Below, piece by piece: positions 1 to 64,000 of a stretch of DNA of 64,000 nucleotides; positions within the stretch are counted from its first letter, which is position 1; the number at the start of each line of letters is the position of its first letter. The position numbers were made by a program, and so were the translations under genes. The DNA lies in assembly GCA_964057225.1 (NCBI GenBank), contig OZ059894.1:12214001-12278000 (forward strand), given 5' to 3'. This DNA is from Auanema rhodensis. Its lineage: Eukaryota > Animalia > Nematoda. The notes under the pieces were generated by a model. That model did no database searches. It had not been told where the DNA came from and saw only the letters and a program-made list of their open reading frames with translations.

Positions 1-94
1 GTATCTAGAACAACCACTCTTGTAATATTAGAGCACATATCAATCAACAACTTTTTCTAGTTATCAAAGCTTTTTTATTTCTTCAAGATATTTC

Positions 95-109
95 AAATAA
101 AATATAAAA
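95..109 (-). terminator. Pol III oligo-T terminator of 5S (same after every 5S copy)
   Basis: The minus strand reads ...GTAAGC TTTT ATA TTTT ATTT. Confidence 0.8.
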
Positions 110-227
110 GCTTACGACACCCGGGATTCCCAAGCCGTCTCCGATCCAAGTACTAACCGGGCCCAACGTTGCTTGACTTGCCAGATCGGACGGGATGGCG
201 TACTTTCAACGTGGTATGGTCGTAAGC
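109..227 (-). rRNA. 5S: 5S rRNA
   Basis: 119 nt GCTTACGACCATACCACGTTGAAAG...AGTACTTGGATCGGAGAC...GTCGTAAGCT; terminal stem, box A and box C, T-run; close to nematode 5S. Confidence 0.98.
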
Positions 228-249
228 AATGTTATATTCTTCATTATCA

Positions 250-257
250 GTTATATC
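250..257 (-). promoter_or_regulatory. TATA-like element about -24 to -28 of 5S (same in every copy)
   Basis: GATATAAC on the minus strand, conserved in both A and B flanks. Confidence 0.4.
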
Positions 258-468
258 ACTCTAAATCTTGTTGTTAATAGTTAGGACCACAAAGAAAACA
301 ACAGGAACAGTAACAAATGAAATGCCCAAACTTTACAGTGTTCGAGTTATTTACAGTATCTAAGACTACCTCTGTCGTGTTATTAGAGCAAACATTCGAT
401 TAACAACAACTTTTTTTTAGTTATCAAAGCTTTTTTATTTCTTCAAAAAATTTCAAATAAAATATAAA

Positions 469-587
469 AGCTTACGACACCCGGGATTCCCAAGCCGTCT
501 CCGATCCAAGTACTAACCGGGCCCAACGTTGCTTGACTTGCCAGATCGGACGGGATGGCGTACTTTCAACGTGGTATGGTCGTAAGC
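469..587 (-). rRNA. 5S: 5S rRNA
   Basis: Identical to 109-227. Confidence 0.98.
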
Positions 588-729
588 AATGTCATATTCT
601 TCATTATCAGTTATATCACTCTAAATCTTGTTGTTAATAGATACGACCACAAAGAAAACAACAGGAACAGTAACAATAACAAAAAAAATTTTTTTTTCAC
701 CTATGTGTCTAAAGGTTAGCCATGTATCC

Positions 730-732
<3 letters not shown>

Positions 733-777
<45 letters not shown>
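733..777. repeat. (TA)n microsatellite, one per unit, n about 13-26
   Basis: (TA)22 here; (TA)13 at 14426-14452; (TA)26 at 21835-21887, 29277-29329 and 31763-31815. Confidence 0.97.
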
Positions 778-779
<2 letters not shown>

Positions 780-872
780 ACAGTAAAAAGTCCAATCAAG
801 AGAGAAATTTTTTCAACACATAGTTGTTTTTTTTTTAAATATCATTGTTTTTCCTCATAACTCGGTTTAAAC

Positions 873-933
873 TCGTTCTAACCCGTTGAAATACGTCTAG
901 AAAGTCTTTATAACATGCATATGTATGATAGAA
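873..933. repeat. Diverged 61-bp spacer repeat, copy 1 (in each unit)
   Basis: 52/61 identical to 1489-1549. Confidence 0.85.
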
Positions 934-1488
934 CTTCATATTTATTGTAATAGAAAATTTTATTTTCAGACGTCTTGGTTAACAATGATATGTTTTACCC
1001 CCTTATAATTTTTATCATAATGTTCCTTATACGGAACGCTCAATGAAACTTGCTTCCAGAAAAATTTCTTTCTATTTTTTCTTCATATGTACGTAGATAC
1101 TATAGAGAACTATGATAGAAAACTTTAACATTCACGAAATCATCATTTCTCATTACGCTACGGAGGTTTAAAAAGCTGTGTTTTACCTTATAATAGACCG
1201 GAAAACCCTTGTGTTAAAACTGGACCGTTTTTACACATATAAAAATGTCCCGTATTCGGGACCCTAATGTAACTTTTGATTCCCTATATTTTTTTTCATG
1301 AAATTTACAATCTACTGTAGAAAGAAGAATTATTTTTATAAAAACTGTAAATTTTTGAAAAATGAAAACAAAACGAAAACAAAAACAACTTTTTTTTGAA
1401 CATTTTCTCACACAAGGGTCCCCCCTTACCTACTTTTTTTCTCATTACTCGTTTCAACCTCATCCGATCACTCTGCAAACATGTTTAA

Positions 1489-1549
1489 TCGTTCTAACTT
1501 GTTGAAATACGTCTTAAAAGTCTAAACAACATGCATATGCATAATAGAA
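1489..1549. repeat. Diverged 61-bp spacer repeat, copy 2 (in each unit)
   Basis: 52/61 identical to 873-933; includes the palindrome atgcatatgcat. Confidence 0.85.
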
Positions 1550-1604
1550 ACCACCCGAATAGGCCCCCACGCACTAAACGAGATATATACATTACCAGTA
1601 TAGT

Positions 1605-1644
1605 AATAGAACACATATTGAAGATTAATTCGATAAGAACAATT
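1605..1644 (-). pseudogene. Degenerate U2 fragment (about nt 39-78), repeated in the spacer of every unit (e.g. 7858-7897)
   Basis: aatagaacacatattgaagattaattcgataagaacaatt vs U2 aatggaacacatatcgaaggttaattcgataagaacgatt: 36/40 identical. Confidence 0.9.
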
Positions 1645-1914
1645 TATTGACGTAGAGAATGTTTGTTCCGAAAAACTACAATATTAAACTATAAAAGTAA
1701 CAAAAGCGTAGAGGCAGCAAAGACATGAATAAACATAAATGTAAATACAGAATTACCAGGTAGTACATAAGTATGACAAAAAATTATAAGAAAGCCATGA
1801 AAATAGAAGGTTTGTGAACAAATGAGAGGTACATCTTTGATCGTATAGTCATTTCTAAACCGTTCGTATGCTGCAGCATCGTCATAAGCGTCACTCAAGT
1901 TGAATTTCCATGTG
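1645..1914 (-). mobile_element. Putative 5'-truncated relic of an older U2-targeted retro-insertion (present in every unit)
   Basis: Bracketed on the minus strand by GTGTAGTA (1915-1922) and degenerate U2 from nt 39/40 onward; ends in TCAATAA(A) like the intact element. Confidence 0.45.
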
Positions 1915-1961
1915 TACTACACGATTTTCATTCTTATTGTTACATTCTTTCCCTGAGGGAA

Positions 1962-2110
1962 TGGGCCGTTCCCGCCAGCAGTGCAAGAGCGGGTCGACCC
2001 GTGAGGTGGAGCTAGCAAGCCAGCATCTACCTCAAGTCTCAAAAATCGGTTAACCTTATTGTGAACCAATGGAACACATATCGAAGGTTAATTCGATAAG
2101 AACGATTACT
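1962..2110 (-). pseudogene. U2: 3' part (nt 36-184) of the interrupted U2 snRNA gene
   Basis: Identical to the intact copies; contains stems IIa and IIb, the Sm site and stems III and IV, but lacks the first 35 nt. Confidence 0.95.
2050..2110 (-). repeat. 61-bp direct repeat (U2 nt 36-96), copy at the element 3' side
   Basis: ttaaccttattgtg...gaacgattact is identical to 5832-5892. Confidence 0.95.
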
Positions 2111-2500
2111 GGTTTATTGAATAACTAATGTTATGATACAATAAATAACCAATAAAAAAGAGCCCAGAATCGGGGAGACGGTATTACCTGTACAACTTAA
2201 AACAGCAAGTGATTAAAAAGTACAAAATAAAACACATTACCAACAGAGGCTAAAACGACTCAAGAGTCGGGGGAGTGGGTTAAAAAAAGTAATGAATAAC
2301 AAAAAAATGAATAATAAAGCAGAACAGTGAAAAGTAAATATCAAGTGCCGCTATGATCAAACAATTTGAGTGCCTACGGCAATGGTGTTAAAAATAAACA
2401 ACAAAATACATGTACCAATGAAGGTCAGAAAGAGAGAAAGAAAAAAGACAAAAATAAGTAATACAAAAAGTAAATATATTACAATCAAATTACAAACAAG
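2111..2500 (-). other. Retrotransposon 3' UTR (390 nt, U-rich on the sense strand) ending AATAAACC, no poly(A) tail
   Basis: Lies between the stop codon and the U2 junction; tttatt at 2113-2118 is AATAAA on the minus strand. Confidence 0.85.
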
Positions 2501-5500
2501 TCAATGGATAATTTCTTCTTCATACTGCCTTACACCAGAAACATGTTCCACGTAGATATTCCTGGCCCACTTGATGGTATCGGCGACGACGAGCTTCTCC
2601 ATTAGCCGGTTGTAGTGGCTGCTGATCTTGAGTGATCGGAGGGCTTGTCCGTTGAGCGGGTCCATAGTTCCAAGCATTCCTACGACATACGCTTCTACAC
2701 TAGTCTTATAACCAAGACATTGGTATTGGCTGGCTATGTCAGCATATTTCCTCTCCTTTATCATACGCGCGGCTATCATGGCTTGTCGGCGGTTTTCATA
2801 GCTCACTGTAACATCAACGATACTACAGTGTTTTGCGTCATGATCGACCACTACTATGTCAGGTCGGAGTGTACTATTAATGCCAGGAAGAGGCTGGTTA
2901 GTGTAAACTTCTCCGTTTTTAGGCTCTGGCAGGGCTTTGATAAGACGGTCCACGATGTTGTTGTGGCGGAGTTGGATTGCTCTCGTGTGAAAGTGGCAGT
3001 GTCCAAGAACATGTGCAGCAGTTTCGTTGGGGTAACTACACCTGCGGCACTGTTTGTTTCCTTCTCCGTGTCTTCTACAGCCATTGAGCTGGAGAGTATT
3101 AAGTCGAGCCTTGTGGATGAATCGCCAATCAGCAAACCGTATGAAATCTCCCTTCGCCATAAAGTGATTGGACGCTTTGTTGAGCATTGTGACATCAAAG
3201 ACTTTCCCTTGATCCGGTTTTTGAAGAAGGATCCGAAGGTCTTTCAGCCATAATGCACGTCGCAGGCTTCTGTGGCATAGTGAAGGTGTTAACAGTTGGT
3301 TGTTTAGATTGAGTTCTAAACCACTTTCGAGGCATGTCCAGTTAGCGTTGATGAGTTTTTTGAGTTGACGCATCGCTACTCTTACTCTAGTCCAGATGGA
3401 GGAAACATCAGATGTTTCGGTGTCGAAAATGCCATCAACGGAACCGTTGTAATATGCAGCTGTCTCATCGTTACTGGCTTGACGTTTAATCCTTTTTGAT
3501 GCTACTTTTTTTGAGTCTTGATGCGCAATATCAGCTACCACAAGATCAGATGACTTCAAAAGTTGGTAGGCATGAGTGACTTCACAGACGTCTGACAGGT
3601 GTTGGAGTCGAGAGAGACCAAGTCCGCCGTAGTTAGTTGGCAGGTAGATTGGTTCAGCACTGGCGTTTGGAGGATAGTGCATCCATCTACGGGCACAGCG
3701 TTTGAGTTCTTTGTCAAAGGCGACTAGTTTACTCTTTGGGACGTGGCCATTCGTCATATGAAAATTAAGGCAGGGCATCAGGAAGGTGCGTACTGCGTCA
3801 GCTTTCTGCCATTCAGCCAGTAAGGATTTGTCAATTTTTTCCAAGTGTTGACTCATAATATTCATTGTTGGAACCGCAGACTTATGTAAATGCATTCCAG
3901 TAGGGATTCCCAGGTGGGAGTAGCTGTCAAATTTGCTGAGAGCGGGTAGAGAGCAGCTCTGAAGCATGTATGAGGCTGTTGATATTTTCCCTTTGTCGAT
4001 CGTCAAAGTGGCGCATTTCGCTGGTTTGAAGGTCAAGCCTGTGAAATTAGCCGCATTTGATGCTGCGTCCAACATTTTCTGTAGATCTTCTGATGATGAG
4101 GAGACCAGGGCAAGGTCATCGGCGTACGCTAGCACAGCGATGTTGTTATTGTGTAGCTTATAGCCTGTAGAGGTTTCCAAGATGGTTTTAATTAGAGGTT
4201 CAATGGCAAGGTTGAACAGGATCGGAGATAGTGGGGATCCTTGTAACACACCTGCGTGAACTGGAATGGTCGAAGTGAGTCCGGAGCCTGTCTGGATTAT
4301 TGTAGAGGCATCTGTGTATAGAGCTCGTACTCGGGATATTGAGGCTTCAGCCATTCCTGACCATCTTAGAACGTCTAGCAGAGTTTCGTGTGGCAGCGAT
4401 CCAAAAGCGTTTGCGAGATCAAGCCAAGCAATTGCAATTTTCTCACGTTTACGTTTAGCGTCTGCAATGGTACTTTGCAACAAAAAGTTGTGTTCCATGC
4501 ATCCAGCTTTGGCCACAAAGCCCTTTTGGGAGGGAGAAAGTCTTTTTTCTGCTCTTGCCCATGTTAGCAGTCGATGCGTAAGACAAGCTGAGTACGTCTT
4601 ACCAATTGTGCACGAAAGTGCTATTGGTCGCCAGTTGTTAATGTCAGCTTTATCACCTTTCTTATGGATGAGGACGGTGGTCGACTCTTTCCAGGAAAAA
4701 GGGATGTGTCCTAGCTTGTGTACGGTGTTAAATATCGCTGCTAATATGTGACCTCCTTGGTCAAATTTCTTCCAGTGCGAGTATCGAAGTCCATCAGCTC
4801 CTGGAGCCGTATCGCTGCAACGTCGTATGCGTTCCCAGACTTCCAAAGGGGTGAAAACACCTTCTAATGGGTCGGTACTAGCTGGCAAATCCGGTCTGGT
4901 GACTGTGATGGGGAGGGCTGGGCCTTGACTGCTGTGAACAGAAAGGAAGTGTTTTTCAACCTCTGCAGATGGTATGGTGCAGGTTTCACTTTGTTCTCCG
5001 AGCAGTTGTCGAAAGGCTTTCTTCTTGTTGGCCCTCCAAAGCTTCTGGATCTTCATCGCCTGGGTTTTTTGGTCTTTCTCAGGTTGTGTGTGTGGTCGGC
5101 GCCTTTGTCGGAAGTTGGGAACTTTGATCATAATGTCAAGAGACTTTCTGATTGTGTCTACCAACTCTTCCAGGACCTGCTCGAGCTCACTTTTGCACAC
5201 TACCTTTTTAATTCTATCCACCCAAATATTTTCAGAGTTTCTATTTGGATCAGGGTCGGCAAAAGATGGTTCTGTACTCGGAACCCTGATCTCGTTGAAT
5301 ATTTCACTCTCTCGCGGAAGGGGGGAAACTTCGGCCTCTGGGGACAAGTCCAGAATTGGGGCCTCAAACAAGCGTACCGTTGATGGAGATCCTTGTTCCT
5401 GTCCACTGGATGATGTTTCCTCCATTGTACGCTCCTCCACGGGCGGGGTGGTCGTCCTTGTGCCTGGTGGGCGGGTGTTCCTGATCCTCCGCAATATAGG

Positions 5501-5779
5501 GCGGGAACTGGGCTCTCTCGGAGATAGAGGTGAGATCACCACAGTTTCCTCTATGATGCGGAGGCATCCTTCAGCTTTTTTCTGATGGCTTTTAACGGCC
5601 TTCAGATTGCTGGTGAGGCCACAGGCACGGCACTCAAATTCTACTCCGACCTCATGTTCTCTCCGAAGATGGCGGACGAGACCATTGTGGTCTGAGTAGG
5701 ATCGCGGAATAGGAGCGCAGATTGAACAAGAAAAAGGGCTCTGAAGAGGCACCTTCAGCTTGTAAAGCCCTTGCTCCAT
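2501..5779 (-). CDS. 1092-aa retrotransposon protein: C2H2 and CCHC zinc fingers, P/S/E-rich linker, reverse transcriptase, CCHC zinc knuckle, PD-(D/E)xK restriction-like endonuclease
   Basis: Zinc fingers CSIC..HLRREH and CRAC..H..C. RT motifs APGADG, LIHKKGD..NWRPIAL, QKGF, WLDLANAFGSLPH, GVLQGSPLSPILFN, YADD, GLTFKPAKC, YSHLG. Knuckle CRRCSYPNETAAHVLGHC. RLE motifs RHN, RPDIVV, DVTVSYE, KERKY. The C-terminus DTIKWARNIYVEHVSG resembles Utopia proteins as I recall them. No internal stops. Confidence 0.97.
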   Translation of the reverse strand: MEQGLYKLKVPLQSPFSCSICAPIPRSYSDHNGLVRHLRREHEVGVEFECRACGLTSNLKAVKSHQKKAEGCLRIIEETVVISPLSPREPSSRPILRRIRNTRPPGTRTTTPPVEERTMEETSSSGQEQGSPSTVRLFEAPILDLSPEAEVSPLPRESEIFNEIRVPSTEPSFADPDPNRNSENIWVDRIKKVVCKSELEQVLEELVDTIRKSLDIMIKVPNFRQRRRPHTQPEKDQKTQAMKIQKLWRANKKKAFRQLLGEQSETCTIPSAEVEKHFLSVHSSQGPALPITVTRPDLPASTDPLEGVFTPLEVWERIRRCSDTAPGADGLRYSHWKKFDQGGHILAAIFNTVHKLGHIPFSWKESTTVLIHKKGDKADINNWRPIALSCTIGKTYSACLTHRLLTWARAEKRLSPSQKGFVAKAGCMEHNFLLQSTIADAKRKREKIAIAWLDLANAFGSLPHETLLDVLRWSGMAEASISRVRALYTDASTIIQTGSGLTSTIPVHAGVLQGSPLSPILFNLAIEPLIKTILETSTGYKLHNNNIAVLAYADDLALVSSSSEDLQKMLDAASNAANFTGLTFKPAKCATLTIDKGKISTASYMLQSCSLPALSKFDSYSHLGIPTGMHLHKSAVPTMNIMSQHLEKIDKSLLAEWQKADAVRTFLMPCLNFHMTNGHVPKSKLVAFDKELKRCARRWMHYPPNASAEPIYLPTNYGGLGLSRLQHLSDVCEVTHAYQLLKSSDLVVADIAHQDSKKVASKRIKRQASNDETAAYYNGSVDGIFDTETSDVSSIWTRVRVAMRQLKKLINANWTCLESGLELNLNNQLLTPSLCHRSLRRALWLKDLRILLQKPDQGKVFDVTMLNKASNHFMAKGDFIRFADWRFIHKARLNTLQLNGCRRHGEGNKQCRRCSYPNETAAHVLGHCHFHTRAIQLRHNNIVDRLIKALPEPKNGEVYTNQPLPGINSTLRPDIVVVDHDAKHCSIVDVTVSYENRRQAMIAARMIKERKYADIASQYQCLGYKTSVEAYVVGMLGTMDPLNGQALRSLKISSHYNRLMEKLVVADTIKWARNIYVEHVSGVRQYEEEIIH

Positions 5780-5831
5780 CTCTAGCAGATCTAAAGACTT
5801 ACGTAGTACAGTTGCAATATCGATTTAGCCA
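5780..5831 (-). other. Retrotransposon-specific 5' UTR (52 nt)
   Basis: Non-U2 sequence between U2 nt 96 (5832) and the ATG (5779). Confidence 0.8.
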
Positions 5832-5892
5832 TTAACCTTATTGTGAACCAATGGAACACATATCGAAGGTTAATTCGATAAGAACGATTACT
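5832..5892 (-). repeat. 61-bp direct repeat (U2 nt 36-96), copy at the element 5' side
   Basis: Identical to 2050-2110. Confidence 0.95.
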
Positions 5893-5927
5893 ACACTTTG
5901 ATCTTAGCCAAAAGGCCGAGAAGCGAT
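5832..5927 (-). pseudogene. U2: 5' part (nt 1-96) of the interrupted U2 snRNA gene
   Basis: ATCGCTTCTCGGCCTTTTGGCTAAGATCAAAGTGTAGTA...AAGGTTAA, then element sequence; no Sm site. Confidence 0.95.
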
Positions 5928-6010
5928 ACAGCATAGCCATGAGTATCAAAGACATCAAGCAAATGTATCGTACTTGTTACGAGTGCACTCTCTCATTTGA
6001 ATATAAAAGT
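5928..6010 (-). promoter_or_regulatory. U2 proximal promoter region (positional call; present in every unit)
   Basis: Immediately upstream of U2 +1, where snRNA PSEs lie; no specific motif recognised. Confidence 0.4.
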
Positions 6011-6369
6011 GTGGTTTGACAATCTTGACTGTACAGGTCATAAATGGCTCATATAAACTGTGGATTTACTCAACTTTTGGACTTATTTTTTTCTTATTCG
6101 AAGCGCTGCACTTTTTTCTATTCTTTTTATTCAAATACTTGTATATAGTTTTATATGTACGGTTGCAAAGTTTCCGAATATTTTATATATTTTTATACAA
6201 TAATTAGGAGAAGGTTAATACAATGAAATCTCCCAACTTTACAGTGTTTGTATTGCTTACAGTATCTAGAACAACCACTCTTGTAATATTAGAGCACATA
6301 TCAATCAACAACTTTTTCTAGTTATCAAAGCTTTTTTATTTCTTCAAGATATTTCAAATAAAATATAAA

Positions 6370-6488
6370 AGCTTACGACACCCGGGATTCCCAAGCCGTC
6401 TCCGATCCAAGTACTAACCGGGCCCAACGTTGCTTGACTTGCCAGATCGGACGGGATGGCGTACTTTCAACGTGGTATGGTCGTAAGC
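6370..6488 (-). rRNA. 5S: 5S rRNA
   Basis: Array copy. Confidence 0.97.
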
Positions 6489-6729
6489 AATGTTATATTC
6501 TTCATTATCAGTTATATCACTCTAAATCTTGTTGTTAATAGTTAGGACCACAAAGAAAACAACAGGAACAGTAACAAATGAAATGCCCAAACTTTACAGT
6601 GTTCGAGTTATTTACAGTATCTAAGACTACCTCTGTCGTGTTATTAGAGCAAACATTCGATTAACAACAACTTTTTTTTAGTTATCAAAGCTTTTTTATT
6701 TCTTCAAAAAATTTCAAATAAAATATAAA

Positions 6730-6848
6730 AGCTTACGACACCCGGGATTCCCAAGCCGTCTCCGATCCAAGTACTAACCGGGCCCAACGTTGCTTGACTT
6801 GCCAGATCGGACGGGATGGCGTACTTTCAACGTGGTATGGTCGTAAGC
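6730..6848 (-). rRNA. 5S: 5S rRNA
   Basis: Array copy. Confidence 0.97.
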
Positions 6849-6990
6849 AATGTCATATTCTTCATTATCAGTTATATCACTCTAAATCTTGTTGTTAATA
6901 GATACGACCACAAAGAAAACAACAGGAACAGTAACAATAACAAAAAAAATTTTTTTTTCACCTATGTGTCTAAAGGTTAGCCATGTATCC

Positions 6991-7032
<42 letters not shown>

Positions 7033-8214
7033 ACAGTAAAAAGTCCAATCAAGAGAGAAATTTTTTCAACACATAGTTGTTTTTTTTTAAAATATCATTG
7101 TTTTTCCTCATAACTTGGTTTAAACTCGTTCTAACCCGTTGAAATACGTCTAGAAAGTCTTTATAACATGCATATGTATGATAGAACTTCATATTTATTG
7201 TAATAGAAAATTTTATTTTCAGACGTCTTGGTTAACAATGATATGTTTTACCCCCTTATAATTTTTATCATAATGTTCCTTATACGGAACGCTCAATGAA
7301 ACTTGCTTCCAGAAAAATTTCTTTCTATTTTTTCTTCATATGTACGTAGATACTATAGAGAACTATGATAGAAAACTTTAACATTCACGAAATCATCATT
7401 TCTCATTACGCTACGGAGGTTTAAAAAGCTGTGTTTTACCTTATAATAGACCGGAAAACCCTTGTGTTAAAACTGGACCGTTTTTACACATATAAAAATG
7501 TCCCGTATTCGGGACCCTAATGTAACTTTTGATTCCCTATATTTTTTTTCATGAAATTTACAATCTACTGTAGAAAGAAGAATTATTTTTATAAAAACTG
7601 TAAATTTTTGAAAAATGAAAACAAAACGAAAACAAAAACAACTTTTTTTTGAACATTTTCTCACACAAGGGTCCCCCCTTACCTACTTTTTTTCTCATTA
7701 CTCGTTTCAACCTCATCCGATCACTCTGCAAACATGTTTAATCGTTCTAACTTGTTGAAATACGTCTTAAAAGTCTAAACAACATGCATATGCATAATAG
7801 AAACCACCCGAATAGGCCCCCACGCACTAAACGAGATATATACATTACCAGTATAGTAATAGAACACATATTGAAGATTAATTCGATAAGAACAATTTAT
7901 TGACGTAGAGAATGTTTGTTCCGAAAAACTACAATATTAAACTATAAAAGTAACAAAAGCGTAGAGGCAGCAAAGACATGAATAAACATAAATGTAAATA
8001 CAGAATTACCAGGTAGTACATAAGTATGACAAAAAATTATAAGAAAGCCATGAAAATAGAAGGTTTGTGAACAAATGAGAGGTACATCTTTGATCGTATA
8101 GTCATTTCTAAACCGTTCGTATGCTGCAGCATCGTCATAAGCGTCACTCAAGTTGAATTTCCATGTGTACTACACGATTTTCATTCTTATTGTTACATTC
8201 TTTCCCTGAGGGAA

Positions 8215-8398
8215 TGGGCCGTTCCCGCCAGCAGTGCAAGAGCGGGTCGACCCGTGAGGTGGAGCTAGCAAGCCAGCATCTACCTCAAGTCTCAAAAATC
8301 GGTTAACCTTATTGTGAACCAATGGAACACATATCGAAGGTTAATTCGATAAGAACGATTACTACACTTTGATCTTAGCCAAAAGGCCGAGAAGCGAT
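8215..8398 (-). ncRNA. U2: U2 snRNA (intact, ~184 nt)
   Basis: 5' ATCGCTTCTCGGCCTTTTGGCTAAGATCAAAGTGTAGTA; stem IIa TATCGAA/TTCGATA; IIc TTAACCTT/AAGGTTAA; Sm site GATTTTTG; stem IV loop TTGCAC; ends GGCCCA. Confidence 0.97.
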
Positions 8399-8840
8399 AC
8401 AGCATAGCCATGAGTATCAAAGACATCAAGCAAATGTATCGTACTTGTTACGAGTGCACTCTCTCATTTGAATATAAAAGTGTGGTTTGACAATCTTGAC
8501 TGTACAGGTCATAAATGGCTCATATAAACTGTGGATTTACTCAACTTTTGGACTTATTTTTTTCTTATTCGAAGCGCTGCACTTTTTTCTATTCTTTTTA
8601 TTCAAATACTTGTATATAGTTTTATATGTACGGTTGCAAAGTTTCCGAATATTTTATATATTTTTATACAATAATTAGGAGAAGGTTAATACAATGAAAT
8701 CTCCCAACTTTACAGTGTTTGTATTGCTTACAGTATCTAGAACAACCACTCTTGTAATATTAGAGCACATATCAATCAACAACTTTTTCTAGTTATCAAA
8801 GCTTTTTTATTTCTTCAAGATATTTCAAATAAAATATAAA

Positions 8841-8959
8841 AGCTTACGACACCCGGGATTCCCAAGCCGTCTCCGATCCAAGTACTAACCGGGCCCAACG
8901 TTGCTTGACTTGCCAGATCGGACGGGATGGCGTACTTTCAACGTGGTATGGTCGTAAGC
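8841..8959 (-). rRNA. 5S: 5S rRNA
   Basis: Array copy. Confidence 0.97.
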
Positions 8960-9200
8960 AATGTTATATTCTTCATTATCAGTTATATCACTCTAAATCT
9001 TGTTGTTAATAGTTAGGACCACAAAGAAAACAACAGGAACAGTAACAAATGAAATGCCCAAACTTTACAGTGTTCGAGTTATTTACAGTATCTAAGACTA
9101 CCTCTGTCGTGTTATTAGAGCAAACATTCGATTAACAACAACTTTTTTTTAGTTATCAAAGCTTTTTTATTTCTTCAAAAAATTTCAAATAAAATATAAA

Positions 9201-9319
9201 AGCTTACGACACCCGGGATTCCCAAGCCGTCTCCGATCCAAGTACTAACCGGGCCCAACGTTGCTTGACTTGCCAGATCGGACGGGATGGCGTACTTTCA
9301 ACGTGGTATGGTCGTAAGC
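9201..9319 (-). rRNA. 5S: 5S rRNA
   Basis: Array copy. Confidence 0.97.
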
Positions 9320-9461
9320 AATGTCATATTCTTCATTATCAGTTATATCACTCTAAATCTTGTTGTTAATAGATACGACCACAAAGAAAACAACAGGAAC
9401 AGTAACAATAACAAAAAAAATTTTTTTTTCACCTATGTGTCTAAAGGTTAGCCATGTATCC

Positions 9462-9511
<50 letters not shown>

Positions 9512-10692
9512 ACAGTAAAAAGTCCAATCAAGAGAGAAATTTTTTCAACACATAGTTGTTTTTTTTTAAATATCATTGTTTTTCCTCATAACTCGGTTTA
9601 AACTCGTTCTAACCCGTTGAAATACGTCTAGAAAGTCTTTATAACATGCATATGTATGATAGAACTTCATATTTATTGTAATAGAAAATTTTATTTTCAG
9701 ACGTCTTGGTTAACAATGATATGTTTTACCCCCTTATAATTTTTATCATAATGTTCCTTATACGGAACGCTCAATGAAACTTGCTTCCAGAAAAATTTCT
9801 TTCTATTTTTTCTTCATATGTACGTAGATACTATAGAGAACTATGATAGAAAACTTTAACATTCACGAAATCATCATTTCTCATTACGCTACGGAGGTTT
9901 AAAAAGCTGTGTTTTACCTTATAATAGACCGGAAAACCCTTGTGTTAAAACTGGACCGTTTTTACACATATAAAAATGTCCCGTATTCGGGACCCTAATG
10001 TAACTTTTGATTCCCTATATTTTTTTTCATGAAATTTACAATCTACTGTAGAAAGAAGAATTATTTTTATAAAAACTGTAAATTTTTGAAAAATGAAAAC
10101 AAAACGAAAACAAAAACAACTTTTTTTTGAACATTTTCTCACACAAGGGTCCCCCCTTACCTACTTTTTTTCTCATTACTCGTTTCAACCTCATCCGATC
10201 ACTCTGCAAACATGTTTAATCGTTCTAACTTGTTGAAATACGTCTTAAAAGTCTAAACAACATGCATATGCATAATAGAAACCACCCGAATAGGCCCCCA
10301 CGCACTAAACGAGATATATACATTACCAGTATAGTAATAGAACACATATTGAAGATTAATTCGATAAGAACAATTTATTGACGTAGAGAATGTTTGTTCC
10401 GAAAAACTACAATATTAAACTATAAAAGTAACAAAAGCGTAGAGGCAGCAAAGACATGAATAAACATAAATGTAAATACAGAATTACCAGGTAGTACATA
10501 AGTATGACAAAAAATTATAAGAAAGCCATGAAAATAGAAGGTTTGTGAACAAATGAGAGGTACATCTTTGATCGTATAGTCATTTCTAAACCGTTCGTAT
10601 GCTGCAGCATCGTCATAAGCGTCACTCAAGTTGAATTTCCATGTGTACTACACGATTTTCATTCTTATTGTTACATTCTTTCCCTGAGGGAA

Positions 10693-10876
10693 TGGGCCGT
10701 TCCCGCCAGCAGTGCAAGAGCGGGTCGACCCGTGAGGTGGAGCTAGCAAGCCAGCATCTACCTCAAGTCTCAAAAATCGGTTAACCTTATTGTGAACCAA
10801 TGGAACACATATCGAAGGTTAATTCGATAAGAACGATTACTACACTTTGATCTTAGCCAAAAGGCCGAGAAGCGAT
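10693..10876 (-). ncRNA. U2: U2 snRNA
   Basis: Array copy of 8215-8398. Confidence 0.96.
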
Positions 10877-11318
10877 ACAGCATAGCCATGAGTATCAAAG
10901 ACATCAAGCAAATGTATCGTACTTGTTACGAGTGCACTCTCTCATTTGAATATAAAAGTGTGGTTTGACCATCTTGACTGTACAGGTCATAAATGGCTCA
11001 TATAAACTGTGGATTTACTCAACTTTTGGACTTATTTTTTTCTTATTCGAAGCGCTGCACTTTTTTCTATTCTTTTTATTCAAATACTTGTATATAGTTT
11101 TATATGTACGGTTGCAAAGTTTCCGAATATTTTATATATTTTTATACAATAATTAGGAGAAGGTTAATACAATGAAATCTCCCAACTTTACAGTGTTTGT
11201 ATTGCTTACAGTATCTAGAACAACCACTCTTGTAATATTAGAGCACATATCAATCAACAACTTTTTCTAGTTATCAAAGCTTTTTTATTTCTTCAAGATA
11301 TTTCAAATAAAATATAAA

Positions 11319-11437
11319 AGCTTACGACACCCGGGATTCCCAAGCCGTCTCCGATCCAAGTACTAACCGGGCCCAACGTTGCTTGACTTGCCAGATCGGA
11401 CGGGATGGCGTACTTTCAACGTGGTATGGTCGTAAGC
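11319..11437 (-). rRNA. 5S: 5S rRNA
   Basis: Array copy. Confidence 0.97.
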
Positions 11438-11678
11438 AATGTTATATTCTTCATTATCAGTTATATCACTCTAAATCTTGTTGTTAATAGTTAGGACCAC
11501 AAAGAAAACAACAGGAACAGTAACAAATGAAATGCCCAAACTTTACAGTGTTCGAGTTATTTACAGTATCTAAGACTACCTCTGTCGTGTTATTAGAGCA
11601 AACATTCGATTAACAACAACTTTTTTTTAGTTATCAAAGCTTTTTTATTTCTTCAAAAAATTTCAAATAAAATATAAA

Positions 11679-11797
11679 AGCTTACGACACCCGGGATTCC
11701 CAAGCCGTCTCCGATCCAAGTACTAACCGGGCCCAACGTTGCTTGACTTGCCAGATCGGACGGGATGGCGTACTTTCAACGTGGTATGGTCGTAAGC
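11679..11797 (-). rRNA. 5S: 5S rRNA
   Basis: Array copy. Confidence 0.97.
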
Positions 11798-11939
11798 AAT
11801 GTCATATTCTTCATTATCAGTTATATCACTCTAAATCTTGTTGTTAATAGATACGACCACAAAGAAAACAACAGGAACAGTAACAATAACAAAAAAAATT
11901 TTTTTTTCACCTATGTGTCTAAAGGTTAGCCATGTATCC

Positions 11940-11993
<54 letters not shown>

Positions 11994-13175
11994 ACAGTAA
12001 AAAGTCCAATCAAGAGAGAAATTTTTTCAACACATAGTTGTTTTTTTTTTAAATATCATTGTTTTTCCTCATAACTCGGTTTAAACTCGTTCTAACCCGT
12101 TGAAATACGTCTAGAAAGTCTTTATAACATGCATATGTATGATAGAACTTCATATTTATTGTAATAGAAAATTTTATTTTCAGACGTCTTGGTTAACAAT
12201 GATATGTTTTACCCCCTTATAATTTTTATCATAATGTTCCTTATACGGAACGCTCAATGAAACTTGCTTCCAGAAAAATTTCTTTCTATTTTTTCTTCAT
12301 ATGTACGTAGATACTATAGAGAACTATGATAGAAAACTTTAACATTCACGAAATCATCATTTCTCATTACGCTACGGAGGTTTAAAAAGCTGTGTTTTAC
12401 CTTATAATAGACCGGAAAACCCTTGTGTTAAAACTGGACCGTTTTTACACATATAAAAATGTCCCGTATTCGGGACCCTAATGTAACTTTTGATTCCCTA
12501 TATTTTTTTTCATGAAATTTACAATCTACTGTAGAAAGAAGAATTATTTTTATAAAAACTGTAAATTTTTGAAAAATGAAAACAAAACGAAAACAAAAAC
12601 AACTTTTTTTTGAACATTTTCTCACACAAGGGTCCCCCCTTACCTACTTTTTTTCTCATTACTCGTTTCAACCTCATCCGATCACTCTGCAAACATGTTT
12701 AATCGTTCTAACTTGTTGAAATACGTCTTAAAAGTCTAAACAACATGCATATGCATAATAGAAACCACCCGAATAGGCCCCCACGCACTAAACGAGATAT
12801 ATACATTACCAGTATAGTAATAGAACACATATTGAAGATTAATTCGATAAGAACAATTTATTGACGTAGAGAATGTTTGTTCCGAAAAACTACAATATTA
12901 AACTATAAAAGTAACAAAAGCGTAGAGGCAGCAAAGACATGAATAAACATAAATGTAAATACAGAATTACCAGGTAGTACATAAGTATGACAAAAAATTA
13001 TAAGAAAGCCATGAAAATAGAAGGTTTGTGAACAAATGAGAGGTACATCTTTGATCGTATAGTCATTTCTAAACCGTTCGTATGCTGCAGCATCGTCATA
13101 AGCGTCACTCAAGTTGAATTTCCATGTGTACTACACGATTTTCATTCTTATTGTTACATTCTTTCCCTGAGGGAA

Positions 13176-13359
13176 TGGGCCGTTCCCGCCAGCAGTGCAA
13201 GAGCGGGTCGACCCGTGAGGTGGAGCTAGCAAGCCAGCATCTACCTCAAGTCTCAAAAATCGGTTAACCTTATTGTGAACCAATGGAACACATATCGAAG
13301 GTTAATTCGATAAGAACGATTACTACACTTTGATCTTAGCCAAAAGGCCGAGAAGCGAT
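13176..13359 (-). ncRNA. U2: U2 snRNA
   Basis: Array copy. Confidence 0.96.
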
Positions 13360-13801
13360 ACAGCATAGCCATGAGTATCAAAGACATCAAGCAAATGTAT
13401 CGTACTTGTTACGAGTGCACTCTCTCATTTGAATATAAAAGTGTGGTTTGACAATCTTGACTGTACAGGTCATAAATGGCTCATATAAACTGTGGATTTA
13501 CTCAACTTTTGGACTTATTTTTTTCTTATTCGAAGCGCTGCACTTTTTTCTATTCTTTTTATTCAAATACTTGTATATAGTTTTATATGTACGGTTGCAA
13601 AGTTTCCGAATATTTTATATATTTTTATACAATAATTAGGAGAAGGTTAATACAATGAAATCTCCCAACTTTACAGTGTTTGTATTGCTTACAGTATCTA
13701 GAACAACCACTCTTGTAATATTAGAGCACATATCAATCAACAACTTTTTCTAGTTATCAAAGCTTTTTTATTTCTTCAAGATATTTCAAATAAAATATAA
13801 A

Positions 13802-13920
13802 AGCTTACGACACCCGGGATTCCCAAGCCGTCTCCGATCCAAGTACTAACCGGGCCCAACGTTGCTTGACTTGCCAGATCGGACGGGATGGCGTACTTTC
13901 AACGTGGTATGGTCGTAAGC
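13802..13920 (-). rRNA. 5S: 5S rRNA
   Basis: Array copy. Confidence 0.97.
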
Positions 13921-14161
13921 AATGTTATATTCTTCATTATCAGTTATATCACTCTAAATCTTGTTGTTAATAGTTAGGACCACAAAGAAAACAACAGGAA
14001 CAGTAACAAATGAAATGCCCAAACTTTACAGTGTTCGAGTTATTTACAGTATCTAAGACTACCTCTGTCGTGTTATTAGAGCAAACATTCGATTAACAAC
14101 AACTTTTTTTTAGTTATCAAAGCTTTTTTATTTCTTCAAAAAATTTCAAATAAAATATAAA

Positions 14162-14280
14162 AGCTTACGACACCCGGGATTCCCAAGCCGTCTCCGATCC
14201 AAGTACTAACCGGGCCCAACGTTGCTTGACTTGCCAGATCGGACGGGATGGCGTACTTTCAACGTGGTATGGTCGTAAGC
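14162..14280 (-). rRNA. 5S: 5S rRNA
   Basis: Array copy. Confidence 0.97.
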
Positions 14281-15636
14281 AATGTCATATTCTTCATTAT
14301 CAGTTATATCACTCTAAATCTTGTTGTTAATAGATACGACCACAAAGAAAACAACAGGAACAGTAACAATAACAAAAAAAATTTTTTTTTCACCTATGTG
14401 TCTAAAGGTTAGCCATGTATCCGTTTATATATATATATATATATATATATATCAACAGTAAAAAGTCCAATCAAGAGAGAAATTTTTTCAACACATAGTT
14501 GTTTTTTTTTTAAATATCATTGTTTTTCCTCATAACTCGGTTTAAACTCGTTCTAACCCGTTGAAATACGTCTAGAAAGTCTTTATAACATGCATATGTA
14601 TGATAGAACTTCATATTTATTGTAATAGAAAATTTTATTTTCAGACGTCTTGGTTAACAATGATATGTTTTACCCCCTTATAATTTTTATCATAATGTTC
14701 CTTATACGGAACGCTCAATGAAACTTGCTTCCAGAAAAATTTCTTTCTATTTTTTCTTCATATGTACGTAGATACTATAGAGAACTATGATAGAAAACTT
14801 TAACATTCACGAAATCATCATTTCTCATTACGCTACGGAGGTTTAAAAAGCTGTGTTTTACCTTATAATAGACCGGAAAACCCTTGTGTTAAAACTGGAC
14901 CGTTTTTACACATATAAAAATGTCCCGTATTCGGGACCCTAATGTAACTTTTGATTCCCTATATTTTTTTTCATGAAATTTACAATCTACTGTAGAAAGA
15001 AGAATTATTTTTATAAAAACTGTAAATTTTTGAAAAATGAAAACAAAACGAAAACAAAAACAACTTTTTTTTGAACATTTTCTCACACAAGGGTCCCCCC
15101 TTACCTACTTTTTTTCTCATTACTCGTTTCAACCTCATCCGATCACTCTGCAAACATGTTTAATCGTTCTAACTTGTTGAAATACGTCTTAAAAGTCTAA
15201 ACAACATGCATATGCATAATAGAAACCACCCGAATAGGCCCCCACGCACTAAACGAGATATATACATTACCAGTATAGTAATAGAACACATATTGAAGAT
15301 TAATTCGATAAGAACAATTTATTGACGTAGAGAATGTTTGTTCCGAAAAACTACAATATTAAACTATAAAAGTAACAAAAGCGTAGAGGCAGCAAAGACA
15401 TGAATAAACATAAATGTAAATACAGAATTACCAGGTAGTACATAAGTATGACAAAAAATTATAAGAAAGCCATGAAAATAGAAGGTTTGTGAACAAATGA
15501 GAGGTACATCTTTGATCGTATAGTCATTTCTAAACCGTTCGTATGCTGCAGCATCGTCATAAGCGTCACTCAAGTTGAATTTCCATGTGTACTACACGAT
15601 TTTCATTCTTATTGTTACATTCTTTCCCTGAGGGAA

Positions 15637-15820
15637 TGGGCCGTTCCCGCCAGCAGTGCAAGAGCGGGTCGACCCGTGAGGTGGAGCTAGCAAGCCAGCA
15701 TCTACCTCAAGTCTCAAAAATCGGTTAACCTTATTGTGAACCAATGGAACACATATCGAAGGTTAATTCGATAAGAACGATTACTACACTTTGATCTTAG
15801 CCAAAAGGCCGAGAAGCGAT
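15637..15820 (-). ncRNA. U2: U2 snRNA
   Basis: Array copy. Confidence 0.96.
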
Positions 15821-16262
15821 ACAGCATAGCCATGAGTATCAAAGACATCAAGCAAATGTATCGTACTTGTTACGAGTGCACTCTCTCATTTGAATATAAA
15901 AGTGTGGTTTGACAATCTTGACTGTACAGGTCATAAATGGCTCATATAAACTGTGGATTTACTCAACTTTTGGACTTATTTTTTTCTTATTCGAAGCGCT
16001 GCACTTTTTTCTATTCTTTTTATTCAAATACTTGTATATAGTTTTATATGTACGGTTGCAAAGTTTCCGAATATTTTATATATTTTTATACAATAATTAG
16101 GAGAAGGTTAATACAATGAAATCTCCCAACTTTACAGTGTTTGTATTGCTTACAGTATCTAGAACAACCACTCTTGTAATATTAGAGCACATATCAATCA
16201 ACAACTTTTTCTAGTTATCAAAGCTTTTTTATTTCTTCAAGATATTTCAAATAAAATATAAA

Positions 16263-16381
16263 AGCTTACGACACCCGGGATTCCCAAGCCGTCTCCGATC
16301 CAAGTACTAACCGGGCCCAACGTTGCTTGACTTGCCAGATCGGACGGGATGGCGTACTTTCAACGTGGTATGGTCGTAAGC
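16263..16381 (-). rRNA. 5S: 5S rRNA
   Basis: Array copy. Confidence 0.97.
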
Positions 16382-16622
16382 AATGTTATATTCTTCATTA
16401 TCAGTTATATCACTCTAAATCTTGTTGTTAATAGTTAGGACCACAAAGAAAACAACAGGAACAGTAACAAATGAAATGCCCAAACTTTACAGTGTTCGAG
16501 TTATTTACAGTATCTAAGACTACCTCTGTCGTGTTATTAGAGCAAACATTCGATTAACAACAACTTTTTTTTAGTTATCAAAGCTTTTTTATTTCTTCAA
16601 AAAATTTCAAATAAAATATAAA

Positions 16623-16741
16623 AGCTTACGACACCCGGGATTCCCAAGCCGTCTCCGATCCAAGTACTAACCGGGCCCAACGTTGCTTGACTTGCCAGAT
16701 CGGACGGGATGGCGTACTTTCAACGTGGTATGGTCGTAAGC
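16623..16741 (-). rRNA. 5S: 5S rRNA
   Basis: Array copy. Confidence 0.97.
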
Positions 16742-16883
16742 AATGTCATATTCTTCATTATCAGTTATATCACTCTAAATCTTGTTGTTAATAGATACGA
16801 CCACAAAGAAAACAACAGGAACAGTAACAATAACAAAAAAAATTTTTTTTTCACCTATGTGTCTAAAGGTTAGCCATGTATCC

Positions 16884-16933
<50 letters not shown>

Positions 16934-18115
16934 ACAGTAAAAAGTCCAATCAAGAGAGAAATTTTCTCAACACATAGTTGTTTTTTTTTTAAATATCATT
17001 GTTTTTCCTCATAACTCGGTTTAAACTCGTTCTAACCCGTTGAAATACGTCTAGAAAGTCTTTATAACATGCATATGTATGATAGAACTTCATATTTATT
17101 GTAATAGAAAATTTTATTTTCAGACGTCTTGGTTAACAATGATATGTTTTACCCCCTTATAATTTTTATCATAATGTTCCTTATACGGAACGCTCAATGA
17201 AACTTGCTTCCAGAAAAATTTCTTTCTATTTTTTCTTCATATGTACGTAGATACTATAGAGAACTATGATAGAAAACTTTAACATTCACGAAATCATCAT
17301 TTCTCATTACGCTACGGAGGTTTAAAAAGCTGTGTTTTACCTTATAATAGACCGGAAAACCCTTGTGTTAAAACTGGACCGTTTTTACACATATAAAAAT
17401 GTCCCGTATTCGGGACCCTAATGTAACTTTTGATTCCCTATATTTTTTTTCATGAAATTTACAATCTACTGTAGAAAGAAGAATTATTTTTATAAAAACT
17501 GTAAATTTTTGAAAAATGAAAACAAAACGAAAACAAAAACAACTTTTTTTTGAACATTTTCTCACACAAGGGTCCCCCCTTACCTACTTTTTTTCTCATT
17601 ACTCGTTTCAACCTCATCCGATCACTCTGCAAACATGTTTAATCGTTCTAACTTGTTGAAATACGTCTTAAAAGTCTAAACAACATGCATATGCATAATA
17701 GAAACCACCCGAATAGGCCCCCACGCACTAAACGAGATATATACATTACCAGTATAGTAATAGAACACATATTGAAGATTAATTCGATAAGAACAATTTA
17801 TTGACGTAGAGAATGTTTGTTCCGAAAAACTACAATATTAAACTATAAAAGTAACAAAAGCGTAGAGGCAGCAAAGACATGAATAAACATAAATGTAAAT
17901 ACAGAATTACCAGGTAGTACATAAGTATGACAAAAAATTATAAGAAAGCCATGAAAATAGAAGGTTTGTGAACAAATGAGAGGTACATCTTTGATCGTAT
18001 AGTCATTTCTAAACCGTTCGTATGCTGCAGCATCGTCATAAGCGTCACTCAAGTTGAATTTCCATGTGTACTACACGATTTTCATTCTTATTGTTACATT
18101 CTTTCCCTGAGGGAA

Positions 18116-18299
18116 TGGGCCGTTCCCGCCAGCAGTGCAAGAGCGGGTCGACCCGTGAGGTGGAGCTAGCAAGCCAGCATCTACCTCAAGTCTCAAAAAT
18201 CGGTTAACCTTATTGTGAACCAATGGAACACATATCGAAGGTTAATTCGATAAGAACGATTACTACACTTTGATCTTAGCCAAAAGGCCGAGAAGCGAT
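18116..18299 (-). ncRNA. U2: U2 snRNA
   Basis: Array copy. Confidence 0.96.
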
Positions 18300-18741
18300 A
18301 CAGCATAGCCATGAGTATCAAAGACATCAAGCAAATGTATCGTACTTGTTACGAGTGCACTCTCTCATTTGAATATAAAAGTGTGGTTTGACAATCTTGA
18401 CTGTACAGGTCATAAATGGCTCATATAAACTGTGGATTTACTCAACTTTTGGACTTATTTTTTTCTTATTCGAAGCGCTGCACTTTTTTCTATTCTTTTT
18501 ATTCAAATACTTGTATATAGTTTTATATGTACGGTTGCAAAGTTTCCGAATATTTTATATATTTTTATACAATAATTAGGAGAAGGTTAATACAATGAAA
18601 TCTCCCAACTTTACAGTGTTTGTATTGCTTACAGTATCTAGAACAACCACTCTTGTAATATTAGAGCACATATCAATCAACAACTTTTTCTAGTTATCAA
18701 AGCTTTTTTATTTCTTCAAGATATTTCAAATAAAATATAAA

Positions 18742-18860
18742 AGCTTACGACACCCGGGATTCCCAAGCCGTCTCCGATCCAAGTACTAACCGGGCCCAAC
18801 GTTGCTTGACTTGCCAGATCGGACGGGATGGCGTACTTTCAACGTGGTATGGTCGTAAGC
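18742..18860 (-). rRNA. 5S: 5S rRNA
   Basis: Array copy. Confidence 0.97.
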
Positions 18861-19101
18861 AATGTTATATTCTTCATTATCAGTTATATCACTCTAAATC
18901 TTGTTGTTAATAGTTAGGACCACAAAGAAAACAACAGGAACAGTAACAAATGAAATGCCCAAACTTTACAGTGTTCGAGTTATTTACAGTATCTAAGACT
19001 ACCTCTGTCGTGTTATTAGAGCAAACATTCGATTAACAACAACTTTTTTTTAGTTATCAAAGCTTTTTTATTTCTTCAAAAAATTTCAAATAAAATATAA
19101 A

Positions 19102-19220
19102 AGCTTACGACACCCGGGATTCCCAAGCCGTCTCCGATCCAAGTACTAACCGGGCCCAACGTTGCTTGACTTGCCAGATCGGACGGGATGGCGTACTTTC
19201 AACGTGGTATGGTCGTAAGC
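19102..19220 (-). rRNA. 5S: 5S rRNA
   Basis: Array copy. Confidence 0.97.
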
Positions 19221-19362
19221 AATGTCATATTCTTCATTATCAGTTATATCACTCTAAATCTTGTTGTTAATAGATACGACCACAAAGAAAACAACAGGAA
19301 CAGTAACAATAACAAAAAAAATTTTTTTTTCACCTATGTGTCTAAAGGTTAGCCATGTATCC

Positions 19363-19402
<40 letters not shown>

Positions 19403-20584
19403 ACAGTAAAAAGTCCAATCAAGAGAGAAATTTTTTCAACACATAGTTGTTTTTTTTTTAAATATCATTGTTTTTCCTCATAACTCGGTTTAAACTCGTT
19501 CTAACCCGTTGAAATACGTCTAGAAAGTCTTTATAACATGCATATGTATGATAGAACTTCATATTTATTGTAATAGAAAATTTTATTTTCAGACGTCTTG
19601 GTTAACAATGATATGTTTTACCCCCTTATAATTTTTATCATAATGTTCCTTATACGGAACGCTCAATGAAACTTGCTTCCAGAAAAATTTCTTTCTATTT
19701 TTTCTTCATATGTACGTAGATACTATAGAGAACTATGATAGAAAACTTTAACATTCACGAAATCATCATTTCTCATTACGCTACGGAGGTTTAAAAAGCT
19801 GTGTTTTACCTTATAATAGACCGGAAAACCCTTGTGTTAAAACTGGACCGTTTTTACACATATAAAAATGTCCCGTATTCGGGACCCTAATGTAACTTTT
19901 GATTCCCTATATTTTTTTTCATGAAATTTACAATCTACTGTAGAAAGAAGAATTATTTTTATAAAAACTGTAAATTTTTGAAAAATGAAAACAAAACGAA
20001 AACAAAAACAACTTTTTTTTGAACATTTTCTCACACAAGGGTCCCCCCTTACCTACTTTTTTTCTCATTACTCGTTTCAACCTCATCCGATCACTCTGCA
20101 AACATGTTTAATCGTTCTAACTTGTTGAAATACGTCTTAAAAGTCTAAACAACATGCATATGCATAATAGAAACCACCCGAATAGGCCCCCACGCACTAA
20201 ACGAGATATATACATTACCAGTATAGTAATAGAACACATATTGAAGATTAATTCGATAAGAACAATTTATTGACGTAGAGAATGTTTGTTCCGAAAAACT
20301 ACAATATTAAACTATAAAAGTAACAAAAGCGTAGAGGCAGCAAAGACATGAATAAACATAAATGTAAATACAGAATTACCAGGTAGTACATAAGTATGAC
20401 AAAAAATTATAAGAAAGCCATGAAAATAGAAGGTTTGTGAACAAATGAGAGGTACATCTTTGATCGTATAGTCATTTCTAAACCGTTCGTATGCTGCAGC
20501 ATCGTCATAAGCGTCACTCAAGTTGAATTTCCATGTGTACTACACGATTTTCATTCTTATTGTTACATTCTTTCCCTGAGGGAA

Positions 20585-20768
20585 TGGGCCGTTCCCGCCA
20601 GCAGTGCAAGAGCGGGTCGACCCGTGAGGTGGAGCTAGCAAGCCAGCATCTACCTCAAGTCTCAAAAATCGGTTAACCTTATTGTGAACCAATGGAACAC
20701 ATATCGAAGGTTAATTCGATAAGAACGATTACTACACTTTGATCTTAGCCAAAAGGCCGAGAAGCGAT
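20585..20768 (-). ncRNA. U2: U2 snRNA
   Basis: Array copy. Confidence 0.96.
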
Positions 20769-21210
20769 ACAGCATAGCCATGAGTATCAAAGACATCAAG
20801 CAAATGTATCGTACTTGTTACGAGTGCACTCTCTCATTTGAATATAAAAGTGTGGTTTGACAATCTTGACTGTACAGGTCATAAATGGCTCATATAAACT
20901 GTGGATTTACTCAACTTTTGGACTTATTTTTTTCTTATTCGAAGCGCTGCACTTTTTTCTATTCTTTTTATTCAAATACTTGTATATAGTTTTATATGTA
21001 CGGTTGCAAAGTTTCCGAATATTTTATATATTTTTATGCAATAATTAGGAGAAGGTTAATACAATGAAATCTCCCAACTTTACAGTGTTTGTATTGCTTA
21101 CAGTATCTAGAACAACCACTCTTGTAATATTAGAGCACATATCAATCAACAACTTTTTCTAGTTATCAAAGCTTTTTTATTTCTTCAAGATATTTCAAAT
21201 AAAATATAAA

Positions 21211-21329
21211 AGCTTACGACACCCGGGATTCCCAAGCCGTCTCCGATCCAAGTACTAACCGGGCCCAACGTTGCTTGACTTGCCAGATCGGACGGGATGG
21301 CGTACTTTCAACGTGGTATGGTCGTAAGC
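21211..21329 (-). rRNA. 5S: 5S rRNA
   Basis: Array copy. Confidence 0.97.
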
Positions 21330-21570
21330 AATGTTATATTCTTCATTATCAGTTATATCACTCTAAATCTTGTTGTTAATAGTTAGGACCACAAAGAAAA
21401 CAACAGGAACAGTAACAAATGAAATGCCCAAACTTTACAGTGTTCGAGTTATTTACAGTATCTAAGACTACCTCTGTCGTGTTATTAGAGCAAACATTCG
21501 ATTAACAACAACTTTTTTTTAGTTATCAAAGCTTTTTTATTTCTTCAAAAAATTTCAAATAAAATATAAA

Positions 21571-21689
21571 AGCTTACGACACCCGGGATTCCCAAGCCGT
21601 CTCCGATCCAAGTACTAACCGGGCCCAACGTTGCTTGACTTGCCAGATCGGACGGGATGGCGTACTTTCAACGTGGTATGGTCGTAAGC
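21571..21689 (-). rRNA. 5S: 5S rRNA
   Basis: Array copy. Confidence 0.97.
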
Positions 21690-21831
21690 AATGTCATATT
21701 CTTCATTATCAGTTATATCACTCTAAATCTTGTTGTTAATAGATACGACCACAAAGAAAACAACAGGAACAGTAACAATAACAAAAAAAATTTTTTTTTC
21801 ACCTATGTGTCTAAAGGTTAGCCATGTATCC

Positions 21832-21889
<58 letters not shown>

Positions 21890-23070
21890 ACAGTAAAAAG
21901 TCCAATCAAGAGAGAAATTTTTTCAACACATAGTTGTTTTTTTTTAAATATCATTGTTTTTCCTCATAACTCGGTTTAAACTCGTTCTAACCCGTTGAAA
22001 TACGTCTAGAAAGTCTTTATAACATGCATATGTATGATAGAACTTCATATTTATTGTAATAGAAAATTTTATTTTCAGACGTCTTGGTTAACAATGATAT
22101 GTTTTACCCCCTTATAATTTTTATCATAATGTTCCTTATACGGAACGCTCAATGAAACTTGCTTCCAGAAAAATTTCTTTCTATTTTTTCTTCATATGTA
22201 CGTAGATACTATAGAGAACTATGATAGAAAACTTTAACATTCACGAAATCATCATTTCTCATTACGCTACGGAGGTTTAAAAAGCTGTGTTTTACCTTAT
22301 AATAGACCGGAAAACCCTTGTGTTAAAACTGGACCGTTTTTACACATATAAAAATGTCCCGTATTCGGGACCCTAATGTAACTTTTGATTCCCTATATTT
22401 TTTTTCATGAAATTTACAATCTACTGTAGAAAGAAGAATTATTTTTATAAAAACTGTAAATTTTTGAAAAATGAAAACAAAACGAAAACAAAAACAACTT
22501 TTTTTTGAACATTTTCTCACACAAGGGTCCCCCCTTACCTACTTTTTTTCTCATTACTCGTTTCAACCTCATCCGATCACTCTGCAAACATGTTTAATCG
22601 TTCTAACTTGTTGAAATACGTCTTAAAAGTCTAAACAACATGCATATGCATAATAGAAACCACCCGAATAGGCCCCCACGCACTAAACGAGATATATACA
22701 TTACCAGTATAGTAATAGAACACATATTGAAGATTAATTCGATAAGAACAATTTATTGACGTAGAGAATGTTTGTTCCGAAAAACTACAATATTAAACTA
22801 TAAAAGTAACAAAAGCGTAGAGGCAGCAAAGACATGAATAAACATAAATGTAAATACAGAATTACCAGGTAGTACATAAGTATGACAAAAAATTATAAGA
22901 AAGCCATGAAAATAGAAGGTTTGTGAACAAATGAGAGGTACATCTTTGATCGTATAGTCATTTCTAAACCGTTCGTATGCTGCAGCATCGTCATAAGCGT
23001 CACTCAAGTTGAATTTCCATGTGTACTACACGATTTTCATTCTTATTGTTACATTCTTTCCCTGAGGGAA

Positions 23071-23254
23071 TGGGCCGTTCCCGCCAGCAGTGCAAGAGCG
23101 GGTCGACCCGTGAGGTGGAGCTAGCAAGCCAGCATCTACCTCAAGTCTCAAAAATCGGTTAACCTTATTGTGAACCAATGGAACACATATCGAAGGTTAA
23201 TTCGATAAGAACGATTACTACACTTTGATCTTAGCCAAAAGGCCGAGAAGCGAT
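23071..23254 (-). ncRNA. U2: U2 snRNA
   Basis: Array copy. Confidence 0.96.
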
Positions 23255-23696
23255 ACAGCATAGCCATGAGTATCAAAGACATCAAGCAAATGTATCGTAC
23301 TTGTTACGAGTGCACTCTCTCATTTGAATATAAAAGTGTGGTTTGACAATCTTGACTGTACAGGTCATAAATGGCTCATATAAACTGTGGATTTACTCAA
23401 CTTTTGGACTTATTTTTTTCTTATTCGAAGCGCTGCACTTTTTTCTATTCTTTTTATTCAAATACTTGTATATAGTTTTATATGTACGGTTGCAAAGTTT
23501 CCGAATATTTTATATATTTTTATACAATAATTAGGAGAAGGTTAATACAATGAAATCTCCCAACTTTACAGTGTTTGTATTGCTTACAGTATCTAGAACA
23601 ACCACTCTTGTAATATTAGAGCACATATCAATCAACAACTTTTTCTAGTTATCAAAGCTTTTTTATTTCTTCAAGATATTTCAAATAAAATATAAA

Positions 23697-23815
23697 AGCT
23701 TACGACACCCGGGATTCCCAAGCCGTCTCCGATCCAAGTACTAACCGGGCCCAACGTTGCTTGACTTGCCAGATCGGACGGGATGGCGTACTTTCAACGT
23801 GGTATGGTCGTAAGC
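23697..23815 (-). rRNA. 5S: 5S rRNA
   Basis: Array copy. Confidence 0.97.
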
Positions 23816-24056
23816 AATGTTATATTCTTCATTATCAGTTATATCACTCTAAATCTTGTTGTTAATAGTTAGGACCACAAAGAAAACAACAGGAACAGTA
23901 ACAAATGAAATGCCCAAACTTTACAGTGTTCGAGTTATTTACAGTATCTAAGACTACCTCTGTCGTGTTATTAGAGCAAACATTCGATTAACAACAACTT
24001 TTTTTTAGTTATCAAAGCTTTTTTATTTCTTCAAAAAATTTCAAATAAAATATAAA

Positions 24057-24175
24057 AGCTTACGACACCCGGGATTCCCAAGCCGTCTCCGATCCAAGTA
24101 CTAACCGGGCCCAACGTTGCTTGACTTGCCAGATCGGACGGGATGGCGTACTTTCAACGTGGTATGGTCGTAAGC
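24057..24175 (-). rRNA. 5S: 5S rRNA
   Basis: Array copy. Confidence 0.97.
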
Positions 24176-24317
24176 AATGTCATATTCTTCATTATCAGTT
24201 ATATCACTCTAAATCTTGTTGTTAATAGATACGACCACAAAGAAAACAACAGGAACAGTAACAATAACAAAAAAAATTTTTTTTTCACCTATGTGTCTAA
24301 AGGTTAGCCATGTATCC

Positions 24318-24371
<54 letters not shown>

Positions 24372-25553
24372 ACAGTAAAAAGTCCAATCAAGAGAGAAAT
24401 TTTTTCAACACATAGTTGTTTTTTTTTTAAATATCATTGTTTTTCCTCATAACTCGGTTTAAACTCGTTCTAACCCGTTGAAATACGTCTAGAAAGTCTT
24501 TATAACATGCATATGTATGATAGAACTTCATATTTATTGTAATAGAAAATTTTATTTTCAGACGTCTTGGTTAACAATGATATGTTTTACCCCCTTATAA
24601 TTTTTATCATAATGTTCCTTATACGGAACGCTCAATGAAACTTGCTTCCAGAAAAATTTCTTTCTATTTTTTCTTCATATGTACGTAGATACTATAGAGA
24701 ACTATGATAGAAAACTTTAACATTCACGAAATCATCATTTCTCATTACGCTACGGAGGTTTAAAAAGCTGTGTTTTACCTTATAATAGACCGGAAAACCC
24801 TTGTGTTAAAACTGGACCGTTTTTACACATATAAAAATGTCCCGTATTCGGGACCCTAATGTAACTTTTGATTCCCTATATTTTTTTTCATGAAATTTAC
24901 AATCTACTGTAGAAAGAAGAATTATTTTTATAAAAACTGTAAATTTTTGAAAAATGAAAACAAAACGAAAACAAAAACAACTTTTTTTTGAACATTTTCT
25001 CACACAAGGGTCCCCCCTTACCTACTTTTTTTCTCATTACTCGTTTCAACCTCATCCGATCACTCTGCAAACATGTTTAATCGTTCTAACTTGTTGAAAT
25101 ACGTCTTAAAAGTCTAAACAACATGCATATGCATAATAGAAACCACCCGAATAGGCCCCCACGCACTAAACGAGATATATACATTACCAGTATAGTAATA
25201 GAACACATATTGAAGATTAATTCGATAAGAACAATTTATTGACGTAGAGAATGTTTGTTCCGAAAAACTACAATATTAAACTATAAAAGTAACAAAAGCG
25301 TAGAGGCAGCAAAGACATGAATAAACATAAATGTAAATACAGAATTACCAGGTAGTACATAAGTATGACAAAAAATTATAAGAAAGCCATGAAAATAGAA
25401 GGTTTGTGAACAAATGAGAGGTACATCTTTGATCGTATAGTCATTTCTAAACCGTTCGTATGCTGCAGCATCGTCATAAGCGTCACTCAAGTTGAATTTC
25501 CATGTGTACTACACGATTTTCATTCTTATTGTTACATTCTTTCCCTGAGGGAA

Positions 25554-25737
25554 TGGGCCGTTCCCGCCAGCAGTGCAAGAGCGGGTCGACCCGTGAGGTG
25601 GAGCTAGCAAGCCAGCATCTACCTCAAGTCTCAAAAATCGGTTAACCTTATTGTGAACCAATGGAACACATATCGAAGGTTAATTCGATAAGAACGATTA
25701 CTACACTTTGATCTTAGCCAAAAGGCCGAGAAGCGAT
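25554..25737 (-). ncRNA. U2: U2 snRNA
   Basis: Array copy. Confidence 0.96.
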
Positions 25738-26179
25738 ACAGCATAGCCATGAGTATCAAAGACATCAAGCAAATGTATCGTACTTGTTACGAGTGCACTC
25801 TCTCATTTGAATATAAAAGTGTGGTTTGACAATCTTGACTGTACAGGTCATAAATGGCTCATATAAACTGTGGATTTACTCAACTTTTGGACTTATTTTT
25901 TTCTTATTCGAAGCGCTGCACTTTTTTCTATTCTTTTTATTCAAATACTTGTATATAGTTTTATATGTACGGTTGCAAAGTTTCCGAATATTTTATATAT
26001 TTTTATACAATAATTAGGAGAAGGTTAATACAATGAAATCTCCCAACTTTACAGTGTTTGTATTGCTTACAGTATCTAGAACAACCACTCTTGTAATATT
26101 AGAGCACATATCAATCAACAACTTTTTCTAGTTATCAAAGCTTTTTTATTTCTTCAAGATATTTCAAATAAAATATAAA

Positions 26180-26298
26180 AGCTTACGACACCCGGGATTC
26201 CCAAGCCGTCTCCGATCCAAGTACTAACCGGGCCCAACGTTGCTTGACTTGCCAGATCGGACGGGATGGCGTACTTTCAACGTGGTATGGTCGTAAGC
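26180..26298 (-). rRNA. 5S: 5S rRNA
   Basis: Array copy. Confidence 0.97.
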
Positions 26299-26539
26299 AA
26301 TGTTATATTCTTCATTATCAGTTATATCACTCTAAATCTTGTTGTTAATAGTTAGGACCACAAAGAAAACAACAGGAACAGTAACAAATGAAATGCCCAA
26401 ACTTTACAGTGTTCGAGTTATTTACAGTATCTAAGACTACCTCTGTCGTGTTATTAGAGCAAACATTCGATTAACAACAACTTTTTTTTAGTTATCAAAG
26501 CTTTTTTATTTCTTCAAAAAATTTCAAATAAAATATAAA

Positions 26540-26658
26540 AGCTTACGACACCCGGGATTCCCAAGCCGTCTCCGATCCAAGTACTAACCGGGCCCAACGT
26601 TGCTTGACTTGCCAGATCGGACGGGATGGCGTACTTTCAACGTGGTATGGTCGTAAGC
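26540..26658 (-). rRNA. 5S: 5S rRNA
   Basis: Array copy. Confidence 0.97.
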
Positions 26659-26800
26659 AATGTCATATTCTTCATTATCAGTTATATCACTCTAAATCTT
26701 GTTGTTAATAGATACGACCACAAAGAAAACAACAGGAACAGTAACAATAACAAAAAAAATTTTTTTTTCACCTATGTGTCTAAAGGTTAGCCATGTATCC

Positions 26801-26844
<44 letters not shown>

Positions 26845-28026
26845 ACAGTAAAAAGTCCAATCAAGAGAGAAATTTTTTCAACACATAGTTGTTTTTTTTT
26901 TAAATATCATTGTTTTTCCTCATAACTCGGTTTAAACTCGTTCTAACCCGTTGAAATACGTCTAGAAAGTCTTTATAACATGCATATGTATGATAGAACT
27001 TCATATTTATTGTAATAGAAAATTTTATTTTCAGACGTCTTGGTTAACAATGATATGTTTTACCCCCTTATAATTTTTATCATAATGTTCCTTATACGGA
27101 ACGCTCAATGAAACTTGCTTCCAGAAAAATTTCTTTCTATTTTTTCTTCATATGTACGTAGATACTATAGAGAACTATGATAGAAAACTTTAACATTCAC
27201 GAAATCATCATTTCTCATTACGCTACGGAGGTTTAAAAAGCTGTGTTTTACCTTATAATAGACCGGAAAACCCTTGTGTTAAAACTGGACCGTTTTTACA
27301 CATATAAAAATGTCCCGTATTCGGGACCCTAATGTAACTTTTGATTCCCTATATTTTTTTTCATGAAATTTACAATCTACTGTAGAAAGAAGAATTATTT
27401 TTATAAAAACTGTAAATTTTTGAAAAATGAAAACAAAACGAAAACAAAAACAACTTTTTTTTGAACATTTTCTCACACAAGGGTCCCCCCTTACCTACTT
27501 TTTTTCTCATTACTCGTTTCAACCTCATCCGATCACTCTGCAAACATGTTTAATCGTTCTAACTTGTTGAAATACGTCTTAAAAGTCTAAACAACATGCA
27601 TATGCATAATAGAAACCACCCGAATAGGCCCCCACGCACTAAACGAGATATATACATTACCAGTATAGTAATAGAACACATATTGAAGATTAATTCGATA
27701 AGAACAATTTATTGACGTAGAGAATGTTTGTTCCGAAAAACTACAATATTAAACTATAAAAGTAACAAAAGCGTAGAGGCAGCAAAGACATGAATAAACA
27801 TAAATGTAAATACAGAATTACCAGGTAGTACATAAGTATGACAAAAAATTATAAGAAAGCCATGAAAATAGAAGGTTTGTGAACAAATGAGAGGTACATC
27901 TTTGATCGTATAGTCATTTCTAAACCGTTCGTATGCTGCAGCATCGTCATAAGCGTCACTCAAGTTGAATTTCCATGTGTACTACACGATTTTCATTCTT
28001 ATTGTTACATTCTTTCCCTGAGGGAA

Positions 28027-28210
28027 TGGGCCGTTCCCGCCAGCAGTGCAAGAGCGGGTCGACCCGTGAGGTGGAGCTAGCAAGCCAGCATCTACCTCAA
28101 GTCTCAAAAATCGGTTAACCTTATTGTGAACCAATGGAACACATATCGAAGGTTAATTCGATAAGAACGATTACTACACTTTGATCTTAGCCAAAAGGCC
28201 GAGAAGCGAT
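28027..28210 (-). ncRNA. U2: U2 snRNA
   Basis: Array copy. Confidence 0.96.
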
Positions 28211-28652
28211 ATAGCATAGCCATGAGTATCAAAGACATCAAGCAAATGTATCGTACTTGTTACGAGTGCACTCTCTCATTTGAATATAAAAGTGTGGTTT
28301 GACAATCTTGACTGTACAGGTCATAAATGGCTCATATAAACTGTGGATTTACTCAACTTTTGGACTTATTTTTTTCTTATTCGAAGCGCTGCACTTTTTT
28401 CTATTCTTTTTATTCAAATACTTGTATATAGTTTTATATGTACGGTTGCAAAGTTTCCGAATATTTTATATATTTTTATACAATAATTAGGAGAAGGTTA
28501 ATACAATGAAATCTCCCAACTTTACAGTGTTTGTATTGCTTACAGTATCTAGAACAACCACTCTTGTAATATTAGAGCACATATCAATCAACAACTTTTT
28601 CTAGTTATCAAAGCTTTTTTATTTCTTCAAGATATTTCAAATAAAATATAAA

Positions 28653-28771
28653 AGCTTACGACACCCGGGATTCCCAAGCCGTCTCCGATCCAAGTACTAA
28701 CCGGGCCCAACGTTGCTTGACTTGCCAGATCGGACGGGATGGCGTACTTTCAACGTGGTATGGTCGTAAGC
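28653..28771 (-). rRNA. 5S: 5S rRNA
   Basis: Array copy. Confidence 0.97.
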
Positions 28772-29012
28772 AATGTTATATTCTTCATTATCAGTTATAT
28801 CACTCTAAATCTTGTTGTTAATAGTTAGGACCACAAAGAAAACAACAGGAACAGTAACAAATGAAATGCCCAAACTTTACAGTGTTCGAGTTATTTACAG
28901 TATCTAAGACTACCTCTGTCGTGTTATTAGAGCAAACATTCGATTAACAACAACTTTTTTTTAGTTATCAAAGCTTTTTTATTTCTTCAAAAAATTTCAA
29001 ATAAAATATAAA

Positions 29013-29131
29013 AGCTTACGACACCCGGGATTCCCAAGCCGTCTCCGATCCAAGTACTAACCGGGCCCAACGTTGCTTGACTTGCCAGATCGGACGGGAT
29101 GGCGTACTTTCAACGTGGTATGGTCGTAAGC
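29013..29131 (-). rRNA. 5S: 5S rRNA
   Basis: Array copy. Confidence 0.97.
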
Positions 29132-29273
29132 AATGTCATATTCTTCATTATCAGTTATATCACTCTAAATCTTGTTGTTAATAGATACGACCACAAAGAA
29201 AACAACAGGAACAGTAACAATAACAAAAAAAATTTTTTTTTCACCTATGTGTCTAAAGGTTAGCCATGTATCC

Positions 29274-29331
<58 letters not shown>

Positions 29332-30513
29332 ACAGTAAAAAGTCCAATCAAGAGAGAAATTTTTTCAACACATAGTTGTTTTTTTTTTAAATATCATTGT
29401 TTTTCCTCATAACTCGGTTTAAACTCGTTCTAACCCGTTGAAATACGTCTAGAAAGTCTTTATAACATGCATATGTATGATAGAACTTCATATTTATTGT
29501 AATAGAAAATTTTATTTTCAGACGTCTTGGTTAACAATGATATGTTTTACCCCCTTATAATTTTTATCATAATGTTCCTTATACGGAACGCTCAATGAAA
29601 CTTGCTTCCAGAAAAATTTCTTTCTATTTTTTCTTCATATGTACGTAGATACTATAGAGAACTATGATAGAAAACTTTAACATTCACGAAATCATCATTT
29701 CTCATTACGCTACGGAGGTTTAAAAAGCTGTGTTTTACCTTATAATAGACCGGAAAACCCTTGTGTTAAAACTGGACCGTTTTTACACATATAAAAATGT
29801 CCCGTATTCGGGACCCTAATGTAACTTTTGATTCCCTATATTTTTTTTCATGAAATTTACAATCTACTGTAGAAAGAAGAATTATTTTTATAAAAACTGT
29901 AAATTTTTGAAAAATGAAAACAAAACGAAAACAAAAACAACTTTTTTTTGAACATTTTCTCACACAAGGGTCCCCCCTTACCTACTTTTTTTCTCATTAC
30001 TCGTTTCAACCTCATCCGATCACTCTGCAAACATGTTTAATCGTTCTAACTTGTTGAAATACGTCTTAAAAGTCTAAACAACATGCATATGCATAATAGA
30101 AACCACCCGAATAGGCCCCCACGCACTAAACGAGATATATACATTACCAGTATAGTAATAGAACACATATTGAAGATTAATTCGATAAGAACAATTTATT
30201 GACGTAGAGAATGTTTGTTCCGAAAAACTACAATATTAAACTATAAAAGTAACAAAAGCGTAGAGGCAGCAAAGACATGAATAAACATAAATGTAAATAC
30301 AGAATTACCAGGTAGTACATAAGTATGACAAAAAATTATAAGAAAGCCATGAAAATAGAAGGTTTGTGAACAAATGAGAGGTACATCTTTGATCGTATAG
30401 TCATTTCTAAACCGTTCGTATGCTGCAGCATCGTCATAAGCGTCACTCAAGTTGAATTTCCATGTGTACTACACGATTTTCATTCTTATTGTTACATTCT
30501 TTCCCTGAGGGAA

Positions 30514-30697
30514 TGGGCCGTTCCCGCCAGCAGTGCAAGAGCGGGTCGACCCGTGAGGTGGAGCTAGCAAGCCAGCATCTACCTCAAGTCTCAAAAATCG
30601 GTTAACCTTATTGTGAACCAATGGAACACATATCGAAGGTTAATTCGATAAGAACGATTACTACACTTTGATCTTAGCCAAAAGGCCGAGAAGCGAT
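30514..30697 (-). ncRNA. U2: U2 snRNA
   Basis: Array copy. Confidence 0.96.
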
Positions 30698-31139
30698 ATA
30701 GCATAGCCATGAGTATCAAAGACATCAAGCAAATGTATCGTACTTGTTACGAGTGCACTCTCTCATTTGAATATAAAAGTGTGGTTTGACAATCTTGACT
30801 GTACAGGTCATAAATGGCTCATATAAACTGTGGATTTACTCAACTTTTGGACTTATTTTTTTCTTATTCGAAGCGCTGCACTTTTTTCTATTCTTTTTAT
30901 TCAAATACTTGTATATAGTTTTATATGTACGGTTGCAAAGTTTCCGAATATTTTATATATTTTTATACAATAATTAGGAGAAGGTTAATACAATGAAATC
31001 TCCCAACTTTACAGTGTTTGTATTGCTTACAGTATCTAGAACAACCACTCTTGTAATATTAGAGCACATATCAATCAACAACTTTTTCTAGTTATCAAAG
31101 CTTTTTTATTTCTTCAAGATATTTCAAATAAAATATAAA

Positions 31140-31258
31140 AGCTTACGACACCCGGGATTCCCAAGCCGTCTCCGATCCAAGTACTAACCGGGCCCAACGT
31201 TGCTTGACTTGCCAGATCGGACGGGATGGCGTACTTTCAACGTGGTATGGTCGTAAGC
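31140..31258 (-). rRNA. 5S: 5S rRNA
   Basis: Array copy. Confidence 0.97.
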
Positions 31259-31499
31259 AATGTTATATTCTTCATTATCAGTTATATCACTCTAAATCTT
31301 GTTGTTAATAGTTAGGACCACAAAGAAAACAACAGGAACAGTAACAAATGAAATGCCCAAACTTTACAGTGTTCGAGTTATTTACAGTATCTAAGACTAC
31401 CTCTGTCGTGTTATTAGAGCAAACATTCGATTAACAACAACTTTTTTTTAGTTATCAAAGCTTTTTTATTTCTTCAAAAAATTTCAAATAAAATATAAA

Positions 31500-31618
31500 A
31501 GCTTACGACACCCGGGATTCCCAAGCCGTCTCCGATCCAAGTACTAACCGGGCCCAACGTTGCTTGACTTGCCAGATCGGACGGGATGGCGTACTTTCAA
31601 CGTGGTATGGTCGTAAGC
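31500..31618 (-). rRNA. 5S: 5S rRNA
   Basis: Array copy. Confidence 0.97.
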
Positions 31619-31761
31619 AATGTCATATTCTTCATTATCAGTTATATCACTCTAAATCTTGTTGTTAATAGATACGACCACAAAGAAAACAACAGGAACA
31701 GTAACAATAACAAAAAAAATTTTTTTTTCACCTATGTGTCTAAAGGTTAGCCATGTATCCG

Positions 31762-31817
<56 letters not shown>

Positions 31818-32999
31818 ACAGTAAAAAGTCCAATCAAGAGAGAAATTTTTTCAACACATAGTTGTTTTTTTTTTAAATATCATTGTTTTTCCTCATAACT
31901 CGGTTTAAACTCGTTCTAACCCGTTGAAATACGTCTAGAAAGTCTTTATAACATGCATATGTATGATAGAACTTCATATTTATTGTAATAGAAAATTTTA
32001 TTTTCAGACGTCTTGGTTAACAATGATATGTTTTACCCCCTTATAATTTTTATCATAATGTTCCTTATACGGAACGCTCAATGAAACTTGCTTCCAGAAA
32101 AATTTCTTTCTATTTTTTCTTCATATGTACGTAGATACTATAGAGAACTATGATAGAAAACTTTAACATTCACGAAATCATCATTTCTCATTACGCTACG
32201 GAGGTTTAAAAAGCTGTGTTTTACCTTATAATAGACCGGAAAACCCTTGTGTTAAAACTGGACCGTTTTTACACATATAAAAATGTCCCGTATTCGGGAC
32301 CCTAATGTAACTTTTGATTCCCTATATTTTTTTTCATGAAATTTACAATCTACTGTAGAAAGAAGAATTATTTTTATAAAAACTGTAAATTTTTGAAAAA
32401 TGAAAACAAAACGAAAACAAAAACAACTTTTTTTTGAACATTTTCTCACACAAGGGTCCCCCCTTACCTACTTTTTTTCTCATTACTCGTTTCAACCTCA
32501 TCCGATCACTCTGCAAACATGTTTAATCGTTCTAACTTGTTGAAATACGTCTTAAAAGTCTAAACAACATGCATATGCATAATAGAAACCACCCGAATAG
32601 GCCCCCACGCACTAAACGAGATATATACATTACCAGTATAGTAATAGAACACATATTGAAGATTAATTCGATAAGAACAATTTATTGACGTAGAGAATGT
32701 TTGTTCCGAAAAACTACAATATTAAACTATAAAAGTAACAAAAGCGTAGAGGCAGCAAAGACATGAATAAACATAAATGTAAATACAGAATTACCAGGTA
32801 GTACATAAGTATGACAAAAAATTATAAGAAAGCCATGAAAATAGAAGGTTTGTGAACAAATGAGAGGTACATCTTTGATCGTATAGTCATTTCTAAACCG
32901 TTCGTATGCTGCAGCATCGTCATAAGCGTCACTCAAGTTGAATTTCCATGTGTACTACACGATTTTCATTCTTATTGTTACATTCTTTCCCTGAGGGAA

Positions 33000-33183
33000 T
33001 GGGCCGTTCCCGCCAGCAGTGCAAGAGCGGGTCGACCCGTGAGGTGGAGCTAGCAAGCCAGCATCTACCTCAAGTCTCAAAAATCGGTTAACCTTATTGT
33101 GAACCAATGGAACACATATCGAAGGTTAATTCGATAAGAACGATTACTACACTTTGATCTTAGCCAAAAGGCCGAGAAGCGAT
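33000..33183 (-). ncRNA. U2: U2 snRNA
   Basis: Array copy. Confidence 0.96.
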
Positions 33184-33625
33184 ACAGCATAGCCATGAGT
33201 ATCAAAGACATCAAGCAAATGTATCGTACTTGTTACGAGTGCACTCTCTCATTTGAATATAAAAGTGTGGTTTGACAATCTTGACTGTACAGGTCATAAA
33301 TGGCTCATATAAACTGTGGATTTACTCAACTTTTGGACTTATTTTTTTCTTATTCGAAGCGCTGCACTTTTTTCTATTCTTTTTATTCAAATACTTGTAT
33401 ATAGTTTTATATGTACGGTTGCAAAGTTTCCGAATATTTTATATATTTTTATACAATAATTAGGAGAAGGTTAATACAATGAAATCTCCCAACTTTACAG
33501 TGTTTGTATTGCTTACAGTATCTAGAACAACCACTCTTGTAATATTAGAGCACATATCAATCAACAACTTTTTCTAGTTATCAAAGCTTTTTTATTTCTT
33601 CAAGATATTTCAAATAAAATATAAA

Positions 33626-33744
33626 AGCTTACGACACCCGGGATTCCCAAGCCGTCTCCGATCCAAGTACTAACCGGGCCCAACGTTGCTTGACTTGCCA
33701 GATCGGACGGGATGGCGTACTTTCAACGTGGTATGGTCGTAAGC
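33626..33744 (-). rRNA. 5S: 5S rRNA
   Basis: Array copy. Confidence 0.97.
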
Positions 33745-33985
33745 AATGTTATATTCTTCATTATCAGTTATATCACTCTAAATCTTGTTGTTAATAGTTA
33801 GGACCACAAAGAAAACAACAGGAACAGTAACAAATGAAATGCCCAAACTTTACAGTGTTCGAGTTATTTACAGTATCTAAGACTACCTCTGTCGTGTTAT
33901 TAGAGCAAACATTCGATTAACAACAACTTTTTTTTAGTTATCAAAGCTTTTTTATTTCTTCAAAAAATTTCAAATAAAATATAAA

Positions 33986-34104
33986 AGCTTACGACACCCG
34001 GGATTCCCAAGCCGTCTCCGATCCAAGTACTAACCGGGCCCAACGTTGCTTGACTTGCCAGATCGGACGGGATGGCGTACTTTCAACGTGGTATGGTCGT
34101 AAGC
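33986..34104 (-). rRNA. 5S: 5S rRNA
   Basis: Array copy. Confidence 0.97.
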
Positions 34105-34247
34105 AATGTCATATTCTTCATTATCAGTTATATCACTCTAAATCTTGTTGTTAATAGATACGACCACAAAGAAAACAACAGGAACAGTAACAATAACAAA
34201 AAAAATTTTTTTTTCACCTATGTGTCTAAAGGTTAGCCATGTATCCG

Positions 34248-34301
<54 letters not shown>

Positions 34302-35483
34302 ACAGTAAAAAGTCCAATCAAGAGAGAAATTTTTTCAACACATAGTTGTTTTTTTTTTAAATATCATTGTTTTTCCTCATAACTCGGTTTAAACTCGTTC
34401 TAACCCGTTGAAATACGTCTAGAAAGTCTTTATAACATGCATATGTATGATAGAACTTCATATTTATTGTAATAGAAAATTTTATTTTCAGACGTCTTGG
34501 TTAACAATGATATGTTTTACCCCCTTATAATTTTTATCATAATGTTCCTTATACGGAACGCTCAATGAAACTTGCTTCCAGAAAAATTTCTTTCTATTTT
34601 TTCTTCATATGTACGTAGATACTATAGAGAACTATGATAGAAAACTTTAACATTCACGAAATCATCATTTCTCATTACGCTACGGAGGTTTAAAAAGCTG
34701 TGTTTTACCTTATAATAGACCGGAAAACCCTTGTGTTAAAACTGGACCGTTTTTACACATATAAAAATGTCCCGTATTCGGGACCCTAATGTAACTTTTG
34801 ATTCCCTATATTTTTTTTCATGAAATTTACAATCTACTGTAGAAAGAAGAATTATTTTTATAAAAACTGTAAATTTTTGAAAAATGAAAACAAAACGAAA
34901 ACAAAAACAACTTTTTTTTGAACATTTTCTCACACAAGGGTCCCCCCTTACCTACTTTTTTTCTCATTACTCGTTTCAACCTCATCCGATCACTCTGCAA
35001 ACATGTTTAATCGTTCTAACTTGTTGAAATACGTCTTAAAAGTCTAAACAACATGCATATGCATAATAGAAACCACCCGAATAGGCCCCCACGCACTAAA
35101 CGAGATATATACATTACCAGTATAGTAATAGAACACATATTGAAGATTAATTCGATAAGAACAATTTATTGACGTAGAGAATGTTTGTTCCGAAAAACTA
35201 CAATATTAAACTATAAAAGTAACAAAAGCGTAGAGGCAGCAAAGACATGAATAAACATAAATGTAAATACAGAATTACCAGGTAGTACATAAGTATGACA
35301 AAAAATTATAAGAAAGCCATGAAAATAGAAGGTTTGTGAACAAATGAGAGGTACATCTTTGATCGTATAGTCATTTCTAAACCGTTCGTATGCTGCAGCA
35401 TCGTCATAAGCGTCACTCAAGTTGAATTTCCATGTGTACTACACGATTTTCATTCTTATTGTTACATTCTTTCCCTGAGGGAA

Positions 35484-35667
35484 TGGGCCGTTCCCGCCAG
35501 CAGTGCAAGAGCGGGTCGACCCGTGAGGTGGAGCTAGCAAGCCAGCATCTACCTCAAGTCTCAAAAATCGGTTAACCTTATTGTGAACCAATGGAACACA
35601 TATCGAAGGTTAATTCGATAAGAACGATTACTACACTTTGATCTTAGCCAAAAGGCCGAGAAGCGAT
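35484..35667 (-). ncRNA. U2: U2 snRNA
   Basis: Array copy. Confidence 0.96.
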
Positions 35668-36109
35668 ACAGCATAGCCATGAGTATCAAAGACATCAAGC
35701 AAATGTATCGTACTTGTTACGAGTGCACTCTCTCATTTGAATATAAAAGTGTGGTTTGACAATCTTGACTGTACAGGTCATAAATGGCTCATATAAACTG
35801 TGGATTTACTCAACTTTTGGACTTATTTTTTTCTTATTCGAAGCGCTGCACTTTTTTCTATTCTTTTTATTCAAATACTTGTATATAGTTTTATATGTAC
35901 GGTTGCAAAGTTTCCGAATATTTTATATATTTTTATACAATAATTAGGAGAAGGTTAATACAATGAAATCTCCCAACTTTACAGTGTTTGTATTGCTTAC
36001 AGTATCTAGAACAACCACTCTTGTAATATTAGAGCACATATCAATCAACAACTTTTTCTAGTTATCAAAGCTTTTTTATTTCTTCAAGATATTTCAAATA
36101 AAATATAAA

Positions 36110-36228
36110 AGCTTACGACACCCGGGATTCCCAAGCCGTCTCCGATCCAAGTACTAACCGGGCCCAACGTTGCTTGACTTGCCAGATCGGACGGGATGGC
36201 GTACTTTCAACGTGGTATGGTCGTAAGC
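36110..36228 (-). rRNA. 5S: 5S rRNA
   Basis: Array copy. Confidence 0.97.
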
Positions 36229-36469
36229 AATGTTATATTCTTCGTTATCAGTTATATCACTCTAAATCTTGTTGTTAATAGTTAGGACCACAAAGAAAAC
36301 AACAGGAACAGTAACAAATGAAATGCCCAAACTTTACAGTGTTCGAGTTATTTACAGTATCTAAGACTACCTCTGTCGTGTTATTAGAGCAAACATTCGA
36401 TTAACAACAACTTTTTTTTAGTTATCAAAGCTTTTTTATTTCTTCAAAAAATTTCAAATAAAATATAAA

Positions 36470-36588
36470 AGCTTACGACACCCGGGATTCCCAAGCCGTC
36501 TCCGATCCAAGTACTAACCGGGCCCAACGTTGCTTGACTTGCCAGATCGGACGGGATGGCGTACTTTCAACGTGGTATGGTCGTAAGC
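36470..36588 (-). rRNA. 5S: 5S rRNA
   Basis: Array copy. Confidence 0.97.
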
Positions 36589-36730
36589 AATGTCATATTC
36601 TTCATTATCAGTTATATCACTCTAAATCTTGTTGTTAATAGATACGACCACAAAGAAAACAACAGGAACAGTAACAATAACAAAAAAAATTTTTTTTTCA
36701 CCTATGTGTCTAAAGGTTAGCCATGTATCC

Positions 36731-36778
<48 letters not shown>

Positions 36779-37960
36779 ACAGTAAAAAGTCCAATCAAGA
36801 GAGAAATTTTTTCAACACATAGTTGTTTTTTTTTTAAATATCATTGTTTTTCCTCATAACTCGGTTTAAACTCGTTCTAACCCGTTGAAATACGTCTAGA
36901 AAGTCTTTATAACATGCATATGTATGATAGAACTTCATATTTATTGTAATAGAAAATTTTATTTTCAGACGTCTTGGTTAACAATGATATGTTTTACCCC
37001 CTTATAATTTTTATCATAATGTTCCTTATACGGAACGCTCAATGAAACTTGCTTCCAGAAAAATTTCTTTCTATTTTTTCTTCATATGTACGTAGATACT
37101 ATAGAGAACTATGATAGAAAACTTTAACATTCACGAAATCATCATTTCTCATTACGCTACGGAGGTTTAAAAAGCTGTGTTTTACCTTATAATAGACCGG
37201 AAAACCCTTGTGTTAAAACTGGACCGTTTTTACACATATAAAAATGTCCCGTATTCGGGACCCTAATGTAACTTTTGATTCCCTATATTTTTTTTCATGA
37301 AATTTACAATCTACTGTAGAAAGAAGAATTATTTTTATAAAAACTGTAAATTTTTGAAAAATGAAAACAAAACGAAAACAAAAACAACTTTTTTTTGAAC
37401 ATTTTCTCACACAAGGGTCCCCCCTTACCTACTTTTTTTCTCATTACTCGTTTCAACCTCATCCGATCACTCTGCAAACATGTTTAATCGTTCTAACTTG
37501 TTGAAATACGTCTTAAAAGTCTAAACAACATGCATATGCATAATAGAAACCACCCGAATAGGCCCCCACGCACTAAACGAGATATATACATTACCAGTAT
37601 AGTAATAGAACACATATTGAAGATTAATTCGATAAGAACAATTTATTGACGTAGAGAATGTTTGTTCCGAAAAACTACAATATTAAACTATAAAAGTAAC
37701 AAAAGCGTAGAGGCAGCAAAGACATGAATAAACATAAATGTAAATACAGAATTACCAGGTAGTACATAAGTATGACAAAAAATTATAAGAAAGCCATGAA
37801 AATAGAAGGTTTGTGAACAAATGAGAGGTACATCTTTGATCGTATAGTCATTTCTAAACCGTTCGTATGCTGCAGCATCGTCATAAGCGTCACTCAAGTT
37901 GAATTTCCATGTGTACTACACGATTTTCATTCTTATTGTTACATTCTTTCCCTGAGGGAA

Positions 37961-38144
37961 TGGGCCGTTCCCGCCAGCAGTGCAAGAGCGGGTCGACCCG
38001 TGAGGTGGAGCTAGCAAGCCAGCATCTACCTCAAGTCTCAAAAATCGGTTAACCTTATTGTGAACCAATGGAACACATATCGAAGGTTAATTCGATAAGA
38101 ACGATTACTACACTTTGATCTTAGCCAAAAGGCCGAGAAGCGAT
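37961..38144 (-). ncRNA. U2: U2 snRNA
   Basis: Array copy. Confidence 0.96.
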
Positions 38145-38586
38145 ACAGCATAGCCATGAGTATCAAAGACATCAAGCAAATGTATCGTACTTGTTACGAG
38201 TGCACTCTCTCATTTGAATATAAAAGTGTGGTTTGACAATCTTGACTGTACAGGTCATAAATGGCTCATATAAACTGTGGATTTACTCAACTTTTGGACT
38301 TATTTTTTTCTTATTCGAAGCGCTGCACTTTTTTCTATTCTTTTTATTCAAATACTTGTATATAGTTTTATATGTACGGTTGCAAAGTTTCCGAATATTT
38401 TATATATTTTTATACAATAATTAGGAGAAGGTTAATACAATGAAATCTCCCAACTTTACAGTGTTTGTATTGCTTACAGTATCTAGAACAACCACTCTTG
38501 TAATATTAGAGCACATATCAATCAACAACTTTTTCTAGTTATCAAAGCTTTTTTATTTCTTCAAGATATTTCAAATAAAATATAAA

Positions 38587-38705
38587 AGCTTACGACACCC
38601 GGGATTCCCAAGCCGTCTCCGATCCAAGTACTAACCGGGCCCAACGTTGCTTGACTTGCCAGATCGGACGGGATGGCGTACTTTCAACGTGGTATGGTCG
38701 TAAGC
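38587..38705 (-). rRNA. 5S: 5S rRNA
   Basis: Array copy. Confidence 0.97.
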
Positions 38706-38946
38706 AATGTTATATTCTTCATTATCAGTTATATCACTCTAAATCTTGTTGTTAATAGTTAGGACCACAAAGAAAACAACAGGAACAGTAACAAATGAAA
38801 TGCCCAAACTTTACAGTGTTCGAGTTATTTACAGTATCTAAGACTACCTCTGTCGTGTTATTAGAGCAAACATTCGATTAACAACAACTTTTTTTTAGTT
38901 ATCAAAGCTTTTTTATTTCTTCAAAAAATTTCAAATAAAATATAAA

Positions 38947-39065
38947 AGCTTACGACACCCGGGATTCCCAAGCCGTCTCCGATCCAAGTACTAACCGGGC
39001 CCAACGTTGCTTGACTTGCCAGATCGGACGGGATGGCGTACTTTCAACGTGGTATGGTCGTAAGC
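38947..39065 (-). rRNA. 5S: 5S rRNA
   Basis: Array copy. Confidence 0.97.
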
Positions 39066-39207
39066 AATGTCATATTCTTCATTATCAGTTATATCACTCT
39101 AAATCTTGTTGTTAATAGATACGACCACAAAGAAAACAACAGGAACAGTAACAATAACAAAAAAAATTTTTTTTTCACCTATGTGTCTAAAGGTTAGCCA
39201 TGTATCC

Positions 39208-39243
<36 letters not shown>

Positions 39244-40425
39244 ACAGTAAAAAGTCCAATCAAGAGAGAAATTTTTTCAACACATAGTTGTTTTTTTTTT
39301 AAATATCATTGTTTTTCCTCATAACTCGGTTTAAACTCGTTCTAACCCGTTGAAATACGTCTAGAAAGTCTTTATAACATGCATATGTATGATAGAACTT
39401 CATATTTATTGTAATAGAAAATTTTATTTTCAGACGTCTTGGTTAACAATGATATGTTTTACCCCCTTATAATTTTTATCATAATGTTCCTTATACGGAA
39501 CGCTCAATGAAACTTGCTTCCAGAAAAATTTCTTTCTATTTTTTCTTCATATGTACGTAGATACTATAGAGAACTATGATAGAAAACTTTAACATTCACG
39601 AAATCATCATTTCTCATTACGCTACGGAGGTTTAAAAAGCTGTGTTTTACCTTATAATAGACCGGAAAACCCTTGTGTTAAAACTGGACCGTTTTTACAC
39701 ATATAAAAATGTCCCGTATTCGGGACCCTAATGTAACTTTTGATTCCCTATATTTTTTTTCATGAAATTTACAATCTACTGTAGAAAGAAGAATTATTTT
39801 TATAAAAACTGTAAATTTTTGAAAAATGAAAACAAAACGAAAACAAAAACAACTTTTTTTTGAACATTTTCTCACACAAGGGTCCCCCCTTACCTACTTT
39901 TTTTCTCATTACTCGTTTCAACCTCATCCGATCACTCTGCAAACATGTTTAATCGTTCTAACTTGTTGAAATACGTCTTAAAAGTCTAAACAACATGCAT
40001 ATGCATAATAGAAACCACCCGAATAGGCCCCCACGCACTAAACGAGATATATACATTACCAGTATAGTAATAGAACACATATTGAAGATTAATTCGATAA
40101 GAACAATTTATTGACGTAGAGAATGTTTGTTCCGAAAAACTACAATATTAAACTATAAAAGTAACAAAAGCGTAGAGGCAGCAAAGACATGAATAAACAT
40201 AAATGTAAATACAGAATTACCAGGTAGTACATAAGTATGACAAAAAATTATAAGAAAGCCATGAAAATAGAAGGTTTGTGAACAAATGAGAGGTACATCT
40301 TTGATCGTATAGTCATTTCTAAACCGTTCGTATGCTGCAGCATCGTCATAAGCGTCACTCAAGTTGAATTTCCATGTGTACTACACGATTTTCATTCTTA
40401 TTGTTACATTCTTTCCCTGAGGGAA

Positions 40426-40609
40426 TGGGCCGTTCCCGCCAGCAGTGCAAGAGCGGGTCGACCCGTGAGGTGGAGCTAGCAAGCCAGCATCTACCTCAAG
40501 TCTCAAAAATCGGTTAACCTTATTGTGAACCAATGGAACACATATCGAAGGTTAATTCGATAAGAACGATTACTACACTTTGATCTTAGCCAAAAGGCCG
40601 AGAAGCGAT
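40426..40609 (-). ncRNA. U2: U2 snRNA
   Basis: Array copy. Confidence 0.96.
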
Positions 40610-41051
40610 ACAGCATAGCCATGAGTATCAAAGACATCAAGCAAATGTATCGTACTTGTTACGAGTGCACTCTCTCATTTGAATATAAAAGTGTGGTTTG
40701 ACAATCTTGACTGTACAGGTCATAAATGGCTCATATAAACTGTGGATTTACTCAACTTTTGGACTTATTTTTTTCTTATTCGAAGCGCTGCACTTTTTTC
40801 TATTCTTTTTATTCAAATACTTGTATATAGTTTTATATGTACGGTTGCAAAGTTTCCGAATATTTTATATATTTTTATACAATAATTAGGAGAAGGTTAA
40901 TACAATGAAATCTCCCAACTTTACAGTGTTTGTATTGCTTACAGTATCTAGAACAACCACTCTTGTAATATTAGAGCACATATCAATCAACAACTTTTTC
41001 TAGTTATCAAAGCTTTTTTATTTCTTCAAGATATTTCAAATAAAATATAAA

Positions 41052-41170
41052 AGCTTACGACACCCGGGATTCCCAAGCCGTCTCCGATCCAAGTACTAAC
41101 CGGGCCCAACGTTGCTTGACTTGCCAGATCGGACGGGATGGCGTACTTTCAACGTGGTATGGTCGTAAGC
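41052..41170 (-). rRNA. 5S: 5S rRNA
   Basis: Array copy. Confidence 0.97.
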
Positions 41171-41411
41171 AATGTTATATTCTTCATTATCAGTTATATC
41201 ACTCTAAATCTTGTTGTTAATAGTTAGGACCACAAAGAAAACAACAGGAACAGTAACAAATGAAATGCCCAAACTTTACAGTGTTCGAGTTATTTACAGT
41301 ATCTAAGACTACCTCTGTCGTGTTATTAGAGCAAACATTCGATTAACAACAACTTTTTTTTAGTTATCAAAGCTTTTTTATTTCTTCAAAAAATTTCAAA
41401 TAAAATATAAA

Positions 41412-41530
41412 AGCTTACGACACCCGGGATTCCCAAGCCGTCTCCGATCCAAGTACTAACCGGGCCCAACGTTGCTTGACTTGCCAGATCGGACGGGATG
41501 GCGTACTTTCAACGTGGTATGGTCGTAAGC
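41412..41530 (-). rRNA. 5S: 5S rRNA
   Basis: Array copy. Confidence 0.97.
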
Positions 41531-41672
41531 AATGTCATATTCTTCATTATCAGTTATATCACTCTAAATCTTGTTGTTAATAGATACGACCACAAAGAAA
41601 ACAACAGGAACAGTAACAATAACAAAAAAAATTTTTTTTTCACCTATGTGTCTAAAGGTTAGCCATGTATCC

Positions 41673-41718
<46 letters not shown>

Positions 41719-42900
41719 ACAGTAAAAAGTCCAATCAAGAGAGAAATTTTTTCAACACATAGTTTTTTTTTTTTTAAATATCATTGTTTTTCCTCATAAC
41801 TCGGTTTAAACTCGTTCTAACCCGTTGAAATACGTCTAGAAAGTCTTTATAACATGCATATGTATGATAGAACTTCATATTTATTGTAATAGAAAATTTT
41901 ATTTTCAGACGTCTTGGTTAACAATGATATGTTTTACCCCCTTATAATTTTTATCATAATGTTCCTTATACGGAACGCTCAATGAAACTTGCTTCCAGAA
42001 AAATTTCTTTCTATTTTTTCTTCATATGTACGTAGATACTATAGAGAACTATGATAGAAAACTTTAACATTCACGAAATCATCATTTCTCATTACGCTAC
42101 GGAGGTTTAAAAAGCTGTGTTTTACCTTATAATAGACCGGAAAACCCTTGTGTTAAAACTGGACCGTTTTTACACATATAAAAATGTCCCGTATTCGGGA
42201 CCCTAATGTAACTTTTGATTCCCTATATTTTTTTTCATGAAATTTACAATCTACTGTAGAAAGAAGAATTATTTTTATAAAAACTGTAAATTTTTGAAAA
42301 ATGAAAACAAAACGAAAACAAAAACAACTTTTTTTTGAACATTTTCTCACACAAGGGTCCCCCCTTACCTACTTTTTTTCTCATTACTCGTTTCAACCTC
42401 ATCCGATCACTCTGCAAACATGTTTAATCGTTCTAACTTGTTGAAATACGTCTTAAAAGTCTAAACAACATGCATATGCATAATAGAAACCACCCGAATA
42501 GGCCCCCACGCACTAAACGAGATATATACATTACCAGTATAGTAATAGAACACATATTGAAGATTAATTCGATAAGAACAATTTATTGACGTAGAGAATG
42601 TTTGTTCCGAAAAACTACAATATTAAACTATAAAAGTAACAAAAGCGTAGAGGCAGCAAAGACATGAATAAACATAAATGTAAATACAGAATTACCAGGT
42701 AGTACATAAGTATGACAAAAAATTATAAGAAAGCCATGAAAATAGAAGGTTTGTGAACAAATGAGAGGTACATCTTTGATCGTATAGTCATTTCTAAACC
42801 GTTCGTATGCTGCAGCATCGTCATAAGCGTCACTCAAGTTGAATTTCCATGTGTACTACACGATTTTCATTCTTATTGTTACATTCTTTCCCTGAGGGAA

Positions 42901-43084
42901 TGGGCCGTTCCCGCCAGCAGTGCAAGAGCGGGTCGACCCGTGAGGTGGAGCTAGCAAGCCAGCATCTACCTCAAGTCTCAAAAATCGGTTAACCTTATTG
43001 TGAACCAATGGAACACATATCGAAGGTTAATTCGATAAGAACGATTACTACACTTTGATCTTAGCCAAAAGGCCGAGAAGCGAT
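42901..43084 (-). ncRNA. U2: U2 snRNA
   Basis: Array copy. Confidence 0.96.
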
Positions 43085-43526
43085 ACAGCATAGCCATGAG
43101 TATCAAAGACATCAAGCAAATGTATCGTACTTGTTACGAGTGCACTCTCTCATTTGAATATAAAAGTGTGGTTTGACAATCTTGACTGTACAGGTCATAA
43201 ATGGCTCATATAAACTGTGGATTTACTCAACTTTTGGACTTATTTTTTTCTTATTCGAAGCGCTGCACTTTTTTCTATTCTTTTTATTCAAATACTTGTA
43301 TATAGTTTTATATGTACGGTTGCAAAGTTTCCGAATATTTTATATATTTTTATACAATAATTAGGAGAAGGTTAATACAATGAAATCTCCCAACTTTACA
43401 GTGTTTGTATTGCTTACAGTATCTAGAACAACCACTCTTGTAATATTAGAGCACATATCAATCAACAACTTTTTCTAGTTATCAAAGCTTTTTTATTTCT
43501 TCAAGATATTTCAAATAAAATATAAA

Positions 43527-43645
43527 AGCTTACGACACCCGGGATTCCCAAGCCGTCTCCGATCCAAGTACTAACCGGGCCCAACGTTGCTTGACTTGCC
43601 AGATCGGACGGGATGGCGTACTTTCAACGTGGTATGGTCGTAAGC
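43527..43645 (-). rRNA. 5S: 5S rRNA
   Basis: Array copy. Confidence 0.97.
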
Positions 43646-43886
43646 AATGTTATATTCTTCATTATCAGTTATATCACTCTAAATCTTGTTGTTAATAGTT
43701 AGGACCACAAAGAAAACAACAGGAACAGTAACAAATGAAATGCCCAAACTTTACAGTGTTCGAGTTATTTACAGTATCTAAGACTACCTCTGTCGTGTTA
43801 TTAGAGCAAACATTCGATTAACAACAACTTTTTTTTAGTTATCAAAGCTTTTTTATTTCTTCAAAAAATTTCAAATAAAATATAAA

Positions 43887-44005
43887 AGCTTACGACACCC
43901 GGGATTCCCAAGCCGTCTCCGATCCAAGTACTAACCGGGCCCAACGTTGCTTGACTTGCCAGATCGGACGGGATGGCGTACTTTCAACGTGGTATGGTCG
44001 TAAGC
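43887..44005 (-). rRNA. 5S: 5S rRNA
   Basis: Array copy. Confidence 0.97.
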
Positions 44006-44147
44006 AATGTCATATTCTTCATTATCAGTTATATCACTCTAAATCTTGTTGTTAATAGATACGACCACAAAGAAAACAACAGGAACAGTAACAATAACAA
44101 AAAAAATTTTTTTTTCACCTATGTGTCTAAAGGTTAGCCATGTATCC

Positions 44148-44199
<52 letters not shown>

Positions 44200-45381
44200 A
44201 CAGTAAAAAGTCCAATCAAGAGAGAAATTTTTTCAACACATAGTTGTTTTTTTTTTAAATATCATTGTTTTTCCTCATAACTCGGTTTAAACTCGTTCTA
44301 ACCCGTTGAAATACGTCTAGAAAGTCTTTATAACATGCATATGTATGATAGAACTTCATATTTATTGTAATAGAAAATTTTATTTTCAGACGTCTTGGTT
44401 AACAATGATATGTTTTACCCCCTTATAATTTTTATCATAATGTTCCTTATACGGAACGCTCAATGAAACTTGCTTCCAGAAAAATTTCTTTCTATTTTTT
44501 CTTCATATGTACGTAGATACTATAGAGAACTATGATAGAAAACTTTAACATTCACGAAATCATCATTTCTCATTACGCTACGGAGGTTTAAAAAGCTGTG
44601 TTTTACCTTATAATAGACCGGAAAACCCTTGTGTTAAAACTGGACCGTTTTTACACATATAAAAATGTCCCGTATTCGGGACCCTAATGTAACTTTTGAT
44701 TCCCTATATTTTTTTTCATGAAATTTACAATCTACTGTAGAAAGAAGAATTATTTTTATAAAAACTGTAAATTTTTGAAAAATGAAAACAAAACGAAAAC
44801 AAAAACAACTTTTTTTTGAACATTTTCTCACACAAGGGTCCCCCCTTACCTACTTTTTTTCTCATTACTCGTTTCAACCTCATCCGATCACTCTGCAAAC
44901 ATGTTTAATCGTTCTAACTTGTTGAAATACGTCTTAAAAGTCTAAACAACATGCATATGCATAATAGAAACCACCCGAATAGGCCCCCACGCACTAAACG
45001 AGATATATACATTACCAGTATAGTAATAGAACACATATTGAAGATTAATTCGATAAGAACAATTTATTGACGTAGAGAATGTTTGTTCCGAAAAACTACA
45101 ATATTAAACTATAAAAGTAACAAAAGCGTAGAGGCAGCAAAGACATGAATAAACATAAATGTAAATACAGAATTACCAGGTAGTACATAAGTATGACAAA
45201 AAATTATAAGAAAGCCATGAAAATAGAAGGTTTGTGAACAAATGAGAGGTACATCTTTGATCGTATAGTCATTTCTAAACCGTTCGTATGCTGCAGCATC
45301 GTCATAAGCGTCACTCAAGTTGAATTTCCATGTGTACTACACGATTTTCATTCTTATTGTTACATTCTTTCCCTGAGGGAA

Positions 45382-45565
45382 TGGGCCGTTCCCGCCAGCA
45401 GTGCAAGAGCGGGTCGACCCGTGAGGTGGAGCTAGCAAGCCAGCATCTACCTCAAGTCTCAAAAATCGGTTAACCTTATTGTGAACCAATGGAACACATA
45501 TCGAAGGTTAATTCGATAAGAACGATTACTACACTTTGATCTTAGCCAAAAGGCCGAGAAGCGAT
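45382..45565 (-). ncRNA. U2: U2 snRNA
   Basis: Array copy. Confidence 0.96.
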
Positions 45566-46007
45566 ACAGCATAGCCATGAGTATCAAAGACATCAAGCAA
45601 ATGTATCGTACTTGTTACGAGTGCACTCTCTCATTTGAATATAAAAGTGTGGTTTGACAATCTTGACTGTACAGGTCATAAATGGCTCATATAAACTGTG
45701 GATTTACTCAACTTTTGGACTTATTTTTTTCTTATTCGAAGCGCTGCACTTTTTTCTATTCTTTTTATTCAAATACTTGTATATAGTTTTATATGTACGG
45801 TTGCAAAGTTTCCGAATATTTTATATATTTTTATACAATAATTAGGAGAAGGTTAATACAATGAAATCTCCCAACTTTACAGTGTTTGTATTGCTTACAG
45901 TATCTAGAACAACCACTCTTGTAATATTAGAGCACATATCAATCAACAACTTTTTCTAGTTATCAAAGCTTTTTTATTTCTTCAAGATATTTCAAATAAA
46001 ATATAAA

Positions 46008-46126
46008 AGCTTACGACACCCGGGATTCCCAAGCCGTCTCCGATCCAAGTACTAACCGGGCCCAACGTTGCTTGACTTGCCAGATCGGACGGGATGGCGT
46101 ACTTTCAACGTGGTATGGTCGTAAGC
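46008..46126 (-). rRNA. 5S: 5S rRNA
   Basis: Array copy. Confidence 0.97.
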
Positions 46127-46367
46127 AATGTTATATTCTTCATTATCAGTTATATCACTCTAAATCTTGTTGTTAATAGTTAGGACCACAAAGAAAACAA
46201 CAGGAACAGTAACAAATGAAATGCCCAAACTTTACAGTGTTCGAGTTATTTACAGTATCTAAGACTACCTCTGTCGTGTTATTAGAGCAAACATTCGATT
46301 AACAACAACTTTTTTTTAGTTATCAAAGCTTTTTTATTTCTTCAAAAAATTTCAAATAAAATATAAA

Positions 46368-46486
46368 AGCTTACGACACCCGGGATTCCCAAGCCGTCTC
46401 CGATCCAAGTACTAACCGGGCCCAACGTTGCTTGACTTGCCAGATCGGACGGGATGGCGTACTTTCAACGTGGTATGGTCGTAAGC
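46368..46486 (-). rRNA. 5S: 5S rRNA
   Basis: Array copy. Confidence 0.97.
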
Positions 46487-46628
46487 AATGTCATATTCTT
46501 CATTATCAGTTATATCACTCTAAATCTTGTTGTTAATAGATACGACCACAAAGAAAACAACAGGAACAGTAACAATAACAAAAAAAATTTTTTTTTCACC
46601 TATGTGTCTAAAGGTTAGCCATGTATCC

Positions 46629-46664
<36 letters not shown>

Positions 46665-47846
46665 ACAGTAAAAAGTCCAATCAAGAGAGAAATTTTTTCA
46701 ACACATAGTTGTTTTTTTTTTAAATATCATTGTTTTTCCTCATAACTCGGTTTAAACTCGTTCTAACCCGTTGAAATACGTCTAGAAAGTCTTTATAACA
46801 TGCATATGTATGATAGAACTTCGTATTTATTGTAATAGAAAATTTTATTTTCAGACGTCTTGGTTAACAATGATATGTTTTACCCCCTTATAATTTTTAT
46901 CATAATGTTCCTTATACGGAACGCTCAATGAAACTTGCTTCCAGAAAAATTTCTTTCTATTTTTTCTTCATATGTACGTAGATACTATAGAGAACTATGA
47001 TAGAAAACTTTAACATTCACGAAATCATCATTTCTCATTACGCTACGGAGGTTTAAAAAGCTGTGTTTTACCTTATAATAGACCGGAAAACCCTTGTGTT
47101 AAAACTGGACCGTTTTTACACATATAAAAATGTCCCGTATTCGGGACCCTAATGTAACTTTTGATTCCCTATATTTTTTTTCATGAAATTTACAATCTAC
47201 TGTAGAAAGAAGAATTATTTTTATAAAAACTGTAAATTTTTGAAAAATGAAAACAAAACGAAAACAAAAACAACTTTTTTTTGAACATTTTCTCACACAA
47301 GGGTCCCCCCTTACCTACTTTTTTTCTCATTACTCGTTTCAACCTCATCCGATCACTCTGCAAACATGTTTAATCGTTCTAACTTGTTGAAATACGTCTT
47401 AAAAGTCTAAACAACATGCATATGCATAATAGAAACCACCCGAATAGGCCCCCACGCACTAAACGAGATATATACATTACCAGTATAGTAATAGAACACA
47501 TATTGAAGATTAATTCGATAAGAACAATTTATTGACGTAGAGAATGTTTGTTCCGAAAAACTACAATATTAAACTATAAAAGTAACAAAAGCGTAGAGGC
47601 AGCAAAGACATGAATAAACATAAATGTAAATACAGAATTACCAGGTAGTACATAAGTATGACAAAAAATTATAAGAAAGCCATGAAAATAGAAGGTTTGT
47701 GAACAAATGAGAGGTACATCTTTGATCGTATAGTCATTTCTAAACCGTTCGTATGCTGCAGCATCGTCATAAGCGTCACTCAAGTTGAATTTCCATGTGT
47801 ACTACACGATTTTCATTCTTATTGTTACATTCTTTCCCTGAGGGAA

Positions 47847-48030
47847 TGGGCCGTTCCCGCCAGCAGTGCAAGAGCGGGTCGACCCGTGAGGTGGAGCTAG
47901 CAAGCCAGCATCTACCTCAAGTCTCAAAAATCGGTTAACCTTATTGTGAACCAATGGAACACATATCGAAGGTTAATTCGATAAGAACGATTACTACACT
48001 TTGATCTTAGCCAAAAGGCCGAGAAGCGAT
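47847..48030 (-). ncRNA. U2: U2 snRNA
   Basis: Array copy. Confidence 0.96.
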
Positions 48031-48472
48031 ACAGCATAGCCATGAGTATCAAAGACATCAAGCAAATGTATCGTACTTGTTACGAGTGCACTCTCTCATT
48101 TGAATATAAAAGTGTGGTTTGACAATCTTGACTGTACAGGTCATAAATGGCTCATATAAACTGTGGATTTACTCAACTTTTGGACTTATTTTTTTCTTAT
48201 TCGAAGCGCTGCACTTTTTTCTATTCTTTTTATTCAAATACTTGTATATAGTTTTATATGTACGGTTGCAAAGTTTCCGAATATTTTATATATTTTTATA
48301 CAATAATTAGGAGAAGGTTAATACAATGAAATCTCCCAACTTTACAGTGTTTGTATTGCTTACAGTATCTAGAACAACCACTCTTGTAATATTAGAGCAC
48401 ATATCAATCAACAACTTTTTCTAGTTATCAAAGCTTTTTTATTTCTTCAAGATATTTCAAATAAAATATAAA

Positions 48473-48591
48473 AGCTTACGACACCCGGGATTCCCAAGCC
48501 GTCTCCGATCCAAGTACTAACCGGGCCCAACGTTGCTTGACTTGCCAGATCGGACGGGATGGCGTACTTTCAACGTGGTATGGTCGTAAGC
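48473..48591 (-). rRNA. 5S: 5S rRNA
   Basis: Array copy. Confidence 0.97.
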
Positions 48592-48832
48592 AATGTTATA
48601 TTCTTCATTATCAGTTATATCACTCTAAATCTTGTTGTTAATAGTTAGGACCACAAAGAAAACAACAGGAACAGTAACAAATGAAATGCCCAAACTTTAC
48701 AGTGTTCGAGTTATTTACAGTATCTAAGACTACCTCTGTCGTGTTATTAGAGCAAACATTCGATTAACAACAACTTTTTTTTAGTTATCAAAGCTTTTTT
48801 ATTTCTTCAAAAAATTTCAAATAAAATATAAA

Positions 48833-48951
48833 AGCTTACGACACCCGGGATTCCCAAGCCGTCTCCGATCCAAGTACTAACCGGGCCCAACGTTGCTTGA
48901 CTTGCCAGATCGGACGGGATGGCGTACTTTCAACGTGGTATGGTCGTAAGC
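48833..48951 (-). rRNA. 5S: 5S rRNA
   Basis: Array copy. Confidence 0.97.
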
Positions 48952-49093
48952 AATGTCATATTCTTCATTATCAGTTATATCACTCTAAATCTTGTTGTTA
49001 ATAGATACGACCACAAAGAAAACAACAGGAACAGTAACAATAACAAAAAAAATTTTTTTTTCACCTATGTGTCTAAAGGTTAGCCATGTATCC

Positions 49094-49143
<50 letters not shown>

Positions 49144-50324
49144 ACAGTAAAAAGTCCAATCAAGAGAGAAATTTTTTCAACACATAGTTGTTTTTTTTTT
49201 AAATATCATTGTTTTTCCTCATAACTCGGTTTAAACTCGTTCTAACCCGTTGAAATACGTCTAGAAAGTCTTTATAACATGCATATGTATGATAGAACTT
49301 CATATTTATTGTAATAGAAAATTTTATTTTCAGACGTCTTGGTTAACAATGATATGTTTTACCCCCTTATAATTTTTATCATAATGTTCCTTATACGGAA
49401 CGCTCAATGAAACTTGCTTCCAGAAAAATTTCTTTCTATTTTTTCTTCATATGTACGTAGATACTATAGAGAACTATGATAGAAAACTTTAACATTCACG
49501 AAATCATCATTTCTCATTACGCTACGGAGGTTTAAAAAGCTGTGTTTTACCTTATAATAGACCGGAAAACCCTTGTGTTAAAACTGGACCGTTTTTACAC
49601 ATATAAAAATGTCCCGTATTCGGGACCCTAATGTAACTTTTGATTCCCTATATTTTTTTTCATGAAATTTACAATCTACTGTAGAAAGAAGAATTATTTT
49701 TATAAAAACTGTAAATTTTTGAAAAATGAAAACAAAACGAAAACAAAAACAACTTTTTTTTGAACATTTTCTCACACAAGGGTCCCCCCTTACCTACTTT
49801 TTTTCTCATTACTCGTTTCAACCTCATCCGATCACTCTGCAAACATGTTTAATCGTTCTAACTTGTTGAAATACGTCTTAAAAGTCTAAACAACATGCAT
49901 ATGCATAATAGAAACCACCCGAATAGGCCCCCACGCACTAAACGAGATATATACATTACCAGTATAGTAATAGAACACATATTGAAGATTAATTCGATAA
50001 GAACAATTTATTGACGTAGAGAATGTTTGTTCCGAAAAACTACAATATTAAACTATAAAAGTAACAAAAGCGTAGAGGCAGCAAAGACATGAATAAACAT
50101 AAATGTAAATACAGAATTACCAGGTAGTACATAAGTATGACAAAAATTATAAGAAAGCCATGAAAATAGAAGGTTTGTGAACAAATGAGAGGTACATCTT
50201 TGATCGTATAGTCATTTCTAAACCGTTCGTATGCTGCAGCATCGTCATAAGCGTCACTCAAGTTGAATTTCCATGTGTACTACACGATTTTCATTCTTAT
50301 TGTTACATTCTTTCCCTGAGGGAA

Positions 50325-50508
50325 TGGGCCGTTCCCGCCAGCAGTGCAAGAGCGGGTCGACCCGTGAGGTGGAGCTAGCAAGCCAGCATCTACCTCAAGT
50401 CTCAAAAATCGGTTAACCTTATTGTGAACCAATGGAACACATATCGAAGGTTAATTCGATAAGAACGATTACTACACTTTGATCTTAGCCAAAAGGCCGA
50501 GAAGCGAT
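50325..50508 (-). ncRNA. U2: U2 snRNA
   Basis: Array copy. Confidence 0.96.
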
Positions 50509-50950
50509 ACAGCATAGCCATGAGTATCAAAGACATCAAGCAAATGTATCGTACTTGTTACGAGTGCACTCTCTCATTTGAATATAAAAGTGTGGTTTGA
50601 CAATCTTGACTGTACAGGTCATAAATGGCTCATATAAACTGTGGATTTACTCAACTTTTGGACTTATTTTTTTCTTATTCGAAGCGCTGCACTTTTTTCT
50701 ATTCTTTTTATTCAAATACTTGTATATAGTTTTATATGTACGGTTGCAAAGTTTCCGAATATTTTATATATTTTTATACAATAATTAGGAGAAGGTTAAT
50801 ACAATGAAATCTCCCAACTTTACAGTGTTTGTATTGCTTACAGTATCTAGAACAACCACTCTTGTAATATTAGAGCACATATCAATCAACAACTTTTTCT
50901 AGTTATCAAAGCTTTTTTATTTCTTCAAGATATTTCAAATAAAATATAAA

Positions 50951-51069
50951 AGCTTACGACACCCGGGATTCCCAAGCCGTCTCCGATCCAAGTACTAACC
51001 GGGCCCAACGTTGCTTGACTTGCCAGATCGGACGGGATGGCGTACTTTCAACGTGGTATGGTCGTAAGC
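50951..51069 (-). rRNA. 5S: 5S rRNA
   Basis: Array copy. Confidence 0.97.
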
Positions 51070-51310
51070 AATGTTATATTCTTCATTATCAGTTATATCA
51101 CTCTAAATCTTGTTGTTAATAGTTAGGACCACAAAGAAAACAACAGGAACAGTAACAAATGAAATGCCCAAACTTTACAGTGTTCGAGTTATTTACAGTA
51201 TCTAAGACTACCTCTGTCGTGTTATTAGAGCAAACATTCGATTAACAACAACTTTTTTTTAGTTATCAAAGCTTTTTTATTTCTTCAAAAAATTTCAAAT
51301 AAAATATAAA

Positions 51311-51429
51311 AGCTTACGACACCCGGGATTCCCAAGCCGTCTCCGATCCAAGTACTAACCGGGCCCAACGTTGCTTGACTTGCCAGATCGGACGGGATGG
51401 CGTACTTTCAACGTGGTATGGTCGTAAGC
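51311..51429 (-). rRNA. 5S: 5S rRNA
   Basis: Array copy. Confidence 0.97.
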
Positions 51430-51571
51430 AATGTCATATTCTTCATTATCAGTTATATCACTCTAAATCTTGTTGTTAATAGATACGACCACAAAGAAAA
51501 CAACAGGAACAGTAACAATAACAAAAAAAATTTTTTTTTCACCTATGTGTCTAAAGGTTAGCCATGTATCC

Positions 51572-51621
<50 letters not shown>

Positions 51622-52803
51622 ACAGTAAAAAGTCCAATCAAGAGAGAAATTTTTTCAACACATAGTTGTTTTTTTTTTAAATATCATTGTTTTTCCTCAT
51701 AACTCGGTTTAAACTCGTTCTAACCCGTTGAAATACGTCTAGAAAGTCTTTATAACATGCATATGTATGATAGAACTTCATATTTATTGTAATAGAAAAT
51801 TTTATTTTCAGACGTCTTGGTTAACAATGATATGTTTTACCCCCTTATAATTTTTATCATAATGTTCCTTATACGGAACGCTCAATGAAACTTGCTTCCA
51901 GAAAAATTTCTTTCTATTTTTTCTTCATATGTACGTAGATACTATAGAGAACTATGATAGAAAACTTTAACATTCACGAAATCATCATTTCTCATTACGC
52001 TACGGAGGTTTAAAAAGCTGTGTTTTACCTTATAATAGACCGGAAAACCCTTGTGTTAAAACTGGACCGTTTTTACACATATAAAAATGTCCCGTATTCG
52101 GGACCCTAATGTAACTTTTGATTCCCTATATTTTTTTTCATGAAATTTACAATCTACTGTAGAAAGAAGAATTATTTTTATAAAAACTGTAAATTTTTGA
52201 AAAATGAAAACAAAACGAAAACAAAAACAACTTTTTTTTGAACATTTTCTCACACAAGGGTCCCCCCTTACCTACTTTTTTTCTCATTACTCGTTTCAAC
52301 CTCATCCGATCACTCTGCAAACATGTTTAATCGTTCTAACTTGTTGAAATACGTCTTAAAAGTCTAAACAACATGCATATGCATAATAGAAACCACCCGA
52401 ATAGGCCCCCACGCACTAAACGAGATATATACATTACCAGTATAGTAATAGAACACATATTGAAGATTAATTCGATAAGAACAATTTATTGACGTAGAGA
52501 ATGTTTGTTCCGAAAAACTACAATATTAAACTATAAAAGTAACAAAAGCGTAGAGGCAGCAAAGACATGAATAAACATAAATGTAAATACAGAATTACCA
52601 GGTAGTACATAAGTATGACAAAAAATTATAAGAAAGCCATGAAAATAGAAGGTTTGTGAACAAATGAGAGGTACATCTTTGATCGTATAGTCATTTCTAA
52701 ACCGTTCGTATGCTGCAGCATCGTCATAAGCGTCACTCAAGTTGAATTTCCATGTGTACTACACGATTTTCATTCTTATTGTTACATTCTTTCCCTGAGG
52801 GAA

Positions 52804-52987
52804 TGGGCCGTTCCCGCCAGCAGTGCAAGAGCGGGTCGACCCGTGAGGTGGAGCTAGCAAGCCAGCATCTACCTCAAGTCTCAAAAATCGGTTAACCTTA
52901 TTGTGAACCAATGGAACACATATCGAAGGTTAATTCGATAAGAACGATTACTACACTTTGATCTTAGCCAAAAGGCCGAGAAGCGAT
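52804..52987 (-). ncRNA. U2: U2 snRNA
   Basis: Array copy. Confidence 0.96.
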
Positions 52988-53429
52988 ACAGCATAGCCAT
53001 GAGTATCAAAGACATCAAGCAAATGTATCGTACTTGTTACGAGTGCACTCTCTCATTTGAATATAAAAGTGTGGTTTGACAATCTTGACTGTACAGGTCA
53101 TAAATGGCTCATATAAACTGTGGATTTACTCAACTTTTGGACTTATTTTTTTCTTATTCGAAGCGCTGCACTTTTTTCTATTCTTTTTATTCAAATACTT
53201 GTATATAGTTTTATATGTACGGTTGCAAAGTTTCCGAATATTTTATATATTTTTATACAATAATTAGGAGAAGGTTAATACAATGAAATCTCCCAACTTT
53301 ACAGTGTTTGTATTGCTTACAGTATCTAGAACAACCACTCTTGTAATATTAGAGCACATATCAATCAACAACTTTTTCTAGTTATCAAAGCTTTTTTATT
53401 TCTTCAAGATATTTCAAATAAAATATAAA

Positions 53430-53548
53430 AGCTTACGACACCCGGGATTCCCAAGCCGTCTCCGATCCAAGTACTAACCGGGCCCAACGTTGCTTGACTT
53501 GCCAGATCGGACGGGATGGCGTACTTTCAACGTGGTATGGTCGTAAGC
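53430..53548 (-). rRNA. 5S: 5S rRNA
   Basis: Array copy. Confidence 0.97.
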
Positions 53549-53789
53549 AATGTTATATTCTTCATTATCAGTTATATCACTCTAAATCTTGTTGTTAATA
53601 GTTAGGACCACAAAGAAAACAACAGGAACAGTAACAAATGAAATGCCCAAACTTTACAGTGTTCGAGTTATTTACAGTATCTAAGACTACCTCTGTCGTG
53701 TTATTAGAGCAAACATTCGATTAACAACAACTTTTTTTTAGTTATCAAAGCTTTTTTATTTCTTCAAAAAATTTCAAATAAAATATAAA

Positions 53790-53908
53790 AGCTTACGACA
53801 CCCGGGATTCCCAAGCCGTCTCCGATCCAAGTACTAACCGGGCCCAACGTTGCTTGACTTGCCAGATCGGACGGGATGGCGTACTTTCAACGTGGTATGG
53901 TCGTAAGC
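53790..53908 (-). rRNA. 5S: 5S rRNA
   Basis: Array copy. Confidence 0.97.
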
Positions 53909-54050
53909 AATGTCATATTCTTCATTATCAGTTATATCACTCTAAATCTTGTTGTTAATAGATACGACCACAAAGAAAACAACAGGAACAGTAACAATAA
54001 CAAAAAAAATTTTTTTTTCACCTATGTGTCTAAAGGTTAGCCATGTATCC

Positions 54051-54098
<48 letters not shown>

Positions 54099-55279
54099 AC
54101 AGTAAAAAGTCCAATCAAGAGAGAAATTTTTTCAACACATAGTTGTTTTTTTTTAAATATCATTGTTTTTCCTCATAACTCGGTTTAAACTCGTTCTAAC
54201 CCGTTGAAATACGTCTAGAAAGTCTTTATAACATGCATATGTATGATAGAACTTCATATTTATTGTAATAGAAAATTTTATTTTCAGACGTCTTGGTTAA
54301 CAATGATATGTTTTACCCCCTTATAATTTTTATCATAATGTTCCTTATACGGAACGCTCAATGAAACTTGCTTCCAGAAAAATTTCTTTCTATTTTTTCT
54401 TCATATGTACGTAGATACTATAGAGAACTATGATAGAAAACTTTAACATTCACGAAATCATCATTTCTCATTACGCTACGGAGGTTTAAAAAGCTGTGTT
54501 TTACCTTATAATAGACCGGAAAACCCTTGTGTTAAAACTGGACCGTTTTTACACATATAAAAATGTCCCGTATTCGGGACCCTAATGTAACTTTTGATTC
54601 CCTATATTTTTTTTCATGAAATTTACAATCTACTGTAGAAAGAAGAATTATTTTTATAAAAACTGTAAATTTTTGAAAAATGAAAACAAAACGAAAACAA
54701 AAACAACTTTTTTTTGAACATTTTCTCACACAAGGGTCCCCCCTTACCTACTTTTTTTCTCATTACTCGTTTCAACCTCATCCGATCACTCTGCAAACAT
54801 GTTTAATCGTTCTAACTTGTTGAAATACGTCTTAAAAGTCTAAACAACATGCATATGCATAATAGAAACCACCCGAATAGGCCCCCACGCACTAAACGAG
54901 ATATATACATTACCAGTATAGTAATAGAACACATATTGAAGATTAATTCGATAAGAACAATTTATTGACGTAGAGAATGTTTGTTCCGAAAAACTACAAT
55001 ATTAAACTATAAAAGTAACAAAAGCGTAGAGGCAGCAAAGACATGAATAAACATAAATGTAAATACAGAATTACCAGGTAGTACATAAGTATGACAAAAA
55101 ATTATAAGAAAGCCATGAAAATAGAAGGTTTGTGAACAAATGAGAGGTACATCTTTGATCGTATAGTCATTTCTAAACCGTTCGTATGCTGCAGCATCGT
55201 CATAAGCGTCACTCAAGTTGAATTTCCATGTGTACTACACGATTTTCATTCTTATTGTTACATTCTTTCCCTGAGGGAA

Positions 55280-55463
55280 TGGGCCGTTCCCGCCAGCAGT
55301 GCAAGAGCGGGTCGACCCGTGAGGTGGAGCTAGCAAGCCAGCATCTACCTCAAGTCTCAAAAATCGGTTAACCTTATTGTGAACCAATGGAACACATATC
55401 GAAGGTTAATTCGATAAGAACGATTACTACACTTTGATCTTAGCCAAAAGGCCGAGAAGCGAT
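55280..55463 (-). ncRNA. U2: U2 snRNA
   Basis: Array copy. Confidence 0.96.
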
Positions 55464-55905
55464 ACAGCATAGCCATGAGTATCAAAGACATCAAGCAAAT
55501 GTATCGTACTTGTTACGAGTGCACTCTCTCATTTGAATATAAAAGTGTGGTTTGACAATCTTGACTGTACAGGTCATAAATGGCTCATATAAACTGTGGA
55601 TTTACTCAACTTTTGGACTTATTTTTTTCTTATTCGAAGCGCTGCACTTTTTTCTATTCTTTTTATTCAAATACTTGTATATAGTTTTATATGTACGGTT
55701 GCAAAGTTTCCGAATATTTTATATATTTTTATACAATAATTAGGAGAAGGTTAATACAATGAAATCTCCCAACTTTACAGTGTTTGTATTGCTTACAGTA
55801 TCTAGAACAACCACTCTTGTAATATTAGAGCACATATCAATCAACAACTTTTTCTAGTTATCAAAGCTTTTTTATTTCTTCAAGATATTTCAAATAAAAT
55901 ATAAA

Positions 55906-56024
55906 AGCTTACGACACCCGGGATTCCCAAGCCGTCTCCGATCCAAGTACTAACCGGGCCCAACGTTGCTTGACTTGCCAGATCGGACGGGATGGCGTAC
56001 TTTCAACGTGGTATGGTCGTAAGC
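55906..56024 (-). rRNA. 5S: 5S rRNA
   Basis: Array copy. Confidence 0.97.
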
Positions 56025-56265
56025 AATGTTATATTCTTCATTATCAGTTATATCACTCTAAATCTTGTTGTTAATAGTTAGGACCACAAAGAAAACAACA
56101 GGAACAGTAACAAATGAAATGCCCAAACTTTACAGTGTTCGAGTTATTTACAGTATCTAAGACTACCTCTGTCGTGTTATTAGAGCAAACATTCGATTAA
56201 CAACAACTTTTTTTTAGTTATCAAAGCTTTTTTATTTCTTCAAAAAATTTCAAATAAAATATAAA

Positions 56266-56384
56266 AGCTTACGACACCCGGGATTCCCAAGCCGTCTCCG
56301 ATCCAAGTACTAACCGGGCCCAACGTTGCTTGACTTGCCAGATCGGACGGGATGGCGTACTTTCAACGTGGTATGGTCGTAAGC
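56266..56384 (-). rRNA. 5S: 5S rRNA
   Basis: Array copy. Confidence 0.97.
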
Positions 56385-56526
56385 AATGTCATATTCTTCA
56401 TTATCAGTTATATCACTCTAAATCTTGTTGTTAATAGATACGACCACAAAGAAAACAACAGGAACAGTAACAATAACAAAAAAAATTTTTTTTTCACCTA
56501 TGTGTCTAAAGGTTAGCCATGTATCC

Positions 56527-56576
<50 letters not shown>

Positions 56577-57757
56577 ACAGTAAAAAGTCCAATCAAGAGA
56601 GAAATTTTTTCAACACATAGTTGTTTTTTTTTAAATATCATTGTTTTTCCTCATAACTCGGTTTAAACTCGTTCTAACCCGTTGAAATACGTCTAGAAAG
56701 TCTTTATAACATGCATATGTATGATAGAACTTCATATTTATTGTAATAGAAAATTTTATTTTCAGACGTCTTGGTTAACAATGATATGTTTTACCCCCTT
56801 ATAATTTTTATCATAATGTTCCTTATACGGAACGCTCAATGAAACTTGCTTCCAGAAAAATTTCTTTCTATTTTTTCTTCATATGTACGTAGATACTATA
56901 GAGAACTATGATAGAAAACTTTAACATTCACGAAATCATCATTTCTCATTACGCTACGGAGGTTTAAAAAGCTGTGTTTTACCTTATAATAGACCGGAAA
57001 ACCCTTGTGTTAAAACTGGACCGTTTTTACACATATAAAAATGTCCCGTATTCGGGACCCTAATGTAACTTTTGATTCCCTATATTTTTTTTCATGAAAT
57101 TTACAATCTACTGTAGAAAGAAGAATTATTTTTATAAAAACTGTAAATTTTTGAAAAATGAAAACAAAACGAAAACAAAAACAACTTTTTTTTGAACATT
57201 TTCTCACACAAGGGTCCCCCCTTACCTACTTTTTTTCTCATTACTCGTTTCAACCTCATCCGATCACTCTGCAAACATGTTTAATCGTTCTAACTTGTTG
57301 AAATACGTCTTAAAAGTCTAAACAACATGCATATGCATAATAGAAACCACCCGAATAGGCCCCCACGCACTAAACGAGATATATACATTACCAGTATAGT
57401 AATAGAACACATATTGAAGATTAATTCGATAAGAACAATTTATTGACGTAGAGAATGTTTGTTCCGAAAAACTACAATATTAAACTATAAAAGTAACAAA
57501 AGCGTAGAGGCAGCAAAGACATGAATAAACATAAATGTAAATACAGAATTACCAGGTAGTACATAAGTATGACAAAAAATTATAAGAAAGCCATGAAAAT
57601 AGAAGGTTTGTGAACAAATGAGAGGTACATCTTTGATCGTATAGTCATTTCTAAACCGTTCGTATGCTGCAGCATCGTCATAAGCGTCACTCAAGTTGAA
57701 TTTCCATGTGTACTACACGATTTTCATTCTTATTGTTACATTCTTTCCCTGAGGGAA

Positions 57758-57941
57758 TGGGCCGTTCCCGCCAGCAGTGCAAGAGCGGGTCGACCCGTGA
57801 GGTGGAGCTAGCAAGCCAGCATCTACCTCAAGTCTCAAAAATCGGTTAACCTTATTGTGAACCAATGGAACACATATCGAAGGTTAATTCGATAAGAACG
57901 ATTACTACACTTTGATCTTAGCCAAAAGGCCGAGAAGCGAT
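57758..57941 (-). ncRNA. U2: U2 snRNA
   Basis: Array copy. Confidence 0.96.
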
Positions 57942-58383
57942 ACAGCATAGCCATGAGTATCAAAGACATCAAGCAAATGTATCGTACTTGTTACGAGTGC
58001 ACTCTCTCATTTGAATATAAAAGTGTGGTTTGACAATCTTGACTGTACAGGTCATAAATGGCTCATATAAACTGTGGATTTACTCAACTTTTGGACTTAT
58101 TTTTTTCTTATTCGAAGCGCTGCACTTTTTTCTATTCTTTTTATTCAAATACTTGTATATAGTTTTATATGTACGGTTGCAAAGTTTCCGAATATTTTAT
58201 ATATTTTTATACAATAATTAGGAGAAGGTTAATACAATGAAATCTCCCAACTTTACAGTGTTTGTATTGCTTACAGTATCTAGAACAACCACTCTTGTAA
58301 TATTAGAGCACATATCAATCAACAACTTTTTCTAGTTATCAAAGCTTTTTTATTTCTTCAAGATATTTCAAATAAAATATAAA

Positions 58384-58502
58384 AGCTTACGACACCCGGG
58401 ATTCCCAAGCCGTCTCCGATCCAAGTACTAACCGGGCCCAACGTTGCTTGACTTGCCAGATCGGACGGGATGGCGTACTTTCAACGTGGTATGGTCGTAA
58501 GC
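58384..58502 (-). rRNA. 5S: 5S rRNA
   Basis: Array copy. Confidence 0.97.
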
Positions 58503-58743
58503 AATGTTATATTCTTCATTATCAGTTATATCACTCTAAATCTTGTTGTTAATAGTTAGGACCACAAAGAAAACAACAGGAACAGTAACAAATGAAATGC
58601 CCAAACTTTACAGTGTTCGAGTTATTTACAGTATCTAAGACTACCTCTGTCGTGTTATTAGAGCAAACATTCGATTAACAACAACTTTTTTTTAGTTATC
58701 AAAGCTTTTTTATTTCTTCAAAAAATTTCAAATAAAATATAAA

Positions 58744-58862
58744 AGCTTACGACACCCGGGATTCCCAAGCCGTCTCCGATCCAAGTACTAACCGGGCCCA
58801 ACGTTGCTTGACTTGCCAGATCGGACGGGATGGCGTACTTTCAACGTGGTATGGTCGTAAGC
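58744..58862 (-). rRNA. 5S: 5S rRNA
   Basis: Array copy. Confidence 0.97.
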
Positions 58863-59004
58863 AATGTCATATTCTTCATTATCAGTTATATCACTCTAAA
58901 TCTTGTTGTTAATAGATACGACCACAAAGAAAACAACAGGAACAGTAACAATAACAAAAAAAATTTTTTTTTCACCTATGTGTCTAAAGGTTAGCCATGT
59001 ATCC

Positions 59005-59050
<46 letters not shown>

Positions 59051-60232
59051 ACAGTAAAAAGTCCAATCAAGAGAGAAATTTTTTCAACACATAGTTGTTT
59101 TTTTTTTAAATATCATTGTTTTTCCTCATAACTCGGTTTAAACTCGTTCTAACCCGTTGAAATACGTCTAGAAAGTCTTTATAACATGCATATGTATGAT
59201 AGAACTTCATATTTATTGTAATAGAAAATTTTATTTTCAGACGTCTTGGTTAACAATGATATGTTTTACCCCCTTATAATTTTTATCATAATGTTCCTTA
59301 TACGGAACGCTCAATGAAACTTGCTTCCAGAAAAATTTCTTTCTATTTTTTCTTCATATGTACGTAGATACTATAGAGAACTATGATAGAAAACTTTAAC
59401 ATTCACGAAATCATCATTTCTCATTACGCTACGGAGGTTTAAAAAGCTGTGTTTTACCTTATAATAGACCGGAAAACCCTTGTGTTAAAACTGGACCGTT
59501 TTTACACATATAAAAATGTCCCGTATTCGGGACCCTAATGTAACTTTTGATTCCCTATATTTTTTTTCATGAAATTTACAATCTACTGTAGAAAGAAGAA
59601 TTATTTTTATAAAAACTGTAAATTTTTGAAAAATGAAAACAAAACGAAAACAAAAACAACTTTTTTTTGAACATTTTCTCACACAAGGGTCCCCCCTTAC
59701 CTACTTTTTTTCTCATTACTCGTTTCAACCTCATCCGATCACTCTGCAAACATGTTTAATCGTTCTAACTTGTTGAAATACGTCTTAAAAGTCTAAACAA
59801 CATGCATATGCATAATAGAAACCACCCGAATAGGCCCCCACGCACTAAACGAGATATATACATTACCAGTATAGTAATAGAACACATATTGAAGATTAAT
59901 TCGATAAGAACAATTTATTGACGTAGAGAATGTTTGTTCCGAAAAACTACAATATTAAACTATAAAAGTAACAAAAGCGTAGAGGCAGCAAAGACATGAA
60001 TAAACATAAATGTAAATACAGAATTACCAGGTAGTACATAAGTATGACAAAAAATTATAAGAAAGCCATGAAAATAGAAGGTTTGTGAACAAATGAGAGG
60101 TACATCTTTGATCGTATAGTCATTTCTAAACCGTTCGTATGCTGCAGCATCGTCATAAGCGTCACTCAAGTTGAATTTCCATGTGTACTACACGATTTTC
60201 ATTCTTATTGTTACATTCTTTCCCTGAGGGAA

Positions 60233-60416
60233 TGGGCCGTTCCCGCCAGCAGTGCAAGAGCGGGTCGACCCGTGAGGTGGAGCTAGCAAGCCAGCATCTA
60301 CCTCAAGTCTCAAAAATCGGTTAACCTTATTGTGAACCAATGGAACACATATCGAAGGTTAATTCGATAAGAACGATTACTACACTTTGATCTTAGCCAA
60401 AAGGCCGAGAAGCGAT
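60233..60416 (-). ncRNA. U2: U2 snRNA
   Basis: Array copy. Confidence 0.96.
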
Positions 60417-60858
60417 ATAGCATAGCCATGAGTATCAAAGACATCAAGCAAATGTATCGTACTTGTTACGAGTGCACTCTCTCATTTGAATATAAAAGTG
60501 TGGTTTGACAATCTTGACTGTACAGGTCATAAATGGCTCATATAAACTGTGGATTTACTCAACTTTTGGACTTATTTTTTTCTTATTCGAAGCGCTGCAC
60601 TTTTTTCTATTCTTTTTATTCAAATACTTGTATATAGTTTTATATGTACGGTTGCAAAGTTTCCGAATATTTTATATATTTTTATACAATAATTAGGAGA
60701 AGGTTAATACAATGAAATCTCCCAACTTTACAGTGTTTGTATTGCTTACAGTATCTAGAACAACCACTCTTGTAATATTAGAGCACATATCAATCAACAA
60801 CTTTTTCTAGTTATCAAAGCTTTTTTATTTCTTCAAGATATTTCAAATAAAATATAAA

Positions 60859-60977
60859 AGCTTACGACACCCGGGATTCCCAAGCCGTCTCCGATCCAAG
60901 TACTAACCGGGCCCAACGTTGCTTGACTTGCCAGATCGGACGGGATGGCGTACTTTCAACGTGGTATGGTCGTAAGC
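60859..60977 (-). rRNA. 5S: 5S rRNA
   Basis: Array copy. Confidence 0.97.
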
Positions 60978-61218
60978 AATGTTATATTCTTCATTATCAG
61001 TTATATCACTCTAAATCTTGTTGTTAATAGTTAGGACCACAAAGAAAACAACAGGAACAGTAACAAATGAAATGCCCAAACTTTACAGTGTTCGAGTTAT
61101 TTACAGTATCTAAGACTACCTCTGTCGTGTTATTAGAGCAAACATTCGATTAACAACAACTTTTTTTTAGTTATCAAAGCTTTTTTATTTCTTCAAAAAA
61201 TTTCAAATAAAATATAAA

Positions 61219-61337
61219 AGCTTACGACACCCGGGATTCCCAAGCCGTCTCCGATCCAAGTACTAACCGGGCCCAACGTTGCTTGACTTGCCAGATCGGA
61301 CGGGATGGCGTACTTTCAACGTGGTATGGTCGTAAGC
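61219..61337 (-). rRNA. 5S: 5S rRNA
   Basis: Array copy. Confidence 0.97.
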
Positions 61338-61479
61338 AATGTCATATTCTTCATTATCAGTTATATCACTCTAAATCTTGTTGTTAATAGATACGACCAC
61401 AAAGAAAACAACAGGAACAGTAACAATAACAAAAAAAATTTTTTTTTCACCTATGTGTCTAAAGGTTAGCCATGTATCC

Positions 61480-61535
<56 letters not shown>

Positions 61536-62717
61536 ACAGTAAAAAGTCCAATCAAGAGAGAAATTTTTTCAACACATAGTTGTTTTTTTTTTAAATATCA
61601 TTGTTTTTCCTCATAACTCGGTTTAAACTCGTTCTAACCCGTTGAAATACGTCTAGAAAGTCTTTATAACATGCATATGTATGATAGAACTTCATATTTA
61701 TTGTAATAGAAAATTTTATTTTCAGACGTCTTGGTTAACAATGATATGTTTTACCCCCTTATAATTTTTATCATAATGTTCCTTATACGGAACGCTCAAT
61801 GAAACTTGCTTCCAGAAAAATTTCTTTCTATTTTTTCTTCATATGTACGTAGATACTATAGAGAACTATGATAGAAAACTTTAACATTCACGAAATCATC
61901 ATTTCTCATTACGCTACGGAGGTTTAAAAAGCTGTGTTTTACCTTATAATAGACCGGAAAACCCTTGTGTTAAAACTGGACCGTTTTTACACATATAAAA
62001 ATGTCCCGTATTCGGGACCCTAATGTAACTTTTGATTCCCTATATTTTTTTTCATGAAATTTACAATCTACTGTAGAAAGAAGAATTATTTTTATAAAAA
62101 CTGTAAATTTTTGAAAAATGAAAACAAAACGAAAACAAAAACAACTTTTTTTTGAACATTTTCTCACACAAGGGTCCCCCCTTACCTACTTTTTTTCTCA
62201 TTACTCGTTTCAACCTCATCCGATCACTCTGCAAACATGTTTAATCGTTCTAACTTGTTGAAATACGTCTTAAAAGTCTAAACAACATGCATATGCATAA
62301 TAGAAACCACCCGAATAGGCCCCCACGCACTAAACGAGATATATACATTACCAGTATAGTAATAGAACACATATTGAAGATTAATTCGATAAGAACAATT
62401 TATTGACGTAGAGAATGTTTGTTCCGAAAAACTACAATATTAAACTATAAAAGTAACAAAAGCGTAGAGGCAGCAAAGACATGAATAAACATAAATGTAA
62501 ATACAGAATTACCAGGTAGTACATAAGTATGACAAAAAATTATAAGAAAGCCATGAAAATAGAAGGTTTGTGAACAAATGAGAGGTACATCTTTGATCGT
62601 ATAGTCATTTCTAAACCGTTCGTATGCTGCAGCATCGTCATAAGCGTCACTCAAGTTGAATTTCCATGTGTACTACACGATTTTCATTCTTATTGTTACA
62701 TTCTTTCCCTGAGGGAA

Positions 62718-62901
62718 TGGGCCGTTCCCGCCAGCAGTGCAAGAGCGGGTCGACCCGTGAGGTGGAGCTAGCAAGCCAGCATCTACCTCAAGTCTCAAAA
62801 ATCGGTTAACCTTATTGTGAACCAATGGAACACATATCGAAGGTTAATTCGATAAGAACGATTACTACACTTTGATCTTAGCCAAAAGGCCGAGAAGCGA
62901 T
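62718..62901 (-). ncRNA. U2: U2 snRNA
   Basis: Array copy. Confidence 0.96.
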
Positions 62902-63343
62902 ACAGCATAGCCATGAGTATCAAAGACATCAAGCAAATGTATCGTACTTGTTACGAGTGCACTCTCTCATTTGAATATAAAAGTGTGGTTTGACAATCTT
63001 GACTGTACAGGTCATAAATGGCTCATATAAACTGTGGATTTACTCAACTTTTGGACTTATTTTTTTCTTATTCGAAGCGCTGCACTTTTTTCTATTCTTT
63101 TTATTCAAATACTTGTATATAGTTTTATATGTACGGTTGCAAAGTTTCCGAATATTTTATATATTTTTATACAATAATTAGGAGAAGGTTAATACAATGA
63201 AATCTCCCAACTTTACAGTGTTTGTATTGCTTACAGTATCTAGAACAACCACTCTTGTAATATTAGAGCACATATCAATCAACAACTTTTTCTAGTTATC
63301 AAAGCTTTTTTATTTCTTCAAGATATTTCAAATAAAATATAAA

Positions 63344-63462
63344 AGCTTACGACACCCGGGATTCCCAAGCCGTCTCCGATCCAAGTACTAACCGGGCCCA
63401 ACGTTGCTTGACTTGCCAGATCGGACGGGATGGCGTACTTTCAACGTGGTATGGTCGTAAGC
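63344..63462 (-). rRNA. 5S: 5S rRNA
   Basis: Array copy. Confidence 0.97.
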
Positions 63463-63703
63463 AATGTTATATTCTTCATTATCAGTTATATCACTCTAAA
63501 TCTTGTTGTTAATAGTTAGGACCACAAAGAAAACAACAGGAACAGTAACAAATGAAATGCCCAAACTTTACAGTGTTCGAGTTATTTACAGTATCTAAGA
63601 CTACCTCTGTCGTGTTATTAGAGCAAACATTCGATTAACAACAACTTTTTTTTAGTTATCAAAGCTTTTTTATTTCTTCAAAAAATTTCAAATAAAATAT
63701 AAA

Positions 63704-63822
63704 AGCTTACGACACCCGGGATTCCCAAGCCGTCTCCGATCCAAGTACTAACCGGGCCCAACGTTGCTTGACTTGCCAGATCGGACGGGATGGCGTACTT
63801 TCAACGTGGTATGGTCGTAAGC
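63704..63822 (-). rRNA. 5S: 5S rRNA
   Basis: Array copy. Confidence 0.97.
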
Positions 63823-63964
63823 AATGTCATATTCTTCATTATCAGTTATATCACTCTAAATCTTGTTGTTAATAGATACGACCACAAAGAAAACAACAGG
63901 AACAGTAACAATAACAAAAAAAATTTTTTTTTCACCTATGTGTCTAAAGGTTAGCCATGTATCC

Positions 63965-64000
<36 letters not shown>

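Follow-up and report, generated by a model that had tools for sequence, protein, structure and literature searches.

Utopia is, to our knowledge, the most widely distributed site-specific lineage among the non-LTR retrotransposons with a restriction-like endonuclease (RLE). Its members are specific for U2 snRNA genes and belong to the NeSL clade (Kojima and Jurka, 2015; PMC4640811), and nematode members are already known from Trichinella and Pristionchus (PMC4640811). The published 3′ end of Utopia adjoins U2 directly after GUAGUA, with U2 starting at nt 39 in the Phytophthora numbering; no target-site duplication (TSD) was reported in arthropods and one of 20 bp was reported in reptiles. The expression strategy of Utopia was not discussed there (PMC4640811), and no account of expression or of 5′ end joining is given in the Utopia literature cited here. 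One to three N-terminal zinc fingers without a Myb domain separate Utopia from R2 (Hassan et al., 2026; PMC13188248). In R2, HDV-like ribozymes often cleave within the upstream target sequence, and co-transcripts propagate aberrant 5′ junctions, all earwig R2 copies carrying 22 bp of downstream 28S (PMC3774820).

The window analyzed here, a stretch of 64,000 nucleotides of Auanema rhodensis DNA (contig OZ059894.1, positions 12,214,001 to 12,278,000), contains 50 5S genes and 23 complete plus two partial U2 genes (5819-5927 and 1956-2134), all detected by Rfam on the minus strand. As a previous sequence-only reading had proposed, one of its 24 U2 genes, a ratio that is local to the window, is interrupted by an insert of about 3.7 kb; this was borne out by Rfam and by comparison with the intact U2 gene at 8209-8398, and the flanks indeed resemble uninserted units, with 99.2-100% identity to 22-23 of them. 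In the same comparison, the upstream piece of U2 reaches nt 96 and the downstream piece resumes at nt 40, which leaves a U2 stretch of 57 nt (5832-5888) present in both. Read on the minus strand, the locus consists of U2 nt 1-39 (5889-5927, within the partial Rfam match at 5819-5927), ending in the GUAGUA branch-recognition motif; U2 nt 40-96 (5832-5888), taken below as a heritable leader segment or pseudo target-site duplication; a 5′ UTR of 52 nt (5780-5831); an ORF of 1092 aa plus stop (2501-5779); a 3′ UTR of 394 nt (2107-2500), with AAUAAA at 2113-2118 and AGTA at 2107-2110; and, as the downstream half of the gene that is interrupted, U2 nt 40-190 (1956-2106). The segment of U2 nt 1-39 plays two parts: it forms the upstream half of the target, and with it begins the U2 leader that belongs to the inserted unit.

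The 3′ junction had been placed at either U2 35/36 or U2 39/40, with the edge of the insert at 2111. Only the second position stood. The other 19 fetched loci read ...AAACCATTA/ATCGTT (the slash marks the junction); in the window copy, a single T>G change turns ATTA into AGTA. Since ATTA is present in the 19 other loci and AGTA in the window copy only, the four ambiguous bases belong to the element, a junction at 35/36 was rejected, and the element ends at 2107 rather than at 2111, AGTA being a one-base variant of its ATTA. The junction ...ATTA/ATCGTTCTT was uniform in the 20 loci (AGTA in the window copy) and corresponds by homology to the junction published for Utopia, .../TCTGTTCTT; the sequence that follows, ATCGTTCTTATCG, is U2 from nt 40 onward, and its published counterpart reads .../TCTGTTCTTATCAG. 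The number is 40 here and 39 in Phytophthora because of one extra A upstream. These junctions show that the insertion site corresponds to the canonical Utopia/Keno site, directly after GUAGUA (U2 39/40, ±1 nt). Canonical GUAGUA-UCUG U2 genes were not found elsewhere in the genome when up to one mismatch was allowed.

The uninterrupted 1092-aa ORF with the order ZF-ZF-RT-CCHC-RLE and its catalytic motifs, also described in the first reading, was confirmed by Pfam and by motif positions. On the minus strand, it encodes two zinc fingers at the N terminus (aa 18-42 and 50-72; 5564-5728), with weak Pfam C2H2 matches; a reverse transcriptase domain (aa 371-593; 4001-4669; Pfam RVT_1, E 6e-28) with YADD at aa 552-555 (4115-4126); and a CCHC zinc knuckle (aa 911-928) followed by the RLE (2744-3049), identified by motifs and by alignment to the ZF/RLE region of R2. 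The RPD..D..K motif of the RLE spans aa 972-1012 (RPD 972-974, D 989, K 1008-1011). The closest solved homologues were the R2 proteins 9nl3, 9dou and 8gh6 (alignment E 1e-68 to 1e-50); aa 903-1044 align with the R2 ZF/RLE region, and the alignment begins only past the R2 Myb region. No Pfam match to Myb was obtained in aa 1-300 even at E≤10, and no protease (Ulp1-like), RNase H or APE domain was found by Pfam in the element protein.

The element combines a C-terminal CCHC and a PD-(D/E)xK endonuclease, with no APE family found by Pfam, as in RLE non-LTR retrotransposons, and two fingers at aa 18-72 with Myb absent, as in Utopia; all of the matched copies lie in the U2 array or at U2-derived sites. 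The target is U2 rather than the 28S of R2, with no Myb found, and the flanks are U2, not the SL1 of NeSL-1, whose nematode members have a Ulp1-like protease; no protease family was matched in Pfam. Two metagenomic relatives from other organisms (L027 and L026, 40-41% identity) have U2 downstream of them, beginning at the same nucleotide, a context taken from one metagenome scan. In a tree (LG+G4, quick mode) whose rows are unlabelled database proteins and not curated Utopia, NeSL, R4 or HERO references, the window protein was placed beside Diploscapter-like proteins, within a 28-row clade (SH-aLRT 100) that also holds both U2-flanked relatives and proteins of Daphnia, Dendroctonus and turtle; the R2-named clade falls outside it. 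Taxa given as published Utopia hosts are represented in the 28-row clade. The architecture without Myb, the 3′ junction after GUAGUA, the restriction to the U2 array and the clade shared with U2-flanked relatives support, at the level of sequence, the Utopia identity suggested earlier, with the window insert as a full-length Utopia-type (NeSL-clade, RLE-bearing, Myb-less) element.

Exact-pattern counts over the whole genome gave 454 U2 bodies, 326 of them unbroken between nt 32 and nt 102, and about 28% of the array U2 bodies are disrupted. Full element 5′ ends numbered 47, all in one 1.35-Mb 5S-5S-U2 array of contig C1. The collection of genomic copies, proposed with the first reading to tabulate flanks, placed the 43 DNA matches, the 47 5′ starts and the 42 scored protein matches in this U2 array, at 10.93-12.22 Mb, the protein and DNA scoring covering the best candidates, so that diverged copies elsewhere could escape it. 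The exceptions to a location in U2 genes are U2-derived sites (fossil or rider heads). Twenty-five loci, about half of all, were read at sequence level, and the rest by coordinate-only pattern counts.

Our explanation of the locus as a whole, a Utopia-type member of a young family that would be transcribed from the U2 promoter, carry a heritable leader and insert by TPRT at 39/40, is given a probability of about 75%. A full-length copy would be transcribed from the U2 snRNA promoter, with its start at U2 +1 as judged from the DNA junctions, to produce a chimeric U2(1-96)-element RNA. The element protein would bind the 3′ UTR, whose last ~177 nt are common to a non-coding rider; this tail folds with z = -2.8. 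The RLE would nick the bottom strand at 39/40 and reverse transcription would be primed there (TPRT, established for R2). The cDNA would end in the complement of U2 1-96, of which the U2 1-39 part could anneal to the upstream target and prime the second strand. This annealing step would give a uniform 5′ junction, restore an intact 39/40 site and leave the new copy behind a U2 promoter; tandem re-insertions would follow from the restored site. Truncated cDNAs would join at nt 39 without leader, and since truncated copies of this kind are present, both strands are probably cut at or near 39/40. Where the transcript starts, where its 3′ end lies and that it uses the U2 promoter we infer from the DNA junctions; snRNA-type promoters are not known for an efficient output of 3.8-kb RNA.

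A broader proposal, to which we give slightly less than even chances, is that the captured U2 1-96 works as a permanent leader in all respects: Pol II transcription from +1 of the U2 promoter, homology-directed 5′ joining, rebuilding of the target, a promoter for each new copy, escape from snRNPs and possibly SL trans-splicing. Because the leader segment ends 3 nt short of the Sm-site motif, the chimeric RNA would avoid being assembled into snRNPs. The 5′ UTR carries UACUAC (5803-5808, complementary to U2 GUAGUA), GUAAGU (5797-5802) and CUUUAG (5791-5796), and had no substitutions among 19 distinct copies. With UACUAC as a branch-site mimic and UUUAG as an acceptor-like motif 11 nt before the AUG, the translated mRNA might arise by SL trans-splicing, the unspliced RNA being the template.

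The start of the template was approached through three aberrant junctions. In L010 and L020, the leader starts precisely with U2 nt 1, shows AT microhomology and lies beside non-promoter or deleted upstream DNA, and in the identical L017 and L018 it starts at nt 3 after a T run; no further junctions of the L010 type were found besides L010. Because they begin at U2 nt 1-3, these junctions, three independent events only, suggest that the RNA template begins where transcription of U2 starts. The leader could also be heritable if a self-cleaving ribozyme or host processing cut the template out of a longer read-through transcript, in the way that R2 is released from its 28S co-transcript. R2 provides the precedent of HDV-like ribozymes (PMC3774820), and the downstream members of tandem pairs, which have no promoter of their own, would be accommodated. 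However, a search of the element and its flanks at E≤1 matched no ribozyme or other known RNA family, the 5′ UTR has a length of only 52 nt, and the aberrant junctions coincide with the snRNA start site, none of them including promoter-proximal sequence. Cleavage from a longer transcript was considered unlikely on these grounds, and a template starting at U2 +1 is preferred.

The recent history of the family was analyzed from the divergence and the contexts of its copies. At least 38 intact ORFs are present in the genome: 38 of the 39 full-length six-frame matches were stop-free, as were 18 of the 19 distinct sequenced copies. The copies diverge by 0.03-1.4%, and dN/dS between subfamilies was 0.2-0.3, with the synonymous and non-synonymous variants polarised by per-column majority. 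No indels were observed in the ORF, the 20 indel columns all lying in the ~390-nt 3′ UTR; 32 of 60 substitutions fall in third codon positions, and the density of substitutions is three times higher in the 3′ UTR than in the ORF. L002 and L003 are identical in sequence, yet lie in different junction contexts, and identical or nearly identical copies were found alone, in tandem pairs with partners of different subfamilies, upstream or downstream of riders, and at a spacer fossil site. Since identical copies occupy different junction contexts, the family has probably moved recently. These data point to a young, recently retrotransposed family under purifying selection, and at the family level the low divergence, the open ORFs and the varied contexts support the earlier description of the element as young and possibly active.

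The element could instead be immobile, its copies being multiplied and kept uniform by unequal crossing-over or gene conversion, as in the "dead element replicating" behavior described for a degenerate R2 of a stick insect (PMC4370867). The array is strongly homogenised, with units 99-100% identical, and some copies are clear segmental duplicates, such as L017 and its inverted equal L018; part of the copy number may for this reason stem from unequal crossing-over. By contrast, near-identical copies in varied junction contexts and independent 5′-truncated copies are not expected from an immobile element, and passive amplification would not maintain open ORFs in 38 of 39 full-length matches with dN/dS of 0.2-0.3. 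We find immobility improbable, and recent retrotransposition remains the preferred origin of the copies.

U2 up to nt 96 precedes all of the 47 full 5′ ends in the genome, and the initial view of an insert simply flanked by U2 failed at the 5′ side, where the U2 repeat is the putative leader. The 57-61 bp repeat might be a true long TSD produced by staggered cuts, at 39/40 in the bottom strand and at 96/97 in the top strand. Exceptionally long duplications are reported for some rDNA-specific RLE elements (R9), full-length copies in normal U2 genes are flanked on both sides by identical U2 40-96, and truncated copies joining at nt 39 could reflect a 3′ overhang trimmed to the duplex boundary. 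Three lines of evidence oppose this explanation. L003, L010 and L020 are arranged as U2[1-96]-element-U2[40-79]-rider; with the downstream U2 stopping at nt 79, nothing on that side corresponds to upstream nt 80-96, and the "duplication" differs from its supposed source. Moreover, the riders, which presumably use the enzyme of the element because its 177-nt tail is shared, carry another, constant head (U2 1-79), that is, a 40-nt repeat (40-79) and not one of 57 nt. Finally, the three 5′-truncated copies all lack the repeat and join at nt 39, at nt 39 with 5 extra nt, and at nt 20. A long TSD was thus judged very improbable, and in its simple form it was rejected. The comparison of junctions shows that the 57 nt of U2 (40-96) before each full-length copy are inherited with the element rather than duplicated from the target.

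That the window insertion is an assembly artefact of a collapsed or mis-joined repetitive array is scarcely credible, for although megabase tandem arrays are error-prone, 47 copies with precise and consistent junctions, private substitutions and several contexts lie in one 24.7-Mb contig.

The DNA evidence speaks for reading the flanking U2 repeat as a heritable leader that begins at U2 +1. The element is Utopia-type, a known kind; the heritable U2 leader is apparently undescribed for Utopia in the cited literature. The array offers an unusually clean natural experiment, in which about 47 young copies, the majority of them with open ORFs, stand among hundreds of empty sites that are identical; taken together with its truncated copies, tandem re-insertions and non-coding riders, these allow one to read from DNA alone where cleavage occurs, where the template begins and ends, and which 3′ region is recognized. 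If true, this would be a second RNA-gene parasite, besides R2, riding host-gene transcription, here by way of a Pol II snRNA promoter and with no ribozyme in evidence, and its apparently active enzyme would be a comparison point for R2-type targeted insertion. The enzyme also appears to re-cut junctions whose upstream half is not U2, a half-site behavior.

Like Utopia, the element has one ORF, in which N-terminal zinc fingers are combined with RT, CCHC and RLE but not with Myb, and a precise 3′ junction directly after GUAGUA, with downstream U2 resuming from the homologous nucleotide. Its strict specificity resembles that of the Utopia elements of Phytophthora and Nasonia, and tandem insertions are also found in Nasonia (PMC4640811). 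Its protein is only 40-44% identical to named relatives and 55-56% identical to the Diploscapter-like proteins. It differs from published Utopia in the 57 nt of downstream U2 that each full-length copy appears to carry as an inherited 5′ leader, in a host target that is a megabase 5S-5S-U2 array of hundreds of units rather than a few U2 genes, and in the lack of Ulp1 protease and RNase H domains. The overall protein architecture, the precise 3′ junctions of TPRT type, the use of a multicopy RNA gene array, the non-autonomous riders with a common 3′ end and the spread of 5′ junction variants via a host-gene co-transcript are as in R2 (PMC3774820). Unlike R2, the target is U2 and not 28S, Myb and a detectable 5′ ribozyme are absent, and a putative Pol II snRNA promoter, used at its own +1, would replace Pol I read-through followed by self-cleavage. 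With NeSL-1 the element shares the clade (PMC4640811), a nematode host and a target that is a small-RNA gene arrayed with 5S; the target, however, is U2 instead of SL1, and Pfam gave no match to a Ulp1-like protease at the N terminus. The 3′ flanking U2 position is identical to that of Keno, a non-LTR retrotransposon of the APE type (PMC4640811).

The insert in the window (2107-5831, minus strand) is genuine: an intact copy of a Utopia family that has been active recently. Its ORF (2501-5779, minus strand) encodes 1092 aa without stops, RVT_1 was detected with Pfam at aa 371-593 (E 6e-28), and the YADD motif, a CCHC knuckle, the RPD..D..K endonuclease motif and two N-terminal zinc fingers were present. 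The flanks were 99.2-100% identical to the empty units. The earlier description of an insert with an uninterrupted 1092-aa ORF splitting a U2 gene was confirmed. The window belongs to C1, a 24.7-Mb contig of the 181-Mb genome (112 contigs), and Rfam resolved it as a regular minus-strand 5S-5S-U2 array with 23 complete U2 genes, 50 5S genes and two partial U2 segments flanking the insert. The array units measured 2461-2487 bp and the occupied unit 6253 bp.

On the U2 strand, the upstream U2 sequence continued to nt 96 and was followed by the element's first bases. The 3' junction of this copy read ...AAUAAACC-AGUA and then AUCGUUCUU, with U2 restarting at nt 40, directly 3' of the GUAGUA branch-recognition motif. 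The sequence-only reading had left the junction at 35/36 or 39/40; the four ambiguous bases were ATTA in 19/19 other fetched loci and therefore belong to the element, so that 39/40 was borne out and 35/36 was not. Judged from these loci, the AGTA of the window copy is a T>G variant of ATTA that mimics U2 by chance. The junction position is sure to within 1 nt only, one A being common to both sides. Since U2 here carries one extra A upstream (CAAAGUG), the restart at nt 40 corresponds by homology to nt 39, UCUGUUCUU, with which downstream U2 begins at the published Utopia/Keno junction (PMC4640811). The net insertion in the window, including the leader (U2 nt 40-96, window 5832-5888), was 57 + 3725 nt.

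The closest solved proteins were those of R2 retrotransposons (9nl3, 9dou and 8gh6; E 1e-68 to 1e-50), aligned across the RT, thumb/linker, CCHC and RLE regions with the R2 N-terminus not covered. No Myb domain was detectable in the element protein even at E<=10, an absence used to tell Utopia from R2 in a recent survey (PMC13188248). In a word-based search, the best protein matches (55-56% identity) came from metagenomes and the named ones (37-52%) from Diploscapter, Globodera, Panagrolaimus, Centruroides, Dendroctonus ponderosae, Daphnia and turtles, several of which appear as Utopia hosts in PMC4640811. Both metagenomic relatives with a 3' end on their contig (2/2) were followed by U2 starting at the same nucleotide: L027 by a U2 body (104 bits) from UCUGUUCUU, and L026 by an 18-nt U2 fragment. 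In an LG+G4 tree of 59 database proteins, which were not curated TE references, the window protein grouped with Diploscapter-like sequences (SH-aLRT 100), and a 28-row clade (SH-aLRT 100) held it together with both U2-flanked relatives, leaving an R2-named clade and APE-type LINEs outside. The tree supports membership in Utopia, and the Utopia-like identity first proposed is supported by the missing Myb domain, the junction after GUAGUA and the clade shared with the two U2-flanked relatives. The contig of another metagenomic relative carried a palindromic (AGT)n/(ACT)n microsatellite (L029:1015-1115), which produced spurious, sub-threshold Rfam miRNA matches of no meaning.

A DNA search of the whole genome returned 43 element matches, all lying on C1 at 10.93-12.22 Mb, and 37 of these were full length (98-99% identity). 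Pattern counts gave 47 element 5' starts, even at 2 mismatches, and U2 ending at nt 96 preceded 47/47; all scored copies lay in the U2 array. Six-frame protein search scored 39 full-length ORF matches, 38 without a stop. Sequence-level reading covered 25 loci, the rest of the census being coordinate-only pattern counts; these loci yielded 24 full-length copies representing 19 distinct sequences, 18 with an open ORF. Pairwise divergence was 0.03-1.4% with at least three subfamilies. The ORF varied at 60 sites (32 at third codon positions) without indels, the 390-nt 3' UTR held 21 variable sites and 20 indel columns, and dN/dS between subfamilies was 0.2-0.3. The window copy had 8 private substitutions (4 synonymous, 4 nonsynonymous) and lay 0.46-0.56% from the main subfamily.

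Array homogenisation surely contributes to this pattern (L017/L018 is a segmental duplicate in inverted orientation), but homogenisation alone cannot explain it. Identical sequences occupied different contexts (L002 downstream in a tandem pair, L003 alone and upstream of a rider, a non-coding insertion with a U2 head), the 5'-truncated copies were independent of one another, and tandem pairs joined different subfamilies. The low divergence, the dN/dS values and the identical copies in different contexts agree, at the level of the family, with the suggestion of a young, possibly active element.

Exact patterns for array-type U2, counted genome-wide, matched 454 bodies unbroken across nt 96/97 and 399 heads unbroken across 39/40, and 326 of the bodies were continuous from nt 32 to nt 102; hence ~128/454 bodies (28%) are disrupted, by the element or its riders, and the '1 in 24' rate of the window is that of a clean stretch. 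The proximal array (10.9-11.35 Mb) was far more disrupted than the distal array, where the window lies. At C1 ~11.22-11.30 Mb an array block was inverted, with U2 genes and element copies on the plus strand, and held mirror-image duplicates (L017/L018; 11262180+ and 11270485-). Intact U2 genes were also present on contigs C3, C4 and C8; the dispersed single genes (C3:15502361, C4:15441012 and eight C8 sites) scored as complete, and no element copies were found at them.

The flanking U2 repeat is a leader inherited with the element rather than a target-site duplication. The leader was absent from 3/3 5'-truncated copies, which joined U2 exactly at nt 39 (L025), at nt 39 plus five extra bases (L021) or at nt 20 (L022). 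Riders ending in the element's last 177 nt began with another head, U2 1-79, which stayed constant over at least five contexts; they presumably use the element's enzyme. The order in L003, L010 and L020 was U2[1-96]-element-U2[40-79]-rider; because downstream U2 stops at nt 79, upstream nt 80-96 lack a source on that side, and staggered cleavage over 57 bp would have duplicated rider sequence instead. L003 and L020 are separate events, as they belong to different subfamilies. Moreover, the 5' boundary was identical in 47/47 full 5' ends. Therefore, U2 40-96 is part of the copied unit, and the cuts in the two strands both seem to lie at or close to 39/40. Each full-length insertion regenerates an intact 39/40 site at its own head, so tandem copies are spaced by exactly the U2 leader segment.

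Riders measured ~0.74-0.92 kb (L024:4823-5738; L025:7634-8375; and downstream of the element in L003, L010 and L020). Those of a second type had another tail of ~40 nt (...CATTCTCTACGTCAATAA), pointing to a further autonomous partner that is extinct or was not seen. Every array unit bore a fossil insert ~311 bp downstream of U2 (window 1600-1700, minus strand), consisting of the alternative rider tail (...CTACGTCAATAA), a 90%-identical U2 40-78 piece and the first part of a rider body; an ancient insertion was thus already present in the unit that was amplified. This site can still be hit, as in L010.

Three independent junctions lacked the normal U2 promoter ahead of the leader. The L010 element lay at the spacer site, where the upstream half is an older insert's tail, and its leader started from U2 nt 1, overlapping by 2 nt (AT). 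L020 lacked 39 bp of promoter-proximal DNA, and there too the leader started from nt 1, with AT as the overlap; in L017=L018 it began at nt 3, preceded by an extended T run. None of the three carried promoter-proximal sequence. On the simplest reading, the template RNA starts where U2 transcription starts and includes U2 1-96, and we infer transcription from the U2 promoter. The cDNA complement of U2 1-39 would then anneal to the upstream target, giving a seamless 5' junction, and the whole leader would be kept where the upstream side offered no homology. The L010 site, whose upstream half is not U2, shows that such a site can be used by the enzyme, and recognition may thus depend chiefly on the half downstream. 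U2 genes genome-wide read GUAGUA-AUC-GUUCUU (for example, window 8353-8367), and the canonical GUAGUA-UCU-GUUCUU was not found in the genome with <=1 mismatch allowed; the U2 5' end (AUCGCUUCU) is consequently similar to the target's downstream half (AUCGUUCUU).

The leader stops 3 nt short of the Sm-site motif, so a chimeric RNA would not be expected to assemble an Sm core. The leader contains one 7-codon uORF, and positions -3 and +4 of the main AUG are A and G. The 52-nt 5' UTR carries UACUAC, a perfect complement of the leader's GUAGUA (chance ~0.01 in 52 nt) and predicted to pair with it, directly followed by GUAAGU and CUUUAG, 11 nt before the AUG (window 5791-5808, minus strand); these motifs may act as an intramolecular mask, a branch-site mimic or an SL trans-splice acceptor. 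At the other end, AAUAAA lies 12 nt before the element's 3' end, and the predicted fold of the common 177-nt tail is moderately more stable than those of shuffled sequences (z = -2.8).

In arthropod Utopia, which makes no TSD (PMC4640811), the two strands are likewise cut at or near one position. No promoter, co-transcription or ribozyme is mentioned for Utopia in that study. In the R2 model, 28S sequence on the co-transcript yields uniform 5' junctions and propagates aberrant ones, and earwig R2 carries 22 bp of downstream 28S sequence in all copies (PMC3774820). Co-transcribed target sequence would likewise shape the 5' junctions of the present element, which differs from R2 in that no ribozyme family matched it at E<=1; its 5' UTR is only 52 nt. 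The element is of a known kind; what is new is its well-documented heritable U2 leader, together with an expression model open to test.

Follow-up and report, generated by a model that had tools for sequence, protein, structure and literature searches.

A U2 snRNA-specific retrotransposon of the nematode Auanema rhodensis that probably carries an inherited U2 leader

The U2 snRNA genes of Auanema rhodensis are interrupted by a non-LTR retrotransposon whose 5'-complete copies are all preceded by U2 sequence ending at nt 96, that is, 57 nt past the point of insertion, and this boundary is absent from the 5'-truncated copies. Such a distribution argues that the U2 repeat around the element is a captured leader rather than the product of a staggered cut. 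The reading that we consider likely is that the element RNA starts at the host U2 start and is headed by U2 nt 1-96, that insertion takes place at U2 39/40, and that the repeat is a pseudo-duplication of 57 nt inherited from copy to copy.

The window, i.e., the whole stretch of 64,000 nt that was analysed (C1:12214001-12278000), is part of a tandem array with units of approximately 2.48 kb, each containing one U2 snRNA gene and two 5S rRNA genes, all of them on the minus strand. Intact U2 genes of the window are 190 nt long, and one gene is split into two pieces, nt 1-96 (5927..5832) and nt 36-190 (2110..1956), between which lies an insert of 3721 bp with the same orientation as U2 (Table 1). 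Given that the 440 nt upstream of the interrupted gene are those of the intact genes, its promoter is in place, and the 300 nt that follow U2 nt 190 are likewise identical to intact units.

Table 1. Features of the interrupted U2 gene, the element and related copies; positions are those of the window unless another locus or the array unit is named
Feature	Position	Strand	Basis or remark
U2 upstream (promoter) region of the interrupted gene	5928..6367	-	440 nt identical to intact U2 units in the window
U2 nt 1-39, 5' of the true insertion site; target-derived or re-copied from the leader	5889..5927	-	U2 model; nt 39 junctions of truncated copies
U2 nt 40-96, probable element-borne leader, upstream pseudo-TSD copy	5832..5888	-	before element nt 1 in 47/47 5'-complete copies, never before a truncated copy
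Element-specific 5' UTR, 52 nt	5780..5831	-	
ORF: N-terminal C2H2 fingers, RT, C-terminal CCHC + RLE (predicted)	2501..5779	-	RVT_1, R2 structure match
3' UTR, terminal letters ...TTCAATAAACC	2111..2500	-	terminal TTCAATAA common to the rider family
4-nt element tail, AGTA in the window copy	2107..2110	-	
U2 nt 40-190, downstream half of the target; 2050-2106 = downstream pseudo-TSD copy	1956..2106	-	
Rider copies headed by U2 nt 1-79	L025:670-1498 (-); L003, L010, L028-L030, L033		none in the window
Promoter-less event, start nt 1	unit position 498		
Promoter-less event, start nt 1	unit position 899		
Promoter-less event, start nt 1	unit position 1034		via 6 nt filler
Promoter-less event, start nt 2	unit position 475		via about ten extra T
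Promoter-less events, start nt 2 (two)			contexts unplaced
Promoter-less event, start nt 3	promoter position -31		

The insert contains one intact ORF of 1092 aa that begins at element nt 53, which agrees with the 52-nt element-specific UTR described in the original prediction. The protein has C2H2-like motifs at its N-terminus and an RVT_1 match (E 6e-28), and solved R2 protein structures align to it (E 9e-69) over the RT and over residues 903-1044, where a CRRC...H...C and an RPD...D...E..K stretch (CCHC/RLE) are found. The closest proteins found by similarity, at 38-56% identity, belong to nematodes, a scorpion, Dendroctonus and Daphnia, the last two being listed Utopia hosts. By these features the insert appears to be a Utopia-type, U2-specific, R2-like RLE non-LTR retrotransposon. 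At least 37 full-length copies with 98-99% identity are present in the genome, all within C1 10.93-12.22 Mb (one array of 1.3 Mb), and the genome search placed every element copy in the U2 array. The ORF is whole in 29 of the 30 full-length copies examined, and there are length subfamilies with different 3' tails. When a whole copy and a rider of the family described below were scanned with Rfam at a permissive threshold (E up to 5), which a diverged ribozyme could escape, U2 alone matched, and neither an HDV-like nor any other ribozyme was found.

The repeat that flanks the element was correctly described as a U2 duplication: positions 2050-2110 and 5832-5892 form a 61-nt direct repeat with 100% identity. 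The upstream U2 piece does end at AAGGTTAA (nt 89-96), complementary to TTAACCTT (nt 55-62), and nt 96 is followed in intact copies by CCG and then by the Sm-type ATTTTTG. The extent of the duplication, on the other hand, stands for the window copy only, since 61 bp is peculiar to it and the general U2 repeat measures 57 bp (nt 40-96). This distinction comes from the 3' junctions, of which 39 are distinct and 39/39 continue with ATCGTTC (U2 nt 40 on). They read ...AACC-ATTA-ATCGTTC in 34/39 and ...AACC-ATCGTTC, without the four bases, in 3/39; the remaining ones are a truncated copy with ...AATAA-ATCGTTC and the window copy, which is alone in having ...AACC-AGTA-ATCGTTC. Because the four bases are ATTA in 34 junctions whereas the target has AGTA, they come with the element rather than from the target, which leaves nt 40-96 (57 nt) as the true U2 duplication and places the insertion site at U2 39/40. 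This is the canonical Utopia site, directly 3' of GUAGUA; nt 40 of this U2 corresponds to the standard nt 39 because there is one extra A upstream.

The obvious alternative is that the repeat is a genuine target-site duplication (TSD), in which the endonuclease would, at every insertion, cut the top strand at U2 96/97, 57-61 bp downstream of the bottom-strand nick, so that U2 36/40-96 would be duplicated by repair. The perfect 61-bp repeat of the window copy is what such a duplication would leave, and tandem copies with a spacer of 57+4 nt fit it too. Furthermore, the premise of the original prediction, that RLE elements usually make short TSDs or none, was too strong, as long ones have been described for CRE, R4, R8 and R9 (PMC3636483) and one of 20 bp for reptile Utopia (PMC4640811). 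The two readings were compared on the 5' junctions of full-length and truncated copies, by means of exact-pattern and degenerate searches of the whole genome, which read about 20 nt beside an anchor. The junction of U2 nt 96 with element nt 1 was found 47 times in exact form, and the marker at element nt 52 was found 47 times at the same places and at a fixed offset; these are not 47 independent events, as many may be DNA-level duplicates within the array. The duplication is therefore neither variable nor missing among the 5'-complete copies, all 47 of which have the nt-96 junction. Further markers matched 50 (nt 700), 55 (nt 1500), 65 (nt 2500), 67 (nt 3282) and 65 times (3' end), a climb toward the 3' end which means that about 20 copies are 5'-truncated, at many different points. 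Graded 5' truncation is usual for target-primed reverse transcription.

None of these approximately 20 truncated copies is preceded by the nt-96 boundary, and throughout the array the two letters after U2 nt 78-96 are always CC, from U2 nt 97, or TG, from element nt 1, although the degenerate searches would catch about 7/8 of truncated nt-96 junctions (about 19/22 under the TSD model). Four of the approximately 20 truncated junctions were read: U2 nt 39 + TGTG + element nt 379 (L031), U2 nt 39 + element nt 3552 (L034), U2 nt 20 + element nt 1726 (L032) and spacer + element nt 1725. These junctions indicate that the top strand is broken at or just upstream of 39/40 and not at 96/97. The TSD explanation is also contradicted by the tail ATTA against the target AGTA, by the riders, whose fixed boundary is a different one (nt 79), and by copies outside the promoter context, which bear U2 1-39 where the flank has no U2. 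It is thus extremely unlikely, and the captured leader proposed in the original prediction is the reading that agrees with the junctions. As an observation apart, the truncated copies at C1:10941169 and 11156993 start nearly alike (element nt 1725-1727) with different upstream partners (U2 nt 20 and spacer), which may reflect a reverse-transcription pause site or one event that was rearranged later.

If the leader is inherited, the point at which it begins bears on the start of the template RNA. Among 33 unselected element 5' ends at the loci examined, the U2 piece reaches nt 1-3 in 23 and nt 38-40 in 10, with no leader starting between nt 3 and nt 38. In nine of the ten short cases the 3' end of another element comes immediately before the leader, as a result of tandem or nested insertion into the 39/40 site that the leader itself contains. 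A whole-genome search for U2 5' ends that lack the usual base at -1 gave nine places, 9/9 of them being leaders of element copies. They correspond to seven independent events, which start at nt 1 (three), nt 2 (three) and nt 3 (one); five of the seven were mapped, to unit positions 475, 498, 899, 1034 and 2446, and the contexts of the other two are unplaced. Random deletions would not put seven starts within two bases of the U2 start. All seven would be explained if a cDNA had been extended to the very end of an RNA beginning at U2 +1 and then joined, without homology, to a resected upstream end, and on this evidence the promoter-less starts would be the DNA footprint of a template RNA that begins at the U2 transcription start. 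The idea that the element is transcribed from the host U2 start is in this way supported, indirectly, by the genomic copies.

A second possibility is that the template RNA starts near U2 nt 38-40, as a result of processing or of an internal start, and that a unit made of U2(40-96) and the element is joined bluntly to nt 39, without homology. In both element families the U2 piece does begin exactly at the insertion site, and the break at nt 39 is blunt-like. There is also the tenth short leader (copy L026), which is cut at nt 38 and joined to spacer via 14 nt of filler, with a 1.4-kb upstream deletion; this copy fits either an RNA 5' end near nt 38-40 or a later cut at the leader's own 39/40 site followed by deletion repair. 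Against such a start, U2 from nt 1-3 is kept in the seven independent promoter-less copies, leader lengths are bimodal and, apart from L026, the 38-40 class is always found behind the 3' end of another element; nor was there a match to any ribozyme family. An RNA start at nt 38-40 is accordingly rated improbable, and the start at U2 +1 is preferred. Three small 20-Mb runs of uncertain type, available as contigs only, were compared with positions 2111-5892 (the element and U2 nt 36-96). They contained ORF pieces of 157-241 nt, one contig with intact U2, and rider contigs of 800 nt in which the rider is joined to U2 as far as nt 79; such contigs carry no start, strand or level.

A cycle that would account for these structures can be proposed. 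The element would have no promoter of its own, and the host U2 promoter would drive an RNA from U2 +1 in which U2(1-96) comes first, followed by the element and its 3' tail; this RNA would probably continue into the downstream U2 piece. Such a chimera may, as the original prediction supposed, escape Sm-core assembly and cap trimethylation. A nick at 39/40 would prime reverse transcription, and the top strand would also be broken at or next to 39/40, so that there would be no real stagger. A full-length cDNA would end with the complement of U2 1-96, and we infer that its stretch complementary to U2 1-39 pairs with the U2 sequence left upstream of the break and primes the second strand, which gives a seamless join. 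The U2 40-96 portion would be copied in as an extra, generating the 57-nt pseudo-TSD that is seen as 61 nt in the window copy. Each cycle would then rebuild both the fusion and a fresh 39/40 target site, from which it follows that tandem copies should be separated by exactly the leader remnant. Tandem copies do lie 57+4 nt apart, the leader rebuilds the target, and the junctions in the normal context are seamless, all of which is in line with the earlier proposal that the fusion is regenerated in each cycle. As for the first capture of nt 40-96, a single aberrant insertion would suffice, provided that it was afterwards included in the transcript.

A uniform boundary could in principle be identity by descent and say nothing about mechanism, if one ancient insertion had been spread by unequal crossing-over and gene conversion. 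All copies do belong to a single array of 1.3 Mb, with 98-99% identity among them, the units of the array hardly differ from one another, and some structures are plainly duplicated, e.g., the inverted pairs at 11.24 and 11.28 Mb. A single insertion would leave unexplained the diversity of contexts (tandem, rider-nested, seven promoter-less breakpoints and a ladder of graded 5' truncations), the length subfamilies with different 3' tails and the intact ORF in 29/30 copies, and is for that reason very unlikely; repeated insertion of a U2-headed element remains the favoured account.

A non-coding family, here called riders, occupies the same site (U2 39/40). Riders are approximately 790-860 bp long, form at least three subfamilies that are 71-83% alike, and have no ATG ORF of 40 aa or more; they end in ...CTTCAATAA, of which TTCAATAA is common to rider and autonomous element. 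U2 up to nt 79 always precedes them, with 35 exact junctions in one subfamily and 12 in another, including tandem copies 906 bp apart. This boundary, which is fixed, family-specific and heritable, fits an inherited leader. It also means that the end point after helix IIc, to which the original prediction had drawn attention, is not required. One locus (L033) is a chimera of rider and element whose last 177 nt come from the autonomous element; it had been considered as a truncated element copy joined at U2 nt 40/41, and was rejected as such when the 'AGTAAT' found there turned out to be internal rider sequence. Nested arrangements of element and rider leaders were also considered as evidence against a TSD and were dropped, as either order of events fits them.

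The short UTR of the element contains a further trace of U2. Element nt 22-50 (window 5782-5810 (-)) is a degenerate antisense copy of U2 nt 19-39 (TACTAC..CTTTAGATCT..TAG), and the same tract also resembles a branch-point-like motif, followed by GTAAGT and, 11 nt ahead of the AUG, by a UUUAG that looks like a 3' splice site. When the leader and UTR are folded together, U2 33-39 pairs with element nt 22-28, in a fold that is only modestly better than shuffles (z -2.5). In a scorpion homologue (L039:2978-2995) there is a perfect 18-nt antisense of U2 19-36 directly before the ATG. The homologues of this scorpion (Centruroides) are in tandem, with about 20 nt of U2 between them, starting at nt 39 (L039:2640-2672, 6820-6852), and this piece may be a short version of the U2 head. 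The short flanks of the metagenome and Diploscapter relatives (L038, L040) contained no U2.

Utopia elements were described as U2 snRNA gene-specific RLE non-LTR retrotransposons (Kojima and Jurka, 2015, PMC4640811), and the Auanema element shares with them a single ORF with N-terminal zinc fingers, RT and, at the C-terminus, another finger and a PD-(D/E)xK endonuclease, an insertion point immediately 3' of GUAGUA (the bases that bind the branch point) with downstream U2 from the equivalent of standard nt 39, the U2 orientation, and tandem copies inside U2 genes (PMC4640811). The 5' boundaries of Utopia vary between families, and the flanking repeats were read as staggered-cut TSDs, absent in arthropods and of 20 bp in reptiles (PMC4640811); that study does not discuss transcription or leaders, and the words 'promoter' and 'ribozyme' do not appear in it. 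Unlike the published elements, the one described here has a repeat of 57 nt that is found in full-length copies only, and its copies outside the promoter context start at U2 +1. Keno elements are also U2-specific and use the same U2 insertion site (PMC4640811), with an apurinic-like (APE) endonuclease instead of the restriction-like one present here.

The closest functional parallel is R2, with which the element has in common a homologous protein, the lack of a promoter of its own and, as we infer for the present case, the use of a host-gene co-transcript as template. For R2 RNAs that retain 28S sequence from upstream of the site, annealing of this sequence to the target has been proposed, and their 5' junctions are uniform (Eickbush et al., 2013, PMC3774820). 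In R2, an HDV-like ribozyme cuts the RNA from the Pol I transcript, and the host sequence that is kept lies upstream of the site, so that no duplication results; here, in contrast, there is no ribozyme family match, the promoter is that of an snRNA gene and the host sequence reaches 57 nt past the insertion site. SLACS and CZAR (CRE clade) are similar in being site-specific RLE elements in a Pol II small-RNA gene, that of the trypanosome spliced-leader RNA, and differ in clade, host gene and site (SL RNA nt 11/12, PMC5814959). Transcription of SLACS is reported to start at +1 of the interrupted SL RNA gene (PMC3447711), and CRE elements are flanked by target duplications (PMC3636483). Utopia with variable 5' boundaries, the use of host promoters (R2, SLACS) and long duplications (CRE, R4, R8, R9) are therefore already known; what is new is an inherited U2 head as the source of the repeat, one that runs 57 nt beyond the insertion point, and the traces in the genome of a start at U2 +1.

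Genome structure alone indicates how a retrotransposon with a fixed target site can depend on the promoter of an snRNA gene, taking part of the snRNA along and rebuilding with each jump both the promoter fusion and the landing site. It also provides a warning: repeats that flank such elements are not automatically staggered-cut TSDs, and published maps of Utopia top-strand cleavage rest on that reading. The array, in which intact copies are numerous, riders occur and footprints are clear, offers a natural system for second-strand priming in R2-like elements. These elements are now under development for gene insertion. Whether a head of host RNA is a general, functional strategy of the lineage and not an accident of one family is more doubtful, and we regard the general version as a tentative idea that is rather unlikely to hold. 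If it were true, long 'TSDs' of RLE elements in small-RNA genes would be inherited host-promoter leaders, with the 20 bp of reptile Utopia, the U2 piece of about 20 nt between the scorpion copies and the SLACS duplication as candidates; the conserved antisense-U2 tract that precedes the AUG would form, by pairing to the U2 head, an RNA module for retrotransposition or spliceosome avoidance; and non-coding derivatives with a U2 head would have left the array and spread to other chromosomes.

Several minor observations concern the array itself. Every unit contains a fossil approximately 310 nt downstream of U2 (unit positions ~465-560; window ~1600-1700), made of a rider-like 3' end (...CTACGTCAATAA), then U2 nt 40-78 at 90% identity and then a rider-like 5' start. 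Two of the promoter-less element copies are joined at most 25 nt from this fossil (unit positions 475 and 498), as if the fossil site were still cut. The part of the array at C1:11.22-11.30 Mb is inverted, with its element copies on the plus strand, and the mirror pairs found there (11242574+/11289407- and 11249740+/11282237-) indicate a large inverted duplication.

U2-derived sequence is also found outside the array. The 13 bases of U2 nt 67-79 occur on C3-C8 at approximately 85 places (e.g., C3:7454462, 7454517), where they are followed by at least three other recurrent sequences, one of which consists of 55-56-bp tandem units ending in ATCGTT (U2 nt 40-45); these places may represent U2-headed mini-elements or a U2-derived satellite that has spread. 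Variant U2 copies are present on C8 (10321024-10321058, 10328017-10328051; 10318812, 10330261, 5695105), and in an inverted pair of them GUAGUA is directly followed by a different sequence (TAACCTCAGAAATAT...), a candidate for another insertion at that point.
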